Positions 1 through 64,000 of a stretch of 64,000 nt of DNA are shown one piece after another; position 1 is the first letter of the stretch, and the number at the start of each line of letters is the position of its first letter. Origin of the DNA: an uncultured Candidatus Rokubacteria bacterium (GTDB lineage: Bacteria; Methylomirabilota; Methylomirabilia; Rokubacteriales; DASRDR01); contig CAWCVP010000015.1 in the NCBI GenBank assembly GCA_963799055.1, forward strand, positions 181,440-245,439, read 5' to 3'. A program made the translations under genes and the position numbers. The notes below the pieces were generated by a model that saw only the letters and a program-made list of their open reading frames with translations, was not told the DNA's origin and searched no databases.

Positions 1-899
1 TCCGAGCAGGCGACGAAGGACCCGTCGATCCGCGCGGCCTACATCAAGCGCTGGGGGCTCGACCGATCCCTGCCCGAGCAGTTCGTCGCCTACCTGGCGA
101 ACGTCCTGCGGGGGGACCTCGGGGAGTCCTTCACGACCCGCCGCCCCGTCCTGCAGGACCTCAAGCAGTTCCTGCCCGCGACGATCGAGCTGTCGCTGGC
201 CGCCCTCGCGGTGGCCGTCTGCTTCGGCGTGCCGCTGGGATCTGGGCGGCGGTCCGCCACAACCGGCTGGCCGACCACGTCGCCCGCGCCGTGTCGCTGG
301 TCGGCGCCGCCTCGCCGATCTTCTGGACCGGGCCTGATCGCCCTCTACGTCTTCTACTACCTCCTCGAGCTGGCGCCGGGGCCCGGGCGACTGGACAGCC
401 ACCAGACCATGCCGCCCCGCGTCACCGGATTCCTGCTGGTGGACAGCCTCGCCGCCGGGAACTGGGAGCTCTTCGGGGCGGCGCGTTCGGCACCTGATTC
501 TGCCCGCCCTCGTCCTGGGCTGGTTCATCATGGGGCTCATCGCGCGCACCACGCGGTCATCGCTGCTCGAGGTGCTCGAGGCCGACTACGTGCGCACCGC
601 CGCGATCGAAGGGGCTCGGCGAGGGCCTCGTCGTCGGCTTCCACGCGCTGCGGAACGCCCTGATCCCCGTGGTCACCGTCATCGGCCTGACCTTCGCGAG
701 CCTCCTGTCCGGCGCCGTGCTGACGGAGACGGTCTTCGCGTGGCCGGGAATCGGACGCTACGCGGTGACCGCGTCGACCCGGCTCGACTATCCCGCGATC
801 CTGGGCGTCACGATGCTGACCGCGGTCATCTATATCGTCGTGAACCTCATCGTCGACCTCCTCTACGGCGTCCTGGACCCCCGCATCCGGGTGCGGTGA
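1..899 (+). CDS. ABC transporter permease, Dpp/Opp (peptide/nickel) family, DppB-like. The 5' end is off-window and the frame is broken at least twice.
   Basis: Frame 1 from nt 1 reads ...RGDLGESFTTRRPVLQDL..LPATIELSLAAL. The C-terminal ORF 669..899 reads TETVFAWPGIGRYAV....IVDLLYGVLDPRIRVR, the typical BPD_transp_1 / DppB end. The middle part is recovered only by switching frames. Confidence 0.75.
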
Positions 900-909
900 G
901 CGGTCGGCC

Positions 910-1792
910 ATGCCCGCCGCCCAGCCGATCGCCCGCCCGAACATCCTGATCGTTGCCCGCGAGGCACCACGTGCGCCGCGGACGCGGCGAACACCGCGCT
1001 CGTCGTCGGCGTCGTCGTCGTGGGAGTCTGGGTCTTCGTGGCGGCGTTCGCCCCTGGCTCGCGCCCCACAGTCCGACGGACCTCGACGTCATGAACCGGC
1101 TGGAGCCGCCGGGGCCGCGTCCACTTCTTCGGCACCGACGAGGCGGGCCGGGACAACTTCTCGCGCGTCCTCTACGGAGCACGCATCACGATGCCGATCG
1201 CGTTCACGGTCATCCTGCTGGCGAGCCTGTTCGGGGCGGGCGTGGGCGCGGTGGCCGGCTACGTCGGAGGGCACGTCGACGAGGTCCTCATGCGGGTGGT
1301 CGACATCGTGCTCGCGTTCCCGCCCATCGTCCTGGCCATGGCGATCACCGCAGCGCTCGGGCGCCGGGCTCCGCAACGCCATGTTCGCGATCCTCCTGGT
1401 GTCGTGGCCGGAGTTCAGCCGCCTCATGCGAGGACAGGTCCTGGCGATCAAGGAGAACGACTACGTGATCGCGGCCCGGGCGCTCGGCGCGCCCGGCCTC
1501 CCGCGTCGTGCTGACCCACATCCTCCCGAACGCGTTTCCCCCGATCGTCGTCAAGGGGACCCTCGACATCGGCAACGCCATCATCCTCACGGCCGCGCTG
1601 TCCTTCATCGGCCTGGGTGCGGTCCCCCCCGCGCCCGAGTGGGGCGCGATGATCGCCGCCGGTCAGAGCAAGTTCGAGTACTGGTGGGCGGCGACGTTCC
1701 CCGGGCTTGCGATCCTGTCCGTGGTCCTGGGCTTCAACTTCCTCGGGGACGGGCTCCAGGACGCCCTGAATCCCCGCCTCCGGGAGCGCTGA
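910..1792 (+). CDS. ABC transporter permease, Dpp/Opp family, DppC-like, frame broken several times
   Basis: Pieces in three frames assemble to ...FFGTDEAGRDNFSRVLYGARITMPIAFTVILLA..VDEVLMRVVDIVLAFPPIVLAMAI..ILLVSWPEFSRLMRGQVLAIKENDYVIAARALGA..THILPNAFPPIVV..FLGDGLQDALNPRLRER, a classic OppC/DppC signature. Confidence 0.75.
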
Positions 1793-1829
1793 GCCCGAGC
1801 CGTCGAACCGTCTCCGCCGGAGAGCGTCC

Positions 1830-1859
1830 TTGACGCTCGTCGGAGGCGGTCGGTACACT
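1830..1859 (+). promoter_or_regulatory. Candidate sigma70-type promoter upstream of the Rrf2 gene
   Basis: TTGACG (1830-1835), an 18 nt spacer, then TACACT (1854-1859), 17 nt before the ATG at 1876. Confidence 0.3.
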
Positions 1860-1875
1860 CCATTCTTGACCGGAT

Positions 1876-2322
1876 ATGCGAGTTTCTGCGAAGGGTGAGT
1901 ACGCGATCCGCGCCCTGCTCGACCTTGCCGTCCACCACGGGGAGGGCCTGGTGCCCATCCAGGAGGTGGCCCGGCGGCAGGGGATCCCGCAGCGCTACCT
2001 GGAGCAGGTGCTGCTGGTCCTGAAGCGCGCCGGCTTTCTCGACTCCAAGCGCGGGGCGACGGGAGGGTATCAGCTGGTCCGCGCGCCGGCAGCCATCACG
2101 GTGGGCGAGGTGCTCCGCGCCGTCGAGGGGCGGGTGACCGGGCTGGAGGTCGCGGGCCGCCATCCCGGGACCTCGGGCGCGCCCGTCTCCTCGGATCTCG
2201 CGCCGCTCTGGCGGGAGATCGCGGGCGCGGTCGCGAAGGTGGTCGACCGCATCACGTTCGGCGACCTCGCGGAGCAGGTCAAGGCGCGGCAGTCGCCCGA
2301 GCGCACCATCTACCATATTTGA
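1876..2322 (+). CDS. Rrf2 family transcriptional regulator
   Basis: N-terminus MRVSAKGEYAIRALLDLA....VPIQEVARRQGIPQRYLEQVLLVLKRAGFLDSKRGATGGYQL is the canonical Rrf2 winged-helix region. Confidence 0.85.
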   Translation: MRVSAKGEYAIRALLDLAVHHGEGLVPIQEVARRQGIPQRYLEQVLLVLKRAGFLDSKRGATGGYQLVRAPAAITVGEVLRAVEGRVTGLEVAGRHPGTSGAPVSSDLAPLWREIAGAVAKVVDRITFGDLAEQVKARQSPERTIYHI

Positions 2323-2335
2323 GACAGGGGAGACC

Positions 2336-3283
2336 GTGACCGGACGCCCGCTGATCGCCGACAGCGTCCTCGACCTCATCGGCAACACGCCGCTCGTCCG
2401 CCTGAACCGGCTCCCGTCCGCCGGCAGCGCGACGATCCTGGCGAAGGTCGAGTCGCAGAATCCCGGCGGGAGCGTCAAGGACCGGATCGCGCGCGCCATG
2501 ATCGAGGACGCCGAGCGGCGGGGCGCGCTCCGGGCCGGCTCCACGCTGGTCGAGCCGACGAGCGGGAACACCGGGATCGGCCTCGCCCTGGTCGCCGTGG
2601 TGAAGGGCTACCGGCTGATCCTGACGATGCCGGACGACATGAGCCTCGAGCGGAGACGACTCCTGGCGCGGCTGGGCGCCGAGCTGGTCCTGACCCCCGC
2701 GATCGAGGGCATGACGGGCGCCGTGTACGCGGCGCAGGAGCTCTGCCGGACGAATCCCGGCTACGTGATGCTCCAGCAGTTCGAGAACCCCGCGAACCCG
2801 GACGCTCATCGCCGGACGACCGCGCTCGAGATCCTCGAGGCCACCGGAGCGAAGATCGATGCGTTCGTGGCCGGGGTGGGGACGGGCGGCACGATCACGG
2901 GGGTAGGCGAGGTGCTGCGGCAGCGCGTGCCCCGGGTTCGGATCGTCGCCGTCGAGCCGGCCCGCTCGCCGGTGCTCTCCGGAGGGAAGGCGCGGGTTCA
3001 CGGGATCCAGGGGATCGGCGCGTCGTTCGTGCCGGGGATCCTCAACCGCACGGTGATCGACGAGGTCGTGCAGGTGAAGGACGAGGACGCGATGGGCACC
3101 ACGCTCCGGCTGGCCCGGGAGGAGGGTCTCCTCGTGGGCATCTCCGCCGGCGCCAACGTGTGGGCGGCGCTGGGAGTGGCCGAGCGCCTCGGCGCCGGCC
3201 GCACGGTCGTGACGGTGCTCTGTGACACCGGCGAGCGGTACCTCAGCGTCCCGCTGGAAGCCGCGGAGCGCGCTGAGCGCTGA
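2336..3283 (+). CDS. cysK: Cysteine synthase (O-acetylserine/O-phosphoserine sulfhydrylase, PLP-dependent)
   Basis: LIGNTPLVRLNRL, KVESQNPGGSVKDRIA (PLP lysine motif), EPTSGNTGIGLA and GVGTGGTITG motifs. The CysK versus CysM subtype cannot be settled by eye. Confidence 0.9.
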   Translation: MTGRPLIADSVLDLIGNTPLVRLNRLPSAGSATILAKVESQNPGGSVKDRIARAMIEDAERRGALRAGSTLVEPTSGNTGIGLALVAVVKGYRLILTMPDDMSLERRRLLARLGAELVLTPAIEGMTGAVYAAQELCRTNPGYVMLQQFENPANPDAHRRTTALEILEATGAKIDAFVAGVGTGGTITGVGEVLRQRVPRVRIVAVEPARSPVLSGGKARVHGIQGIGASFVPGILNRTVIDEVVQVKDEDAMGTTLRLAREEGLLVGISAGANVWAALGVAERLGAGRTVVTVLCDTGERYLSVPLEAAERAER

Positions 3284-3304
3284 GCGCCGGGAGGAGGCAA
3301 GACG

Positions 3305-3583
3305 ATGGCCGTGAGCGTGTACATCCCAACGCCGTTTCGGCGCGCGACGGCGAACGAGCCACGGATCGACGTCGATGCGGGAGACGTGAAGACGCTGTTC
3401 GACACCCTCGAGGCGCGCTTCGAGGGCCTCCGGGGCCTCGTCCGCGATGCGGGCGGCCAGGTGCATCACCACGTCAACGTGTACGTGAACGGAGAGGAGA
3501 TCGGCGCCCTGGATGGCCAGGCGACGAGGCTGAAGGCCGGCGACGAGGTGTCGATCATCCCGGCGCTGGCGGGAGGCACATGA
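3305..3583 (+). CDS. ThiS/MoaD-family small sulfur-carrier protein (CysO-like), C-terminus ...ALAGG-T
   Basis: 92 aa with a beta-grasp-like sequence (HHVNVYVNGEEI...GDEVSIIPALAGGT). The Gly-Gly is followed by one extra residue. The stop overlaps the next ATG (ATGA). Confidence 0.8.
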   Translation: MAVSVYIPTPFRRATANEPRIDVDAGDVKTLFDTLEARFEGLRGLVRDAGGQVHHHVNVYVNGEEIGALDGQATRLKAGDEVSIIPALAGGT

Positions 3584-4074
3584 GCCCTCTTCTCACGGCC
3601 GACGAGCTCCGGGCGATCCAGGAACACGCGCGTGCCGACTATCCCGCCGAGTGCTGCGGCGTGGTCCTGACCCGGACACGGGGCGCCCAGGAGCGGCGGC
3701 TCCTGGCGTGCCGGAACATCCAGGACGAGCTCCACGCGAAGGACCCCGGACGGTTCCCGCGCACCGCTCGAACCGCCTACTACATCGCCCACGAGCACCT
3801 CCTGGAGATCGGGCGGCGAGAGTCCGAGGGGTTCGAGGTACACGTGATCTACCATTCGCACGTCGACACCGGCGGATATTTCTCGGAGACCGATCGGAAG
3901 AACGCGATGGTCGACGGAATGCCCGCCTATCCGGCCGCGACCTACGTGGTCGTGGGAGTGACCGAGGGCCGGGTCGTGGAGACGCGCGCGCATCGCTTCG
4001 ACCCGGCGGCCGGAGAGTTCGTGGAAGTGCCGCTGGCCGTCGGGGAGCCCGCCGTTCGAGCAGAAAGCCGTTGA
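3580..4074 (+). CDS. JAMM/MPN+ metalloprotease (Mec-like)
   Basis: AECCGVV (catalytic Glu region) and HSHVDTGGYFSETD (HxH-x-S-x2-D JAMM zinc motif). Translationally coupled to the sulfur carrier. Confidence 0.85.
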   Translation: MSPLLTADELRAIQEHARADYPAECCGVVLTRTRGAQERRLLACRNIQDELHAKDPGRFPRTARTAYYIAHEHLLEIGRRESEGFEVHVIYHSHVDTGGYFSETDRKNAMVDGMPAYPAATYVVVGVTEGRVVETRAHRFDPAAGEFVEVPLAVGEPAVRAESR

Positions 4075-4099
4075 CGGGTCCGGGACCCGCTGCTATCAT
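4071..4099 (+). promoter_or_regulatory. Candidate sigma70-type promoter of the act operon
   Basis: TTGACG (4071-4076), a 17 nt spacer, then TATCAT (4094-4099), upstream of actA. Confidence 0.4.
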
Positions 4100-4167
4100 C
4101 CGCCTGCCTTTGTGAAAGAACGTACTAGCCTTCTCAGCCCGCCCCGATCGGGCGCGGGCGCAGCCGG

Positions 4168-4755
4168 TTGACGGAGAGCGAGACGAGGACGAGGCGGATG
4201 CGGGTCCGCGTGCGGAGGGTGCTCGCCGGCCTGGTCATTTCACTCGCGGCGGTGTCACTTCCGGGCCTGGATCCCGGCCTGACCAGCGCGCAGGCGCCGG
4301 GCGCTCCGGCACCGGCCCCCATCGCGCCGCCGGTCAAGCAGCCGATCCTCTTCAGCCACAAGATTCACGCCGGGGAGTTCAAGATCGACTGCCAGTACTG
4401 CCATGCGGACGCCCGGCGCTCGACCTTCGCGGGAATCCCCTCCGTCAAGCGGTGCATGGGCTGCCATCAGATCGTGGCCTCGAAGGACGCCGAGCTCCAG
4501 AAGGAAGTCGAGAAGCTGCGCCTCCACTGGAAGGACGGCCGGCCGATCGAGTGGGTGCGGATCCACAAGGTCGCGGGGTTCGTGTACTTTCCCCACAAGC
4601 GGCACGTGCAGACGGGGTTGGCGTGCCAGCAATGCCACGGCGCGGTCCAGGACATGACCGAAGTCGCCCAGGTGGCGCCCTTGACCATGGGCTGGTGCGT
4701 GTCGTGTCACGCCGAGCGGAAGGGTCCGCTCGACTGCGTGGTCTGCCACCACTGA
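4168..4755 (+). CDS. actA: Alternative Complex III subunit ActA, pentahaem cytochrome c
   Basis: Five CxxCH motifs (CQYCH, CMGCH, CQQCH, CVSCH, CVVCH), an N-terminal membrane anchor, and position as first gene of the actABCDEF order. The true start may be the internal Met at 4198. Confidence 0.85.
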   Translation: MTESETRTRRMRVRVRRVLAGLVISLAAVSLPGLDPGLTSAQAPGAPAPAPIAPPVKQPILFSHKIHAGEFKIDCQYCHADARRSTFAGIPSVKRCMGCHQIVASKDAELQKEVEKLRLHWKDGRPIEWVRIHKVAGFVYFPHKRHVQTGLACQQCHGAVQDMTEVAQVAPLTMGWCVSCHAERKGPLDCVVCHH

Positions 4756-4766
4756 CGGAGCAGGGC

Positions 4767-7700
4767 ATGCCGGACGGATCGAGCGCGCGAGGCGGGGTGG
4801 ATCGCCGGAGCTTCTTCCGGATCGTCGGCGCCGGCGGCGCGGCCGCCGCGGCGGCCGGGTGCGGCAAGACGACCGAGACGATCCTCCCCTTCGTCATCCC
4901 GCCCGAGCACATCGTGCCGGGAGTGGCGACGTGGTTCGCGACCGTATGCCGGGAGTGCCCGGCCGGCTGCGGCGTGCTCGCGAGGAGCCGCGAGGGTCGC
5001 GTCGTCAAGCTGGAGGGGAACCCCGACCACCCGGTGAACCATGGCGTCCTCTGCGCCCGCGGCCAGGCGGGGCTCCTCGGAACCTACGATCCGGACCGCA
5101 TCCCGGGTCCGCGGCTCCGCGAGGGCGCGTCGTGGCGCCAGGTCTCCGTCGCCGACGCGCAGAAGCTCTTCGTGGAGAAGGTGGCCGCCGCGCGCCAGGC
5201 CGGCCCCGGCCGCATCGCGATGGTGACCCAGCTCGAGACCGGCAGCCTGGGGCGCCTGGCGGACGAGTGGCTGAAGGCGGTCGGCGGCCGTGCCCGGCTC
5301 GCCTACGAGGCCTTCGCCCACGAGGACCTCCGCGCGGCGAACCGCGCCGTCTTCGGCGTCGACGCGATCCCCCACCACGCGTTCGAGGACGCGAAGACGA
5401 TCCTCTCGCTCGGGGCCGACTTCCTGGAGACGTGGATCTCGCCCACGGAGTACGCGAGCGCGGTCCGCCGCGTGCACGAGCTGCGGGACGGGCACGCGGC
5501 CCGGGTGATCCACGTCGAGCCTCGCTACTCGATGACCGCCGCGAACGCCGACGAGTGGATCGCGAGCGCTCCGGGTGCCGAGGCGGGGATCGCGCTGGCC
5601 TTGCTGCGGCTCGTCCTCGAATCGCGCCAGGTCCCGTCCCAGCCGGCGAAGGAGACCGAGGCCCTGACCGCGGCGGCCCGCGCGGTGGACGTGGAGGCGG
5701 TGGCCAGGCAGAGCGGCGTGCCCGCGGCCAAGCTTCGGCACCTGGCCGAGGCCCTCGTGAAGGGCGCGCCGAGCCTGGTGGTCACGGGCGGAGTGGCGGT
5801 GAGCGGGTCGACGGACGCTGCGATGGCCGTGGCCCTGCTCAACCATGCTCTCGGCAACGTGGGCCGGACGGTCCGATTCGGTCCGAACTCGACCCTGTCA
5901 CGGGCGAGCCGCTACGCGGACGTCGTCGCGCTGACCAAGGCCATGGCGCAGGGCGAGATCGCGGTCCTCATCGTGAAGGACGCCAACCCCGCGTTCACGC
6001 TCCCGGCGCGCGCCGGCTTCGCGGAAGCCCTGGCGAAGGTCCCGTTCGTGGTGAGCCTCTCGAGCCACCTGGACGAAACCACCGCCGGCGCCCACCTGGT
6101 CATCCCGGACCTGACGCCGCTCGAGTCGTGGGGGGACTACTCGCCGCGTGAGGGCGTGTGGTCGCTCATGCAGCCGGCGATGGGCCCGGTGCCGAAGGTC
6201 GGCGATACGAACCCGGACGCTCTCGATCTTCCGCAGCTCCAGGGCGTGAGGGAGGCGCTGGGCCGGAAGGCGCCGGCGTCGTTCCCGGGCGTCGACACCA
6301 AGGCCACCGGCGACCTGCTGCTCGATGCCGGGCGAGCCCTGGTCCCGGGCTCGGAGAAGAGCGTCTTCCAGGCCAAGACCTTCGCCGACTACCTCCGCGA
6401 GTCCTGGCGGGCCATGGGCAAGAGCGTGGCGCCGAAGGCAACCTTCGAGGCCTTCTGGGAAGAGGCGCTCCGCCGGGGCGGCTACTGGGCGGACGTGCCG
6501 ACGGCGAAGGTCACGCTCCAGCCGGGAGCGAAGGTGGCGGGCGGGGCCCCGGCGCTGGAGGGTGGCGCGACCGACCCCGCCCTCCTGGTCGTCCCGTCCT
6601 CGCGCTACTACGACGGCCGCAGCGCCAACAAGGTGTGGCTCCACGAGACTCCCGATCCCATGACCCAGGTCGTGTACGGGAGCTGGATCGAGATCCCGAC
6701 CGCGACCGCGCGAAGCCTCGGCGTGCAGAACGGCGACGTCGTGCGGGTGGAGTCGCCCCACGGCACGATCGAGACGCCCGCCTACGTGTCGGATACCTTG
6801 GCGGCGGGCGCGGTGGCGATCCCCACCGGCCTCGGGCATGCGGCCTACGGGCGATTCGCGCGCGGCCTCGGCCAGAGCCCGTACGCGCTCCTGCCGGCCG
6901 AGCCGGCCGCGACGTCGGGCGGGCCGCGCTGGCTGGGCGTCCGCGTCCGGCTCCAGAAGACCGGGCGGCGGGAGAAGCTCGCCTCGCCCGCCGGCGTCAC
7001 CGAGGTCGACCATTCCCGGGAGATCTTCGAGACGGTGAGCCTGGCGGAGGCCGTCAAGCAGGAGCGCGGAGGCAAGGCCCCGGCGCACGCGAACCTCCCG
7101 TCGATGTATCCCGACCTCAAGTATCCCCAGAACCGCTGGGGGATGACGGTCGATCTCGACGCCTGCACGGGCTGTCAGGCGTGCGTCGTCGCCTGCCAGG
7201 CGGAGAACAACGTCCCGTGGGTGGGGAAGGGCGACATCGACTACGGCCGGAGCGTGCAATGGCTCCGGGTCGAGCGCTGGTGGGATCGCGGACACGCGGG
7301 GGCGCCGGCCAAGGGGCATGCCGCCGCGTCCGGCCTCGTCGGGGTGGCGCATGCCGCCGATGCGCCGGCCGCCGGGCGGCCCAGCGCGCGCTTCCTGCCG
7401 ATGTTCTGCCAGCACTGCGAGGTGGCGCCATGCGAGCCGGTCTGCCCGGTCTTCGCGGCCTACCACACCGCCGACGGGCTGAACGCCCAGGTCTACAACC
7501 GGTGCGTGGGCACCCGGTACTGCGGCAACAACTGCCCGTACATGGTGCGGCGGTTCAACTGGTACCGGTACGAGTGGCCGGCGCCGATGAACCTCCAGCT
7601 GAACCCGGACGTGGCCGTGCGCGACCGCGGGATCATGGAGAAGTGCACGATGTGCGTGCAGCGGATCATCGCGGGGCGTGACCGGGCCCGGGAGGAGAAC

Positions 7701-7893
7701 CGGCTGCCGCGGGACGGGGAGATCAAGACCGCCTGCCAGCAGACATGCCCCACGCAGGCCATCACGTTCGGCGACCTGAAGGACGGCAAGAGCCGTGTCT
7801 CGCGTCTCTCGGCGTCCCCGCGCGGCTATCACGTCCTGGGTGAGCTGGGCACGAAGCCCGCGGTGACGTATCTGCGGAAGATCCTCCGGGAGG
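4767..7893 (+). CDS. actB: Alternative Complex III subunit ActB (molybdopterin-oxidoreductase-like domain fused to an FeS domain). The native stop appears to be lost at the IS junction.
   Basis: Tat signal DRRSFFRIVGAGGAAAAAAGC, a CxxCxxxC-type cluster region near the N-terminus, and C-terminal ferredoxin Cys clusters (CTGCQACVVAC, CQHCEVAPCEPVCP, CVGTRYCGNNCP, CTMCVQR, CQQTCP). Beyond about 7893 the ORF continues to 8138 only as the antisense of the IS110 transposase. Confidence 0.85.
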
Positions 7894-8682
7894 ACGCCGC
7901 GATTGCGGCGGAGAGTTGCTGGATCTGGGCGACGAGCGGGACTGAGGACGGCGACGAGGGCCTGGACGAGTTCGCCGCTGGCCTCCATCTCGGCGTCGCC
8001 GGTGCGACTGAGGGGAGCGTGTGCGGAGGCGGGCCAGCAGCTCGGCGGCGGCGCGGCGGCCGCAGTAGGCGTGGCGGCGGAGGAACTGGGCCAGCCGGCG
8101 CTCGCCGAGCCGCTCGGCAGCTCTGGGGCGTGGGGTAGCGCGTGAGGAAGGCGAGGGCGATCGGCGAATCGACGTCGGCGAAGATCACCGCGGCGCCGGG
8201 CCAGAAGCGCTCGAGGAGGGCGCGGAGCTGGTTGGCGAGGGCGACGCGCTGGGCGACGAGGTCGTCGCGGCCGCGGACGAGGGCGCGGAGGGCCCGGGTC
8301 TCATCGGCGAGAGGCTGCAGGGGGCGGAAGCGATGGCCATCGGTCCGGAGGAGGTCGGCGAGGAGGTAGGCGTCGCCGGGATCGCTCTTGCCCCCGGCGG
8401 CGGAGTAGCGAGGTCGGCTGGCTTTGACGACGTTGGGGTGGATGGGGACGACGGGGAAGCCGGCCTCGAGGAGCGTGTCGACGACGAGGCCCGAGGGGCG
8501 CTCGAGGGCGACGGGCAGCGTGGCGGCGGGGCCCGAAGCGAGTGTCAGCCGCTGGACGAGCTCGGCCCAGGCCCGCGGCGGTGTGCGCCACGGTGCCGCG
8601 CCAGCGGACGGTGCCGGTCTCGTCGATGCACGCAGACGGCATGGGTGGTGGCGGCCCAGTCCAGGCCGGCGAAGAAGGACAT
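7894..8682 (-). pseudogene. IS110-family transposase, frameshifted and C-terminally truncated
   Basis: The minus strand from ATG 8682 reads MSFFAGLDWAATTHAVCVIDETGTV... and, after frame changes, ALERPSGLVVDTLLEAGFPVVPIHPNVVKASR..GKSDPGDAYLLADLLRTDGHRFRPL..ALVRGRDDLVAQRVALANQLRALLERFWPGA. It stops abruptly at ...AQIQQLSAAIAA, where the actB sequence begins. Confidence 0.8.
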
Positions 8683-8950
8683 TGCACGTCTCCCTGGGAC
8701 TGCGAGACACTGCGCGCGGGAGAGGTCCTGCCGGTCGCTCACTGATTGGCGCTCTGGGCTTCAGCTGCCCGTGGCGCTCCACCCTGTGGCCGGTTGGGAC
8801 CTCTCGTGGTGTGAGTCGGGGGAGCAGGTCTCACGCTGGCCGTCGCGCGGCAAGCGCACGTGGGCTCTCCCCGACCCCCGGGATCGTCACAGCGGCCAGC
8901 ATCCGCTCGTCGGCGGCCCCGGCCCCAAGAAATGCGATCGCTACGCGCCC
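7894..8950 (-). mobile_element. IS110-family insertion sequence remnant between actB and actC, truncated at its 3' end. The right boundary is approximate.
   Basis: It contains a broken DEDD-type transposase gene. actB and actC are normally adjacent, but here they are separated by about 1.1 kb. No terminal inverted repeats were seen, as is typical for IS110. Confidence 0.7.
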
Positions 8951-9038
8951 GTAGGAGCGACGATCTCGGGCCGCCCCATATCCCGGTATCCCCCCTCAAG
9001 AGGCTCTTGTCTCTCTTCTTCGGGGGAAGGGTAGACCA

Positions 9039-10410
9039 GTGAGCGCCCCGCGCGGCCACGACCGCCGGGTCCCGCCGATCGCGGGCGGCGCCGCGCCCAC
9101 CTTCGCCGACGTCAACCGCGACGTCCTCCGCACGCTCGACTTCCCGGGGTCGGCCTACTTCGGCTGGATGTCGATCATCGCCCTCGTCCTGGCCGGCGGC
9201 ATCTTCTGCTGGCTCCTGCAGGTGTACTTCGGCATGGGGATGGCCGGGAAGCGCAATCCCCAGATGTGGGCGATGTACATCACCACCTTCGTGTTCTGGA
9301 TCGGCATCGGCCACGCCGGCACGCTGATCTCGGCCATCCTGTATCTCTTCCGCGCCAAGTGGCGCACCTCGATCTACCGCGGATCGGAGGCGATGACCAT
9401 CTTCGCGGTCATGACCGCGGGGCTGTTCCCGGTCATCCACGCGGGCCGCATGTGGTACGCGTACTGGCTGATCCCGTACCCGAACGAGCGCTTCCTGTGG
9501 CCGAACTTCCGGTCGCCCCTCGTCTGGGACGTGTTCGCGATCTCGACGTACCTGACCATCAGCACCGTGTTCTTCATCGTCGGCCTCGTCCCGGACATCG
9601 CCGCCCTGCGGGACGCCGCGACCGGCTGGAAGCGCCAGATCTACGGCGTCATGGCCCTCGGGTGGCAGGGGACCGACCGGCAATGGCGCCACTACCGGCG
9701 CGCCTACGGCCTTTTCGCCGCCCTGGCCACGCCGCTCGTGGTGTCGGTGCACAGCGTCGTGTCCTGGGACTTCGCCATGGCGCTGGTCCCCGGCTGGCAC
9801 TCCACGCTCTTCGCGCCCTTCTTCGTCGACGGCGCCATCTTCTCCGGCTTCGCCATGGTGCTCGTCCTGCTCATTCCAATGCGCTACTACTTCAACCTGT
9901 ACCCCTACATCACGGATCGGCACCTCGACAACATGGCGAAGCTGATCCTCGTCACGGGGCTGGTCCTGACGTACTTCTACGCCTGCGAGGGGTTCACGGC
10001 CTGGTACAGCGGCGAGCACTTCGAGCGGGCCTCGTACCTCTTCAAGTGGGTCGGGGTGTATGCGCCGTGGTGGTGGCTCCAGATCTTCTGCAACAGCGTG
10101 GCGCCCCTGATCTTCTTCTGGAAGCGGGCCCGCACTCACATCCCGACGCTGTACGTCGTGTCGATCCTCGTGCTGATCGGGATGTGGTTCGAGCGCTTCA
10201 ACATCATCGTGCCCGGGTCTCGCGCACGGCTTCTACCCGTACACCTTCGGCACCTACGTGCCGACCCTCATCGACAGCGGCATCGTCATCGGCAGCTTCG
10301 CCTGGTTCTTCCTCCTGTTCCTGGGCTTCATCAAGGTGATGCCGTCCATGTCGATCGTCGAGGTCAAGGAGACCATCCCGCATCCGGTGCGGGATGGGCA
10401 CGCCCACTGA
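9039..10410 (+). CDS. actC: Alternative Complex III subunit ActC (NrfD/PsrC-like quinol-interacting membrane subunit), one frameshift near 10212-10217
   Basis: A polytopic membrane protein (…FVFWIGIGHAGTLISAILYLFRAKWR…). After the run cccggg the true frame reads NIIVPGLAHGFYPYTFGTYVPTLID...VKETIPHPVRDGHAH and ends at TGA 10408-10410. Confidence 0.85.
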
Positions 10411-10919
10411 TGGCGGCGACGACGGTTCTGGGCGTCTTCCAGCATGTGGACACCGCGACCCGGGCCATCCGGGCGCTCCGGGCCCGGGGCGTACGGTCGA
10501 TCGCCGCCTACAGCCCGGTGCCCCTCGACGAGTTCGAGGAGGCGCTCACCGGACACGGGCTGCCGCGAAGCCCCGTGCGGCTCTTCACGCTCGTCGGCGC
10601 CCTGATCGGGGTGACCAGCGGGTTCGCCCTGACGATCTGGACCGCGCTCAAGTGGAACCTGATCACCGGAGGCAAGCCGGTGGTCTCGATTCCCCCCTTC
10701 GTGGTGATCGCCTTCGAGATGACGATTCTGCTCGGGGGGCTCTGCACGCTCCTGGGGCTCCTGGTCACTGCCCGGCTGCCGAGCCTCCGGATCTCCCGGT
10801 TGTACGATCCCCGGTTCAGCATCGATCGCTTCGGCGTCGAGGTCACCTGCGACGGGGCCGAGCGCGCGGCGATCGAGGACCTCCTGCGCGGCGCGGGCGC
10901 CGAGGAGGTCCGGGCATGA
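10410..10919 (+). CDS. actD: Alternative Complex III subunit ActD
   Basis: MAATTVLGVFQHVDTATRAIRALRARG..., followed by two TM helices. ATGA-type overlap with actC. Position in the operon fits. Confidence 0.75.
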   Translation: MAATTVLGVFQHVDTATRAIRALRARGVRSIAAYSPVPLDEFEEALTGHGLPRSPVRLFTLVGALIGVTSGFALTIWTALKWNLITGGKPVVSIPPFVVIAFEMTILLGGLCTLLGLLVTARLPSLRISRLYDPRFSIDRFGVEVTCDGAERAAIEDLLRGAGAEEVRA

Positions 10920-11410
10920 AGTGGGTGTTCCTGCTCTGCCTCCTGGTGGTCGGCGCGGTGGCCGCGGTCATGGGCGGGCTCGTCGCCTACCGGTGGATGA
11001 CGAGCATGCAGAACGACGTCAAGCTGGTGCCCGGCCAGCTCACGATGGGGCAGCCCCCGGGCACGGTGCCGCGGGAAGGGGCGGAGCTGGTCGTCGCGCG
11101 CGAGGTGTACGTGACGCGGAAGAATCCGATTCCCCCGGACCCCGCTTCGCTCGCTCGCGGGCAGAAGCTCTACGACATCTACTGCACCCCGTGCCACGGG
11201 CCGGCCGGCAAGGGGGACGGGCTCGTCAGCCCGCGGTTCATCCCCGCGCCCGATCTCACGAGCCCCGCGGTGCAGGCGAAGACCGACGGGCATTTCTCGT
11301 ACTACATCGGCTTCGGGGGGGCCATCATGCCGGCCTACGGCGAGGCCCTGTCGGTGGTCGACCGGTGGGACATCGTGAACCACCTGCGCACGCTGGCCAA
11401 GAAGGGCTGA
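10916..11410 (+). CDS. actE: Alternative Complex III subunit ActE, monohaem cytochrome c
   Basis: N-terminal TM anchor and a single CTPCH haem motif. Overlaps the actD stop. Confidence 0.8.
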   Translation: MKWVFLLCLLVVGAVAAVMGGLVAYRWMTSMQNDVKLVPGQLTMGQPPGTVPREGAELVVAREVYVTRKNPIPPDPASLARGQKLYDIYCTPCHGPAGKGDGLVSPRFIPAPDLTSPAVQAKTDGHFSYYIGFGGAIMPAYGEALSVVDRWDIVNHLRTLAKKG

Positions 11411-11411
11411 G

Positions 11412-12566
11412 ATGGCCCCCACGGATCCGAGGCACGCCTTGGCCGGCCGGACCGGGATGATCCTGGCCGGACTCGTCGCCCTGGGCGCGATCAGCTTCCT
11501 GGTGGCGCTGGCGGGCGGATCCAGCACCCACGCCTGGGCCGTGTTCCTGGCCAACCTCCTGTTCTGGTCGGGACTGTCGGCGGCCGGCCCGGCGATCGCG
11601 GGCATCTTCGAGCTCACCGAGGCCCGGTGGGCGGCGAGCCTTCGACGGATCGCCACGACGACCGTCGCGTTCATGCCGGCGTCGTTCGTGCTGTTCCTGG
11701 TGCTCATGGTCGGCCTCCGGGCGCTCTACCCATGGGTCGCGGTGCCGATTCCGAAGAAGGCGGTGTGGCTCAACGTGCCCTTCTTCGTGTTGCGTACGGT
11801 GATCGGGGTGGGGGCGCTCTACTGGGTGAGCGTCCGGTTCGCGCGAGCCGTTCACGGGTCCCCGGCGGGCGCTGCCCAGGAGCCGGGCCGGGCCCACCGC
11901 GCGCGCCTGGCGGTCGGGCTCCTCTTCCTGTTCGTCATCGTGGGCTCGCTGCTCGGCTACGACCTGGTCATGTCGCTGGACCCGCAGTGGTTCAGCGGGC
12001 TTCTCGGCGGCTACGTCGTGGTGGGCATGCTCTACTCGGGCTTCGCGTTCCTGGTCCTCCTCACCGGGCTCTACAGCGCAGGACGGCCGGGCTGGGTGAT
12101 GCCCCCGAAGGAGATGCAGGACCTCGCCAAGCTGGTGTTCGCCACGTCGATCCTGTGGATCTACTTCTTCTGGTCGCAGTATCTCGTCATCTGGTACGGC
12201 AACGTCCCGATCGAGACACGCTACGTGCTGGCCCGGTTCTTCGCGGACCCCTGGCGGTGCCTCGCGCTCACGGCCTTCTTCATCGGCTGGGTGATCCCGT
12301 TCTGCTATCTCCTGGGACGGCTGACGGGCCGACCGCCGGAGGGGCACCGGATCCTGGTCACGATCTCCTGCCTCTCCCTGATCGCCATCTTCATCGAGCG
12401 CATCGTGCTGGTGCTCCCGTCGACCCTCCAGATGGGCGTGCGGCCGTACGGGGCGGGGGACATCCTGCTGACGCTCCTGATGACGCTCGGGTTCGGCGCC
12501 CTGTTCGTCCTCTCCTACCGGATCTTCGTGCCCCGGTTCGGGCTGGCGCCCCGCGGGAGCAATTAG
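11412..12566 (+). CDS. actF: Alternative Complex III subunit ActF (second NrfD-like membrane subunit)
   Basis: A 384 aa polytopic membrane protein directly after actE, paralogous in character to ActC. Confidence 0.8.
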   Translation: MAPTDPRHALAGRTGMILAGLVALGAISFLVALAGGSSTHAWAVFLANLLFWSGLSAAGPAIAGIFELTEARWAASLRRIATTTVAFMPASFVLFLVLMVGLRALYPWVAVPIPKKAVWLNVPFFVLRTVIGVGALYWVSVRFARAVHGSPAGAAQEPGRAHRARLAVGLLFLFVIVGSLLGYDLVMSLDPQWFSGLLGGYVVVGMLYSGFAFLVLLTGLYSAGRPGWVMPPKEMQDLAKLVFATSILWIYFFWSQYLVIWYGNVPIETRYVLARFFADPWRCLALTAFFIGWVIPFCYLLGRLTGRPPEGHRILVTISCLSLIAIFIERIVLVLPSTLQMGVRPYGAGDILLTLLMTLGFGALFVLSYRIFVPRFGLAPRGSN

Positions 12567-12636
12567 CCCCAGACGCGACCGCGGGCGGGCCCTCCTTGTT
12601 GCCCGGCGGGCCGATGGGTAGGCTGGTCCCGCGCTC

Positions 12637-14187
12637 ATGGCGGTGCGATTCGATCTCCGGCGCACCTCGGCTCGTCTGAGCGACCGCCCGCTCCTGCTCC
12701 TGATCGGGTTGACCCTGCTCGTGGTGGGCGCCGGGATCGGGCTCCGTGACCCCTGGGGAGTGGACGAGGAGCGGTTCCTCGGGGTGGCCCTGGAGATGCT
12801 GCAGGGCCGATCCATTCTGATCCTGCACCGGGCGGGCGAGCCCTATCCGGACAAGCCGCCGCTCTTCATGTGGATCCTGGCCCTCGCGTACCAGCTGACC
12901 GGGTCTCCGCGGATCGCCTTCCGCCTGCCGGGTCTCTTCGCCGCCGTCGGCTGCGTCATCTGCGTCTACGATCTCGGGCGACGGCTCTGGAACCGTCGCG
13001 TGGGCATCGGCGCCGGCCTCCTCTTCCTTGCCACGATCCAGAGCATGCTGGTGCTCCGAGGAGGGCAGACGGACTCGCTGCTCATTCTCTGGACCACGTT
13101 GGGCCTGTACGGGCTGACTCGCCATCTGGCGGCGGGGCCGGCGTGGGGATGGTACGCAGTTGCCTCGACGGCCATGGGCCTCGGTGTCATGACGAAGGGT
13201 GTGGGATTCCTCCCGCTCTTCCTGATCCTGCCGTACATGTATGGCCGGCGGCGCGGGTTCCGGCATCTCACGCCGATCCCGTTCGGGGATCGGCGCTGGT
13301 GGCTCGGGGCGCTCTGCTTGCTTGCCACCGTGGGGGCATGGTTCGTCCCGCTGCTGGGCCACGTGATCGGCTCCGGGGATCCCGGCGCTCACGCCTACCT
13401 TCGGAACCTTCTCTTCCGGCAAACCGCCGAGCGCATGTTTTCGGCGTGGCAGCATCGCGAGCCGTTCTGGTACTTTCTCGTCCAGATCATCCCGCTGCTC
13501 TGGCTCCCGCTCGTCGCCGGCCTGCCGTGGCTGGTGCCGGCATGGCGGCGGCGTCTCGCGCGAGGCGACGGCCGCATCCTGCTGCTGGTCGGCTGGGTCG
13601 TCCTCGTGGTGACGTTCTTCAGCCTCAGCAGCGGAAAGCGCAGCGTCTACGTCTTTCCGGCGGTGCCGGCGCTCGCACTGGCCGCGGCGCCGGTCGTCGC
13701 CTCACTCCTCAACCGGCTCGCCCGGATCGCGAACCGTCGTCTCCTCCACGCGGCGGTGGGCTTCTGGTTCGTCGGGATGATCGCCTGGGGCGTTGCTGAG
13801 CCGTTCGGGCGGGCGGATGACTACGCTCGTCGCGCCGTCATGGCGGCGGTCGCGCATCGGATCGGCCCGGATCGGGAGCTGGCGCTCGTCCACTGGCGAG
13901 ACGGGCAGTGGCTCTTCGCCCAGAACCCGATCGTGCACTTCGGGTACCGTGGGGATGCGGATCAAGTCGGGCAAGCCCTGACTTGGCTTCGCGCCGCACC
14001 GGAACGGTGGCTGCTCGGCGGCGATCGCTGGCTGCGAGACTGCTTCGACATGGAGCGCGCCGTCTACGTCGGCGAGGACCGGGAGCGACGCCTCTATCTG
14101 GTGGAAGCCGGAATGGATGCGGGACGGTGCCGGCCGGTGCCTCCCCGACGGCTGTATCGATTCCGCTGGGAGCACCCCTACGGATAG
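12637..14187 (+). CDS. Glycosyltransferase family 39 (ArnT/PMT-like, polyprenyl-phosphate-sugar dependent)
   Basis: A 516 aa multi-TM protein with a GVDEERFLGVALEM...PYPDKPPLFMWILALAYQLTG type N-terminal loop, typical of the ArnT/PMT_2 family. Confidence 0.7.
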   Translation: MAVRFDLRRTSARLSDRPLLLLIGLTLLVVGAGIGLRDPWGVDEERFLGVALEMLQGRSILILHRAGEPYPDKPPLFMWILALAYQLTGSPRIAFRLPGLFAAVGCVICVYDLGRRLWNRRVGIGAGLLFLATIQSMLVLRGGQTDSLLILWTTLGLYGLTRHLAAGPAWGWYAVASTAMGLGVMTKGVGFLPLFLILPYMYGRRRGFRHLTPIPFGDRRWWLGALCLLATVGAWFVPLLGHVIGSGDPGAHAYLRNLLFRQTAERMFSAWQHREPFWYFLVQIIPLLWLPLVAGLPWLVPAWRRRLARGDGRILLLVGWVVLVVTFFSLSSGKRSVYVFPAVPALALAAAPVVASLLNRLARIANRRLLHAAVGFWFVGMIAWGVAEPFGRADDYARRAVMAAVAHRIGPDRELALVHWRDGQWLFAQNPIVHFGYRGDADQVGQALTWLRAAPERWLLGGDRWLRDCFDMERAVYVGEDRERRLYLVEAGMDAGRCRPVPPRRLYRFRWEHPYG

Positions 14188-14320
14188 CCGCGGCCACGGC
14201 CCGCTCCGCCGGCGAGTGGCGGTTCGATCCATCCGGCAGGCTCTCCCCAAGTCGCGCGATAGGCTCTACACTGGCCACGAATCGACTCCTCCCGACCGCG
14301 ACTAGAAGGAGCGTGGGGCG

Positions 14321-15551
14321 GTGCTTTCCGTCGCCGAGGCCCTCGAGCGAGTCCTGGCGCTGGTGCCCGTGCTGGGCCACGAGAGCGTCCCGCTCGCCCA
14401 GTCCCTCGGTCGCGTCCTGGCCGAGCCGGTGGTCGCGGGGCGCGAGATCCCACCGTGGGACAACTCGTCGATGGACGGGTACGCCGTCCGGGCCGTGGAC
14501 ACCCGAGCGGCCGCCCCGGGCCGGCCGGTGAGGCTCGCGGTCGCGGGCGAAGTGGCCGCTGGCACCGTCGCGACCAGGGCGCTCGAGCTGGGGCAGGCGT
14601 ATCGGATCCTCACAGGCGCGCCGCTCCCGCTCGGCAGCGACGCCGTCGTACCGCAGGAGGACGTCCGGCGCGACGACCACCACGTCGCGCTGGAGAAGCC
14701 TGTTCAGCCCGGCGCGTACGTGCGGCCGCGCGGCGAGGACATACGCTCCGGGGACCGCCTGCTCGAGCCGGGAACGCGTGCTCCGCCCGGCCGCGCTCGG
14801 GGTGCTGGCCGCTCTGGGCCGAGTTCGGGTCGACGTCTTCCGGCGGCCGACGGTCGCCGTCCTCTCGACGGGGGACGAGCTCGTGACCCCCGATGCCCCG
14901 CTGGGGCCCGGCCAGATTCCGGATTCGAACACCTACACGCTCTGCGGCCTCGTCGCGGAGGCCGGAGCCGTCCCGCTGAGCCTCGGGATCGCCCGGGACC
15001 GTCGGGACGAGCTGGTGGAGCGCTTCCGCACGGGACTCGAGGCCGACGTGCTGGTGTCGTCCGCCGGCGTGTCCGTCGGCGACCGCGATTTCGTCCGCGA
15101 GGCGATCGAGGCCTTGGGAGCCCGCCTCGATTTCTGGAAGGTGAACATGCGGCCCGGGAAGCCGCTCACCTTCGGGCATCTCGGCGAGCGCCTGTTCTTC
15201 GGGCTTCCCGGGAACCCCGTCTCCTGCATGGTGACGTTCGAGCTCTTCGTCCGGCCCGCCCTCCGGCGAATGGGCGGGCATCGGGTGTTGGACCGGCCGC
15301 GGATCCGGGCCCGAGCGCTCGAGCCGATCGACAACCCCGGGAGCCGACCGGGCTATCTCCGCGTCCGCCTCGAGCCGGATGGTGAAGGGGTGGGAGCCCG
15401 CCCGACGGGGGAGCAGGGATCCGGCATCCTGCGGTCGATGCTCCTGGCGGACGGGCTGGCGGTCCTTCCCGGGGACACCCGAATTGCCAGACACGAGGCG
15501 GTCGAGGTCATCCTCCTCATGACTGACGGGGGTCTAAGCAGGCACCGTTGA
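14321..15551 (+). CDS. moeA: Molybdopterin molybdenumtransferase MoeA, one frameshift near 14768-14772
   Basis: IPPWDNSSMDGYAV, ILTGAPLP, then after the shift VAVLSTGDELV, SNTYTL, VSSAGVSVGDRDFV, VNMRPGKP, GLPGNPVS. Confidence 0.9.
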
Positions 15552-15617
15552 TCGGGTTGGCGGTTGAGTTTCACTTCCGGCTCTTGTATAGTCCCATTAC
15601 CGATCAGGTTTGATGGA

Positions 15618-16358
15618 ATGAAGCGACGCGTCTTTCTCGGAGCAGCTTTCGGCGGAGTGGCGTTCCCAGCCCTCGCCTGGGCCCAACCGCGGAGCGAGCG
15701 GGAGCATCGGGTCGACCTGGACGTGCCCATCCTGTCCGAGGAGCCGGCAGCGGTGCCGATCCGCGTGAGCCTGGATCACCCGATGGAGCCGGACCACCAC
15801 ATCCGGTCCATCGAGGTAACGGTCGACGGCGACCCCGTTCCGGCCAAGGGGAAGTTCGTCTTCTCCCCGCAGAACGGACGGCCCTGGGCGGCCTACCAGG
15901 TGCGGTCGGGCACGGGCGGGATGGTCAAGGCCGTGGCGATATGTAACCGCCACGGAGAGCTGACGGCGTCCCGGAGCATCCGGGTCGTCGAGGGGGGCTG
16001 CAGCACGCCGCCCGAGCGCTCGAACCGAGACCGCGCGGGTAGCCCAGAGCTGCGCTTGCCGCGGAGCATCCGGGCAGGGGAGCCGTTCGAGGTCCGTGTC
16101 CGGCTCCTCCACGGCTCCTACACGGGGCTCGCCCTGAAGCAGGGCCGCTTCGTCCGGGAGCTGCCGGAGTACTACGTCAAGCAGATGACCGTCTGGCTCG
16201 ACGACCAGCGGGTGAGCGAGTTCCAGATGACCTCGGCGGTCAGCCCGAACCCCCTGGTCCGCTTTCCCCTGCGGGTGAGCCAGTCCGGGACGCTGCGTGT
16301 CCAGTTCGTGAACAGCGAAGGACAGCGCTGGGACGTGTCCGAGCCGATTCGGGTGTGA
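15618..16358 (+). CDS. SoxY-SoxZ fusion protein (sulfur-carrier complex), Tat/Sec-exported
   Basis: Signal MKRRVFLGAAFGGVAFPALAWA. The SoxY-like half ends in ...IRVVEGGC (carrier Cys motif GGC). The SoxZ-like half reads IRAGEPFEVRVRLLHG...SAVSPNPLVRFPLRV..GTLRVQFVNSEGQRW. Confidence 0.7.
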   Translation: MKRRVFLGAAFGGVAFPALAWAQPRSEREHRVDLDVPILSEEPAAVPIRVSLDHPMEPDHHIRSIEVTVDGDPVPAKGKFVFSPQNGRPWAAYQVRSGTGGMVKAVAICNRHGELTASRSIRVVEGGCSTPPERSNRDRAGSPELRLPRSIRAGEPFEVRVRLLHGSYTGLALKQGRFVRELPEYYVKQMTVWLDDQRVSEFQMTSAVSPNPLVRFPLRVSQSGTLRVQFVNSEGQRWDVSEPIRV

Positions 16359-16380
16359 CCCAATCTCCACGGAGGTGACC

Positions 16381-17655
16381 ATGGCCGAGCTGACACGCAG
16401 GGACTTCCTTCGGAGGTCGGCGGCGGGCCTCGGGCTCGGCGTCGCGGCGGGCGGCATCCTCGACGGCTGCGCCGCGTCGGCGAAGGGCGATCTCGCGCGA
16501 AAGTCCGGGCGCCGCGTCGTGGTGATCGGCGGAGGCTGGGGAGGGGCGACCGCAGCCAAGTACGTCCGCCTTCAGGATCCGTCCATCGAGGTCATCCTGC
16601 TCGAGCCGAACCGCTCGTTCGTCTCGTGTCCCTTCAGCAACCTGGTGCTGAGCGGGCTCGAGACGATGGGCGCCATCACGTTCCCCTACGACGGGCTCCG
16701 GGCGCACGGCGTCAAGATCCGCCACGAGACCGCCACCGCCGTCGAACCCGACACGAAGCGCGTGCGCATCGGCGAGGGCTATCTCGAGTACGACCGCCTC
16801 GTCGTGTCGCCGGGCGTCGACTTCATCTGGGACCAGGTCGAGGGAGTCGCCGGCCAGGAGAGCGCGATCCTCCACGCGTGGAAGGCGGGGCCGCAGACGG
16901 CGGAGCTGGCCAGCCGGCTCCAGGGCCTCCCCGACGGCGGGGTCGTCGTCATGACGGTGCCTCCCGTCGCCTACCGCTGCCCGCCCGGGCCCTACGAGCG
17001 CGCGTGCCAGATCGCCTGGTTCCTGCAGACGAAGAAGCCGCGCGCCAAGCTCGTCGTCCTCGACGCGAACAACGACATCGTGTCGAAGACCGGGCTCTTC
17101 AAGGCGGTCTTCCGCAACTACCCGAACCTCGAGTACCGCCCGACCAGCAAGATCGAGCGGGTCGACCTCGCCGGGCGGGAGATCCTGCCGGCGATCGGCG
17201 ACCGCGTGCGGTACGACGTGCTCAACCTCATCCCGCCTCAGCGGGCGGGGGCGATCGCGCTCCAGGCCGGCCTAGGCGACGCGAACAACCGCTGGTGCGA
17301 GGTGAACCACGTCACGTACGAGTCGACGAAGCAGCCCGGGGTGCACGTGATCGGCGACGCCACTACCGGCTTGCCGGTGCCCAAGTCCGGCAACATCGCC
17401 AACGCGATGGGCAAGATCTGCGCGACCGCGATCGTCCATCAGCTGAACGGCAAGGAGCCTCCGGTCCTGGCCCCCGGCAACACCTGCTACAGCTGGACCA
17501 GCGATCGCGAGGCCATCGCGGTCGTCAACGCGTACCGGATCGACAACGGCAAGGTCGTCCAGATCGAGCAGAAGCTGACCCCGCGCCCGGCGGCATCGGT
17601 GGCGCAGAACTCGATCGGGTGGCGGACGAGCATCTGGAACGATGTCCTGGGCTGA
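16381..17655 (+). CDS. fccB: Flavocytochrome c sulfide dehydrogenase, flavoprotein subunit (FccB/SoxF family)
   Basis: Tat signal MAELTRRDFLRRS, FAD fold VVVIGGGWGGATAAKY, and CPPGPYERAC in the FCSD flavin-binding region. GGAGG lies 5 nt before the ATG. Confidence 0.85.
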   Translation: MAELTRRDFLRRSAAGLGLGVAAGGILDGCAASAKGDLARKSGRRVVVIGGGWGGATAAKYVRLQDPSIEVILLEPNRSFVSCPFSNLVLSGLETMGAITFPYDGLRAHGVKIRHETATAVEPDTKRVRIGEGYLEYDRLVVSPGVDFIWDQVEGVAGQESAILHAWKAGPQTAELASRLQGLPDGGVVVMTVPPVAYRCPPGPYERACQIAWFLQTKKPRAKLVVLDANNDIVSKTGLFKAVFRNYPNLEYRPTSKIERVDLAGREILPAIGDRVRYDVLNLIPPQRAGAIALQAGLGDANNRWCEVNHVTYESTKQPGVHVIGDATTGLPVPKSGNIANAMGKICATAIVHQLNGKEPPVLAPGNTCYSWTSDREAIAVVNAYRIDNGKVVQIEQKLTPRPAASVAQNSIGWRTSIWNDVLG

Positions 17656-18274
17656 GCGGAGGAGAGCGATGGGGACACTGATGCGGCTCGGCGGCGCCAT
17701 TGGAAGCCTCGTGCTCCTCCTCGCCACCGCGGGCGTCGCGGGCGCGGGTCCGCTCGACGGACCCGGGGCGCAGAAGTCCCTCGTGTGCAGCGCGTGTCAC
17801 GGGTTCGCCGGCAACAGTCGGGGGAACACCGTGCCGATCCTGGCCGGCGTCGACGCGGCCTACTTCAAGAAGGCGATCGCGGATTACGCGTCCGGGCGCC
17901 GCGTGTCGGCGGAGATGGAGCCCTACGCCAAGATGGTGATTCAGTCGGGCGTCGACGACATCGCCGTCTACTTCGCGGGTCAGACCCGGCAGCCGACCCC
18001 CGTCGGCGCCGACCCGGCCGCGGTGCAGCGGGGCCGCGTGGCGGCGGCCGCCTGCGGCGTCTGTCACGGCGCCAACGGGAAGGGCGACCGCGCCAAGCTG
18101 ATCCCGGACCTCACGGGGCAGCCGCCCGGCTACCTGCGGAACCAGCTCATCCTCTTCAAGCAGGACCAGCGAAGCCCCGGGGACGCCGAGCTCAAGGCGG
18201 TGAAGGCCCTGATCCAGACGCTGCCGGACGAGACGCTGGCCGACCTGGCCGCCTACTACTCGACCCTGCGGTAG
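17642..18274 (+). CDS. Dihaem cytochrome c (c4-like; probable electron-acceptor partner of the flavoprotein)
   Basis: Signal peptide and two CxxCH motifs (CSACH, CGVCH). Overlaps the fccB end. Confidence 0.8.
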   Translation: MSWAERRRAMGTLMRLGGAIGSLVLLLATAGVAGAGPLDGPGAQKSLVCSACHGFAGNSRGNTVPILAGVDAAYFKKAIADYASGRRVSAEMEPYAKMVIQSGVDDIAVYFAGQTRQPTPVGADPAAVQRGRVAAAACGVCHGANGKGDRAKLIPDLTGQPPGYLRNQLILFKQDQRSPGDAELKAVKALIQTLPDETLADLAAYYSTLR

Positions 18275-18325
18275 GACGCGGGCGTTCTCGGGCCTCGGCC
18301 GGATCCGCCCGACGAGCCGGTCAGG

Positions 18326-19324
18326 CTACGCGCGCCCGCCGAAAAGCGCCCAGAGGGTGGCCCGGCCGCCCACCACCATGGCGCCGAACGCCGTCAGGCT
18401 GCCAAGGGCCAGGGTCGCCGAGTTGGTGAGCCCCTGCGTGACGTTGCAGCCGTCGGCGACCAAAGCGCCGGCGCCCATGATCAGCCCACCGGCGAAGAGC
18501 TTGACGATCGTGAAGCCCGGCACCGGCTTCCAGGCGAACTCGCCGGACCGCCAGGCGGCCAGCGCCGCCCCGCCCACCACGCCCAGCAGCAGCACCATGC
18601 CCCACGTGAGGCGGTTCGGGTAGCCGACCAGGGGGTAGGTGAGGGCGTGGCCGGTGTTGGCGGCGAAGGTGATGCCGGTGGGACTGCCCGCCCACGCCGA
18701 GAGGTACCAGCCGAGCACGATCACGAGCCCGATGGCGCTTCCCGTCACCGGCCAGCGCCACTTTCCGTGGTCGGACTCCTCGGGGCGGTTCCGGACCAGC
18801 CAGACGCCCACCAGGACGACCAGGATACCGATGACGGGCCACGGCCCGAGACCGAGCGCCGCCTGCAGCGTCGCCGGCTGATCGTCGATCGGGAGCTCGA
18901 ACGCCTGGAGCGCGGTCCGGACCGGCTGGAGCGCGCCGACGCTGGCCGCGCTCGCTCCCATCGCGAACCCGAGCAGCACCACCCATGCCCCGAGCGCGCC
19001 CTCGCCCAGCCGGTACCAGGAGCTGCCGGCGCATCCGCCCCCGAGGATCATGCCGATGCCGAAGACGAAGCCGCCGCTGAGGTTGGCGAGCCACCGGAAC
19101 GGCCGGACCGGGATCGATTCGACCAGGCCGAGCTGGAGGACGTGCACGCCGACGATCGCGATCAGGAGGGCGAGGACGTAGGCGCGCAGGATCGCCGTGT
19201 CGCCCATGAGCGCCCAGTTGGACAGCGCCCGGGTGAGACAGAAGCCCCCGCGCTGTGCGCAGTAGCCGAAGAGCAGCCCTGCCAGGAGCGCGCTGGCCAG
19301 CGTGAGGAGCCCGCTCGCGTCCAC
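18326..19324 (-). CDS. YeeE/YedE family sulfur-compound transport protein
   Basis: A 332 aa polytopic membrane protein with the two conserved Cys loops (GGFCLTRA ... ADGCNVTQG). Confidence 0.8.
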   Translation of the reverse strand: MDASGLLTLASALLAGLLFGYCAQRGGFCLTRALSNWALMGDTAILRAYVLALLIAIVGVHVLQLGLVESIPVRPFRWLANLSGGFVFGIGMILGGGCAGSSWYRLGEGALGAWVVLLGFAMGASAASVGALQPVRTALQAFELPIDDQPATLQAALGLGPWPVIGILVVLVGVWLVRNRPEESDHGKWRWPVTGSAIGLVIVLGWYLSAWAGSPTGITFAANTGHALTYPLVGYPNRLTWGMVLLLGVVGGAALAAWRSGEFAWKPVPGFTIVKLFAGGLIMGAGALVADGCNVTQGLTNSATLALGSLTAFGAMVVGGRATLWALFGGRA

Positions 19325-19358
19325 CGCAGCGATCTTAGCGCACCGGCCGCGCCCTCGC

Positions 19359-19387
19359 TTGTCGGTCCGCGGAGGGCCGGCTATACT
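19359..19387 (+). promoter_or_regulatory. Candidate promoter of the amino-acid ABC transporter operon
   Basis: TTGTCG, a 17 nt spacer, then TATACT (19382-19387), only about 9 nt before the GTG at 19396. This implies a near-leaderless transcript or a different start. Confidence 0.25.
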
Positions 19388-19395
19388 CCGCGGCA

Positions 19396-20149
19396 GTGGA
19401 GCGGCCTGCGGCGACCCCCATCATTCGCTTCGAACGGGTGAACAAGTGGTTCGGGAAGCTGCACGTGCTCCGGGACGTCGATCTGGAGGTGGCGAGGGGC
19501 GAGGTCCTCGTGGTCTGCGGGCCGAGCGGCTCCGGGAAGAGCACGCTGATCCGATGCGTGAACCGGCTCGAGGCGATCCAGTCGGGGCGCCTCGTCGTGG
19601 ACGGCGTGGACGTGAGCGGGCCCGGCGCCGATCTCCCTCGGCTCCGCGCGAACATCGGGATGGTGTTTCAGCAGTTCAACCTCTACCCCCACATGACCGT
19701 GCTGGAGAACATCACCCTGGCGCCCATCCGGGTGCGCGGGCTGGCGCGCGCAGAGGCGCGAGCGGAGCGCGATGGATCTCCTGGCCAAGGTCGACATTCC
19801 CGACAAGGCAGGCGCCTATCCGGCGCAGCTCTCCGGGGGGCAGCAGCAGCGCGTGGCCATCGCGCGGGCGCTCGCCATGCAGCCGAAGATCATGCTCTTC
19901 GACGAGCCGACCTCCGCCCTCGATCCCGAGATGATCATCGAGGTGCTGGACGTGATGGTGGCCCTCGCGCGCGAAGGGATGACGATGGTCGTGGTGACCC
20001 ACGAGATGGGCTTCGCCCGCAAGGTGGCCCACCGGATGGTCTTCATGGACGAGGGTCGTATCGTCGAAGAGGGCGTGCCCGACGCCTTTTTCGGCCGGCC
20101 TCGACACGAGCGCACACAGCAGTTCCTGTCCAAGATCCTCGCCCACTGA
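19396..20149 (+). CDS. Polar amino-acid ABC transporter ATP-binding protein (GlnQ-like), one frameshift near 19760
   Basis: Walker [11 protein letters not shown]-loop MVFQQFNL, then in the next frame the signature [15 protein letters not shown], Walker [12 protein letters not shown] and H-loop VVTHEM. Confidence 0.9.
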
Positions 20150-20174
20150 CGGGCGGCAGGGGAAGGGAAGGCCC

Positions 20175-21041
20175 ATGACGACACGGACGACACGGATCTG
20201 GGCGGCGGCGTTGGCGCTGGTGGTGCTCCTCGGCACGGCGGGGGCAGCGCTGGCGGAGACGACCCTCGAGAAGATCGGCCGCACCGGCACCTTCGTGGTC
20301 GGAACGCGAACCGGCTCCCCGCCCTTCGGGTTCATCGACAAGCAGAACCAGTGGGGTGGCTTCTCGGTGGATCTGGCGAAGCTGATCCACGCGAACGTCG
20401 AGAAGAAGGTGGGGAAGCCGGTGAAGTTCGAGCTCAAGGAGTCGACGCCGGCCACGCGGATTCCCCTCCTCTCGAGCGGCGCGGTCGATCTGATCGCGGG
20501 CACGATGACGATCACGCGGGCCCGGCGAGACAGCCTGGACTTCAGCGCCGTCTTCTTCGTCACCGGCGCCCAGTTCCTGGTGAAGAAGGGGAGCCCGATC
20601 CGCGGGGTCCAGAGCATCGCCGGCAAGCGCATCGGCGCCCAGCAAGGGTCCACCAACGAGAAGATCCTCCGGGAGAAGCATCCGCAGGCCCAGCTCGTGG
20701 TCTTCCCGGACCAGCCGGCGGCGTTCACCGCGCTGGTGCAAGGCAAGGTAGACGCCTACACGAACGACGGAGTCCAGCTGGCCGGGCTCAAGGCCAAGGC
20801 GCCGAACCCCGGCGAATGGGACGTGGTCGGCGAGTTCTTCACGTACGAGCCGTACGGCATGGCGATGCGGAAGAACGAGAGCGACTTCCGCAATCTGGTG
20901 GACTTCACGCTCATGGAGGCGATCGAGAGCGGGGAGTACCAGAAGCTCTACGACAAGTGGTTCGGCGCCCAGGGCGAGGTCCCGTACCCCCTGTCCGAGA
21001 CGGCCCGGATCTTCCTCCAGATGCAGGTCATCCCGCGCTGA
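20175..21041 (+). CDS. Amino-acid ABC transporter substrate-binding protein (family 3)
   Basis: Signal peptide, then GTFVVGTRTGSPPFGF...DLIAGTMTITRARRDSLDFS..., typical of SBP_bac_3. Confidence 0.85.
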   Translation: MTTRTTRIWAAALALVVLLGTAGAALAETTLEKIGRTGTFVVGTRTGSPPFGFIDKQNQWGGFSVDLAKLIHANVEKKVGKPVKFELKESTPATRIPLLSSGAVDLIAGTMTITRARRDSLDFSAVFFVTGAQFLVKKGSPIRGVQSIAGKRIGAQQGSTNEKILREKHPQAQLVVFPDQPAAFTALVQGKVDAYTNDGVQLAGLKAKAPNPGEWDVVGEFFTYEPYGMAMRKNESDFRNLVDFTLMEAIESGEYQKLYDKWFGAQGEVPYPLSETARIFLQMQVIPR

Positions 21042-21096
21042 GCGACCGACGGCGCCGGGCCGCGGGCAGCCGCCCGCGGCCCGGCGCCATCCGGAC

Positions 21097-21843
21097 ATGC
21101 CGCGTCCCTTCCTCGCCCTCGCGTACCAGTTCCAGTGGAGCGTCCTCTGGACGAGCCCCTATCTCGAGTGGCTTCTCCTCGGGATCCTCACGACACTCAA
21201 GCTCACCATTCTGGGATGGGCGCTCGCCGCGGTCCTGGGCGGGGTCTTCGGCGCGGCCCGCACCGTGCCCTCGCGCTTCTGGCGAGGGGTCGGGGCCGGG
21301 TACGTCGAGTTCTTCCGCAACGTGCCGCTCCTGGTCTGGATGTTCTTCTGGTACTTCGGCGTCCCCCAGCTCCTGCCGGGCGGGGCCCAGGACTGGCTGA
21401 ACCGCCACGGCGGGGAGGTTCTCGCCGCGGTGGCCGCCCTCGGCGTCTACCACGGCGCGCGACTTGCCGAGGTGGTGCGGGCCGGCATCCAGTCGATCCC
21501 GGCCACGCAGCTGGAAGCGGCGCTGTCCACCGGTCTCACGCTGCCGCAGGCCTATCGCCTCGTGCTGGCGCCCATCGCCTTCCGGCTGATCGTGCCACCC
21601 CTCACCAACGAGTCACTCAACCTGCTCAAGAACTCCTCGCTCGCGCTCACCATCAGCGTCGCCGAGACGACCTTCGTGACCCGCCAGATCGAGACCTACA
21701 CGGCCAAGGGATTCGAGGCGCTCGCCGCCGGCACTCTCCTCTATCTGGGGCTCTGCCTCGGCGTGTCCGTCCTGATGGGGCGCGTGGAGCGTCGCGTCGC
21801 GATCCCCGGGCTGATCGTCCGGACCAGCGGGAGCGAGGCGTGA
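21097..21843 (+). CDS. Amino-acid ABC transporter permease (His/Glu/Gln/Arg/opine family)
   Basis: EFFRNVPLLVWMFFWYF, EAALSTGLTLPQAYRLVLAPIAFRLIVPPLTNE (EAA loop). Confidence 0.85.
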   Translation: MPRPFLALAYQFQWSVLWTSPYLEWLLLGILTTLKLTILGWALAAVLGGVFGAARTVPSRFWRGVGAGYVEFFRNVPLLVWMFFWYFGVPQLLPGGAQDWLNRHGGEVLAAVAALGVYHGARLAEVVRAGIQSIPATQLEAALSTGLTLPQAYRLVLAPIAFRLIVPPLTNESLNLLKNSSLALTISVAETTFVTRQIETYTAKGFEALAAGTLLYLGLCLGVSVLMGRVERRVAIPGLIVRTSGSEA

Positions 21844-21859
21844 AGGGGACCGGCGCTCG

Positions 21860-22561
21860 ATGACCTTCGACCTGGGCGTCATCCTGGACAACTGGCGCTT
21901 CCTCATCGTCCAGGGACTGCTCGGGATCGGGGCCTTCGGAGGCGGGACGCTGGCCCTGGCGGTGCCGGCGATCGTCCTCGGGTTCGCCTTGGGAGTCCTG
22001 GTCGCCCTGGCGAGGCTCTCTCGTCAGCCCTGGCTCTACTACCCCGCGTCCCTCTACGTGCAGCTGATCCGGGGCGTGCCGCTGGTGATGGTGGTGTTCT
22101 GGTTCTGGTTCTTCATCCCGATCGCGACCGGCGTGCCGCTGCCGCAGTACTGGGTCGCCCTGGTCGCCTTCGTCGTCTTCGAGGCGGCGTACCTGGGCGA
22201 GATCATTCGCGCGGGCATCCAGGCCGTCCCGCGCGGTCAGATCGAGGCGGCCCGCGCCACCGGCCTGCGCTACGCGGGGACGATGCGCCACGTGGTGCTG
22301 CCGCAGGCGGTGCGGAACATGCTACCCTCCCTGGTCACGCAGTTCATCATCCTGGTCAAGGACACGTCGCTCGCCTCGATCATCGGATACATGGACCTGA
22401 CGAAGGCCGCTCAGACCGTCAACCAGCGGGAGATCCGGCCGTTCGAGCTGTACCTCTTCATCGCGGTCGTCTACTGGGTCTTGTGCTACGGGATGTCGCT
22501 CGGCAGCCGTGCGCTCGAGCATCGGCTGTCCGCCACCCCCCGCGCGCGGGGGCGGCTCCGC
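21860..22561 (+). CDS. Amino-acid ABC transporter permease (second subunit). There is no stop codon before the next coding region.
   Basis: QLIRGVPLVMVVFWFWF, EAARATGLRYAGTMRHVVLPQAVRNMLPSLVTQFIILVKDTSLAS. The homology ends around ...GSRALEHRL, but the frame stays open into the TPR lipoprotein. Confidence 0.8.
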
Positions 22562-23389
22562 GTGCCCGTCCTCGCCGGAAGCCTGGCGCTCCTCCTGGCC
22601 GGGTGTACCGGAGGCCTCCGCGAGGAAGTGGCCCGCCAGGACGCCGGCCTGGCCGACCTTCGGACCGGGGTCGAGAGCCTCCGGATCGATCTCCGGAGCC
22701 TCCGCGACGAGGTCGCCGCCATGCGCGCCACGCTCGAGTCCGGGCTCGGGCGAGCCGTGGCGGCCCGGGAGGCGGAAGACGCGCGGGCGCGCGAGGCGCA
22801 GGACGCCCTCGGGGACCGCCTGGCGACCAGCGAGCGCCGTGCCGAGGATCTGGCCGAGGGGGTCAGCGGATTGGAGGTGGCGGTCGCCGCGTTGGCCGAG
22901 CAGTTCGCCCGCCTGGAGGCGGGCAACGTCGCGGCTCCCACCTTCCGCCGAACCGCCCCGGCCGGGCCCCGGCAGGCGGGACCCCCGATCTCGGCCGAGG
23001 AGCTCTTCGATCGCGGCATGGAGAGCTTCCGGGCCGGGGAGCTGGGCCAGGCGGTGCTGGACTTCGGAGAGTTCGCCGAGAAGCACCGGACCCACCCCCT
23101 CGCGGCGAGCGCCCACTTCTGGATCGGCGAGGCATATTTCCGCAGCCGTGACTTCGAGCATGCCGCCGGCGAGTACCAGCGAGCCATCGACCTCGCACCC
23201 TCCGGAGAGCGCACGCCCGACGCGCTCCTCCGCCTCGGGCTGGCGCACCGCTCCCTCCGGCGCGAAGATCGGGCGCGCGAGGTGTGGGCGCGGCTGGTCC
23301 GAGACTTCCCGGAGAGCGAAGCGGCGATCCGTGCCCGCGCCGTTCTCCGCCAGCCGGGCCGCGCCGTGCGGCCGGCGGAGCCTCGATAG
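22562..23389 (+). CDS. CpoB/YbgF-like coiled-coil plus TPR lipoprotein
   Basis: A possible GTG start gives (M)PVLAGSLALLLAGC (lipobox), then a coiled-coil (LRIDLRSLRDEVAAMRATLE) and C-terminal TPRs (FWIGEAYFRSRDFEHAAGEYQRAIDLAP...ALLRLGLAH). Confidence 0.65.
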   Translation: MPVLAGSLALLLAGCTGGLREEVARQDAGLADLRTGVESLRIDLRSLRDEVAAMRATLESGLGRAVAAREAEDARAREAQDALGDRLATSERRAEDLAEGVSGLEVAVAALAEQFARLEAGNVAAPTFRRTAPAGPRQAGPPISAEELFDRGMESFRAGELGQAVLDFGEFAEKHRTHPLAASAHFWIGEAYFRSRDFEHAAGEYQRAIDLAPSGERTPDALLRLGLAHRSLRREDRAREVWARLVRDFPESEAAIRARAVLRQPGRAVRPAEPR

Positions 23390-23464
23390 CAAAGATTCGG
23401 GGTCAACTCCGCGTCCGGATGGACGATTCGTCCTCGACGTCGGCGGCCGGGAACGTCCGTTTTC

Positions 23465-23492
23465 TTGACGATACTCCGAGCCGGCGTATATC
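23465..23492 (+). promoter_or_regulatory. Candidate sigma70-type promoter upstream of or overlapping the annotated dprA start
   Basis: TTGACG (23465-23470), a 16 nt spacer, then TATATC (23487-23492). Because the -10 abuts ATG 23493, the real dprA start may be the in-frame GTG at 23535. Confidence 0.3.
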
Positions 23493-24665
23493 ATGGCGCT
23501 TGCTTTGCACGTGTTTAGTGCCCCAGAGCCGATCGTGACGACGCTCGAGGCCGGACCGCTGACCGACGAGCGATGGGCGTGGGTCGCCCTGGCCCTCGTC
23601 CGTCCGGTTGCCAGCCGGGCCCGGGCCTATCACGACCTGCTACAGCTCGGCTCGCCCGTGGAAGTCTTCCATGCCTCCCAGCGGGTTCTCGCCGGGGTCG
23701 TCGGGGAAGACGCGGCGGCGGCTCTTCGGGCGTGCGACTGGCGCCGGGTGGCTCGAGAGCAGGCGGCAGCGGCGGCCCGATGCGGCGCGCGGCTCGTTCT
23801 CCTCGATGATCCGGAGTATCCCGTCTCCCTCCGACCGATCGACCTGCCACCTCCCTTCCTCCTCGTCCGGGGTGAGATGGTCCGGGGAGACGCCCTCGCG
23901 ATCGCCATCGTCGGATCGCGCCGAGCGACGCCCTATGGCGTCCGGATGGCCGAGCGGCTGGGCGGGGACCTGGCGGCTCGAGGGGTGACCGTCGTGAGCG
24001 GGCTGGCGCGCGGCGTGGACACGGCGGCCCACCAGGGAGCCCTCGGGGTGGGCGGGCGGACCGTCGCGGTGCTGGGTTCGGGTGTCGACGTGGTGTATCC
24101 ACCTGAGAACCGCCGCCTGGCGACCGAGGTTGTGGAGGCCGGGGCTCTGGTGTCCCAGTTCCCGATGGGGACCCCCCCGCTCCCCCAGCACTTTCCGGCG
24201 CGGAACCGGATCATCGCCGGGCTCACGCTCGGAACCGTGGTCGTCGAGGCCGCCGAGCGGAGCGGGGCGCTCATCACCGCGCGCTGCGCGGGGGAGCTGG
24301 GCCGCGAGGTGTATGCGGTGCCCGGGAACGTCTCGGCCGCCGGGAGCCAGGGCGCCAACGCCCTCATCCAGGACGGTGCCAAGCTGGTCCAGGGGTGGGA
24401 GGACGTCGTCGCCGAGTGGCCCCAGGCGTGGCGGCGGGCGCTCAAGACGCTCGCGCCGGAGGGGCGCGGCCCAGTGGACGGCACCGCCGCGGGCGGGTCC
24501 GGTCAGGGGAGGATCCTCGCCCTCCTCGGAGACGAGCCGATCGCGGTGGACGCGGTCGTGGAGCGAAGCGGGCTCCCGCCGAGCGAGGTCTCGGCCGGGC
24601 TCACGGCCCTCGAGCTTCTGGGGCTCGCACGCCGGACGGCCGGACAGCACTTCGTGCGGAGCTGA
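23493..24665 (+). CDS. dprA: DNA-processing protein DprA (Smf)
   Basis: AIVGSRRATPYG....VVSGLARGVDTAAHQGAL...VAVLGSGVDVVYPPEN...SQFPMGTPP...FPARNRIIAGL. Confidence 0.9.
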   Translation: MALALHVFSAPEPIVTTLEAGPLTDERWAWVALALVRPVASRARAYHDLLQLGSPVEVFHASQRVLAGVVGEDAAAALRACDWRRVAREQAAAAARCGARLVLLDDPEYPVSLRPIDLPPPFLLVRGEMVRGDALAIAIVGSRRATPYGVRMAERLGGDLAARGVTVVSGLARGVDTAAHQGALGVGGRTVAVLGSGVDVVYPPENRRLATEVVEAGALVSQFPMGTPPLPQHFPARNRIIAGLTLGTVVVEAAERSGALITARCAGELGREVYAVPGNVSAAGSQGANALIQDGAKLVQGWEDVVAEWPQAWRRALKTLAPEGRGPVDGTAAGGSGQGRILALLGDEPIAVDAVVERSGLPPSEVSAGLTALELLGLARRTAGQHFVRS

Positions 24666-24674
24666 GGGGGAAAC

Positions 24675-26936
24675 GTGGCAGGACGGTCGGCCCTGGTCGT
24701 GGTCGAGTCACCCACGAAGGTGAAGACCATCCAGAAGTACCTCGACCGCGGGTACGTGGTGAAGGCGTCCCTCGGTCACCTGAAGGATCTGCCGAAGAGC
24801 AAGCTGGGCATCGACCTCCGGGGAGGCGGCTTCAAGCCGCAGTACGTTCCGGTCCGGACGAAGTCGAAGACGCTCGACGAGCTCAAGCGCTTGGGCAAGA
24901 AGGCCAAGGCGCTCTACATCGCGACGGACCCCGACCGCGAGGGCGAGGCGATCGGCTGGCACATCGCGCAGGAGATCGGACTCCCGCCGGAGAAGGTCTT
25001 CCGCGTGCTCTTCAACGAGATCACCGAGAAGGCCGTCAAGGCCGCGTTCAAGGACCCGGGACGGATCGACCAGAAGCGGGTGGACGCGCAGCAGGCGCGG
25101 CGCGTCCTCGACCGCCTCGTGGGCTACAAGATCAGCCCGCTCCTCTGGGAGCGCGTCCGGCGGGGCCTGTCGGCCGGCCGCGTCCAGTCGGTCGCGGTGC
25201 GGCTGATCTGCGAGCGCGAGCGGGAGATCCGGGCCTTCGTGCCCCAGGAGTACTGGAGCCTCCACGCCTACCTGGCCGCCGCCCTGCCGCCCGAGTTCGT
25301 CGCCACGCTCCGGGAGAAGGCCGGAGAGAAGATCGTCCCGTCCACCGAGGCCGAGACCCAGGCCATCGTCGCCGACCTGGAGCACGCGACGTTCGTGGTC
25401 AAGACGGTCGACCGGGGCGAGCGACGGAAGAACCCGTCACCGCCCTTCATCACCTCGACCCTCCAGCAGGACGCCGCGCGGAAGCTTCGCTTCTCGGCCT
25501 CCAGGACCATGATGGTCGCTCAGCAGCTCTACGAGGGGGTCGACATCGGCGAGGGAGGGGCGGTCGGCCTCATCACGTACATGCGAACCGACTCGCCCCG
25601 GGTGTCCGCCGACGCGCAGGCGGAGGCCCGGGACGTGATCGCCGCCCGGTACGGCGCGGACACCCTGCCCGAGCGGCCGCCGTTCTACCGCGCCCGCAAG
25701 TCGGCCCAGGAGGCCCACGAGGCGATCCGGCCCTCGCTCCTCGATCAGCCGCCCGAGCGCCTGGCCCGCCATCTGAGCCGGGACCAGCTCGCGCTCTACC
25801 GGCTGATCTGGGAGCGCTTCCTGGCGAGCCAGATGCGTGCCGCGCTGTACGACACGCTGACGGTCGACGTCACGGCCGGGCCGTATCTCTTCCGGGCGCT
25901 CGGCTCTCAGCTTCGCTCGCCGGGGTTCATGGCCGTCTACATCGAGGCACCCGACGAATCCGCGACGCCGGTGGCACCGGAGGACGTCGAGGGGGATGTG
26001 TCGGGGATGCCGCCCCTCGAGGTCGGCCAGACTCTCGGCCTGGTGCGCCTCGATCCGAAGCAGCACTTCACGCAGCCGCCGCCCCGCTACACCGAGGCCT
26101 CCCTGGTGAAGGAGCTCGAGGAGAAGGGCATCGGCCGGCCGTCGACCTACGCGCAGATCCTGACGACGATCCAGAAGCGCGAGTACGTCCAGAGGGATCG
26201 GGGATCCCTGTCCCCGACCGAGCTCGGCGAGACGGTGAACGACCTTCTCCTCAAGGCCTTCCCCGACATCTTCGAGGTCGCCTTCACGGCGCAGATGGAG
26301 GAGTCGCTCGACGAGATCGAGGAAGGCGACCGCAAGTGGGTCGAGACGGTCCGGGAGTTCTACAAGCCCTTCGCCGCGGATCTGAAGCAGGCCGGCATCG
26401 ACATGGAGGACCTCAAGAAGGGCAAGCCCACCGACGAGACCTGCCCCACGTGCGGCGAGGGGAAGCTCCTGGAGAAGTGGGGGCGCTTCGGCCGGTTCCT
26501 GGCGTGCGAGCGCTACCCCGACTGCAAGTACACGCGGAATCTGGGAGAGAGCGCTCAGGCGGAGCCCGAGCAGGCCGGCGTCACGTGCGACAAGTGCGGC
26601 AAGCCCATGGTCTTCAAGCAGAGCCGATACGGCCGGTTCATCGGCTGCTCCGGATACCCCGAGTGCAAGAACATCAAGAAGATCACCATCGGCATCCCGT
26701 GCCCGCAGGAGGGCTGCGGGGGAGAGCTGACCGAGCAGCGCTCGAAGCGGGGTCGCGCGTACTTCGGCTGCGCCAACTATCCGACCTGCCGATTCGTCGT
26801 CTGGCAGCGGCCGGTCGCCACCCCGTGCCCGAAGTGCGCCGCGCCCTTCCTGACCCAGCGCGGCGGCCGGGGCAAGCGGTGGGTCCAGTGCTGGCGCGAG
26901 GGGTGCGACTACCGGCGCGAGACCGAGAGCGCGTGA
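24675..26936 (+). CDS. topA: DNA topoisomerase I
   Basis: Toprim start LVVVESPTKVKTIQKYL, DPDREGEAI, ITYMRTDS (active-site Tyr region), and C-terminal zinc ribbons (CPTCGEGKL, CDKCGKPM, CPQEGCGGEL, CPKCAAPF). Confidence 0.95.
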   Translation: MAGRSALVVVESPTKVKTIQKYLDRGYVVKASLGHLKDLPKSKLGIDLRGGGFKPQYVPVRTKSKTLDELKRLGKKAKALYIATDPDREGEAIGWHIAQEIGLPPEKVFRVLFNEITEKAVKAAFKDPGRIDQKRVDAQQARRVLDRLVGYKISPLLWERVRRGLSAGRVQSVAVRLICEREREIRAFVPQEYWSLHAYLAAALPPEFVATLREKAGEKIVPSTEAETQAIVADLEHATFVVKTVDRGERRKNPSPPFITSTLQQDAARKLRFSASRTMMVAQQLYEGVDIGEGGAVGLITYMRTDSPRVSADAQAEARDVIAARYGADTLPERPPFYRARKSAQEAHEAIRPSLLDQPPERLARHLSRDQLALYRLIWERFLASQMRAALYDTLTVDVTAGPYLFRALGSQLRSPGFMAVYIEAPDESATPVAPEDVEGDVSGMPPLEVGQTLGLVRLDPKQHFTQPPPRYTEASLVKELEEKGIGRPSTYAQILTTIQKREYVQRDRGSLSPTELGETVNDLLLKAFPDIFEVAFTAQMEESLDEIEEGDRKWVETVREFYKPFAADLKQAGIDMEDLKKGKPTDETCPTCGEGKLLEKWGRFGRFLACERYPDCKYTRNLGESAQAEPEQAGVTCDKCGKPMVFKQSRYGRFIGCSGYPECKNIKKITIGIPCPQEGCGGELTEQRSKRGRAYFGCANYPTCRFVVWQRPVATPCPKCAAPFLTQRGGRGKRWVQCWREGCDYRRETESA

Positions 26937-27832
26937 AGCCGTCCGGCGGCGAGCCGGGCGGCCCGGCCGTCGCGGCATTCCTTCGGTACCTGGTGGCGGA
27001 GCGGGCGGCCTCCGAGCACACCGTGCGCAGCTACCGGGCGGACCTCGTCGACTGTGCGGCCTTCCTCCAGCGGCGCGGCCTCGGGGCGCTGCCCGACGCG
27101 GATGCCCGGGTGGTCCGCGGCTACCTGGCCGATCTCCACGAGCGCGGGCTGGCCCGGACGTCCATCGCCCGGCGCCTGGCCACGCTGCGGAGCTTCTTCC
27201 GGTTCCTGGTGCGGCGGAAGCTCGCGCGGACGAATCCGGCCCGCGAGGTGCGCACGCCGAGCCTCCCCGGGCGGTTGCCGGCCCATCTCCCGATCGACCA
27301 GAGCGAGGCCCTCTTTCGCCAGCGGTTCGGCGATGACGAGGCGAGCCGGCGCGACCGGGCCATCCTGGAGGTCCTCTACGCGAGCGGGGTCCGCGTCGCT
27401 GAGCTGTCCGGACTGGACCTGGAGGATGTCGACCTCCGGGAGGGTGGTGTGCGGGTGCTCGGGAAGGGACGCAAGGAGCGCATCGTTCCGCTGGGCGCGA
27501 AGGCGATCGAGGCGCTCCGGGACTACCTGGGCGCGCGCGAGAGCGGGCAGGGACCTCTCTTCCGGAACTCCCGGGGTGGCCGGCTCACGGTGCGCAGCCT
27601 GCACCGGATCGTCCGGGCCCGGGCCCGGGCGGCGGGGCTCGCCGGACGCGTGACTCCCCACACCCTGCGTCACACCTTCGCGACGCATCTCCTGGACGCC
27701 GGCGCCGACCTGCGGCTGATTCAGGAGCTCCTGGGGCACGCGCGCCTCACGACGACCCAGCGCTACACGCACGTGAGCGCCGACCGGCTGGCCAAGGTCT
27801 ACGACGCGGCCCATCCGCGGGCACGGGCATGA
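26933..27832 (+). CDS. xerC: Tyrosine recombinase XerC
   Basis: GTG start overlapping the topA stop. [73 protein letters not shown] (R..HxxR..Y). Classic xerC-hslVU synteny. Confidence 0.9.
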
Positions 27833-28367
27833 CCGGCTCCCCGACCATCCACGCGACGACGGTCGTCTCCGTGCGCCACCGCGGGCGTGTGGCGATGGCC
27901 GGGGACGGGCAGGTCAGCCTGGGCCCGACGATCCTCAAGCACACGGCACGGAAGGTGCGTCGCGTCCATCACGATCGCGTGCTGGCGGGCTTCGCCGGCA
28001 CGGCCGCCGATGCCTTCACGCTGTTCGAGCGGTTCGAGGCGCGGCTGGAGGAGCACCGGGGCAACCTGCGGAGGGCCGCCGTCGAGCTGGCGAAGGAGTG
28101 GCGGAGCGACCGGGTCCTTCGCCGGCTGGAGGCCTTGCTGGCGGTCGCGGATCCCGACGCCTCCTTCCTCGTTTCCGGCACGGGTGAGGTGATCGAGCCG
28201 GACGACGGGCTCATCGGGATCGGGTCGGGCGGGCCGTACGCGCTGGCGGCCGCCCGGGCGCTGGTCGCGCACTCCGCGCTCGACGCCAAGGCGATCGCGG
28301 TCGAGGCCATGCGGGTGGCGGCGGGCATCTGCGTCTACACCAACGACCAGGTCACCGTGGAGGAGCT

Positions 28368-28371
<4 letters not shown>
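27829..28371 (+). CDS. hslV: ATP-dependent protease subunit HslV
   Basis: [53 protein letters not shown]. Confidence 0.95.
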
Positions 28372-29741
<1,370 letters not shown>

Positions 29742-29801
29742 GGCCAGGTGGCCCGCGTGACGCCACGTGATGGAGGTCGCGGGAAGACGGTGACGAGCGC
29801 C

Positions 29802-30668
29802 ATGGAGAAGCTCATCGAGAAGGCCGGGACCCTCATGGATGCCTTGCCCTACATCCGGGCGTTCTGGGGCAAGACCTTCGTCATCAAGTACGGCGGCCAC
29901 GCGATGGAGTCCCCCCAGCTGGCCGAGGGCTTCGCCCGCGACGTCATCCTCTTGAAGTACGTCGGCATGAACCCCGTGATCGTCCACGGAGGCGGCCCCC
30001 AGATCGGCGCGATGATGAAGCGGCTCGGCAAGGAGCCGCAGTTCGTCGGCGGGATGCGCGTGACCGACGAGGAGACGATGGAGATCGTCGAGATGGTCCT
30101 CGTCGGCCGGATCAACAAGGAGATCGTCGGCCTGATCAACCACCAGGGCGGCAAGGCGGTCGGCCTGTCGGGGAAGGACGGCACGCTGATCCGGGCGCGG
30201 CGCCGCACCCACCGGACGGCCGCCGGGGAGGAGCTCGACCTCGGGCTGGTCGGCGACGTCACGCACGTCAACCCGGAGCCGATCAAGCTCCTCGACGAGC
30301 ACGGGTTCATCCCGGTGATCGCGCCCGTCGGCGTCGGCGAGGGCGGAGAGAGCTACAACATCAACGCCGACCTGGTCGCCGGGGAGATGGCGGCCGCCCT
30401 CCAGGCCGAGAAGCTCATCCACCTGACGGACGTCGAGGGGATCAAGGGTCCGGGTGGCGAGCTGATCTCGACCCTGTCGCAGGCCGAAGCCCGCCGCCTG
30501 GTGTCCGCCGGCGTGATCGAGGGGGGCATGCTCCCGAAAGTCGAGTCGTCGCTCCGCGCCCTCGAAGCCGGCACCCGGAAGGCCCATATCCTGGACGGCC
30601 GCGTGCCCCACGCGATCCTGCTCGAGATCTTCACGAAGGAAGGCATCGGGACCGAGATCGTGCTGTAG
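29802..30668 (+). CDS. argB: Acetylglutamate kinase
   Basis: [47 protein letters not shown]. The start is chosen at Met 29802, in frame within ORF 29748. Confidence 0.9.
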
Positions 30669-30822
30669 CCGACCCCTCGAGCTTGGCGTCTCCGGCGCTA
30701 GGTATCGGCGCCGCATGCAGTAGCCAGCCCGTGACGGCCATGTGCAGCATGGACGTATCGCGCCTGGCGCCAGGGTGACGCCTCGGGGTAGCAGTGAGCG
30801 ATCTCGATTCGAAGGGGCTGAC

Positions 30823-32180
30823 ATGAAGGCTCCGCCGGCCGTGTTCGCGGGGATTCTGAGCTTGAGCCTCGCCGCGCCCCTCGCGGGAGAGGCGCAGCCG
30901 GCCCTCGAGCAGCTCCGGTTCGATCCGCCCCGGTTGTGCCTTCGGGACACCTTCCGGTGGGGGTTCTCGTACCGCGGGTTTCCCGGGGGCCTGGCGGCGG
31001 TGACAGACCTCGAGCTATCGGGAGAGGGGCCCGGTGAGCCGCCGATTCGCTCGGCCCTGACCCCCAGACGTGAGGACCTTCAGCGCTACACGACCGACCA
31101 GGGCCGCTTCGAGAGCCCCCTCCGGCACTGGAGTCCCTCGACGAAGGCGCCGGCGGGTGGGGTCGACATCCGCTACACGCTGCGAGTCGTGCTCGCCGAC
31201 GGGCGAGAAGTGACCAGTGCGACCTCGGTGCGCTACGTGGACACCTGTCCGCCATTGGCGCCGTACACGACGCTCGCCGCCGGCCCGACCGGGTCGGATC
31301 GCCTTCCAGACCGCGACGCCCGCGGTGCCGGACTTCCTCCGGGGGATCAGGTCCCCGACCACCAGCCTGGTCTGGGGGGACCTCGAGCTTCCCCACTGGA
31401 CGGACCGAGCGTGGCCCGGCCGTCCTTCTCGCGCACGGTGCCAGCGGGGTGAGCTCTCGCGATGACCGATGGGCCGAGGAGCTCCGGCAGGTTGGCGTCG
31501 CGACATTCATCCTCGATAGCTACACGGGCCGGGCCATCGCCAGCACCATCGAGGACCAGGCGCAGGTCAACCACCTGGCGGTGATCGGGGACGCCTACCG
31601 GGCCCTGGAGCTTCTGGCCACACATCCGCGGATCGATCCCGCACGGATCTCCGTGGTGGGGTTCTCGCGAGGCGGCGGGGTCGCGCTGTACACGGCCCAG
31701 AAACGGTTCCAGCGACTGAGCGGGGCGTCGGGCGACCGCTTCGCGCACCACGTCGCCTTCTATCCCGGCTGCTACTTCAGATACGTGGACGACGAGGCGG
31801 TGACCGATCGCCCGATCCGGATCTTTCACGGGACGGCCGATGACTGGACCCCCATCGAGCCCTGCCGAGCCTATGTGGAGCGGCTCCGGCGAGCGGGCGC
31901 CGATGTGCAGATCACGGAGTACGCGGGGGTTCATCACGGGTTCGCCAACCCGAACGCGGGGCCGGCGTTCCGCCTGGCCCGCGCGCAGACTGCCCGCGGC
32001 TGCTTCTGGGAGGAGCGCCCGGAGGGCGAGCTCGTGAACCGCGAGACCGGGCTCCCGTTCACCGTCGCCGATCCCTGCGTGGTTCGGGGAACGACCGTCG
32101 GCCCCGACCCGGCCGCGTATCGTGACGCGCTGCAGGCTGTGAAGGCTCTCCTGGCGCCGGGAGCCCGGCCGAGCCCGTGA
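30823..32180 (+). CDS. Dienelactone hydrolase-family (alpha/beta hydrolase) protein with signal peptide and an N-terminal extra domain; frame broken around 31300-31420
   Basis: Signal MKAPPAVFAGILSLSLAAPLAGEA. The C-terminal part reads VLLAHGASGVSSRDDRWAEEL...VVGFSRGGGVALY (nucleophile elbow G-x-S-x-G)...IFHGTADDW...HHGF. Confidence 0.7.
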
Positions 32181-32426
32181 GCCGCGCCGCCACCGGGCCG
32201 GATGCGCCGGCCTTGTGCCGCTTGACCTTGAGGTACAATAGCGCCGCCATGCTGCAGCCCACCCTCCGGATGAGGCCAGGCCCCGGGTCGCGGTCGAGCG
32301 TCGCTCGCCGCCGGCATCCCGGGGCTCCCAACGTGGACCGGGCCGCCGTCCGCTAGAACCGGCCGAGCGGCCCCGCTGGCGTCTTCCCTCGAACCCACGC
32401 GGCGATAGCCGCTTCCGGAGGCCTCG

Positions 32427-33625
32427 ATGAGCCAGGACACGAAGACCCTTCTCGAGTGGAGCAACAAGTACCTGTTCCAGAACTACGGTCGGGCGCCGCT
32501 CTGCCTCATCCGCGGGGAGGGTGCTCGCGTCTGGGACACCGACGGCAAGGAGTACCTCGACTTCGTGGGCGGCATCGCCGTGGACGCGCTCGGCCACTCC
32601 CATCCGAAGATCGTCGGCGCGATCCGTGAGCAGGCGACGGCGCTCCTCCAGGTGTCGAACCTCTACCAGATCCCGTCGCAGATCCACCTGGCGAAGCTGC
32701 TGGTGGACCACTCGTTCGGCGACCGCGCGTTCTTCTGCAACTCCGGCACCGAGGCGAACGAGGCGGCCATCAAGCTGGCGCGGAAGTACGCGAAGGAGAC
32801 CCGCGCCACCGACGTGGTCGACATCATCACGATGCGGGGCGCCTTCCACGGCCGGACGCTCGGCGCCCTGTCGGCGACGCCGACCGAGAAGTACCAGCAC
32901 GGCTTCGAGCCCCTGGTGCCCGGCTTCAAGTACGTCCCCTTCGGGGACGTCAAGGCCGTCGAGCGCGCGGTGGACAACCGGACCGCCGCCATCCTGGTCG
33001 AGCCGATCCAGGGCGAGGGCGGCGTCAACGTCGCGCCGGACGGCTACCTCGCCGTGCTCCGGCGGCTGTGCGACGAGACCGGCGCGCTCCTGATGTTCGA
33101 CGAGATCCAGACCGGGATGGGCCGGACCGGACGCCTCTGGGGGTACCAGCACTGGGGCGTGGAGCCGGACGTCATGACGCTCGCGAAGGCCCTCGCCAGC
33201 GGCATCCCGATCGGCGCCATGGTCGCACGCGAGGCGTGCGCGCGGGTCCTGATCGCGGGGACTCACGGCACGACCTTCGGCGGGAACCCGTTCGCGACGA
33301 CGGTGGGCGTGGCGACCTTCACCACGATGCTCGAGGAGCGGCTGCCCGAGCGCGCCGGCCGGGTGGGCGGGCATCTCGTGGAGCGGCTCCGGGCCCTCGC
33401 GGGCGGGCTGCCGGCGATCCGGGAGGTCCGCGGCAAGGGCCTCCTGATCGGGATCGAGATCGACCGCGCGGCGGGCCCGATCGTCGACGCGTGTCGCGAC
33501 CGAGGGCTGCTGATCCTGACCGCCGGCGAGAAGATCCTGCGCATGACACCGCCGCTGATCATCGACGAGGGCGACGCCGATCGCGCGGTGGCGATCGTGG
33601 GGGACGCGCTTCGGCAATCCAAGCC

Positions 33626-33629
<4 letters not shown>
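32427..33629 (+). CDS. argD: Acetylornithine aminotransferase
   Basis: [63 protein letters not shown] (PLP Lys). Confidence 0.9.
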
Positions 33630-34537
<908 letters not shown>

Positions 34538-34553
34538 GCCGGGAGCTCGAGCC

Positions 34554-35756
34554 GTGAGCGGACCGAAGAAGATCGTCCTCGCATACTCGGGTGGCCTCGA
34601 TACCTCGGTGATCCTCGCCTGGCTCAAAGAGACCCACGGCGCCGAGATCGTGGCCTACACGGCCGATCTCGGGCAGGCCGAGGAGCTGATCCCCGTCCGT
34701 GAGAAGGCGCTCCGCACCGGGGCGACGTCGGTCCACATCGTCGACCTCCGCGAGGAGTTCGTCCGCGACTTCGTGTTCCCGGTGCTCCGGGCCAACGCCA
34801 CCTACGAGGCCGGGTACCTCCTCGGGACGTCGTTCGCGCGCCCGCTGATCGCCAAGGGACAGGTCGAGGTCGCCCGGGCCGAGGGAGCGGACGCGGTCGC
34901 CCACGGCGCGACCGGGAAGGGCAATGACCAGGTCCGCTTCGAGCTGACCTATGCGGCGCTGGCGCCCGAGCTCAAGGTCATCGCTCCCTGGCGGGACTGG
35001 GACCTCCGCTCGCGCACGGATCTCATGGCCTATGCCGAGCGCCACGGGATCCCGGTCCCGACGACGCCGGCGCGGCCGTACTCCATGGACCGCAACCTCT
35101 TCCACATCTCCTACGAGGGCGGCGTCCTCGAGGACCCGTGGGCGGAGCCTCCGGAGAAGATGTTCCTCCTGACCCGGTCGCCCGAGGAAGCGCCGGACGT
35201 CCCGACCACGGTCGAGATCGAGTTCGAGGCCGGGAACCCCGTGGCGGTCGACGGGCGCCGCCTCGGACCGGTGGCGCTCCTCGAGCGCCTCAATCGGCTC
35301 GGCGGAGACAACGGGGTCGGGCGCATCGACCTGGTCGAGAACCGTTACGTCGGGATGAAGTCCCGCGGGGTGTACGAGACGCCGGGGGGCACCATCCTCC
35401 ACGCGGCCCACCGGGCGCTCGAGTCCATCACGATGGACCGGGAGCTCCTCCACCTCCGCGACTCGCTGGTGCCGCGCTACGCGGAGATGGTGTACTACGG
35501 ATTCTGGTACGCGCCCGAGCGGGAGGCCCTCCAGGGGCTCATGGACCACGCCCAGCGCGACGTGACCGGGACCGTCCGGCTCAAGCTCTACAAGGGGAAC
35601 GTCACCGTGGCCGGACGGCGCTCCCCACGCTCCCTCTACCGCCAGGACGTCGTGACCTTCGAGGCCGATTCCGTCTACCGCCAGAAGGACGCCGAGGGGT
35701 TCATCCGCCTGAACGCCTTGCGGCTCAGGATCCGCGCCCTCCGCGATCGGGGCTGA
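34554..35756 (+). CDS. argG: Argininosuccinate synthase
   Basis: [44 protein letters not shown]. Confidence 0.95.
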
Positions 35757-35770
35757 GCCGCCGGGCGCCC

Positions 35771-36552
35771 GTGATCGACGTCGCGCTCACGCTCGAGGAG
35801 GCGCGCGGGATTCCGCTCGCCGGCGTCACCGCGATCGTCCTCGACGTGGTGCGGGCCTCGACCACCATCGTCGCGGCACTGGCCGGCGGCGCCCAAGCCG
35901 TGGTTCCCGTGTCGAGCCCCGAGGAGGCCCGGGCGCGAGGGCATGCCTGGACCGCTGGACCGGTTCTCATCGGGGGCGAGCGAGGCGGGAATCCGCCCCC
36001 GGCTTCGACTGCGGCAACTCGCCGGCGGAGTACACGCCGGAGCGCGTCGCCGGGCGCACGGTGATCTTCACCACCACCAACGGGACGCGCGCCCTTCTGG
36101 CCGTGGGCGGCGCGCGTCGGATCTCGGTCGGCGGCTTCGTCAACGCCGCCGCCGTGGCGCGGTGGGCGGACGCGGAGCCCGGCGATGTCCTCCTGGTGTG
36201 CGCCGGAGAGCGCGGGCGCTTCTGCCTCGAGGACGCGGTGTGCGCCGGACTCCTCGTCTCCCGGCTCGCGAGGGAGGACGGCGCGCTGACGGATGCCGCG
36301 AGGGCCGCGCGCGCCCTCTGGGATCGCTACGCCGGGAACCTCGAGGGGATGCTGGTCGACGCCACGTGGGCCCAGGCCTTGACGGCGCAGGGGCGGGGAG
36401 CCGACCTGCCGCTCTGCATCGCCCTCGACCAGTACGACGTCGTGCCCGTGGTCCATGACGGCGTCCTGGTGAGCGGGTCGCGTAACTTGACCCCTCTCGG
36501 GCCGGCCCGCCATAATGACGTGGTGCGACGAGTGTCCGGAGGCGAGGCGTGA
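35771..36552 (+). CDS. comB: 2-phosphosulfolactate phosphatase family protein (ComB-like), frame broken near 35990-36060
   Basis: IVLDVVRASTTIVAALAGGA...; in a shifted frame GGERGG..PPGFDCGNSPAEY...; then IFTTTNGTRAL...LLVCAGERGRFCLEDAVCAG. Confidence 0.7.
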
Positions 36553-37127
36553 ACCTGCCGACGCAGCTCACGGTGGGGCGGATCTGTCTCGTCCCGCTCG
36601 TGGTCGTCTTCCTCATCTCGAACGAGTCCATTCACGCCCTCGTGGCCGCCGTGCTGTTCGCGGGGGCCGCCCTGACCGACTGGCTCGACGGGCTCATCGC
36701 CCGCCGGCGCGGGCAGGTCACCACGCTGGGGAAGCTGCTGGACCCGGTGGCCGACAAGGTGCTGGTCTCGGCCGCCCTCATCTCCCTGGTCCAGGTCGGC
36801 ACGGTTCCGGCGTGGATGGTGGTCATCATGATCGGGCGGGAGTTCGCGGTGACCGGACTCCGCAGCGTCTCCGCGGCGCAGGGCCTCGTGATCGAGGCGT
36901 CCGATCTCGCCAAGTACAAGACCGTCGCCCAGTACCTGGCCGTGATCTTCCTGATCCTCGAGCGGGGCATCCCGACCGGGCTCGATTCCGAGTTCCTGTA
37001 CCTGTCGCGCGGCACGCTGTGGGCGGCGCTCATCCTCACGATCTTCTCGGGCATCGACTACTTCGTCCGCTTCTACCGCGCGTCCGATGTCGAGGCCATG
37101 GCGCGGGGAGACGAGCGCTGGCGCTGA
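36549..37127 (+). CDS. pgsA: CDP-diacylglycerol--glycerol-3-phosphate 3-phosphatidyltransferase
   Basis: PTQLTVGRI, the CDP-alcohol phosphotransferase motif TDWLDGLIARRRGQVTTLGKLLDPVADK, and GREFAVTGLR. Confidence 0.9.
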   Translation: MNLPTQLTVGRICLVPLVVVFLISNESIHALVAAVLFAGAALTDWLDGLIARRRGQVTTLGKLLDPVADKVLVSAALISLVQVGTVPAWMVVIMIGREFAVTGLRSVSAAQGLVIEASDLAKYKTVAQYLAVIFLILERGIPTGLDSEFLYLSRGTLWAALILTIFSGIDYFVRFYRASDVEAMARGDERWR

Positions 37128-37750
37128 GCGCGCTCTGCCTTGCCGGCGCCTATCTGGTGGGCGCCATCCCGGTCGGCTACGTGGTCGCGCGGATCCTGGG
37201 CGTGGACATCCGGGGGCGGGGGAGCGGGAACATCGGGGCGACCAACGTCCTTCGCACCGCCGGCTGGACTCCGGCCCTGGCCACGCTCGTCGGTGACATC
37301 GCCAAGGGATACGCGGCGACCTGGCTCGGCAGCCAGGCTGGACCCAGTCCCGCCTGGGCCGGAGCGGGGGCCGTGCTGGCCGTGGTCGGGAACTGCTGGC
37401 CGGTGTTCCTCGGATTCCGCGGCGGGAAAGGTGTGGCGACGGGGCTCGGAGCCTTCCTCCGCATCACGCCGTGGGCCGTGGTTCCGGCCGCCGCCGTGTG
37501 GCTGATCCTGGTCGCGTCTCTGCGCTTCGTGTCCCTCGCCTCGCTGTGCGCCGTCATCGGCCTGCCGGTGGCCATCCTGGCCCTCGGATATCCTCCGGTC
37601 CTCGCGGTGGCCGGCCTGGCCATCGCGGCGATCGTCGTCGCCCGGCACCACGAGAACATCCAGCGGCTCCTGGCCGGCACGGAGAATCGATTCGGCCGAC
37701 CCCGTCCCGGGGCGGGTGGAGTGGCGGCAGGGCCGGGCGGGCACCGGTGA
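37118..37750 (+). CDS. plsY: Glycerol-3-phosphate acyltransferase PlsY (start codon unresolved)
   Basis: AYLVGAIPVGYVVAR..GVDIRGRGSGNIGATNVLRT, FLGFRGGKGVATGLG. There is no canonical start just upstream, so the start is either CTG 37118 or hidden by an indel. Confidence 0.8.
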   Translation: MALSALCLAGAYLVGAIPVGYVVARILGVDIRGRGSGNIGATNVLRTAGWTPALATLVGDIAKGYAATWLGSQAGPSPAWAGAGAVLAVVGNCWPVFLGFRGGKGVATGLGAFLRITPWAVVPAAAVWLILVASLRFVSLASLCAVIGLPVAILALGYPPVLAVAGLAIAAIVVARHHENIQRLLAGTENRFGRPRPGAGGVAAGPGGHR

Positions 37751-38790
37751 CGCCCGGGCGACTCGCGGTGGTCGGAGCGGGAGCCTGGGGCACGGCGCTG
37801 GCCGTCCAGGCGGCCCGCGCGGGATTCGCGCCGCGCCTGTGGGTGTTCGAGCCCGAGCTCCTCGAGATCCTGCGGACCTCGCTCGAGAACTCCTGGTTCC
37901 TGCCGGGCGTGCCGCTGCCCGAGTCGATCGAGCCGCTGGGAGATCTGGCGGCGGTCGTCTCGGGCGCGGAGACGGTGGTCGATCGCCGTCCCTTCCCACG
38001 TGTTCCGGGGCGTCGCGCGGGCGATGGCGCCCCACGTCGCGCCGGGCGCCCGGATCCTGTCCGCCGCGAAGGGGATCGAGGAGGGCCATCTGGCGCGGAT
38101 GTCCGAGATCCTGACCGAGGTGCTGCCCCCGGCGGCGTCGACGCGTGTGGCGGTGCTCTCCGGACCGACGTTCGCCCAGGAGGTGGGGCAGGGCCGACCG
38201 ACGGCCGCCGTCGTGGCCTCGCGCGGATGCCGAGGTCGCGCGGGCGCTTCAGTCGGCGCTGTCCACGCCGACCTTCCGTCTCTACACTCAGCGGGACGTG
38301 CCGGGAGTCGAGCTCGGCGGCGCGCTCAAGAACGTGATGGCGATCGCCACGGGGATCGCGGACGGGCTCGAGCTCGGCACGAACGCCCGTGCCGCCCTCC
38401 TGACCCGCGGCCTCGCCGAGATCACCCGTCTCGGGGTGGCGCTGGGCGCGCGTCCTCGCACGTTCGCGGGACTGGCGGGGCTCGGCGACCTCATCCTCAC
38501 CTGCACGGGCGAGCTGTCGCGAAACCGGCGTCTCGGCCTCGCGCTGGCCCGGGGTCAGTCGCTTGACCGACTGGCAGGCCGGGACCCGCTCGGTCGCGGA
38601 GGGCGTGCGCACCGCTCAGGCCGGGCTCGCTCTCGCTCAGCGCGCGGGCGTGGACGCGCCGATCATCGGCGAGGTCGCTGCCGTGCTCTTCGAGCGGAAG
38701 GCGCCGCGGGAGGCGCTTCTCGCGTTGCTGTCCCGGTCCGCCCGCCCCGAGGAGGAGCCCTACGACCTGACGGCCGGTGGCGATGCCTGA
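37747..38790 (+). CDS. gpsA: NAD(P)H-dependent glycerol-3-phosphate dehydrogenase, at least three frameshifts
   Basis: [14 protein letters not shown], then [28 protein letters not shown], then [35 protein letters not shown], then VAEGVRTA in successive frames. Confidence 0.85.
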
Positions 38791-39809
38791 GCTCCGGAAG
38801 GACCCGGTCGTCGAGCGGTGGGTGATCATCGCGACCGAGCGTGCCCGGCGGCCGATGGATTTCGCGCCCGATACGGTCACGCCCCGCGGCGCGAACGGAT
38901 GCCCGTTCTGTCCGGGCCGCGAGGACCGAACGCCGCCCGAGCTCTACCGCTCGGGGGGGTCGGAGAACGGCTCGTGGGCGGTGCGGGTGGTGCCGAACAA
39001 GTTCCCGGCGCTCCATCCCGAAGGAGAGGTCCACGCCGCCGGCGAGGGGATCTACGATCGCATCGACGGGGTGGGAGCCCACGAGGTCGTCATCGAGAGC
39101 CCCGATCACTTCGCGAGCCTGGGAACCCTTCCCGCGTCGCACGTGGGCGAGGTCCTGGTGGCGTATCGCGAGCGGCTCCTCGCCCTCCGGAAGGACCCGC
39201 GTCTCGAGTACGTCCTGATCTTCAAGAACCACGGGGTGGCGGCCGGCGCCTCGCTCGAGCACCCGCACTCCCAGCTCATCGCGACGCCCATCCTGCCGGA
39301 GCTGATCGCCGAGGAGCTGGAGGGGGCGACCCGCTACTTCCGGATGAAGGAGCGCTGCGTCTGGTGCGACGTGGTGCGTCAGGAGCGGCGGGACGGAAGC
39401 CGGCTGGTGCTCGAGGAGGACGGCTTCGTCGCCATCGCCCCGTTCGCGCCGCGCTTCCCCTTCGAGACGTGGATCCTGCCCACCGCCCACCGAGCGAGCT
39501 TCGAGGGCGTCGTCCACGGACGAGGTGGACTCGCTGGGACGCCTCCTCCGGGATCTGATCGCGCGGCTCGGCCGGCTGTTCGACGATCCTCCCTACAACT
39601 TCGCGCTCCACACGGCCCCGCTCAAGGCGGGGGAGCCGGAGCACTTCCACTGGCACCTCGAGCTGATGCCGAAGCTCACGCACCTGGCCGGATTCGAGCT
39701 CGGGACCGGCTTCTTCATCAACCCGACGCCGCCCGAGGACGCGGCGCGCTTCCTGCGCCAGGCGGAGCCCAAGGCGGACGCGCCGGGCCCGCGGGCGGTC
39801 GCGCGTTGA
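38777..39809 (+). CDS. galT: Galactose-1-phosphate uridylyltransferase-like HIT-family nucleotidyltransferase, one frameshift near 39515
   Basis: [27 protein letters not shown] (zinc site), VVPNKFPAL, the [13 protein letters not shown] (HxHxQ) motif, and a second half-domain with HWHLEL. Confidence 0.8.
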
Positions 39810-39844
39810 CCCTCGGAAACGCCCCTGTTAGAATCCGGGACGTC

Positions 39845-39919
<75 letters not shown>

Positions 39920-39932
39920 GTCTTACCGCGCG

Positions 39933-39982
39933 GACGGGGGAGGGTAGTCCGGCGGCACCGCCGCTGAGCTGCCTCCCCCGTC
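39933..39982 (+). other. Perfect 11-bp stem hairpin (GACGGGGGAGG ... CCTCCCCCGTC) between tRNA-Gly and the tRNA-Cys fragment
   Basis: Arms at 39933-39943 and 39972-39982 are exact reverse complements. The loop holds a smaller GGCG/CGCC hairpin. No U-tract follows. Confidence 0.5.
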
Positions 39983-40024
39983 GCGTTCAGCGGGCCCCGC
40001 GCGGACGTTCAGTCGGTCAGGCCG

Positions 40025-40062
40025 GGCGGCGTAGCCAAGTGGTTAAGGCGACGGTCTGCAAA
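40025..40062 (+). repeat. 38-nt exact copy of the 5' half of tRNA-Cys (acceptor to anticodon loop); putative attL
   Basis: GGCGGCGTAGCCAAGTGGTTAAGGCGACGGTCTGCAAA is identical to 43346-43383. The sequence diverges immediately afterwards. Confidence 0.9.
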
Positions 40063-40256
40063 TGCGTCGGGCTGCGCACGCACTTTCAACGACTTCCCGC
40101 ACACGTCCACGGTGACGACACTCGGGCGGGGGCCGTGGCCCTCCCCTCGGTCCGGCCATGGCCAAACTGGACGGCTGGTCGGGTGTCCGGGCCTTGGGCG
40201 CTTCGATGAGAGTCCGCGACCCCTCTACGGCGCCCGGCGGCGCCTCGTGATGCGTG

Positions 40257-40499
40257 TCACGGCTGCGGATCGAGTGTGAGTTCCGTCACGATCCACCGGG
40301 CCGTCACGTCGTCCTGGTGCCCGCTGGCGGTGACCAGGACGCCGTTCGCGGCGCCGAAGACCGCCACCGTCGGGGCCACCCACAGCCGGCGCCCGTCGAT
40401 CTTCAGCCGGCGCCGCCCCGGATCCCAGGCCGCGATCGACCCGGTGATGAGGAACCGCAGGGGATTCGAGGCGACGATGGAGGTAAACGATCTGGGCAT
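40257..40499 (-). CDS. Hypothetical small protein (80 aa)
   Basis: ORF with a GAGGTG RBS 5 nt before ATG 40499. No recognisable motif. Confidence 0.4.
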   Translation of the reverse strand: MPRSFTSIVASNPLRFLITGSIAAWDPGRRRLKIDGRRLWVAPTVAVFGAANGVLVTASGHQDDVTARWIVTELTLDPQP

Positions 40500-40633
40500 G
40501 GGGGACACCTCGCCGTCGGCCGGTAGCTCGTACGGCACTGGGGCGGATGCCACGGCGACACGTTACCCGCCGCGGGCCGCTCCGAAAGCGTGTCCCGAGG
40601 TCCGAAGTCTATCGCCCTTCCGACGTTCCGTCG

Positions 40634-40650
40634 AGTGCCCGTCTGGCGCC
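40634..40650. repeat. Left 17-bp direct repeat (AGTGCCCGTCTGGCGCC) flanking the IS; putative target-site duplication
   Basis: Exact copy of 42149-42165. Abuts the left inverted repeat. Confidence 0.85.
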
Positions 40651-42148
40651 TGCTGTTGGTCTATGAAAATGTCCTCCCCTAACTGTTCCGTGAAAGTGTC
40701 CTCCCATGGAGCCATGGGAGACCGTCACGATGAGTCGCAAGGAGGCCCGGCGGCCGGGCCTGGTGCAGTTGGCCGTGGCCGGGAAGATCACGACCGCCGA
40801 GGGGGCCCGGAGCTTGGAGATGAGCCTGCGGCAGTTCCGGCGCCTCAAGGTCCGGTATCGGGCCGAGGGGGTGCGGGGGCTGGTCCACCGGCGCCGGGGC
40901 CAGCCGTCGGGCCGCGGCCTGGACGTCGAGGTCCGCGACCGGGTCGTCGAGTTGGTCCAGACCACGTACCGCGACTTCAATGACTGCCACTGCACCGAGA
41001 AGCTCCGCGACGTGGAGGGCCTGCGCGTCAGCCGGAGCACCGTCCGCCGGCTGCGCCGGGCCCGCGGCCTGCCCCCCAAGCGGCGCCGCCGGCCCCCCCA
41101 GCACCGGGCCCGGCGCCCGCGCCGCCCGGCCATGGGGAGCCTCGTCCTCGTCGACGGCAGCGAGTTCGACTGGCTCGGCACCGGCACCCCGCTCTTCCTG
41201 CTCGGCGCCATCGACGACGCGACGAGCGCCATCGTGGCCCTGCACTTCCGCCCGGCCGAGGACCTGCACGGCTATCTCACGCTGCTCCGCCAGCTCGCCG
41301 CGCGCGTGGGCCTGCCCGTGACCCTGTACGGCGATCGCCTCGGCGTCTTTGTCCGCAATGACGACCACTGGAGCCTCGAGGAAGAGCTCCAGGGCGCGCA
41401 GCACCCCACGCACTTCGGCGCGATCCTCCGGGACCTCGGCATCGGCTACATCGCCGCCCACTCGCCCCAGGCCAAGGGCCGCATCGAACGCCTGTGGGAA
41501 ACCCTGCAGGATCGCCTCGTCGCCGAGCTCCGCCTCCACGGCATCCAGACCGTCGCCGCGGCCGAGGCCTTCCTCCCCACCTACCTCGCGGACCACAACC
41601 GCCGCTTGGCCCAGCCCCCCGCCGAGACGACGGCGGCCTGGCGACGGCCCCCCGTGACCTGGCCGAGCGCCTCAGCTGCCGCTATACGCGCCGCGTGGCC
41701 CGCGACAACACCGTGCGCCTCGGCCCGCGCCTCGTCCAGATCCCGCGCGGCCCGCACGGGCGCTCGTACGCCGGCTGCCGCGTCGAGGTCCGGGAGTGCC
41801 TCGATGGCCGGCTGCTCGTCGACTATCAGGGACGCCGCCTGGTCACCGCCCCGGCGCCGGCGGCCGATTTCGTCCTCGGTCCCCGGGCGCCGGCAACGCC
41901 TACGCGCCTCCAGGAGCCCGTCGGAGGAGGGGGGCCGCCATCTCCCCCTTGGCCAAAACGGGCGCGTCTTCGCCGATCGCGGCCCTCACCGCCCTGGCCC
42001 AGCACCTGCGCCGCCCGGCCCGCCCGCATCCGTGGCGGCAGACCTTCTCGCGCCGGCAACGCGAACGCCGTCGCCAGGAGACCCTCACCACCTGATGGGC
42101 GGACATTTTCACTGAACAGTTAGGCGGACATTTTCACTGGACAGCGAC
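40651..42148 (+). mobile_element. Insertion sequence, ISNCY/IS1202-like (about 1.5 kb), with ~55-bp imperfect terminal inverted repeats
   Basis: Each end carries two copies of GTGAAA(A/G)TGTCC(G/T)CC separated by TAACTGTTC. Flanked by 17-bp direct repeats. Encodes an HTH plus rve (DDE) transposase. Confidence 0.85.
40706..42095 (+). pseudogene. ISNCY-family DDE transposase (HTH plus integrase-core domain), at least two frameshifts
   Basis: MSRKEARRPGLVQLAVAGKITTAEGARSLEMSLRQFRRLKVRYRAEG..., VLVDGSEFDWLG...LLGAIDDATS, YGDRLGVF, AHSPQAKGRIERLWETLQDRLV. The C-terminal part continues in other frames (CRYTRRVARDNTVRL...). Confidence 0.8.
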
Positions 42149-42165
42149 AGTGCCCGTCTGGCGCC
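42149..42165. repeat. Right 17-bp direct repeat flanking the IS
   Basis: AGTGCCCGTCTGGCGCC, identical to 40634-40650. Confidence 0.85.
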
Positions 42166-42243
42166 CGGGGCGGGGGCTTGGTAGGGTCGGGCGGACCTGG
42201 TGCCCGAAACTCGACGCGCGTACCGGACAGAGGAGGCTCGATC

Positions 42244-42510
42244 ATGAACTGGCCGACCGCCGCCATCATCGTGAGTGGGTTCATCGTCGGGGCGCTGGTC
42301 CTGTCCCAGCCCGCCGTGTCCCAATCCCCCGGCACGTGGACAGGAGTCGGCATGGAGGGGAACTCGGGATGGGTGGTCAACGTTCACGGGACAGGTCAAG
42401 GCCTGTCAGACGTCGGGGGCTGGGCTCACGTGCAGGCTGAGCCCGTAGCGCTGGTCCACTTCCGGACCCGACGCTCTCCTGGAAGTTCGGAGGACTCGAC
42501 ATGCTTGTGA
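42244..42510 (+). CDS. Hypothetical small exported/membrane protein (88 aa)
   Basis: Strong RBS (AGAGGAGG) before ATG 42244. N-terminal hydrophobic helix MNWPTAAIIVSGFIVGALVL. No known motif. Confidence 0.45.
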   Translation: MNWPTAAIIVSGFIVGALVLSQPAVSQSPGTWTGVGMEGNSGWVVNVHGTGQGLSDVGGWAHVQAEPVALVHFRTRRSPGSSEDSTCL

Positions 42511-42523
42511 TGCGTGCATCACA

Positions 42524-42730
42524 ATGACACCGACACCGAGACAGGTAGGCATACGATTGAAGCGAGTCCGGGAAACGAAGGGACTGAGTCAGACGACGCT
42601 GGCCAGGCGCGCGAAGCTCTCGCGCGAGCACATCGTCCGGCTCGAGGGCGGACGATACGACCCAACGGTGACCACACTCACGAAGCTCGCCAAGGCCCTC
42701 GGAGTGCCGATCACGGACCTCTTGTCGTGA
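42524..42730 (+). CDS. XRE-family helix-turn-helix transcriptional regulator (68 aa)
   Basis: IRLKRVRETKGLSQTTLARRAKLSREHIVRLEGGRYDPTVTTLTKLAKALGV is a textbook HTH_3 domain. Confidence 0.85.
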   Translation: MTPTPRQVGIRLKRVRETKGLSQTTLARRAKLSREHIVRLEGGRYDPTVTTLTKLAKALGVPITDLLS

Positions 42731-42732
42731 CC

Positions 42733-42882
42733 ATGCGGGCGCGTCGCGTCTGGCTCTGGATCGTCGCGGCGGCGCTGATGAGCTTCAGCGGGTGCTCTCA
42801 GGACCCGGTGGGACCCGCGCCCGAGCCGCCGCCCAGCTGTGTGGATCAATTCTCGGGACGTGTCTCTCGCGATTGTCTGTGA
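42733..42882 (+). CDS. Hypothetical small lipoprotein (49 aa)
   Basis: MRARRVWLWIVAAALMSFSGC has a signal plus lipobox. It starts 3 nt after the XRE stop. Confidence 0.4.
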   Translation: MRARRVWLWIVAAALMSFSGCSQDPVGPAPEPPPSCVDQFSGRVSRDCL

Positions 42883-43104
42883 TGGACAGTGAGTGGCCAA
42901 GGCACTCGGCGTGCCGGTGTGACCTCGCTGCTGGAATAGCGCTGACGACTCGATGGCACCATTCCGGCCACTCCATTCAGAGGATTGAAGCTTCCATGGC
43001 CCAACAGCTCGATGCCGCGCCCCCGACCAGTCGCCGCGACGCTGAGGCGCATCGAGAACAAGCTGAAGTAGACGGGACGCCTGTGTCGAATGGATTGTTC
43101 TGTC

Positions 43105-43292
43105 TCAAGGCCCTCGGCGTGTCGGTGACGGCGCTGCTGGAGTGCCATGCCGACCTCCGGATGACCCTCCGGTACGCCCACCTGAGTCCGGCGCACCTGC
43201 GCGGCGCGGTGGAGCGGCTCGAGGGACTCGGGCAGGGGACGCCCGCGTCGACATCGGAACCCGCCGCGGAATCGCAGCCCGTGGGCACATAA
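43105..43292 (+). pseudogene. Tyrosine recombinase (phage-type integrase), C-terminal fragment only
   Basis: ...ALGVSVTALLECHADLRMTLRYAHLSPAHLRGAVERL matches the extreme C-terminus (GHxxxxMT.RYaHl, catalytic Tyr). Nothing integrase-like lies upstream. It sits directly next to tRNA-Cys. Confidence 0.65.
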
Positions 43293-43303
43293 ACGGGCAC
43301 ATA
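43283..43303 (+). repeat. Two direct copies of GGGCACATA, 12 bp apart, between the integrase fragment and tRNA-Cys
   Basis: Copies at 43283-43291 and 43295-43303, plus a related GTGGGC at 43315. Possible recombinase or accessory-protein binding sites. Confidence 0.4.
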
Positions 43304-43345
43304 GGGTAGAATGCGTGGGCCCGTTCACACGTAAGTGGTTGAAAA

Positions 43346-43421
43346 GGCGGCGTAGCCAAGTGGTTAAGGCGACGGTCTGCAAAACCGTTATTCGGCGGTT
43401 CGAATCCGCCCGCCGCCTCCA
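43346..43421 (+). tRNA. tRNA-Cys (anticodon GCA), CCA encoded
   Basis: Acceptor GGCGGCG/CGCCGCC, anticodon arm ACGGT-CTGCAAA-ACCGT, T arm GGCGG-TTCGAAT-CCGCC. Confidence 0.95.
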
Positions 43422-43466
43422 CCTTCCCTCGTCCCGAGCCGGATCGATCGTCTGAGAGCCTGAACG

Positions 43467-44261
43467 TTGAGCGCTAGACCGTTGGGAGATACCAGTTACT
43501 TCGCTTCCGGGTGGGACTTCGCCGAGGAGCGTGCGCGTCTGCGCATGCTGGAGGGGGTATACGACCCGGAGACGACGCGCCGCTTGTCGAACATCGGAGT
43601 CACGGACGGTTGGCGGTGCCTCGAGCTCGGAGCTGGTGCCGGTTCCATCGCGCGCTGGCTCGCTGAGCGGGTCGGACCAGCCGGACAGGTGGTTGCCGCT
43701 GACATCGATACGCGCTTCCTTCAGGACCTCGACCTGTCGAACGTCGAGGTGCGGCAGCTCGACATCCGGACTACCGACCTGGAGGACGAGAAGTACGATC
43801 TCATCCACTGCCGGGCACTCCTGATCCACCTCACCGACACGGAGCGCGTCGGCCGGCGGATGGTCGCCGCCTTGCGGGCTGGCGGCTGGCTGCTGGCCGA
43901 GGAGCCCGATCTTACGGCTCGGGTCGCGGTCACTCGCGATCACCCCGATGCCGAGACCTTCGATTCGTTCGTGCGACGGACAACCAAGTGGCACGACTCC
44001 AGATTCGGGAGATCGCTCCCGTTGCTGCTGGATCGGCTGGGTCTCGCGGACTGCGGTAACGAGGTGACGAGCGTTATCGTACGCGGCGGCGAGCCTCGCG
44101 CCCGCTTGTACGTCGAGACCCGCCGGCGCGTCCGCGACGCATACTTCGCCGAGGGCGTCATCTCGCCAGAGGAGTACGAGCGATTCGAACGCGCCCTGCA
44201 CGATCCGGGCTTCGCATTCCTGGATTGCCTGTTCGTGGCGGCATGGGGACGGCGCTCGTGA
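43467..44261 (+). CDS. Class I SAM-dependent methyltransferase
   Basis: SAM motif I CLELGAGAGSIARWLAERVG, then VVAADID...YDLIHCRALLIHL. Confidence 0.75.
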   Translation: MSARPLGDTSYFASGWDFAEERARLRMLEGVYDPETTRRLSNIGVTDGWRCLELGAGAGSIARWLAERVGPAGQVVAADIDTRFLQDLDLSNVEVRQLDIRTTDLEDEKYDLIHCRALLIHLTDTERVGRRMVAALRAGGWLLAEEPDLTARVAVTRDHPDAETFDSFVRRTTKWHDSRFGRSLPLLLDRLGLADCGNEVTSVIVRGGEPRARLYVETRRRVRDAYFAEGVISPEEYERFERALHDPGFAFLDCLFVAAWGRRS

Positions 44262-44460
44262 GCAACACCTCGCCCGTAGCCCGTCCAAGAAACCGGGTGC
44301 GGTGCTGGCAACGCTCCGCACGGCGGCGACCGGCGACCCGCCAGGTCGTCCCTGTGCGCGAAAGTGGCACCTAAAGCGGCACCGGCGGCCGGACGCGATG
44401 GGACGCGCCACGGGATCGGAGCCAGATAACCTCACGTATCATCGGACGAAACGCGCACAC

Positions 44461-44549
44461 GCCGGGGTGGCGAAACTGGAAGACGCGGCGGACTTAAAAT
44501 CCGCTACGTCGCAAGACGTGTGAGGGTTCGACTCCCTCCCCCGGCACCA
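44461..44549 (+). tRNA. tRNA-Leu (anticodon TAA), long variable arm, CCA encoded
   Basis: Acceptor GCCGGGG/CCCCGGC, anticodon arm GCGGA-CTTAAAA-TCCGC, variable stem ACGTC-GCAA-GACGT, T arm GAGGG-TTCGACT-CCCTC. Confidence 0.95.
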
Positions 44550-44868
44550 CCTGGCCGGCACGCCTGGCCCCTCATTAGTCGTGTCGTGCGGACCACGGCG
44601 AGCCGCTCTTCGGTAACCTCGCCCAGGATGCGCACGGCCAGGCCGGGCCCGGGGAACGGCGGGCGCCCACGAACTCCGGGGGGGGGGCCTCCGTCGAGAC
44701 GCGCCAATCATGTCCCGCAGCAGCATCAGCATGCCGATCGAGAGCCCACGAAGATCTCGCCCCCGGGGGCGCGGGGTTACAGCGCACGCAGTTTACGGCT
44801 GCTATGAAATCGCCCAGGGAGCCCGAGCTACGAGCCTGGTGGGTGGCGAGATCCGCCGAGCAGGGGAC

Positions 44869-45981
44869 TAATGATCCTTGCCGAATAAGTTAATGGATTC
44901 GTCAGGTACGATGCCATGTTGAGGCATGGCCAGACGAAGCGAGATGGCGGCGTTGGAAGCGCGCCGCTTCGAGGCGGCGCGTCGGTTTGCCCGCGGCGAG
45001 TCCCAGGCGGCGGTCGCGCGGGCCTTCGGGGTGACCGCGGTCGCGGCCCATCGGTGGTTCCAGGTGTGGCAGGCCGAGCGGCAAGGCCGGGACTGAAGGC
45101 GGCCGGCCGCTTGGGCGCAAGCCGACGCTGGACGCGGCGCAGTTGGCCCAGCTCGATGCGACCCTCCGCCAGGGGCCGCTGGCCCATGGGTTTGCGACCG
45201 ATCTCTGGACGCTGCCCGCGGATCGCCACGGTCCTCGAGCGGCTGACCGGGGTTCGGCACCATCCCGCGCACGTGTGGCGGCTGCTGCAGAAGTTGAACT
45301 GGTCGCTCCAACGGCCGGCCCGGCAAGCCCGCGAACGGGACGAGCGGGCGATTCGGCAGTGGGTCCGGCACCGCTGGCCGCAGGTAAAAAAAACGCCCGG
45401 CGCCGGCACGCATGGCTCGTCTTCCAGGACGAAAGCGGGCTCTCGCAGCTCCCGGTCGTCCGCCGGACCTGGGCGCCCCGCGGCGAAACCCCCGTCCTGA
45501 GGCACACCCTCAATCACTGGCAGCGCGTGTCGGTCGCGGCCGCCCTGGCCTTTCGCTGGGACGGCCGGCGGGTCCGGCTGTACTTCCAGACGCGCCCGAC
45601 CCCCTATCGCGGCCCGGCGGTCGTGGACTTCCTCCGCGCCCTGCGGCGCCACTTCCGCCGCCAGCGGGCGATCCTGCTCTGGGATGGCTTGCCGGCGCAC
45701 CGCGGCCGGGTCGCGCAGCGCTACCTCGTGACGCAACGGCACTGGCTCACGATCGAACGGCTGCCCGCCTACGCCCCGGAACTCAATCCGGTCGAAGCGC
45801 TCTGGGGCAACGTCAAGGGCCAAGAGTGTGCGAACCTGTGCGCGCCCGACCGCCCCGGCCTGGTGCGGCCCCTCCATCGCGGACTGCGGCGCGTGCGGGG
45901 GCGACCCCATCTCGCGTTCAGCTTCCTGGCGCACGCGGGACTCGCGTCTGTGACCATTACTCTATTCGGCAAGGATCATTA
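44869..45981 (+). mobile_element. IS630-family insertion sequence with TA target duplication
   Basis: Terminal inverted repeats TAATGATCCTTGCCGAATA... at both ends (19 identical nt), each starting in a TA dinucleotide. Confidence 0.85.
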
Positions 45982-45982
45982 G
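44944..45982 (+). pseudogene. IS630-family DDE transposase, several frameshifts, one at an A8 run
   Basis: HTH part MAALEARRFEAARRFARGESQAAVARAFGV. Later frames give FATDLWTL..IATVLERLTGVRHHPAHVWRLL, VFQDESG, LLWDGLPAHR and YAPELNPVEALWGNVK (DDE region). The shift at GTAAAAAAAACG (about 45386-45393) could be programmed. Confidence 0.8.
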
Positions 45983-46190
45983 GCGGCTAGGTCTGCAGGG
46001 GTCGCCAGCCGTGCGGGCGGAGATCCCCAGCGCGGAACCGCATCGGGGCGATCACACGGCCACAGGTCCAGCAGGAGCGCGTGGGGCGGCGTCGGCCGGA
46101 GGTGTCGAGCCAAATGGGAGGGGTCACTGTGGTGGAGGTGATTGCTCGTGAAGAGGGTCGACGATGACACACATGTTCCCTTCCAAAGTC

Positions 46191-47015
46191 CTATGCTCGT
46201 GCCGCACGCTGCCCCCACGCTTGGAAGAGCAGATGCGCTAGGACCAGAGTGTCCGGTTGTTCGAGGTGTCTTTGCAGCGCATTGACGAGGTCGGGGAGTT
46301 CCGACGGCGAAAACAACCCCTTCTCCAACATCCTGTCTCGTCCGAGTGCGATGAACCACAGTAGGTGCATCTTGAAGGGATGGCGGTCCTGGTACACCAA
46401 GGCATGGACGTGGGTCTGGACATCGATAAGGCCACCAGCCTTCAGAAGCCCTGGGAGGCGTCGCCCGATGAACAGGTCCTTTCCAAGTTCGCTCCCGATC
46501 ATCTTCCACGCGTCCAACAACCGATCCCACGCCGGGTGTGGCGGCTCGCAGACCCACGACACCGTATCAACCTCTTGAGCAACGACGAAGCCCCCGGGGC
46601 GTGTCAGCCGAATCATTTCGGCGAGGACGGATTCCGGGTCCGGGACATTGATCAACAGCAGGCGTTCGTGAACCAAATCGAAGTGGGAACTTGGTAGTCC
46701 GGTACGTCGGGCGTCGCCCACGACGATCTGCGCGTTCATGAGACCCTGGTCAGCGACCGAGGCCCGAGCGTTCTCGACCATCCGCTCGTCCGAGTCGAGT
46801 CCAAGCGTTTCCCCGGTATGTCCGACCCGCTCTGCGATCAGCGGGACAATCCCGACTGGGCCACAAGCTACATCGAGAGCCCGCCAGCCCGGTTGAATCG
46901 GAATCCGATCAAGCACCCAACGTGTGTGCTCTTCATAGATTCTGGCTTGGAGCCGGAGTCGATCCAGTTCGGCGGAGCTGCTTCCTAGGAAGTAACGGGA
47001 AGGGTCGCCGGTCAC
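46191..47015 (-). CDS. Class I SAM-dependent methyltransferase (paralogous family to 43467..44261)
   Basis: ALDVACGPVGIVPLIAERVG (motif I), LGLDSDERMV, FDLVHERLLLINV. GTGA overlap with the upstream SBP gene. Confidence 0.75.
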   Translation of the reverse strand: MTGDPSRYFLGSSSAELDRLRLQARIYEEHTRWVLDRIPIQPGWRALDVACGPVGIVPLIAERVGHTGETLGLDSDERMVENARASVADQGLMNAQIVVGDARRTGLPSSHFDLVHERLLLINVPDPESVLAEMIRLTRPGGFVVAQEVDTVSWVCEPPHPAWDRLLDAWKMIGSELGKDLFIGRRLPGLLKAGGLIDVQTHVHALVYQDRHPFKMHLLWFIALGRDRMLEKGLFSPSELPDLVNALQRHLEQPDTLVLAHLLFQAWGQRAARA

Positions 47016-48010
47016 TGGATGATCTCATCCGCCCGCGCCAGCACCGCCGGCGGGATCGTGAGGCCGAGGGCCTTCGCGGTCTTGAGGTTGATGACCAGTT
47101 CGAACTTGGTCGGCTGCTCGATGGGCAGATCGGCGGGATTCGCGCCTTTGAGGATTCGGTCGACGTAGGTCGCACTGCGTCGAAACAGGTCGGCAATGTT
47201 GGCTCCGTAAGCCATGAGCCCGCCGAGTTCCGCATACTCCCGGGCGTTAAACATCGTCGGCAGTTGGTGCTTCACGGCGAGGTTGACGATACGTCTTCGC
47301 TCGGTGAAGAACATCGAGCTCTGGAGGATGAGCAAGGCGCCGGGGTGCTCTCTCGTCATTGCGGAGAAGGCGCTGTCGAGTTGATCCGCGCCGTCTACTC
47401 GTACGAGTGGAGCCTCCACTCGCAACGTCCGGGCCGCGGCCGCCGCTGCATTCAACATGTTGCTCGTCGTGGCCTCGCTAAGAGCGCCAGGGTCCCAGAG
47501 GATCGCGACCCGAGTCAGGCCTGGAAGCGCGACCTTCAGCAGGTCCAGGCGCTTGGCCGTGAGTTCCGGGCCGAGACTTGTCATCCCGGTGATGTTCCCG
47601 CCCGGTCGCGCGAGGCTAGCCACGAGTCCGTCGGCAACGGGATCACCCATAACTGGCACGACGATTGGGATCGTACGTGTCGCTCGCTGCGCCGCTCGGG
47701 CATGCGGCGTAGCCCCGGCGAGGATCAGGTCGACATTGAGCCGAACGAGATCATGTGCCAGACTTGGGAACCGCTCCTGCTTTCCATCTGCCGATCTGTA
47801 TTCGATGAGCAGATTCCGACCCTCGACATAGCCTAAGTCCCGTAGGCCTCGCCAGAACGGATCGACTGTCGCCTTAAACTCGGGCGACCCGATTGACGCG
47901 GTCACCAAAAAGCCGATTCGAGCCATGCTCGTCGGTTGCTGCGCATGTGCCGCGAGCGGCTTGGCCAGAACCGTGAGGCCGATCGTGGTGATGAAGGCTC
48001 GCCGATCCAC
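47012..48010 (-). CDS. ABC-transporter-type periplasmic substrate-binding protein, PF04392 (ABC_sub_bind) family, orphan
   Basis: VDRRAFITTIGL..AHAQ signal, then RIGFL....FWRGLRDLGYVEGRNLLIEYRSADGK..RFPSLAHDLVRLNVDLI, IPIV, ASLARPGGNITG, and the C-terminal KILKGANPADLPIEQPTKFELVINLKTAKALGLTIPPAVLARADEII. Confidence 0.8.
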   Translation of the reverse strand: MDRRAFITTIGLTVLAKPLAAHAQQPTSMARIGFLVTASIGSPEFKATVDPFWRGLRDLGYVEGRNLLIEYRSADGKQERFPSLAHDLVRLNVDLILAGATPHARAAQRATRTIPIVVPVMGDPVADGLVASLARPGGNITGMTSLGPELTAKRLDLLKVALPGLTRVAILWDPGALSEATTSNMLNAAAAAARTLRVEAPLVRVDGADQLDSAFSAMTREHPGALLILQSSMFFTERRRIVNLAVKHQLPTMFNAREYAELGGLMAYGANIADLFRRSATYVDRILKGANPADLPIEQPTKFELVINLKTAKALGLTIPPAVLARADEIIQ

Positions 48011-48099
48011 TATCGGATCACCTCGTCCGCCCGCGCGAGCACCGAGGGCGGAGTGGTGAGGCCGAGCGCCTTGGTGCCCTTCAGGTTTGGGCAGCTCAT
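48010..48099 (-). pseudogene. C-terminal remnant (last ~26 aa) of another PF04392 substrate-binding gene
   Basis: NLKGTKALGLTTPPSVLARADEVIR-stop. The stop overlaps the GTG of the intact paralogue, exactly as in the tandem array at 55.9-58.8 kb. Confidence 0.7.
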
Positions 48100-48111
48100 G
48101 CCCGCATCCTC

Positions 48112-48570
48112 CTACAACACCTGAAACACCTGGAAGGTCCGCCCGCTCGCTGCACGCGAGCCAGTGGCGATCGAGCAGATGCGGTTCATCCAGCCGTACT
48201 TGTCCGAGCTCGTCTCGAAGTATGGCGTGGTGCGGAAATAGTACGTCGCCGGGTCGACCGTCTCGCCGCGATTGAGGCGATCGATGACGTCCGGCGGGCC
48301 GTGGCGAAAGCCCTTCCAAGTCATGTAGATATGCTGCTCGTCGTCGGTCTCGAGAGTCAGCCGATGGTCGCCGATCTCCAACACGTGGTCGCGGCGCATG
48401 AGCGACCAGCCGCTGCCGCCCGGCAACACCGTGCCCTTGAGCTTCGGTCCTTCGAAGCTACCGGTGCCGAACCGTGCGATGCGCCGGCCGCCATAGGGCG
48501 TGTCGCCGAGATCGAAGACGTGAACTTCAAGGGTGATCGTGAACAGAAACTCGGTCTTAATCTCAGGCAT
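48112..48570 (-). CDS. DUF3237-family protein
   Basis: MPEIKTEFLFTITLEV...GDTPYGGRRIARFGTGSFEGPKLKGTVLPGGSGWSLMR..D is the typical DUF3237/UPF0311 beta-barrel sequence. RBS AGGTGAGGG. Confidence 0.7.
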   Translation of the reverse strand: MPEIKTEFLFTITLEVHVFDLGDTPYGGRRIARFGTGSFEGPKLKGTVLPGGSGWSLMRRDHVLEIGDHRLTLETDDEQHIYMTWKGFRHGPPDVIDRLNRGETVDPATYYFRTTPYFETSSDKYGWMNRICSIATGSRAASGRTFQVFQVL

Positions 48571-48717
48571 GGAAGCCCTCACCTGCTCGTTGATCGAGCA
48601 TCTGCCGTTTGCTGCGACGTGTGCAGCAGGCGGCTTCTTGGCCGCTGGCTCCGCCTCGGTGGCGAGCGGCGCGGCGAGGAGGGCCCAGGCGAGAAGATGA
48701 CCCTCGAGAACGTCGCG

Positions 48718-48906
48718 TCATCGCTCGACTCCGCGCAGCCGCCTCCGCCTGTCGAGGTAGAAGCCCATGTCCATCTCCCGGTACATGGCTCTCGCGGTCG
48801 TCAGGTGCTCCATGGCCTTCGCGCGGTCCCCGGTCCGCCGGTAGAGCTTGCCGAGGCCGAGGTGGCAGTGGGCGACGAGGGGGCGCATGCCGAGTTCGGT
48901 GGCCAA
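48718..48906 (-). pseudogene. C-terminal TPR fragment of a second AAA/TPR signalling protein
   Basis: ELGMRPLVAHCHLGLGKLYRRTGDRAKAMEHLTTARAMYREMDMGF.. resembles the terminal TPRs of cyclase/ATPase/TPR proteins. No upstream body. Confidence 0.5.
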
Positions 48907-48946
48907 GGGCGAAGGTCTGCAGAGTGCCCGATCCGCATGTTGGGAG

Positions 48947-51900
48947 TCATCTTCCGCCGTGCCGCTCTTCGAGTAGAGCCTTGGCCTCTCTCAAATCCCT
49001 GGTGCCAAGGCCCTCACTGAACCAGCCGTAGACTTCCGCGAGGATCCTTCTGGCCTCGTCGTCTCGCCCCTCGCGGCTCAGCAGACGACTTAGGCTCATC
49101 ACCGCCCGCAACTCTAACGACTTCATGTCACGCACGCGGGCGATGTCGATTGCTCGGCGAAAACAGAGTTCCGCATCTTGGGGGGTATCGAGCGCCCGGT
49201 CGAGAAGCAGCTCGCCCTTGAGGCGATGACGCTCCGATTCGAACCAGGTATTAACGTTCTCCTCAGCCAATTCCGATGCCTCGGACAAGACCCGGAGCCC
49301 CCGATCAGGCTGTCGCTGCTTTCGGTACGCGTCGATGAGCAGACAGAGACAGCGTAGTTCGATCACCCGTGATCCTGCGGCCCTGAGGTCCGTTAGTCCC
49401 CGGTGGAGTTGCGCCAAGCCTTCTTCGCCGCGCCCTTGCTCGACCATGATGCGTCCCATGAGGGTCGTCGGCTCCCATACTGGAAATCCATTCGCGCTTG
49501 CACTCGTCATCACTGCCTCGGCCTTCTCTGCTGCCGCCGAGATCTCGCCTCGGTCGTAGTGAAGCCAGGCCGCGAACATCAGGGCGTCCTGGGTCGTGGA
49601 TGGATGGGACAACTGTCGGGCGAGGGTCAGCGCTTCGTCCACTCTGTTGAGAGCCTGGTCGGCGTATCCGAGCAGCCAGAGTGTCCATGCCGACGTGCCG
49701 TGGCAGCAGACACCCGGGTCGTGACCGCCGTACGCCAAAACGTGGGACCGGTGCTGCCGCGGATCGTACAGGGCCAAACCCTGGTCCAGGTGTACGGTGG
49801 CCGAGGCTGGCTCACCCGTGTTAAGCAACGTCGTCCACAACGCGTGGTGCGCTTGGAGAAGCAGCTCCGAGTCCTTCGCGTCACGGGCCACCTCGAGCAG
49901 CCGCTCCGCCAGGTCGCGTGCCGCTAGGCCCTGCCCCCGATAGTTCTTCACACGCCATAAACCCCAAAGAACGGGAAACAGTCGGGAGCTGTCCTCGAGC
50001 TGGCGGCACAGCTCTCGCGCCTGCGCATACGAGACTTCCGCGTCTGGGGCTCCCGCCCCCCTGAGCGCCACAAGCGCGGTTCCGAGGGCAATGCGAATAT
50101 CGAGAGCCTGTGAGAGCGAGTCTCGACTCTCGGGGAGGTGATTGAAGACCTCCAGTGCCTGTCCGAACCAGGTCACCGCCTCCTGATGAGCAGAGCGTGC
50201 CAGCGCTTTGATTCCGGCCTGCCGGAGATAACACATGGCCTTCCCGCGGAGGCCGGCCTGGAATGAGTGGTGGGCGAGGCGCTCGACTTGCTCGCCGACA
50301 CGATCTGGATAAAGTCGTTCGATAGCGTCCACGATCTGAATGTGGAGGGCGCGCCGTCGGTCCTGGAGCAGGCTGCCGTACGCCACCTCGTGCGTCAGTG
50401 CGTGCTTGAACGTGTACTCGAGGTCGGGAAAGAGGCGAGCCTCGTAGAGAAACTCGCTGGCCTGGAGGCTCGCGAGACCTTGCCGCAGAACATCTTCGGG
50501 AACCTCCGCGATTGCCTGGAGGACGGCAAACGGCACATCCTTGCCGATGACCGCGGCGGCCTGGAGGAGGCGTTTCTCCTCGGCCGCGAGCCGGTCGATC
50601 CGAGCGGCCAGGACCGCCTGGACCGTCGCCGGGACCTGAAGGCTCGGATGCGCATGGGCGAGGCGATAGGCGCCGCGCTCCCCGGCCAGCACCTTCGTCT
50701 CCACCAGCGTGCGGACGCTCTCCTCCAGGAAGAACGGGTTCCCCTCGGTGCGCTCGATCAGGAGGTGTTTGAGCGGCCGAAGGGTAGGGTCCGAGCCCGA
50801 GAGCGCATCCAGCAGGGCCTCGGCGCTCTCAGGCAGCAGGGGATCGAGCCGGAGCTGCGTGTAGTACGTCTTGCTGCCCCAGCGATGCCGTACTCGGGGC
50901 GGTAGTTCACGAGGAGGAGTATCCGGGCCGTCGGCAGGCTCTCGACCAGGCTGTCGAGCAGGGTCTGGGTCTCGCCGTCAATCCAGTGCAGATCCTCGAA
51001 GACTACGAGGAGCGGCTGGACCTGGCTCTCGCGCAGGAGGAGACGCTTGACCGCATCGAGGGTCCGCTGCCGGCGCTGGGCGGATCGAGCGCCTCCCACT
51101 GGGCGTCCTCGACCGGGACGTCGAGCAGAGCCGAGGAAGGCGGGAAGCGTCGGCTTCAGGCTCTCGTCCAGCGTCAGGAGCTTGCCGGTGACCTTCTCGC
51201 GGATCTTGCGTGGTCGTCGCGGTCCTCGATCTGGAAGTAGCCTTTGAGCAGATCGATGACGGGCAGGTACGGCGTCGCCTTGCCGTAGGACACCGAGCCC
51301 GCTTGCACGATGAGCCAGCCGTGGGTGCGGTGGGAGTGGGTGACCTCCCAGACGAGGCGAGACTTCCCGACGCCCGGGTCGCCCACGATCGCCACGAGCT
51401 GGCCGTGGCCGGCCGCCGCGTGCCCGAGTGCCTGGCGCAGCTGCTCCAGCTCGGCGTCGCGCCCGACGAAGCGTGTGAGCCCCCGGGCGGCGGCCGCCTG
51501 GAGCCGCGACCGCACCAGACCAGCCCTGCCAGCTCGTACACCTCGATGGGGTCCGTCAGCCCCTTCACGGGCACCGGTCCGAGGGGTTTGACCTCGACGT
51601 AGCCTTCCGCCAGCCGCAACGTGTCCGCCGTTAGCAGGGTCACGCCCGGCCGGGCGAGCTGCTCCATCCGGGCGGCCAGATGCGTGGTCTGGCCCACCGC
51701 GGAGTAGTCCATGCGGAGGTCGCGAGCCGATGGCGCGGACGACCACCTCGCCGGAGTTGAGCCCGACCCGGATCTGCACGTCGACCCCGTGGGTGCGGCG
51801 GAGCTCCTCGGCGTACCGGCGCAGGGCGGCCTGCATGTCGAGCGCGGCGTAGCAGGCCCGCACGGCGTGATCCTCGTGGGCGACCGGCGCACCGAACAGC

Positions 51901-52327
51901 GCCATGATCCCGTCGCCCATCACCTGGTTGACGGTGCCCTCGTAGCGGTGGACGGCCTCCATCATCCGCTCGAGGACCGGGTCGAGGAGCTTCCGCGCCT
52001 CCTCGGGATCACGGTCGGCGAGCAGCTCCATCGAGCCCTTGAGGTCGGCGAAGAGGACCGTGACCTGCTTGCGCTCGCCCTCGAGGGCAGCTCTTCGAGG
52101 TGAGAATCTTCTCGGCGAGGTGCTTGGGGGTGTAGGTGTCAGGCGAGGGAAAGCGTCGGTCCGAATCGGCCTGGTCACCGACCGCGTGACCGCATTTGTT
52201 GCAGAATCGAGACCCTGTCGGGAGGTCGCTGCCGCAGGAGGCGCATCGCAGACCGAGGCGGGCTCCGCACCCGAGGCAGAAATTGCGACCCGGCGGGGTT
52301 CTCGTGCTGGCACCGGGGGCACCTCAT
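48947..52327 (-). CDS. Multidomain signalling protein: double zinc ribbon, class III adenylate/guanylate cyclase, AAA (STAND-type) ATPase and TPR array; frame broken at least four times
   Basis: Start [11 protein letters not shown]....[20 protein letters not shown]. Cyclase [19 protein letters not shown]...[18 protein letters not shown]...[13 protein letters not shown]-loop [15 protein letters not shown] and [12 protein letters not shown]. Long TPR region ending ...[11 protein letters not shown]. Confidence 0.8.
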
Positions 52328-55300
52328 TGCTGTGGAGGCGCCCCTTCGCCGTGGTCGCTCGCACTCCCGCCGTCAAGCCGAACGGGCAGCGTGAAGCTGA
52401 ACGTCGACCCCTGGCCCACCTGGCTCTCGACCCAGATCCGCCCCCCGTGCAGCTCCACGAACTTCTTGGCAAGCGTCAGCCCGAGCCCCGTGCCCTCCTG
52501 CTTCCGGGCGTCCTCCCGGCCGACCTGGCGGAACTCCTCGAAGATGGCCGCCTGGTCCTCGGGCGCGATCCCGATCCCGGTGTCGCTGACGGCGATCGTG
52601 ATGGCGCCGTCGGCCGCCGTGGCGGTGACGCCGACCCGGCCGCCCTCCGGGGTGAACTTGACCGCATTGGAGAGGAGGTTCAGCAGGATCTGCTTCACCT
52701 TCCGCTCGTCCGCGACGATGTCGCCCACTGCGGGGTCGACATGCTGGGTGAGCGTGATCCCGTGCCGGGTCGCCCGCTCCCGGACCAGGGTCAGCGCGTT
52801 GTCCAGGGCGGTGGGCAGATGGAACGGCCCGAGCTCCAGCTCCAGCCGTCCGGCCTCCACCTTGGACAGGTCGAGGATGTCGTTGATCAAGGAGAGGAGG
52901 TGCCGGCCGGAGGACAGGATGTCCTGGAGGTACTCGGCCTGCTTCTCGTTCACGTCGCCGAACATCCGCTCGGCCAGCACTTCCGAGAAGCCGAGGATCG
53001 CGTTCAGGGGCGTCCGGAGCTCGTGGGACATGTTGGCGAGAAACTCGCTCTTGTGGCGGCTGGCCGCCTCGAGCTGCCGGCTCTTGTCCGCGATCTCGCG
53101 GAAGAGCCGGGCGTTTTGGATGGCGAGGGCGGACTGGGTGGCGAAGGTCTGGAGCAGCTCGATGACCTCCGGCGCGAACGCACCTGGCGTCTTCTTGTTG
53201 ACCGTGAGCCCGCCGATCAGCTCGTCTTCACGTAGCATCGGGACAGCGAGCAGGGCCCGAGTCCCCGTGCGGAGGAGGATGTCGCGGAGGGGCCCGCGAT
53301 AGGCCTCCTCAACGGCGATGTCAGGAATCTGGACCGGCTGGCGCGTCAGTGCCATGCGGCCCTGGATGCCCTCACCTTTGCGGGTTGGCGTGCGCCGAGA
53401 GAGGGCCACCACCTCCTCGTCCAGGTTGTGGGTGGCGCGGAGGTGGAACGCTTCGGTCGCCTCCTCGTACTCGTAGACGGAGCAGGCGTCGGTCCCGGCC
53501 AGCTGGCTGGCGCGCGTCACGATGGTCTGGAGCACCGTGTCCAGATCGAGCGTCGAGCTGAGCGCCCGGCCAACATCGCCAAGCGCCGTGAGCTGCCCCA
53601 CTGAGCGCGTCAGCTGAGTCGTTCGTTCTTGCAGTTCGTTGAGCAGACGTGCGTTTTCGATGGCGATGGCCGCCTGATCGGCAAAGGTCTCCATCAGCGC
53701 GATCTGCTGTCGGTGAAGGGCAGGACATGGTCTCTGTAGATGAAGATCACACCCAGCAGGTCATTCGCTCGGAGCATTGGCACTGCCAGCACCGTTCGGA
53801 AGCGAGCTCACCTGAACCGCGCCATAGGTGTACTCGGCGTCGCTCTGCGCATCGTGAATGTGGATGGTGCGTCGTTCGAGGGCAGCACGCGCCGAGCCTG
53901 ACTGGCGTCCTGGGGCTATCGGATTCAGCTCGAGGAAGGCGCGGGTCTCAGAGGAGGCATTGTAGGTGGCCACGACTCGCAAGATGCGACCATCGAAGCG
54001 AAAGATGCTGGATTGCTTCGCTCCGCACAGAGTCACCGCGTTCTCGGCCAGAGTCTCGAAGACCGGCTGGAGATCGAACGTGGACCGACCGATCACCTTG
54101 AGCAGCTCGCTGGTGGCTGTCTGTTGCTCCAGAGATTCGCTCAGTTCCCGATTCCGCACCCCCAGCTCCGTGAACAGCCGCACGTTCTCGATCGCGATCA
54201 CCGCCTGATTGGCGAACGTCTCCAGGAGCGCGATCTGCTTGACGGAGAAGGGACTGGGCTCGGGTCCCCGATTGATAAAGAGGACGCCCAGCGGGATGCC
54301 TTCACGCAACAGTGGCGTCCCCGCCATGGTCCGAATCGTGGCCCCGCCTGTTCTGGCGCGGGACACGGTTGCCGGGAATTCCGCCTCGGCCGCCAGGATG
54401 TCCTCGACCTGGATGGTCCGCCGATCGAGCACCACTCGTCCGCCGACCCTGTCGCGACTTACCGGAACGGAATCTCCAATCGCATATGCGGTGCGCAGCG
54501 GTCCATGCCGGGCCATCAGACGCAGGTGTTTGTCCTCTAACCGCCAGATCGACGTATCCATCGCCCCGCACACCCGGGCGGCGTTCTCGACGACGGCCTC
54601 CATGACCGGCTGAAGGTCGGTCGGCGAGCTTGCGATCACCCGCAGGATCTCGCTCGTCGCGGTCTGCTGATCTAGCGCTTCCCTGGTCTCGTTGAACAGC
54701 CGCACGTTCTCGATGGCGATCACGGCCTGGGCCGCAAAGGCTTGCAGCAGAGCAAGCTGCCGGTCGGGGAAGCGCCCCGGCTCCCGTTTGGCGACGGAGA
54801 TGGCACCGATGGGTGTTCCCCCTTGCAGCATCGGCACCGCAATCAGGCTCCGGAAGCCGACTTGGCTCTGCACCTCGGCGTTCCAGGCGGTTCGCTCGGG
54901 ATCCAGCTCGAGGTCCGGGACATGAACTACAGAGCAGTCCAAGATCGCTCGCATGGCCACCACGCCTCGGTGAGGGCGCATCGGAAAATGTCGCTTGAAC
55001 GCCGCGAGTACCGCCGGTGGGAAGTTGTGCGCGGTAACGACCTCGACGAGCTCGCCATCGTACCGGTAGATGCCTCCGAACAACCCGCCACACAGCTTCA
55101 CCGCGCTGGCGAGGATCGCATCAAACACGGGCTGGACGTCGGTCGGCGAACTCGAGATGACCTGGAGGATGTCCCCGGTCGCTGTTTGCTGCTCCCGTGC
55201 CTCACTCAGGGCGCTCGTGATCTCCGCATATGACGGCGCTGGGGGGCCACTGGATTGGCCGTGAGGGGCGTGCCGCACGCCTCGCAGAACGTCGCCTGCG

Positions 55301-55334
55301 GCCGATTCTCGTGCTGGCACCCGGGACAGTGCAT
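52324..55334 (-). CDS. Zinc ribbon, four GAF domains and a histidine kinase (HisKA plus HATPase_c); frame broken at least twice
   Basis: Start [21 protein letters not shown]. Repeated linker ...ALLQ(T)FA(x)[13 protein letters not shown]....L.QQTATSE(I/L)L.VI..S between GAF units. H-box [16 protein letters not shown], then N and G boxes ([24 protein letters not shown]). The stop overlaps the next gene's ATG (ATGA). Confidence 0.8.
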
Positions 55335-55561
55335 ACCGAGCGTCCCCCGATTCCGGATCGTGAGCGGCCAGCCAGGCACAGCGTTACGGCACCCGGGTCG
55401 CCACCGGAGCTCGGCTTCCCGGCCGTTCCGTGGGGCACGGGCGCCCCGACCCTACCGCGAACCCAGCCCTCGGTGCCAGACCCCGGCGGGACCCGCGGGC
55501 GATCCCGTCGAGCGGTAGCTAGGCGACGACTACGCGAACGTCAGAAACGCGGGACGTGGCG

Positions 55562-55643
55562 GGGAGTGGCAGACGGTTGAGCTCGAAGCGCCAGGGGTCA
55601 CGGCAGCCATGTGCTCGGGTCTCGACTCCCTCCCCCGGCACCA
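55562..55643 (+). repeat. Degenerate tRNA-Leu-like sequence ending in an exact 22-nt copy (55622-55643) of the tRNA-Leu 3' end; putative attR
   Basis: TCGACTCCCTCCCCCGGCACCA equals 44528-44549. Upstream there is only patchy similarity (GTGGCAGACGG..GAGC D-arm-like), and the acceptor and anticodon stems do not pair properly. Confidence 0.7.
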
Positions 55644-55889
55644 ATCATCATCTCGGCCATGCGCAGTCAACGGCGGCGGCCGGCGGTACAACACAGCGCA
55701 CCTCGGCGGCGGATCGCGCTCGTACGGCACGCACTCGGAACGCTTCCCCGGCGGTTATCCGCGGACCGCCGCCGCACCTCTCAAGTGTGGATCAGTCTCC
55801 CGTGACCGGCTCCACCGGATCACGCGTGGCCGGCGGTCGTGACCTGCGCTATCCTGTGAGGCGTCCGCCAGCGAGCCGGAGGGGGGAAG

Positions 55890-56885
55890 ATGACGGCTTC
55901 ACGGCGCGCCCTCTCGATCACAGTGACACTCGCCTTCCTCGCGGCGCCGCTCGCCGCCGAGGGGCAGGCGCCAGCGAAACTCCCTCGGATCGGATTCCTC
56001 ACGGCTGTCCCCCTTTCCGTCATGTCGGCCCGCACCGAGGCATTCCGGCAGGGCCTGCGCGAGCTTGGGTACGTAGAGGGGAAAAGCATTGTCATTGAGT
56101 GGCGATCTGCGGAGGGAATGCCAGATCGCCTCCCCTCGCTGGCGGCCGAGCTCGTCCGTCTCAAGGTTGACGTCATCGTCACGGGGGGTCCGTCGGCCAC
56201 CCGTCCTGCCAAGGCCGCCACCGAGACGATTCCCATTGTCATCACGAATGATGGCGATCCGGTGGCGAACGGGTTCGTCGCCAGTCTGGCACGACCTGGC
56301 GGCAACATTACGGGCTTGTCCACTCTTTCCCCAGAGGTATACGGAAAGCAACTGGAGCTTCTCAGGGAGATCGTTCCGAGGTTGGCGCGCGTGGCGGTCC
56401 TCGGGACTTCGTCGGACCCAGGCAACGCTCAAGCCCTACGAGAGACGGAACGGGCCGCCCAGGCGCTCCGCGTGCAGCTTCAGTATCTGGACATACATGG
56501 TCCCACGGACCTTGAGACGGCATTCCGAGCCTCGAGCACGGGGCGTATGGACGCGGTACTCACACTTCCGAGCGCCATCCTCGCGTCCAATCGAAAACGG
56601 GTCGTCGATCTCGCGGCAAGGAGCCGGCTTCCAACGATGCACTTCTCCACCTCCCCAGGATTTGTGGCAGACGGGGGCCTGATGAGCTACGGGGCGAGCA
56701 CTATCGATCTGGACCGGCGCGCCGCGACGTTCGTGGACAAGATCCTGAAGGGCGCCAAGCCCGCGGACTTGCCCGTCGAGCAGCCGACGAAGTTCGAGTT
56801 CATCATCAATCTGAAGGCGGCGAAGCAGATCGGTCTGCCGATTCCCTCCTCGGTGCTAGCGCGGGCGGATCAGGTGCTCCAATGA
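55890..56885 (+). CDS. PF04392 (ABC_sub_bind) periplasmic substrate-binding protein, tandem copy 1
   Basis: Signal, RIGFL, FRQGLRELGYVEGKSIVIEWRSAEG, IPIV, ASLARPGGNITG, KILKGAKPADLPVEQPTKFEFIINLKAAKQIGL. Confidence 0.8.
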   Translation: MTASRRALSITVTLAFLAAPLAAEGQAPAKLPRIGFLTAVPLSVMSARTEAFRQGLRELGYVEGKSIVIEWRSAEGMPDRLPSLAAELVRLKVDVIVTGGPSATRPAKAATETIPIVITNDGDPVANGFVASLARPGGNITGLSTLSPEVYGKQLELLREIVPRLARVAVLGTSSDPGNAQALRETERAAQALRVQLQYLDIHGPTDLETAFRASSTGRMDAVLTLPSAILASNRKRVVDLAARSRLPTMHFSTSPGFVADGGLMSYGASTIDLDRRAATFVDKILKGAKPADLPVEQPTKFEFIINLKAAKQIGLPIPSSVLARADQVLQ

Positions 56886-57857
56886 TCGGCCGAAGGGGAC
56901 TCCTGCGCACGCTGGGGCTGGGCCTCCTCGCCGCACCGCTCGCCGTCGAGGCGCAGCTGACGGGGAAGTCCCTCGCATTGGCATCCTTCGCCCTGGCTCG
57001 CCTCCCGATCCCTTGATCGAGGCATTCCGGCAAGGGCTTCGCGAGCTGGGCTACGCCGAGGGGCGCGACATCACCATCGAGTACCGTTGGACGGAGGGCA
57101 GAGACGAGCGGCTTCCCGATCTCGCCGCCGACCTGGCCCGCCTCAACGTGGACATCATCGTCACGTCCGGCCTAGGAACCCAGGCGGCCAAGCGCGCCAC
57201 TTCCACGATCCCCATCGTCATGCAGGTCTCCATCGAACCCGTGGAGAAAGGCCTCGTCGCGAGCCTCGCTCGGCCAGGCGGAAACGTGACCGGGTTGACG
57301 ACGTCCACTGAGGATCTGCCCGGGAAATGGATGGAGCTCCTGAAGGACATCCTTCCCAGGGTCTCTCGCGTGGCTGTCCTCTTCGATCCCAGAGCAGCCC
57401 AGAGGCTCAATTGAAAGCTGCGGAAACGGCAGCGCGCTCTCTGGGTGTGCGCCTTCAAATGTTGAAGGTGGGACATTCGGACGAACTAGGCGCTGCATTT
57501 GCGGCGGCGCAAAAGAACAGTGCTGAAGGCCTCATCGTCTTTGGATCGGCATTCGTCTTTGCGCACCGAACACGCCTCGTCGAGCTGGCGGCAAGGCACC
57601 GGCTGCCCACAATCTACGACCAAAGGCAGTTCGTCGCGAGTTCCGGCGGTCTCATGTCCTATGGGCCAAACATCCATGACCTGTTCCGGCGGTCTGCCAC
57701 CTATGTGGACAAGATCCTGAAGGGCGCCAAGCCTGCCGACCTCCCGGTCGAGCAACCCACCAAGTTTGAGCTGATCGTCAACCTCAAGACCGCGAAGGCG
57801 CTGGGGCTCACGATCCCGACCTCGGTGCGGGCGCGGGCGGATCAGACGATTCGATGA
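56882..57857 (+). CDS. PF04392 substrate-binding protein, tandem copy 2, frame broken at least twice
   Basis: MIGRRGLLRTLGLGLLAAPLAVEAQ, then in other frames FRQGLRELGYAEGRDITIEYRWTEG...ASLARPGGNVTG and ...KILKGAKPADLPVEQPTKFELIVNLKTAKALGL. ATGA overlaps on both sides. Confidence 0.75.
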
Positions 57858-58840
57858 TCGACCGGCGGAGACTCCTGGGCACGCTGGGGCTGAGTCTCCT
57901 GGCCGCGCCGTTCCCGGCCCGGGCGCAGCCAGGGGCGAAGGTGCCCCAGATAGGGCTTCTCTGGTTCGGCCCTCGTTCGGCGGAATCGTCCAGCCTCGAG
58001 GCCTTCACGGCAGGCCTCCGGGAGCTCGGCTACGTGGAGGGCCAGAACGTGGTGCTGGAGTCGCGATTTGCGGAGGGGAGTCCGGAGCGACTCGTCGCGG
58101 CCGCCACCGAGCTCGCCCGCATCGGCGTCGATGTGATCGTGACCTACGGAGACGCTGGCGTGCGCGCGGCGAAACAAGCCACCGCCACGGTCCCCATTGT
58201 CGTCGCGCTGACCGGCGATCTCGTCGAGGCCGGCCATGCCGCAAGCCTCGCTCGGCCCGGAGGGAACGTGACCGGCCAGGTCGACACGTCCCCCGAGCTG
58301 AGCGCGAAGCGCGTGGAATTGTTGCGGGACGCTGTCCCCGCGATCTCTCGCGTCGCCGTGCTCTGGAACCCGTCGAACCGGGTCAAGGTTCTCGACTACA
58401 GGATGACGCAGGTGGGAGCCCAGACGCTGGGCGTGCCGCTTCAGTCCCTGGAGGTCCGGCACGTGGATGACATCGGCCCCGCGATCGCCTCCGCAGTCCG
58501 TGAACGGGCCGGCGCGCTCCTCGTGCTCTCGGATGCCCTCACCAACGCGCACCGCGTCCGCATCGTCGAGCTCGCCAACCGGAACCGGCTCCCCACGATG
58601 TACTTCAGTCGAGAGTGGGTGGATGCCGGAGGCCTCATGGCCTATGGACCCAGCTGGCGCAGCATGTACCGGCGCGCGGCGACCTACGTGGACAAGATCC
58701 TCCGGGGCGCGAAACCGGGTGACCTGCCCATCGAGCAGCCGACCACGTTTGAGCTGATCATCAACCTTAAGACTGCCAGAGCCCTCGGGCTCACGATCCC
58801 GCCGTCGGTGCTGGCGCGGGCGAACGAGGTGATCCGGTAG
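57854..58840 (+). CDS. PF04392 substrate-binding protein, tandem copy 3
   Basis: MIDRRRLLGTLGLSLLAAPFPARAQ, FTAGLRELGYVEGQNVVLESRFAEG, ASLARPGGNVTG, KILRGAKPGDLPIEQPTTFELIINLKTARALGL. Confidence 0.8.
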   Translation: MIDRRRLLGTLGLSLLAAPFPARAQPGAKVPQIGLLWFGPRSAESSSLEAFTAGLRELGYVEGQNVVLESRFAEGSPERLVAAATELARIGVDVIVTYGDAGVRAAKQATATVPIVVALTGDLVEAGHAASLARPGGNVTGQVDTSPELSAKRVELLRDAVPAISRVAVLWNPSNRVKVLDYRMTQVGAQTLGVPLQSLEVRHVDDIGPAIASAVRERAGALLVLSDALTNAHRVRIVELANRNRLPTMYFSREWVDAGGLMAYGPSWRSMYRRAATYVDKILRGAKPGDLPIEQPTTFELIINLKTARALGLTIPPSVLARANEVIR

Positions 58841-58904
58841 TCGGGTCGGGGCCGGACGAGGGGATCGGCGCCGACTGCACGCGATCCCACCAGCTCCCCC
58901 GGCG

Positions 58905-59633
58905 ATGGCTTCCGCGTCGCCGGGTGACGCCGGCGTGAGGAACCTCTTCCTCTTCGGGGTCCTCACGTGGATGACGGGCAATCCCATCGTCGCCCTGGTG
59001 GGGGTCCTGCTCGTCTCGGCGGCGGGCTACGGATACCTTTCAGGGCGCGTCTTCCGGATCCCTCGGGCCGTCAACCGGTGGCTCGCGATCCGGGAGCTCG
59101 ACCGCGCCGTCCGCACGAACCCTCATGACGCGACAGCTCAGGCGGACCTCGGGCGCCTTCTGGTCGAGGCGGGTCAGCCAGGACGCGCCGTGGCCCATCT
59201 GGAGGTCGCCTACGCCCGAGCGCCCGAGGTGGCCGAGACCGCCTACTATCTGGGTGCCGCCAGGCTGAGACTCGGCGACGAGGCCCGCGGCCGGTCGTTG
59301 ATCGAGCAAGCCCTCGCGCGCGATCCGAGGATCGGGTACGGCGAGCCCCACCTCCGCCTCGCCGACCACTATCTCCAGCGCGGGCAGTCGGCCGAGGCCC
59401 TCGTCCATCTCGAGCGGTTCACCGAGATGCATGCCTCGAGCGTGGAAGGGCGCTACAAGCTGGCTCGAGCCTATCTGGCGACCGGGCAGGCAACGCGCGC
59501 CCGCGCGGCCCTCGATGACGCGCGCCGGGCGTACAGAGGGGCGCCGCGCTTCAAGCGACGCGAGGAGCGGCTCTGGCGGCTCCGCGTCGCCTGGCTCGGC
59601 TGGACGCTCGGATCCACGCGGTCCGAGGGCTGA
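58905..59633 (+). CDS. TPR-repeat membrane protein
   Basis: Two N-terminal hydrophobic helices, then TPR-like repeats (AQADLGRLLVEAGQPGRAVAHLEVAY..., YYLGAARLRLGDEARG, YKLARAYLATGQ). Confidence 0.55.
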   Translation: MASASPGDAGVRNLFLFGVLTWMTGNPIVALVGVLLVSAAGYGYLSGRVFRIPRAVNRWLAIRELDRAVRTNPHDATAQADLGRLLVEAGQPGRAVAHLEVAYARAPEVAETAYYLGAARLRLGDEARGRSLIEQALARDPRIGYGEPHLRLADHYLQRGQSAEALVHLERFTEMHASSVEGRYKLARAYLATGQATRARAALDDARRAYRGAPRFKRREERLWRLRVAWLGWTLGSTRSEG

Positions 59634-59777
59634 CGGCCGACGTCGCCGCCCGGCTCCCCTCGGCAGGGCTTCTCAATTCTGAGTCACCACGCACATGGGC
59701 CCGCATTTCGTGGTCGAGTGGCTGTCGCGAAGTGGGACACTGAGGCCATCCGATGTAGACGACGAGGAGGCCATGGC

Positions 59778-60581
59778 ATGAGGCGAACGGGGATTCTTGT
59801 CGCGCTGGGGCTGACGCTGTCGCTCCTGGGCGCACTCGGGCCAGGGGTGGGCACGGCCGCGGCGTTCCACGAAGCCACGGTGCATCTGGAAGCGGGCGCG
59901 TGGTTCCCGACCCTGGACGGCGAGCTTCGCTCGTCCGACTCGGAGCTGACGGGGGACCTGATCTCCGCGAGCGACATCGGCATCGACGACCCCGACGTCG
60001 TGTTCCAGGGCGGGATCACGTTCCGACTCCTGCAGCGCCACACGATCCGGATCCACGGCTTCGGCGTCAGCCTCGACGGGGACACCAACCTCAACCGCTC
60101 GTTCAACTTCGACGGGCGCACGTACCCGGTCTCGACCGGTGTGACCTCGGAGGCCGACGCCGCCTTCTTCGGCGCGGACTACGGCTTCGACCTGGTGCAC
60201 ACGGAGGTGGTCGCCCTCGGCCTGACGCTGGGCGCCCGGTTCCTGTCGGCCGAGGCCTCGATCAAGGCACCGCTCCTCGGCCTGGAGGGTAAGGGAGAGC
60301 TGGAGTCGGCGCTGCCGGCCGTGGGGCTCAACTTCATCCTGCATCCGTTTCCGGTCGTGCCCCTGCTGAAGTCGCTGGCGCTGGTCGCCCGGCTGGCCGG
60401 TGGCACCATCGGCGATCAGGGAAGCTTCATCGACGTCGATGGGGGAGTGGAGTGGCTGCCGATCCCGGTCCTGGCCATCCGGATCGGCTACCGCTACTTC
60501 CACGGGCAAGGGGAGGACGGAGGCCAGGAGGCGGAGATCGACCTGAGCGGACCCTACGCGAGCCTGACGCTCGCCTTCTGA
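59778..60581 (+). CDS. Putative outer-membrane beta-barrel protein
   Basis: Signal peptide MRRTGILVALGLTLSLLGALG, alternating-polarity strands, and a C-terminal ...YASLTLAF ending in Phe. Confidence 0.45.
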   Translation: MRRTGILVALGLTLSLLGALGPGVGTAAAFHEATVHLEAGAWFPTLDGELRSSDSELTGDLISASDIGIDDPDVVFQGGITFRLLQRHTIRIHGFGVSLDGDTNLNRSFNFDGRTYPVSTGVTSEADAAFFGADYGFDLVHTEVVALGLTLGARFLSAEASIKAPLLGLEGKGELESALPAVGLNFILHPFPVVPLLKSLALVARLAGGTIGDQGSFIDVDGGVEWLPIPVLAIRIGYRYFHGQGEDGGQEAEIDLSGPYASLTLAF

Positions 60582-60620
60582 CCGGGGGACGTGGACCGGC
60601 GCTCGAGGGCGCCGGTCGGC

Positions 60621-61106
60621 TCAGGGGCCGCCGTCGCAGCGGCGGCAGACGCCGAAGAAGCGCAGCTCGTGGTCGGTGACGTGAAAGTGGTGCGACTGCT
60701 GGACGCGATGCCCCAGACGCGTCAGCACCTCGGGCTCGAGGAGGCACCCCTCCAGGTCCTCGATGTGACCGCACCGGCGGCAGATCAGATGGTGATGATG
60801 CGCCGTGAACGGCTCGGCCAGCTCGTAGCGGCGCTGCCCCTGGGTCGCGTCCGTCGCCCGGACCAGCCCCGTCTCGCAGAGCAGCTTCACCGTCCGGTAG
60901 ACGGAGACGAGGTTGACGCGCTCGCCTCCGAGGGCCCCGTGGAGCTGGGCCACCGTGCGCGGCTCCTGGGCCGTGGCGAGGGCCTCCAGCACCGCCCGGC
61001 GGGGCGCGGTGATGCGGTAGCCGCGACGCGCCAGGAGGCGGGGGATCGCGTCGCGCGGATCCTCGACGACTGCGGGTGGGGCGGGCGCCGCGGACTCGGC
61101 GGTCAC
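60621..61106 (-). CDS. Fur-family metalloregulator
   Basis: RITAPRRAVLEAL...VSVYRTVKLL...GLV, the HHHHLICRRCG ... CRRC structural zinc motif, and the HxH metal site. Confidence 0.85.
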   Translation of the reverse strand: MTAESAAPAPPAVVEDPRDAIPRLLARRGYRITAPRRAVLEALATAQEPRTVAQLHGALGGERVNLVSVYRTVKLLCETGLVRATDATQGQRRYELAEPFTAHHHHLICRRCGHIEDLEGCLLEPEVLTRLGHRVQQSHHFHVTDHELRFFGVCRRCDGGP

Positions 61107-61600
61107 TGCGTCACGCGCGGAGGCGGCTCGACACCCACGGCGCGGTACGTCTCGTCACCGTGCGGGACGAACGGCCCGCGCGACTGCCAGCCCTCGGTCG
61201 GCAGACCCTGCTGAACCCAGCCGGGGATGCCCTCGTCGAGAACCTTGAGATTCCGGTACCCCATTCCGTAGAGCTTGCCGTAGGCCAAACTGGCCAGGTG
61301 GTGTGGGCACGCTCAGTAGAGGACGACCAGACCCTGGCGCGGAATCTCACCGGCCCGCAGCTCGATGGTGTCGAGCGGAACCGAGACGGCGGACTTGATG
61401 TGGCGGGTCAGGAACTCCTGCCGGCTCCGGACGTCGACGATCGAGACCTTCGTGCCCTTCTTCAGCAGGGCGTTCAGCTCGGCTACCTTGATCACCTCGA
61501 ACTGGGGCTGCTGGGCGTTCGCCACGTGCGAGGCGCCGGGCAGCCACAGCGCCGCCAGGAGCGCCAGCATCGGCGCGAGGACGCGCGACCAGACCGTCAT
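61103..61600 (-). CDS. Exported single-domain rhodanese with in-frame TGA (61313-61315) at the catalytic Cys position; selenocysteine candidate or nonsense pseudogene
   Basis: RBS GGAGGGAG, signal MTVWSRVLAPMLALLAALWLPGASHVANA, and rhodanese motifs IVDVRSRQEFLTRHIKSAVSVP ... GLVVLY-TGA-ACPHHLASLAYGKLYGMGYRNLKVLDEGIPGWVQQGLP, all in one frame. The stop overlaps the Fur GTG. Confidence 0.7.
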
Positions 61601-61764
61601 GATCTCCCTCCTCGGGGTCCGTCGGTGATCGACACCATCCACAGGATACCGCATGGGAGGGCGCGCTCGCGTGGAGTCCGGCGTCACGGGGCGTGACGCA
61701 CGGCGCCATCGGCCCCGGCGACCGGGTGGACCGCGGACCGGGCGCGGCGCATCCTAGAGGCCCC

Positions 61765-63638
61765 ATGGTCGACTCCGGACACGGCGCCGCCCCGTCGGGA
61801 GAGCCCGAGAAGCCGGGCGCCGCGCGACTCCGGCCGTGGGAGCGTCTCAGCATCCGTCTGGCGGCGTTCTTCGCCGCCGTCACGCTCCTGGCGGTCGGCG
61901 CGGTCGGCATCCTCACCTATACGCGGCAGCAGCGTGAAGTCGAGGACACCGTCGGGACCCAGCTGCTCAACATCGCCCGCGTGAGCGCGCTCCGGCTCGA
62001 CCCGCGTCTCTCCGCCGAGCCGAGTCCCGCGACGGGGTCCGACGCGCACGCGCGGCTGCGGCAGTTCCTGGCGGCGATCCAGGACGAGACGCTCCTGACC
62101 TCCCCGATCACCATCCTGAGCGATCTCGAGGCCGAACGGCGGGAAGCGCGGCTCGTCGCCGCGAGCAGCGGCCCGGGCCAGCCGGGCGACGCGTACCCCC
62201 TCGCGCCCGAGCTGATCGAGCCCATGGGATGGACGTTCGACGACGGCGTGGCCCGGTACACGCGCGTTTACCGGCATCGGGGCGGCCTCTGGATCTCCGC
62301 CTTCGCCCCGATCCTCGACGGGCAGGGCCGCACGCAGGCGCTCCTGCACGTGAGCTACCCGGTCGAGATCTATCTCGATCGCCTGCACGAGCTCCGCAAC
62401 ACGCTCCTGTTCGCGACCGGCGTCGGCGCTCTCGCCACGCTTGGGCTGGGGCTCCTCGTCCTCCGCCGCCTGACCCGGCCCATCGCCCTGCTCACGGGAG
62501 GGGTGTCGCGCGTCGCCGCCGGCGATCTCTCCCGGCCCCTGCCGGTGACGTCCCGAGACGAGGTCGGCCGGCTCACTCGCGCGTTCAACACGATGCTCGA
62601 GGGGCTGCGCCAGCGTGACTTCATCCGCTCCGCGTTCGGACGGTACGTCTCCCCGGAGGTGGCGCAGGCCATCCTCGAGTCGCCCGAGGGGCTCCGCTTC
62701 GGGGGCACCAAGCGTGTGGTGACGGTGCTCATGTCCGATCTCCGCGGCTACACGCGGTTCGCCGAGCGGGGCAGTCCCGAGGAGGTGATGGAGGTCCTCA
62801 ACGGGTATCTGGCGCGGATGGCGGAGGTCGTCATCGCTCACGGCGGCACGATCAACGAGTTCATCGGAGACGCGATCTTCGCGGTGTACGGGGCTCCCGT
62901 TCCGCACCCGGACCACGCCGAGCGCGCGGCCGCCACCGCGCTCGCGATGCAGGCGGCGCTGGGCGAGATCAACGTGGAGCACGCCCGTCGAGGGTTGCCC
63001 GCCTTCGAGATGGGCATCGGCCTCCACACCGGGGAGGCGGTGGTCGGGAACATCGGCTCCGAGCAGCGGGCCAAGTACGCGGTGGTGGGCAGCGCCGTCA
63101 ACGTGGCGAGCCGCGTCGAGAGCGCGACGGTGGGCGGGCAGGTTCTCCTCACGGCGGCCACGCTCGCCGAGCTGGGGGGGCTGGCGCGAGTGGGCACGTC
63201 CATGGAGGTCCAGGTGAAGGGCCTCTCGAAGCCCCTCACGCTCCACGAGCTCCTGGGGCTCGGAGGACGCTTTGCCCAGGCGGGATCGGCGGAGGCGCCG
63301 GAGCCCGAGCCCCAGGCGGTGGTCGACCTCCCGCTCGAGTGCTGGCTCATCGACGGCAAGGTCGTGCGCGCCGACGCGGTGACCGGCCGCCTCGTCCGGC
63401 TGGGCCGCCGGGAAGTGCTCGCCGCGCTCGACCCGCCCCCGGCTCCGCTCACGAACGTCAAGCTCCGCCTCCAGTACCCCGCCGCCGCTCGACCGACCCT
63501 CCGAGGCGATCTACGCCAAGGTGCTGGGCCGCGAGCACCGATGGGCTCGTACGCATGCGTCTGACGGCCCTCGGCACAGGCGACGAGGAAGCGATCGCGA
63601 TGCTCGTCGGGTCACCCCAAGATTTCACACCTTCGTGA
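61765..63638 (+). CDS. Membrane-bound sensor: periplasmic domain, HAMP, class III adenylate/guanylate cyclase and an uncharacterised C-terminal domain; frame broken twice near 63490-63540
   Basis: TM helix, ~190 aa extracytoplasmic region, second TM, HAMP (LTRPIALLTGGVSRVAAGDLSRPLPVTSRDEVGRLTRAFNTM), and cyclase (VVTVLMSDLRGYTRF...INEFIGDAIFAVYGAP...GLHTGEAVVGNIGS..AKYAVVGSAVNVASR). Confidence 0.8.
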
Positions 63639-63774
63639 CACCTCGGCTGGGAGTCCGGGTCACACTCCTGGCGACCGCGGGACCAGGTCTCGGCGCCCCG
63701 GCAAGACCGTCTCGCGTACACGGCCGTACCGTAACCCTTACCGGTTGGCCTTCGGCCGACAGGAGGACGATCCG

Positions 63775-64000
63775 ATGAAGACGCGCCTCTACCTCGCCGC
63801 AGCCGTTGCCGCCGCCATCGCGGCGCCCGCCGCGACCGGCGCCCAGCCGGCCCCGATGCCGAAGTTCGAGGCCGAGAAGTGCTACGGCATCACGAAGGCC
63901 GGCAAGAACGACTGTCAGACCGCCAACTCCTCCTGCGCGGGGACATCGAAGCGAGACGCGCAGAAGGACGCGTGGGTGTTCGTCCCCAAGGGGACCTGCG
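63775..64000 (+). CDS. DUF2282-family small secreted Cys-rich protein (bufferin/BufA1-type RiPP precursor), 3' end cut by the window
   Basis: Signal MKTRLYLAAAVAAAIAAPAA, then EKCYGITKAGKNDCQTANSSCAGTSKRDAQKDAWVFVPKGTC, the characteristic DUF2282 Cys pattern. RBS AGGAGG. Confidence 0.75.
   Translation, partial: MKTRLYLAAAVAAAIAAPAATGAQPAPMPKFEAEKCYGITKAGKNDCQTANSSCAGTSKRDAQKDAWVFVPKGTC

Follow-up and report, generated by a model that had tools for sequence, protein, structure and literature searches.

The gene at 61600-61103 on the minus strand of the 64-kb window (the whole stretch of DNA analysed here) very probably encodes an exported single-domain rhodanese-like selenoprotein, in which an in-frame UGA is decoded as selenocysteine (Sec) by means of a SECIS element located within the coding sequence. 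Two readings of this TGA had been offered in the preliminary description, a Sec-containing sulfurtransferase or a nonsense mutation, and the former is favoured by the alternation of Sec and Cys codons among homologues, the conservation of the SECIS and the presence of Sec machinery in relatives. We infer selenium incorporation by comparison across homologous loci, from sequences alone, and the selenoprotein reading of the in-frame TGA is strongly supported. The term sulfurtransferase is a label taken from the fold, and the corresponding activity is putative.

Reading frame and rhodanese active site

The coding sequence (61103-61600, minus strand) is defined by a continuous frame, a Pfam match, Cys-containing orthologues and the fold of one of these orthologues (P0001). 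The frame extends from ATG 61600-61598 to TGA 61105-61103 and comprises 166 codons, with the TGA at 61315-61313 as its sole interruption; the predicted product has 165 residues including Sec96, 69 of which follow the Sec. The Shine-Dalgarno sequence GGAGGGAG (61604-61611, minus strand) ends 3 nt before the ATG, and its GGAGG core, located 6 nt before the ATG, is conserved in relatives. Residues 1-29 (61514-61600, minus strand; MTVWSRVLAPMLALLAALWLPGASHVANA followed by QQ) were read by inspection as a Sec-type signal peptide with one Arg, a hydrophobic core and the sequence VANA preceding QQ, and equivalent hydrophobic N-terminal leaders are present in all clades. The earlier description of a single continuous frame with one TGA, a strong ribosome binding site and a signal peptide thus stands. 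Removal of the signal peptide would yield a mature protein with a calculated size of 136 residues or about 15 kDa. Further upstream, an alignment of five upstream regions revealed a conserved block, ATGCGGTATCCT (61644-61655, minus strand), in which 11 of 12 positions are invariant and which is likely to be the -10 region and/or an operator of an operon formed with the adjacent Fur-family gene.

When Cys was substituted for the stop, the product matched the Pfam family Rhodanese (PF00581) with an E value of 6.8e-15 and 55.8 bits (cut-off 22.2). The phmmer alignment placed the stop at the catalytic Cys of the solved rhodaneses 6mxv and 6pfz, in agreement with the active-site position given for it earlier. 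The UGA (61313-61315, minus strand) is therefore assigned, on the basis of this alignment and the prevalence of TGA in the homologous column described below, as the Sec codon for the first residue of a U-A-C-P-H-H loop. The structure was modelled on the Cys-form orthologue P0001, which is 77% identical to the window protein; its AlphaFold2 model exhibits a rhodanese fold with a pLDDT of about 84-95 over residues 41-140, and its best PDB matches in Foldseek were single-domain rhodaneses, with a probability of 1.00 for 3nhv, 3ilm, 1yt8 and YgaP.

The active-site loop of the window protein reads U-A-C-P-H-H-L within the motif LYUAC, and the position six residues after the Sec is Leu, with Leu or Met found there across the family. 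Assignment as a Cdc25/Acr2-type phosphatase or arsenate reductase was rejected because these have a seven-residue C-X5-R loop and Leu rather than Arg occupies position +6. With its Pro and second Cys, the loop is also atypical for a thiosulfate/3-mercaptopyruvate sulfurtransferase with a six-residue cradle loop. An additional Pfam match to HHA (E 0.0029) was under the threshold and was disregarded.

Conservation of the TGA codon and the downstream hairpin

Homologous loci were obtained from Rokubacteria/Methylomirabilota, Nitrospinota, Thermodesulfobacteriota and many soil metagenomes. An alignment of homologues had been suggested as a check, and in the 96 loci compared the column of the catalytic Cys alternates between TGA (88 loci) and TGC (eight loci). 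The lengths of more than 100 database homologues fall exactly within 94-97 aa, and these were therefore cut at the TGA codon. A handful of full-length homologues of 166-168 aa with the sequence CACPHH was found as well, and full-length CACPH proteins include P0001-P0006, P0022, P0026 and P0032. Profile search of 1.84 billion representatives returned mostly generic multi-domain rhodaneses and added few Cys-form relatives (CAC, CVC, CSC and CAT).

Conservation continues beyond the TGA in the pattern ACPH...GYRN...LDEG..GW, with four-fold sites varying freely; Pro at +3, Gly at +18 and Arg at +20 are each encoded by four different codons. Since the residues are retained and the synonymous sites are free, protein-level selection is acting on the sequence beyond the TGA.

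The apical SECIS hairpin GGCCA-GUU-UGGCC (61283-61295, minus strand) has a 5-bp stem and a 3-nt loop starting with G-U. It begins exactly 17 nt past the TGA and its loop lies 22 nt from the UGA, confirming the geometry originally described as a perfect hairpin at the distance of a bacterial SECIS. Together with an enclosing lower stem, in which 61314-61311 and 61309-61306 are paired with 61279-61276 and 61274-61271, it forms a predicted bacterial SECIS element (61271-61314, minus strand) within a 48-nt fold. This lower stem (GAGC/UGCC with GGCA/GCUC) is specific to the subclade of the window and is lost in other clades. An extended stem of eight pairs was likewise considered and rejected as a general feature, its outer three pairs being clade-specific.

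Folding energies were -7.4 kcal/mol for the hairpin alone (z -2.67) and -17.7 kcal/mol for the 48 nt from the UGA (z -2.16; 6 of 200 shuffles as good), and the 74-nt fold after the TGA showed no gain over shuffles (z -0.13). Rfam matches in 60500-62000 were at chance level only. Thermodynamics alone is weak evidence for the element, and the strength of the case comes from the comparison of homologues. Among 75 distinct Sec-form sequences the stem is paired in 97.1% of cells and the loop always consists of a G followed by U or G. The codons within the hairpin are frozen, with Ala as GCC in 67/67 and Ser as AGT in 55/55, though the organisms are otherwise GC-biased. In the Cys forms the G-U signature has been lost in favour of a GCC or GCG loop, the stem is imperfect in five of seven distinct sequences, and the hairpin is missing from the MFE structure in all three Cys forms that were folded; two Cys forms (L017 and L035) retain a perfect 5-bp stem. 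[quoted passage not shown] The corresponding values here are a GUU loop, a 5-bp stem, a spacing of 22 nt and -17.7 kcal/mol for the element. The downstream structure, whose inspection had been recommended, is thus conserved, agrees with the rules for bacterial SECIS elements and exhibits compensatory changes.

Compensatory changes among the 75 Sec forms were from A-U to C-G in 20 sequences and, in a single one, from G-C to C-G; they represent few independent events and are tied to a change from Ser-Leu to Arg-Gly, such that co-variation of the protein is not fully separable from constraint on the RNA.

Selenocysteine machinery and other readings of the TGA

Using a tRNA-Sec pattern scan, tRNA-SeC(tca) was detected in seven assemblies that also contain the TGA gene (JBIOVM, CAWEXD, CAWDPM, CAVVOZ, CAYXBJ, DASZOL and DATAFX). 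Clusters of selA and selB with the tRNA-Sec were present in six of these seven, and for CAWDPM the retrieved locus contained the tRNA-Sec and the first part of selA only. JBIOVM, whose match was the strongest of the genome scan at 88% identity, carries tRNA-Sec, selA and selB. No sel genes and no tRNA-Sec were found in the 64-kb window, and tblastn with approximate E. coli SelA, SelB and SelD sequences gave no match to the window and the first loci. Of the Sec machinery whose search in the genome or bin had been called for, tRNA-Sec, selA and selB have been shown in the assemblies of close relatives, and none was found in the window. Furthermore, selA is present in at least 20 MAGs labelled Methylomirabilota/Rokubacteria, and a Methylomirabilota MAG with 63 predicted selenoproteins has been reported in the literature; among the matches listed in an exact-word pattern scan for SelA, none was in a rhodanese-bearing assembly.

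If the TGA were reassigned to Trp or Gly (codes 4 and 25) or read through by near-cognate suppression, a full-length protein would be made without Sec. The database protein P0013 does have a W at this position, but this is an artefact of a code 4 gene call, which translated both this TGA and the true stop behind it as W. TGA serves as the final stop of the same gene in 65 of 87 Sec-form loci and is the commonest stop in the window, closing 70 of the 97 open frames of 300 or more codons, and is otherwise a normal stop. The column alternates with Cys among the homologues and not with Trp or Gly, and tRNA-Sec is encoded in the same assemblies, six of the seven having selA and selB next to it. We consider reassignment or readthrough very improbable.

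An even smaller probability is assigned to genuine termination at this TGA, with a 95-residue N-terminal half as the product, perhaps accompanied by a separately translated C-terminal piece. This is how the gene callers of NCBI, JGI and ENA present the locus, as an ORF of 95-96 aa and another of 53-61 aa. Such a product would be a truncated rhodanese domain lacking the active-site loop and the last helix-strand-helix elements, the starts of the 53-61 aa ORF vary and are not conserved, full-length Cys orthologues occur in the same synteny, and simple termination leaves the freezing of the hairpin at the nucleotide level unexplained.

A gene that is dead in one genome, whether by nonsense mutation of TGC to TGA, by pseudogene formation or by faulty assembly, has the same very slight probability and appears effectively refuted by conservation: such a change needs a single substitution, the window holds at least one frameshift-split gene and Sec machinery was not seen there, but 88 of 96 loci, independent of one another and drawn from many samples and several phyla, have the identical TGA and also retain the hairpin, the frame beyond the codon and the organisation of the operon, and an error of assembly at the TGA is irrelevant because the codon is conserved across loci. 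The frameshift concerns an ABC_sub_bind gene (57013-57857) and is consistent with the earlier remark that the other defects in the window are of the indel type.

Gene neighbourhood, known rhodaneses and possible role

The rhodanese gene is followed on the same strand by a gene for a Fur-family regulator (60621-61106, minus strand) that matches Pfam FUR (PF01475) with an E value of 8.1e-21 and 74.8 bits (cut-off 23.1). Its product carries AHHHHLICRRCG, corresponding to the motif HHHxxCxxC, and a C-terminal CRRC (CxxC). The GTG start of this gene overlaps the rhodanese stop as GTGA, and the same 4-nt overlap is present in the gene calls of relatives; both the Fur assignment and the overlap underlying the proposed translational coupling were confirmed. 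Directly downstream Fur genes were found in the Rokubacteria loci L001-L006 and L008-L011, and the sequence of L007 stops some 70 bases beyond the rhodanese match. With respect to subtype (Fur, Zur, PerR, Nur or Irr), no NCBIfam equivalog cut-off was reached and PDB matches were not discriminating.

Divergent to the rhodanese gene lies a HAMP and adenylate/guanylate cyclase gene (61693-63564, plus strand, start codon uncertain; Guanylate_cyc 5.8e-28, HAMP 4.1e-17), followed by a gene for a bufferin precursor (BufA1/DUF2282; 63775-64000, plus strand) that runs off the end of the window; both are syntenic in L001-L011. The latter matches PF10048 (E 2.4e-19) and tested as a BufA1 member, bearing out the earlier mention of a bufferin-type metal-stress gene nearby. 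In relatives it is the first gene of a copper-stress RiPP cluster, which continues with MNIO, HvfC_N, DoxX and CusF in three relatives and with CopD in two of the three; the cluster genes MNIO, HvfC_N and DoxX were thus read from relatives. One relative encodes a second exported selenoprotein (UxxC) inside the same copper island. Neighbours of the rhodanese gene differ by clade, comprising Fur and bufferin genes, a tandem rhodanese and an O-methyltransferase, or PmbA/TldD, so that the association with copper may be a matter of lineage-specific synteny.

Rhodanese selenoproteins are already known, among them NF041203 (rhodanese_LYCAU), listed as form 3 with a CxU motif in a 2026 review, and a UxU variant in Olavius symbionts (PMC1976440). 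NF041203 was the best NCBIfam match of the window protein (E 3.4e-14), and the two have in common a single rhodanese domain, an L-Y-x-A-x stretch, redox positions two residues apart and an alternation of Sec and Cys. Membership was rejected, the score being 52.6 bits against a cut-off of 115 bits and the motif being LYUAC rather than LYCAU. In contrast to NF041203, the window protein has the Sec first, at the catalytic position, and the Cys third, and adds a signal peptide, a P-H that follows the Cys, and a C-terminal tail that is conserved (PFVPHGDETYRAVGV in Rokubacteria). Forms 1, 2 and 4 (Geobacter WP_010941598.1 and the Sargasso/GOS 'rhodanese-related sulfurtransferase') likewise have Sec in place of the catalytic Cys as well as Cys homologues, but their descriptions set them apart by the motifs UxxS/UxxG, compared to U-A-C-P with an invariant Cys at +2 here. 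The nearest solved structures, PspE and YgaP of E. coli, BH2092 (3nhv) and Alr3790 (3ilm), share fold and size, but have one catalytic Cys in a six-residue loop without Sec or a second Cys, at 25-33% identity. PspE is exported or envelope-located. The thioredoxin-like Sec.2 and the Cu/Zn efflux transporter SO_0444 also contain U-x-C; their folds are unrelated, and this likeness, which is one of motif only, hints at selenenylsulfide or soft-metal chemistry. The UxC form thus lies outside the five catalogued rhodanese forms and all NCBIfam models, and may possibly be listed elsewhere in recent literature.

As the comparison of loci shows, UGA 61315-61313 is very probably decoded as Sec by tRNA-Sec and SelB under the direction of the SECIS within the coding sequence, whose apical hairpin presents the G-U loop 22 nt after the UGA, and translation runs 69 residues further to the real TGA stop, which has no such hairpin. 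The Sec-type signal peptide would direct the protein to the periplasm or cell envelope. In the rhodanese fold, as seen in the Cys-form orthologue, the Sec occupies the catalytic position, where the central strand ends, and the invariant Cys at Sec+2 starts the following helix to give the loop U-x-C-P-H. Most probably, the selenol would either bind a soft metal or act as a nucleophile and take up an atom of sulfur, selenium or oxygen, and the neighbouring Cys would resolve the intermediate as a selenenylsulfide, making the pair a CxC-type centre for Sec/Cys redox or transfer chemistry. In Rokubacteria, the rhodanese gene is the first of a two-gene operon with the coupled Fur-family regulator and adjoins the copper-stress island, in which the bufferin cluster and CusF are joined by CopD in two of three relatives examined. 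This context suggests that expression of the rhodanese-Fur operon is controlled by metal or redox stress. A more speculative and rather unlikely possibility is that the U-x-C-P-H(-H) loop constitutes a selenium-based site for a soft metal (Cu(I)-like) or for a metal-linked reductase, working in the periplasm with the bufferin/CusF/CopD island under a Fur-like sensor; if true, the selenoprotein would be part of bacterial copper defence and not a sulfurtransferase.

The exported UxC protein would make a sixth form of rhodanese-like selenoprotein, one that is abundant in soil and groundwater Methylomirabilota/Rokubacteria and occurs in some other phyla. NCBI, JGI and ENA misannotate the gene as a fragment of 95 residues, termed 'rhodanese-like' or 'hypothetical', with a small orphan ORF behind it, and one JGI record translates it with the wrong genetic code; for hundreds of MAGs, correction would change the gene models as well as the selenoproteome counts. 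Its SECIS is compact and natural and exists in two co-varying versions, one of which (class B) has the hairpin GGCCC-GGG-GGGCC, with a possible use in engineering. For the organisms themselves, the Fur-like regulator, the copper island and the second selenoprotein in one relative suggest that the use of selenium is tied to metal or redox stress of the envelope.

The in-frame TGA of the exported rhodanese gene

The minus-strand gene for the exported rhodanese-like protein (Sec-rhodanese) was open from ATG 61600 to TGA 61103 with a single interruption, a TGA at 61315-61313. The ATG was preceded by GGAGGGAG, and the N-terminus read by eye as a Sec-type signal peptide with predicted cleavage around VANA/QQ. 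With Cys replacing the stop, the protein matched the Pfam rhodanese domain (E 6.8e-15), and alignments to solved rhodaneses placed the TGA on the catalytic Cys. A hairpin (GGCCA-GUU-UGGCC, 61295-61283) lay 17 nt 3' of this TGA, the stop codon overlapped the GTG start of a Fur-family regulator (61106-60621, minus strand) as GTGA, and a bufferin precursor gene (DUF2282) started at 63775 and ran past the window end. The preliminary description had reported this frame, ribosome binding site, leader, TGA position, hairpin, Fur coupling and nearby bufferin, and was correct in every part of the observation.

It had left two readings, a selenocysteine sulfurtransferase or a TGC-to-TGA nonsense mutation. 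More than 100 homologues recovered by a protein search were exactly 94-97 residues long and therefore end at the TGA codon; a few others reached full length (166-168 residues) and carried VVVYCACPHH. When DNA was read at 16 genome and 80 metagenome loci containing the motif [Y/F]-x-x-C-P-[H/R] (n=96), Cys and TGA alternated at the catalytic column, with TGA at 88 loci and TGC at eight. The TGA forms came from many species-level Rokubacteria/Methylomirabilota MAGs, from Nitrospinota and Thermodesulfobacteriota and from numerous soil metagenomes, and TGC forms appeared in at least three separate clades, so that Sec and Cys have replaced each other more than once. Beyond the TGA the frame was conserved (ACPH..LA..A....L...GYRN..VLDEG.PGW) with four-fold sites free to vary, Pro+3, Gly+18 and Arg+20 each using four codons, showing that the region past the TGA is translated and subject to selection. 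This selection and the TGA at 88 of 96 loci excluded both an isolated nonsense mutation and an error of assembly. Genome-wide reassignment of TGA was excluded as well, TGA being the real terminator in 65 of 87 Sec-form genes; across the window, TGA also closes 70 of 97 long open frames. The Trp at the Sec position of database homologue P0013 (locus L389, JGI Ga0597026_0491961) was an artefact of a code-4 gene call, in which TGA is read as Trp and the true stop was therefore also read through. We regard the selenoprotein interpretation as very probably right and the finding as real.

Predicted SECIS element and Sec machinery

Among 75 distinct Sec-form sequences, 97.1% of cells in the 5-bp stem were paired. 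The hairpin existed in two versions, GGCCA-GU[U/C/A]-UGGCC coding for A-S-L-A and GGCCC-G[G/U]G-GGGCC coding for A-R-G-A, which are related by a compensatory replacement of A-U by C-G (20 sequences); in one sequence the outer pair changed from G-C to C-G. Independent compensatory events were few, each coinciding with an amino-acid change. Variants with a U·C mismatch gained an outer extension (GCUG...CAGC). Synonymous sites of the hairpin codons were frozen (Ala GCC 67/67, Ser AGT 55/55, Ala GCC 73/76) and adjoining four-fold sites showed 1.1-1.8 bits of entropy; AGT and TTG are unusual codon choices for such GC-rich genomes. The first loop base was always G and the second U or G in Sec forms. 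In Cys forms the Ser codon was AGC and the loop therefore GCC; their stem was imperfect in five of seven distinct sequences, two retaining a perfect stem, and the hairpin lay outside the minimum-energy structure in all three that were folded. The conserved structure agrees with the bacterial SECIS model described in section 5 of PMC13188914 (the loop has 3 nt and begins with G, the upper stem has 5 bp, and the loop lies 22 nt after the UGA). The 48-nt element folded at -17.7 kcal/mol (z -2.16), the hairpin alone at a marginal -7.4 kcal/mol. From these comparisons, the predicted compact SECIS of the family is unusually well supported.

The Sec machinery, whose presence the preliminary description had proposed as a check, was found in relatives: no tRNA-Sec or sel genes occurred in the 64-kb window, where genes for tRNA-Gly(gcc), tRNA-Cys(gca) and tRNA-Leu(taa) lie at 39845-44549 (plus strand). 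Two Methylomirabilota selA genes were first picked up with a GC-biased DNA pattern of the SelA PLP motif. With one of them as query, selA was detected in at least 20 MAGs labelled Methylomirabilota or Rokubacteria, and a few almost identical copies turned up in bins named for other taxa. tRNA-SeC(tca) lay about 1.7 kb 5' of selA at 18 of 22 such loci. The 98-nt tRNA-Sec was almost identical across Methylomirabilota, and selC, selA and selB formed a conserved cluster in the genome loci L218-L241, L259 and L280-L349. Several near-identical tRNA-Sec/sel copies in bins labelled Nitrosotalea, Acidoferrum, Limnocylindria, Dormiibacterota and Verrucomicrobiia suggest mis-binned contigs. A 30-nt pattern from the tRNA-Sec matched seven TGA-rhodanese assemblies (JBIOVM, CAWEXD, CAWDPM, CAVVOZ, CAYXBJ, DASZOL and DATAFX), as well as two Cys-form assemblies. 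In the genome scan JBIOVM had given the best match to the protein encoded in the window (88% identity). By tblastn with E. coli queries, selA and selB adjoined tRNA-Sec in six of the seven assemblies with the TGA form (SelA 44-50% identity, E down to 1e-107; SelB 31-39%, E down to 1e-78); the CAWDPM locus held only the start of selA, and in CAWEXD selB was present for its first 32 residues only. In L259, from a long-read Rokubacteria MAG, selA (6001-7057) seemed frameshifted near 6420-6428, matching in two pieces by tblastn, with a garbled C-terminal half in naive translation, probably an assembly indel.

Gene neighbourhood and metal context

In Rokubacteria the order was conserved, with Fur and Sec-rhodanese on one strand and a divergent HAMP-cyclase followed by bufA1. 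Bufferins are periplasmic copper-chelating RiPPs (PMC11626156), and the longer loci of three relatives continued with the bufferin-cluster genes MNIO, HvfC_N and DoxX, followed by Cupin, an exported rhodanese and CusF; a CopD-cytochrome c fusion was also present in two of the three. This exported rhodanese-like protein, between CusF and cupin (L390:157-570, L391:3422-3841, L392:2957-3373; also L012:1543-2430), lacks the active-site Cys (VVLYAGTPEEAAAAY) and is presumably non-catalytic. A TlpA/Prx-like redoxin of the same island (L390:5825-6376, minus strand, contig CAWGVS010000005.1) carries TGA in frame within WTYG-U-INC, a UxxC motif, and is a predicted second exported selenoprotein in this relative; gene callers cut it into 74-aa and 103-aa ORFs, and its L392 equivalent is a full-length 187-aa Cys form within the bufferin operon.

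Other clades had different fixed neighbours (L013, L038, L044, L047, L049, L050, L052, L055, L056 and L073-L094), in one a tandem-domain SseA-like rhodanese with a CRIGERS loop directly 3' and an O-methyltransferase 5', in a further one two flanking PmbA/TldD-family peptidase genes. Any link to copper is thus suggestive and confined to Rokubacteria.

NCBIfam and PDB matches gave no Fur subtype for the regulator at 61106-60621. A block, ATGCGGTATCCT (61644-61655, minus strand, about 45-55 nt 5' of the start codon), was invariant at 11 of 12 positions in the window, L001, L004, L009 and L010, and may be a -10 region or an operator for the Fur-like regulator. The 287-aa ORF at 59718-60581 (plus strand), kept next to Fur in several relatives, has an N-terminal signal-like segment and no Pfam match, and its composition resembles that of a beta-barrel outer-membrane protein; L390 carries a NicO/DUF1007 metal-transporter pair between the equivalent ORF and Fur. 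Further away, an ABC_sub_bind gene (PF04392, 57013-57857, plus strand) is split by a frameshift into overlapping ORFs (57013-57414 and 57327-57857) one matching the N-terminal half of the profile and the other its C-terminal half; the cause is either pseudogenization or an indel error of the assembly.

Fold and place among rhodanese selenoproteins

AlphaFold2 modelled the Cys orthologue P0001 (77% identical) as a confident rhodanese fold (residues 41-140, block-mean pLDDT ~84-95) with disordered leader and C-terminal tail. The closest solved structures were single-domain rhodaneses, mostly function-unassigned (BH2092, Alr3790, YgaP and 1yt8). Sec lies at the end of the central strand, and the invariant Cys at +2, then Pro-His, opens the next helix. 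Cdc25/Acr2-type enzymes have an Arg that is missing from this loop, which also differs from the six-residue loop of classical sulfurtransferases. The most economical mechanism would have the selenol as nucleophile and the neighbouring thiol resolving it to a selenenylsulfide, the U-x-C site acting in the cell envelope as a redox or atom-transfer centre similar to CxC.

Selenoproteins of the rhodanese type are an established group. A 2026 review lists five rhodanese-like selenoprotein forms (UxxS, UxxG, CxU (NF041203), UxxG and TsoB UxxxxU), and a UxU variant is described from Olavius symbionts (PMC1976440). The best NCBIfam model, NF041203 (rhodanese_LYCAU), scored 52.6 bits against a 115-bit cut-off, and its LYCAU is LYUAC here, with Sec and Cys exchanged; Sec-rhodanese was therefore filed as a UxC form uncatalogued among the five, UxxS and UxxG being compared by description and an earlier listing elsewhere being possible. 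PMC13188914, citing Deng et al. 2026, mentions that 63 selenoproteins are predicted in one Methylomirabilota MAG; a specialist would not be surprised in principle, because the phylum is already known as selenoprotein-rich. One member is named 'rhodanese-like domain-containing protein' at NCBI (95 aa). The family is clean, widespread and mis-annotated, and its metal-stress context is of interest.
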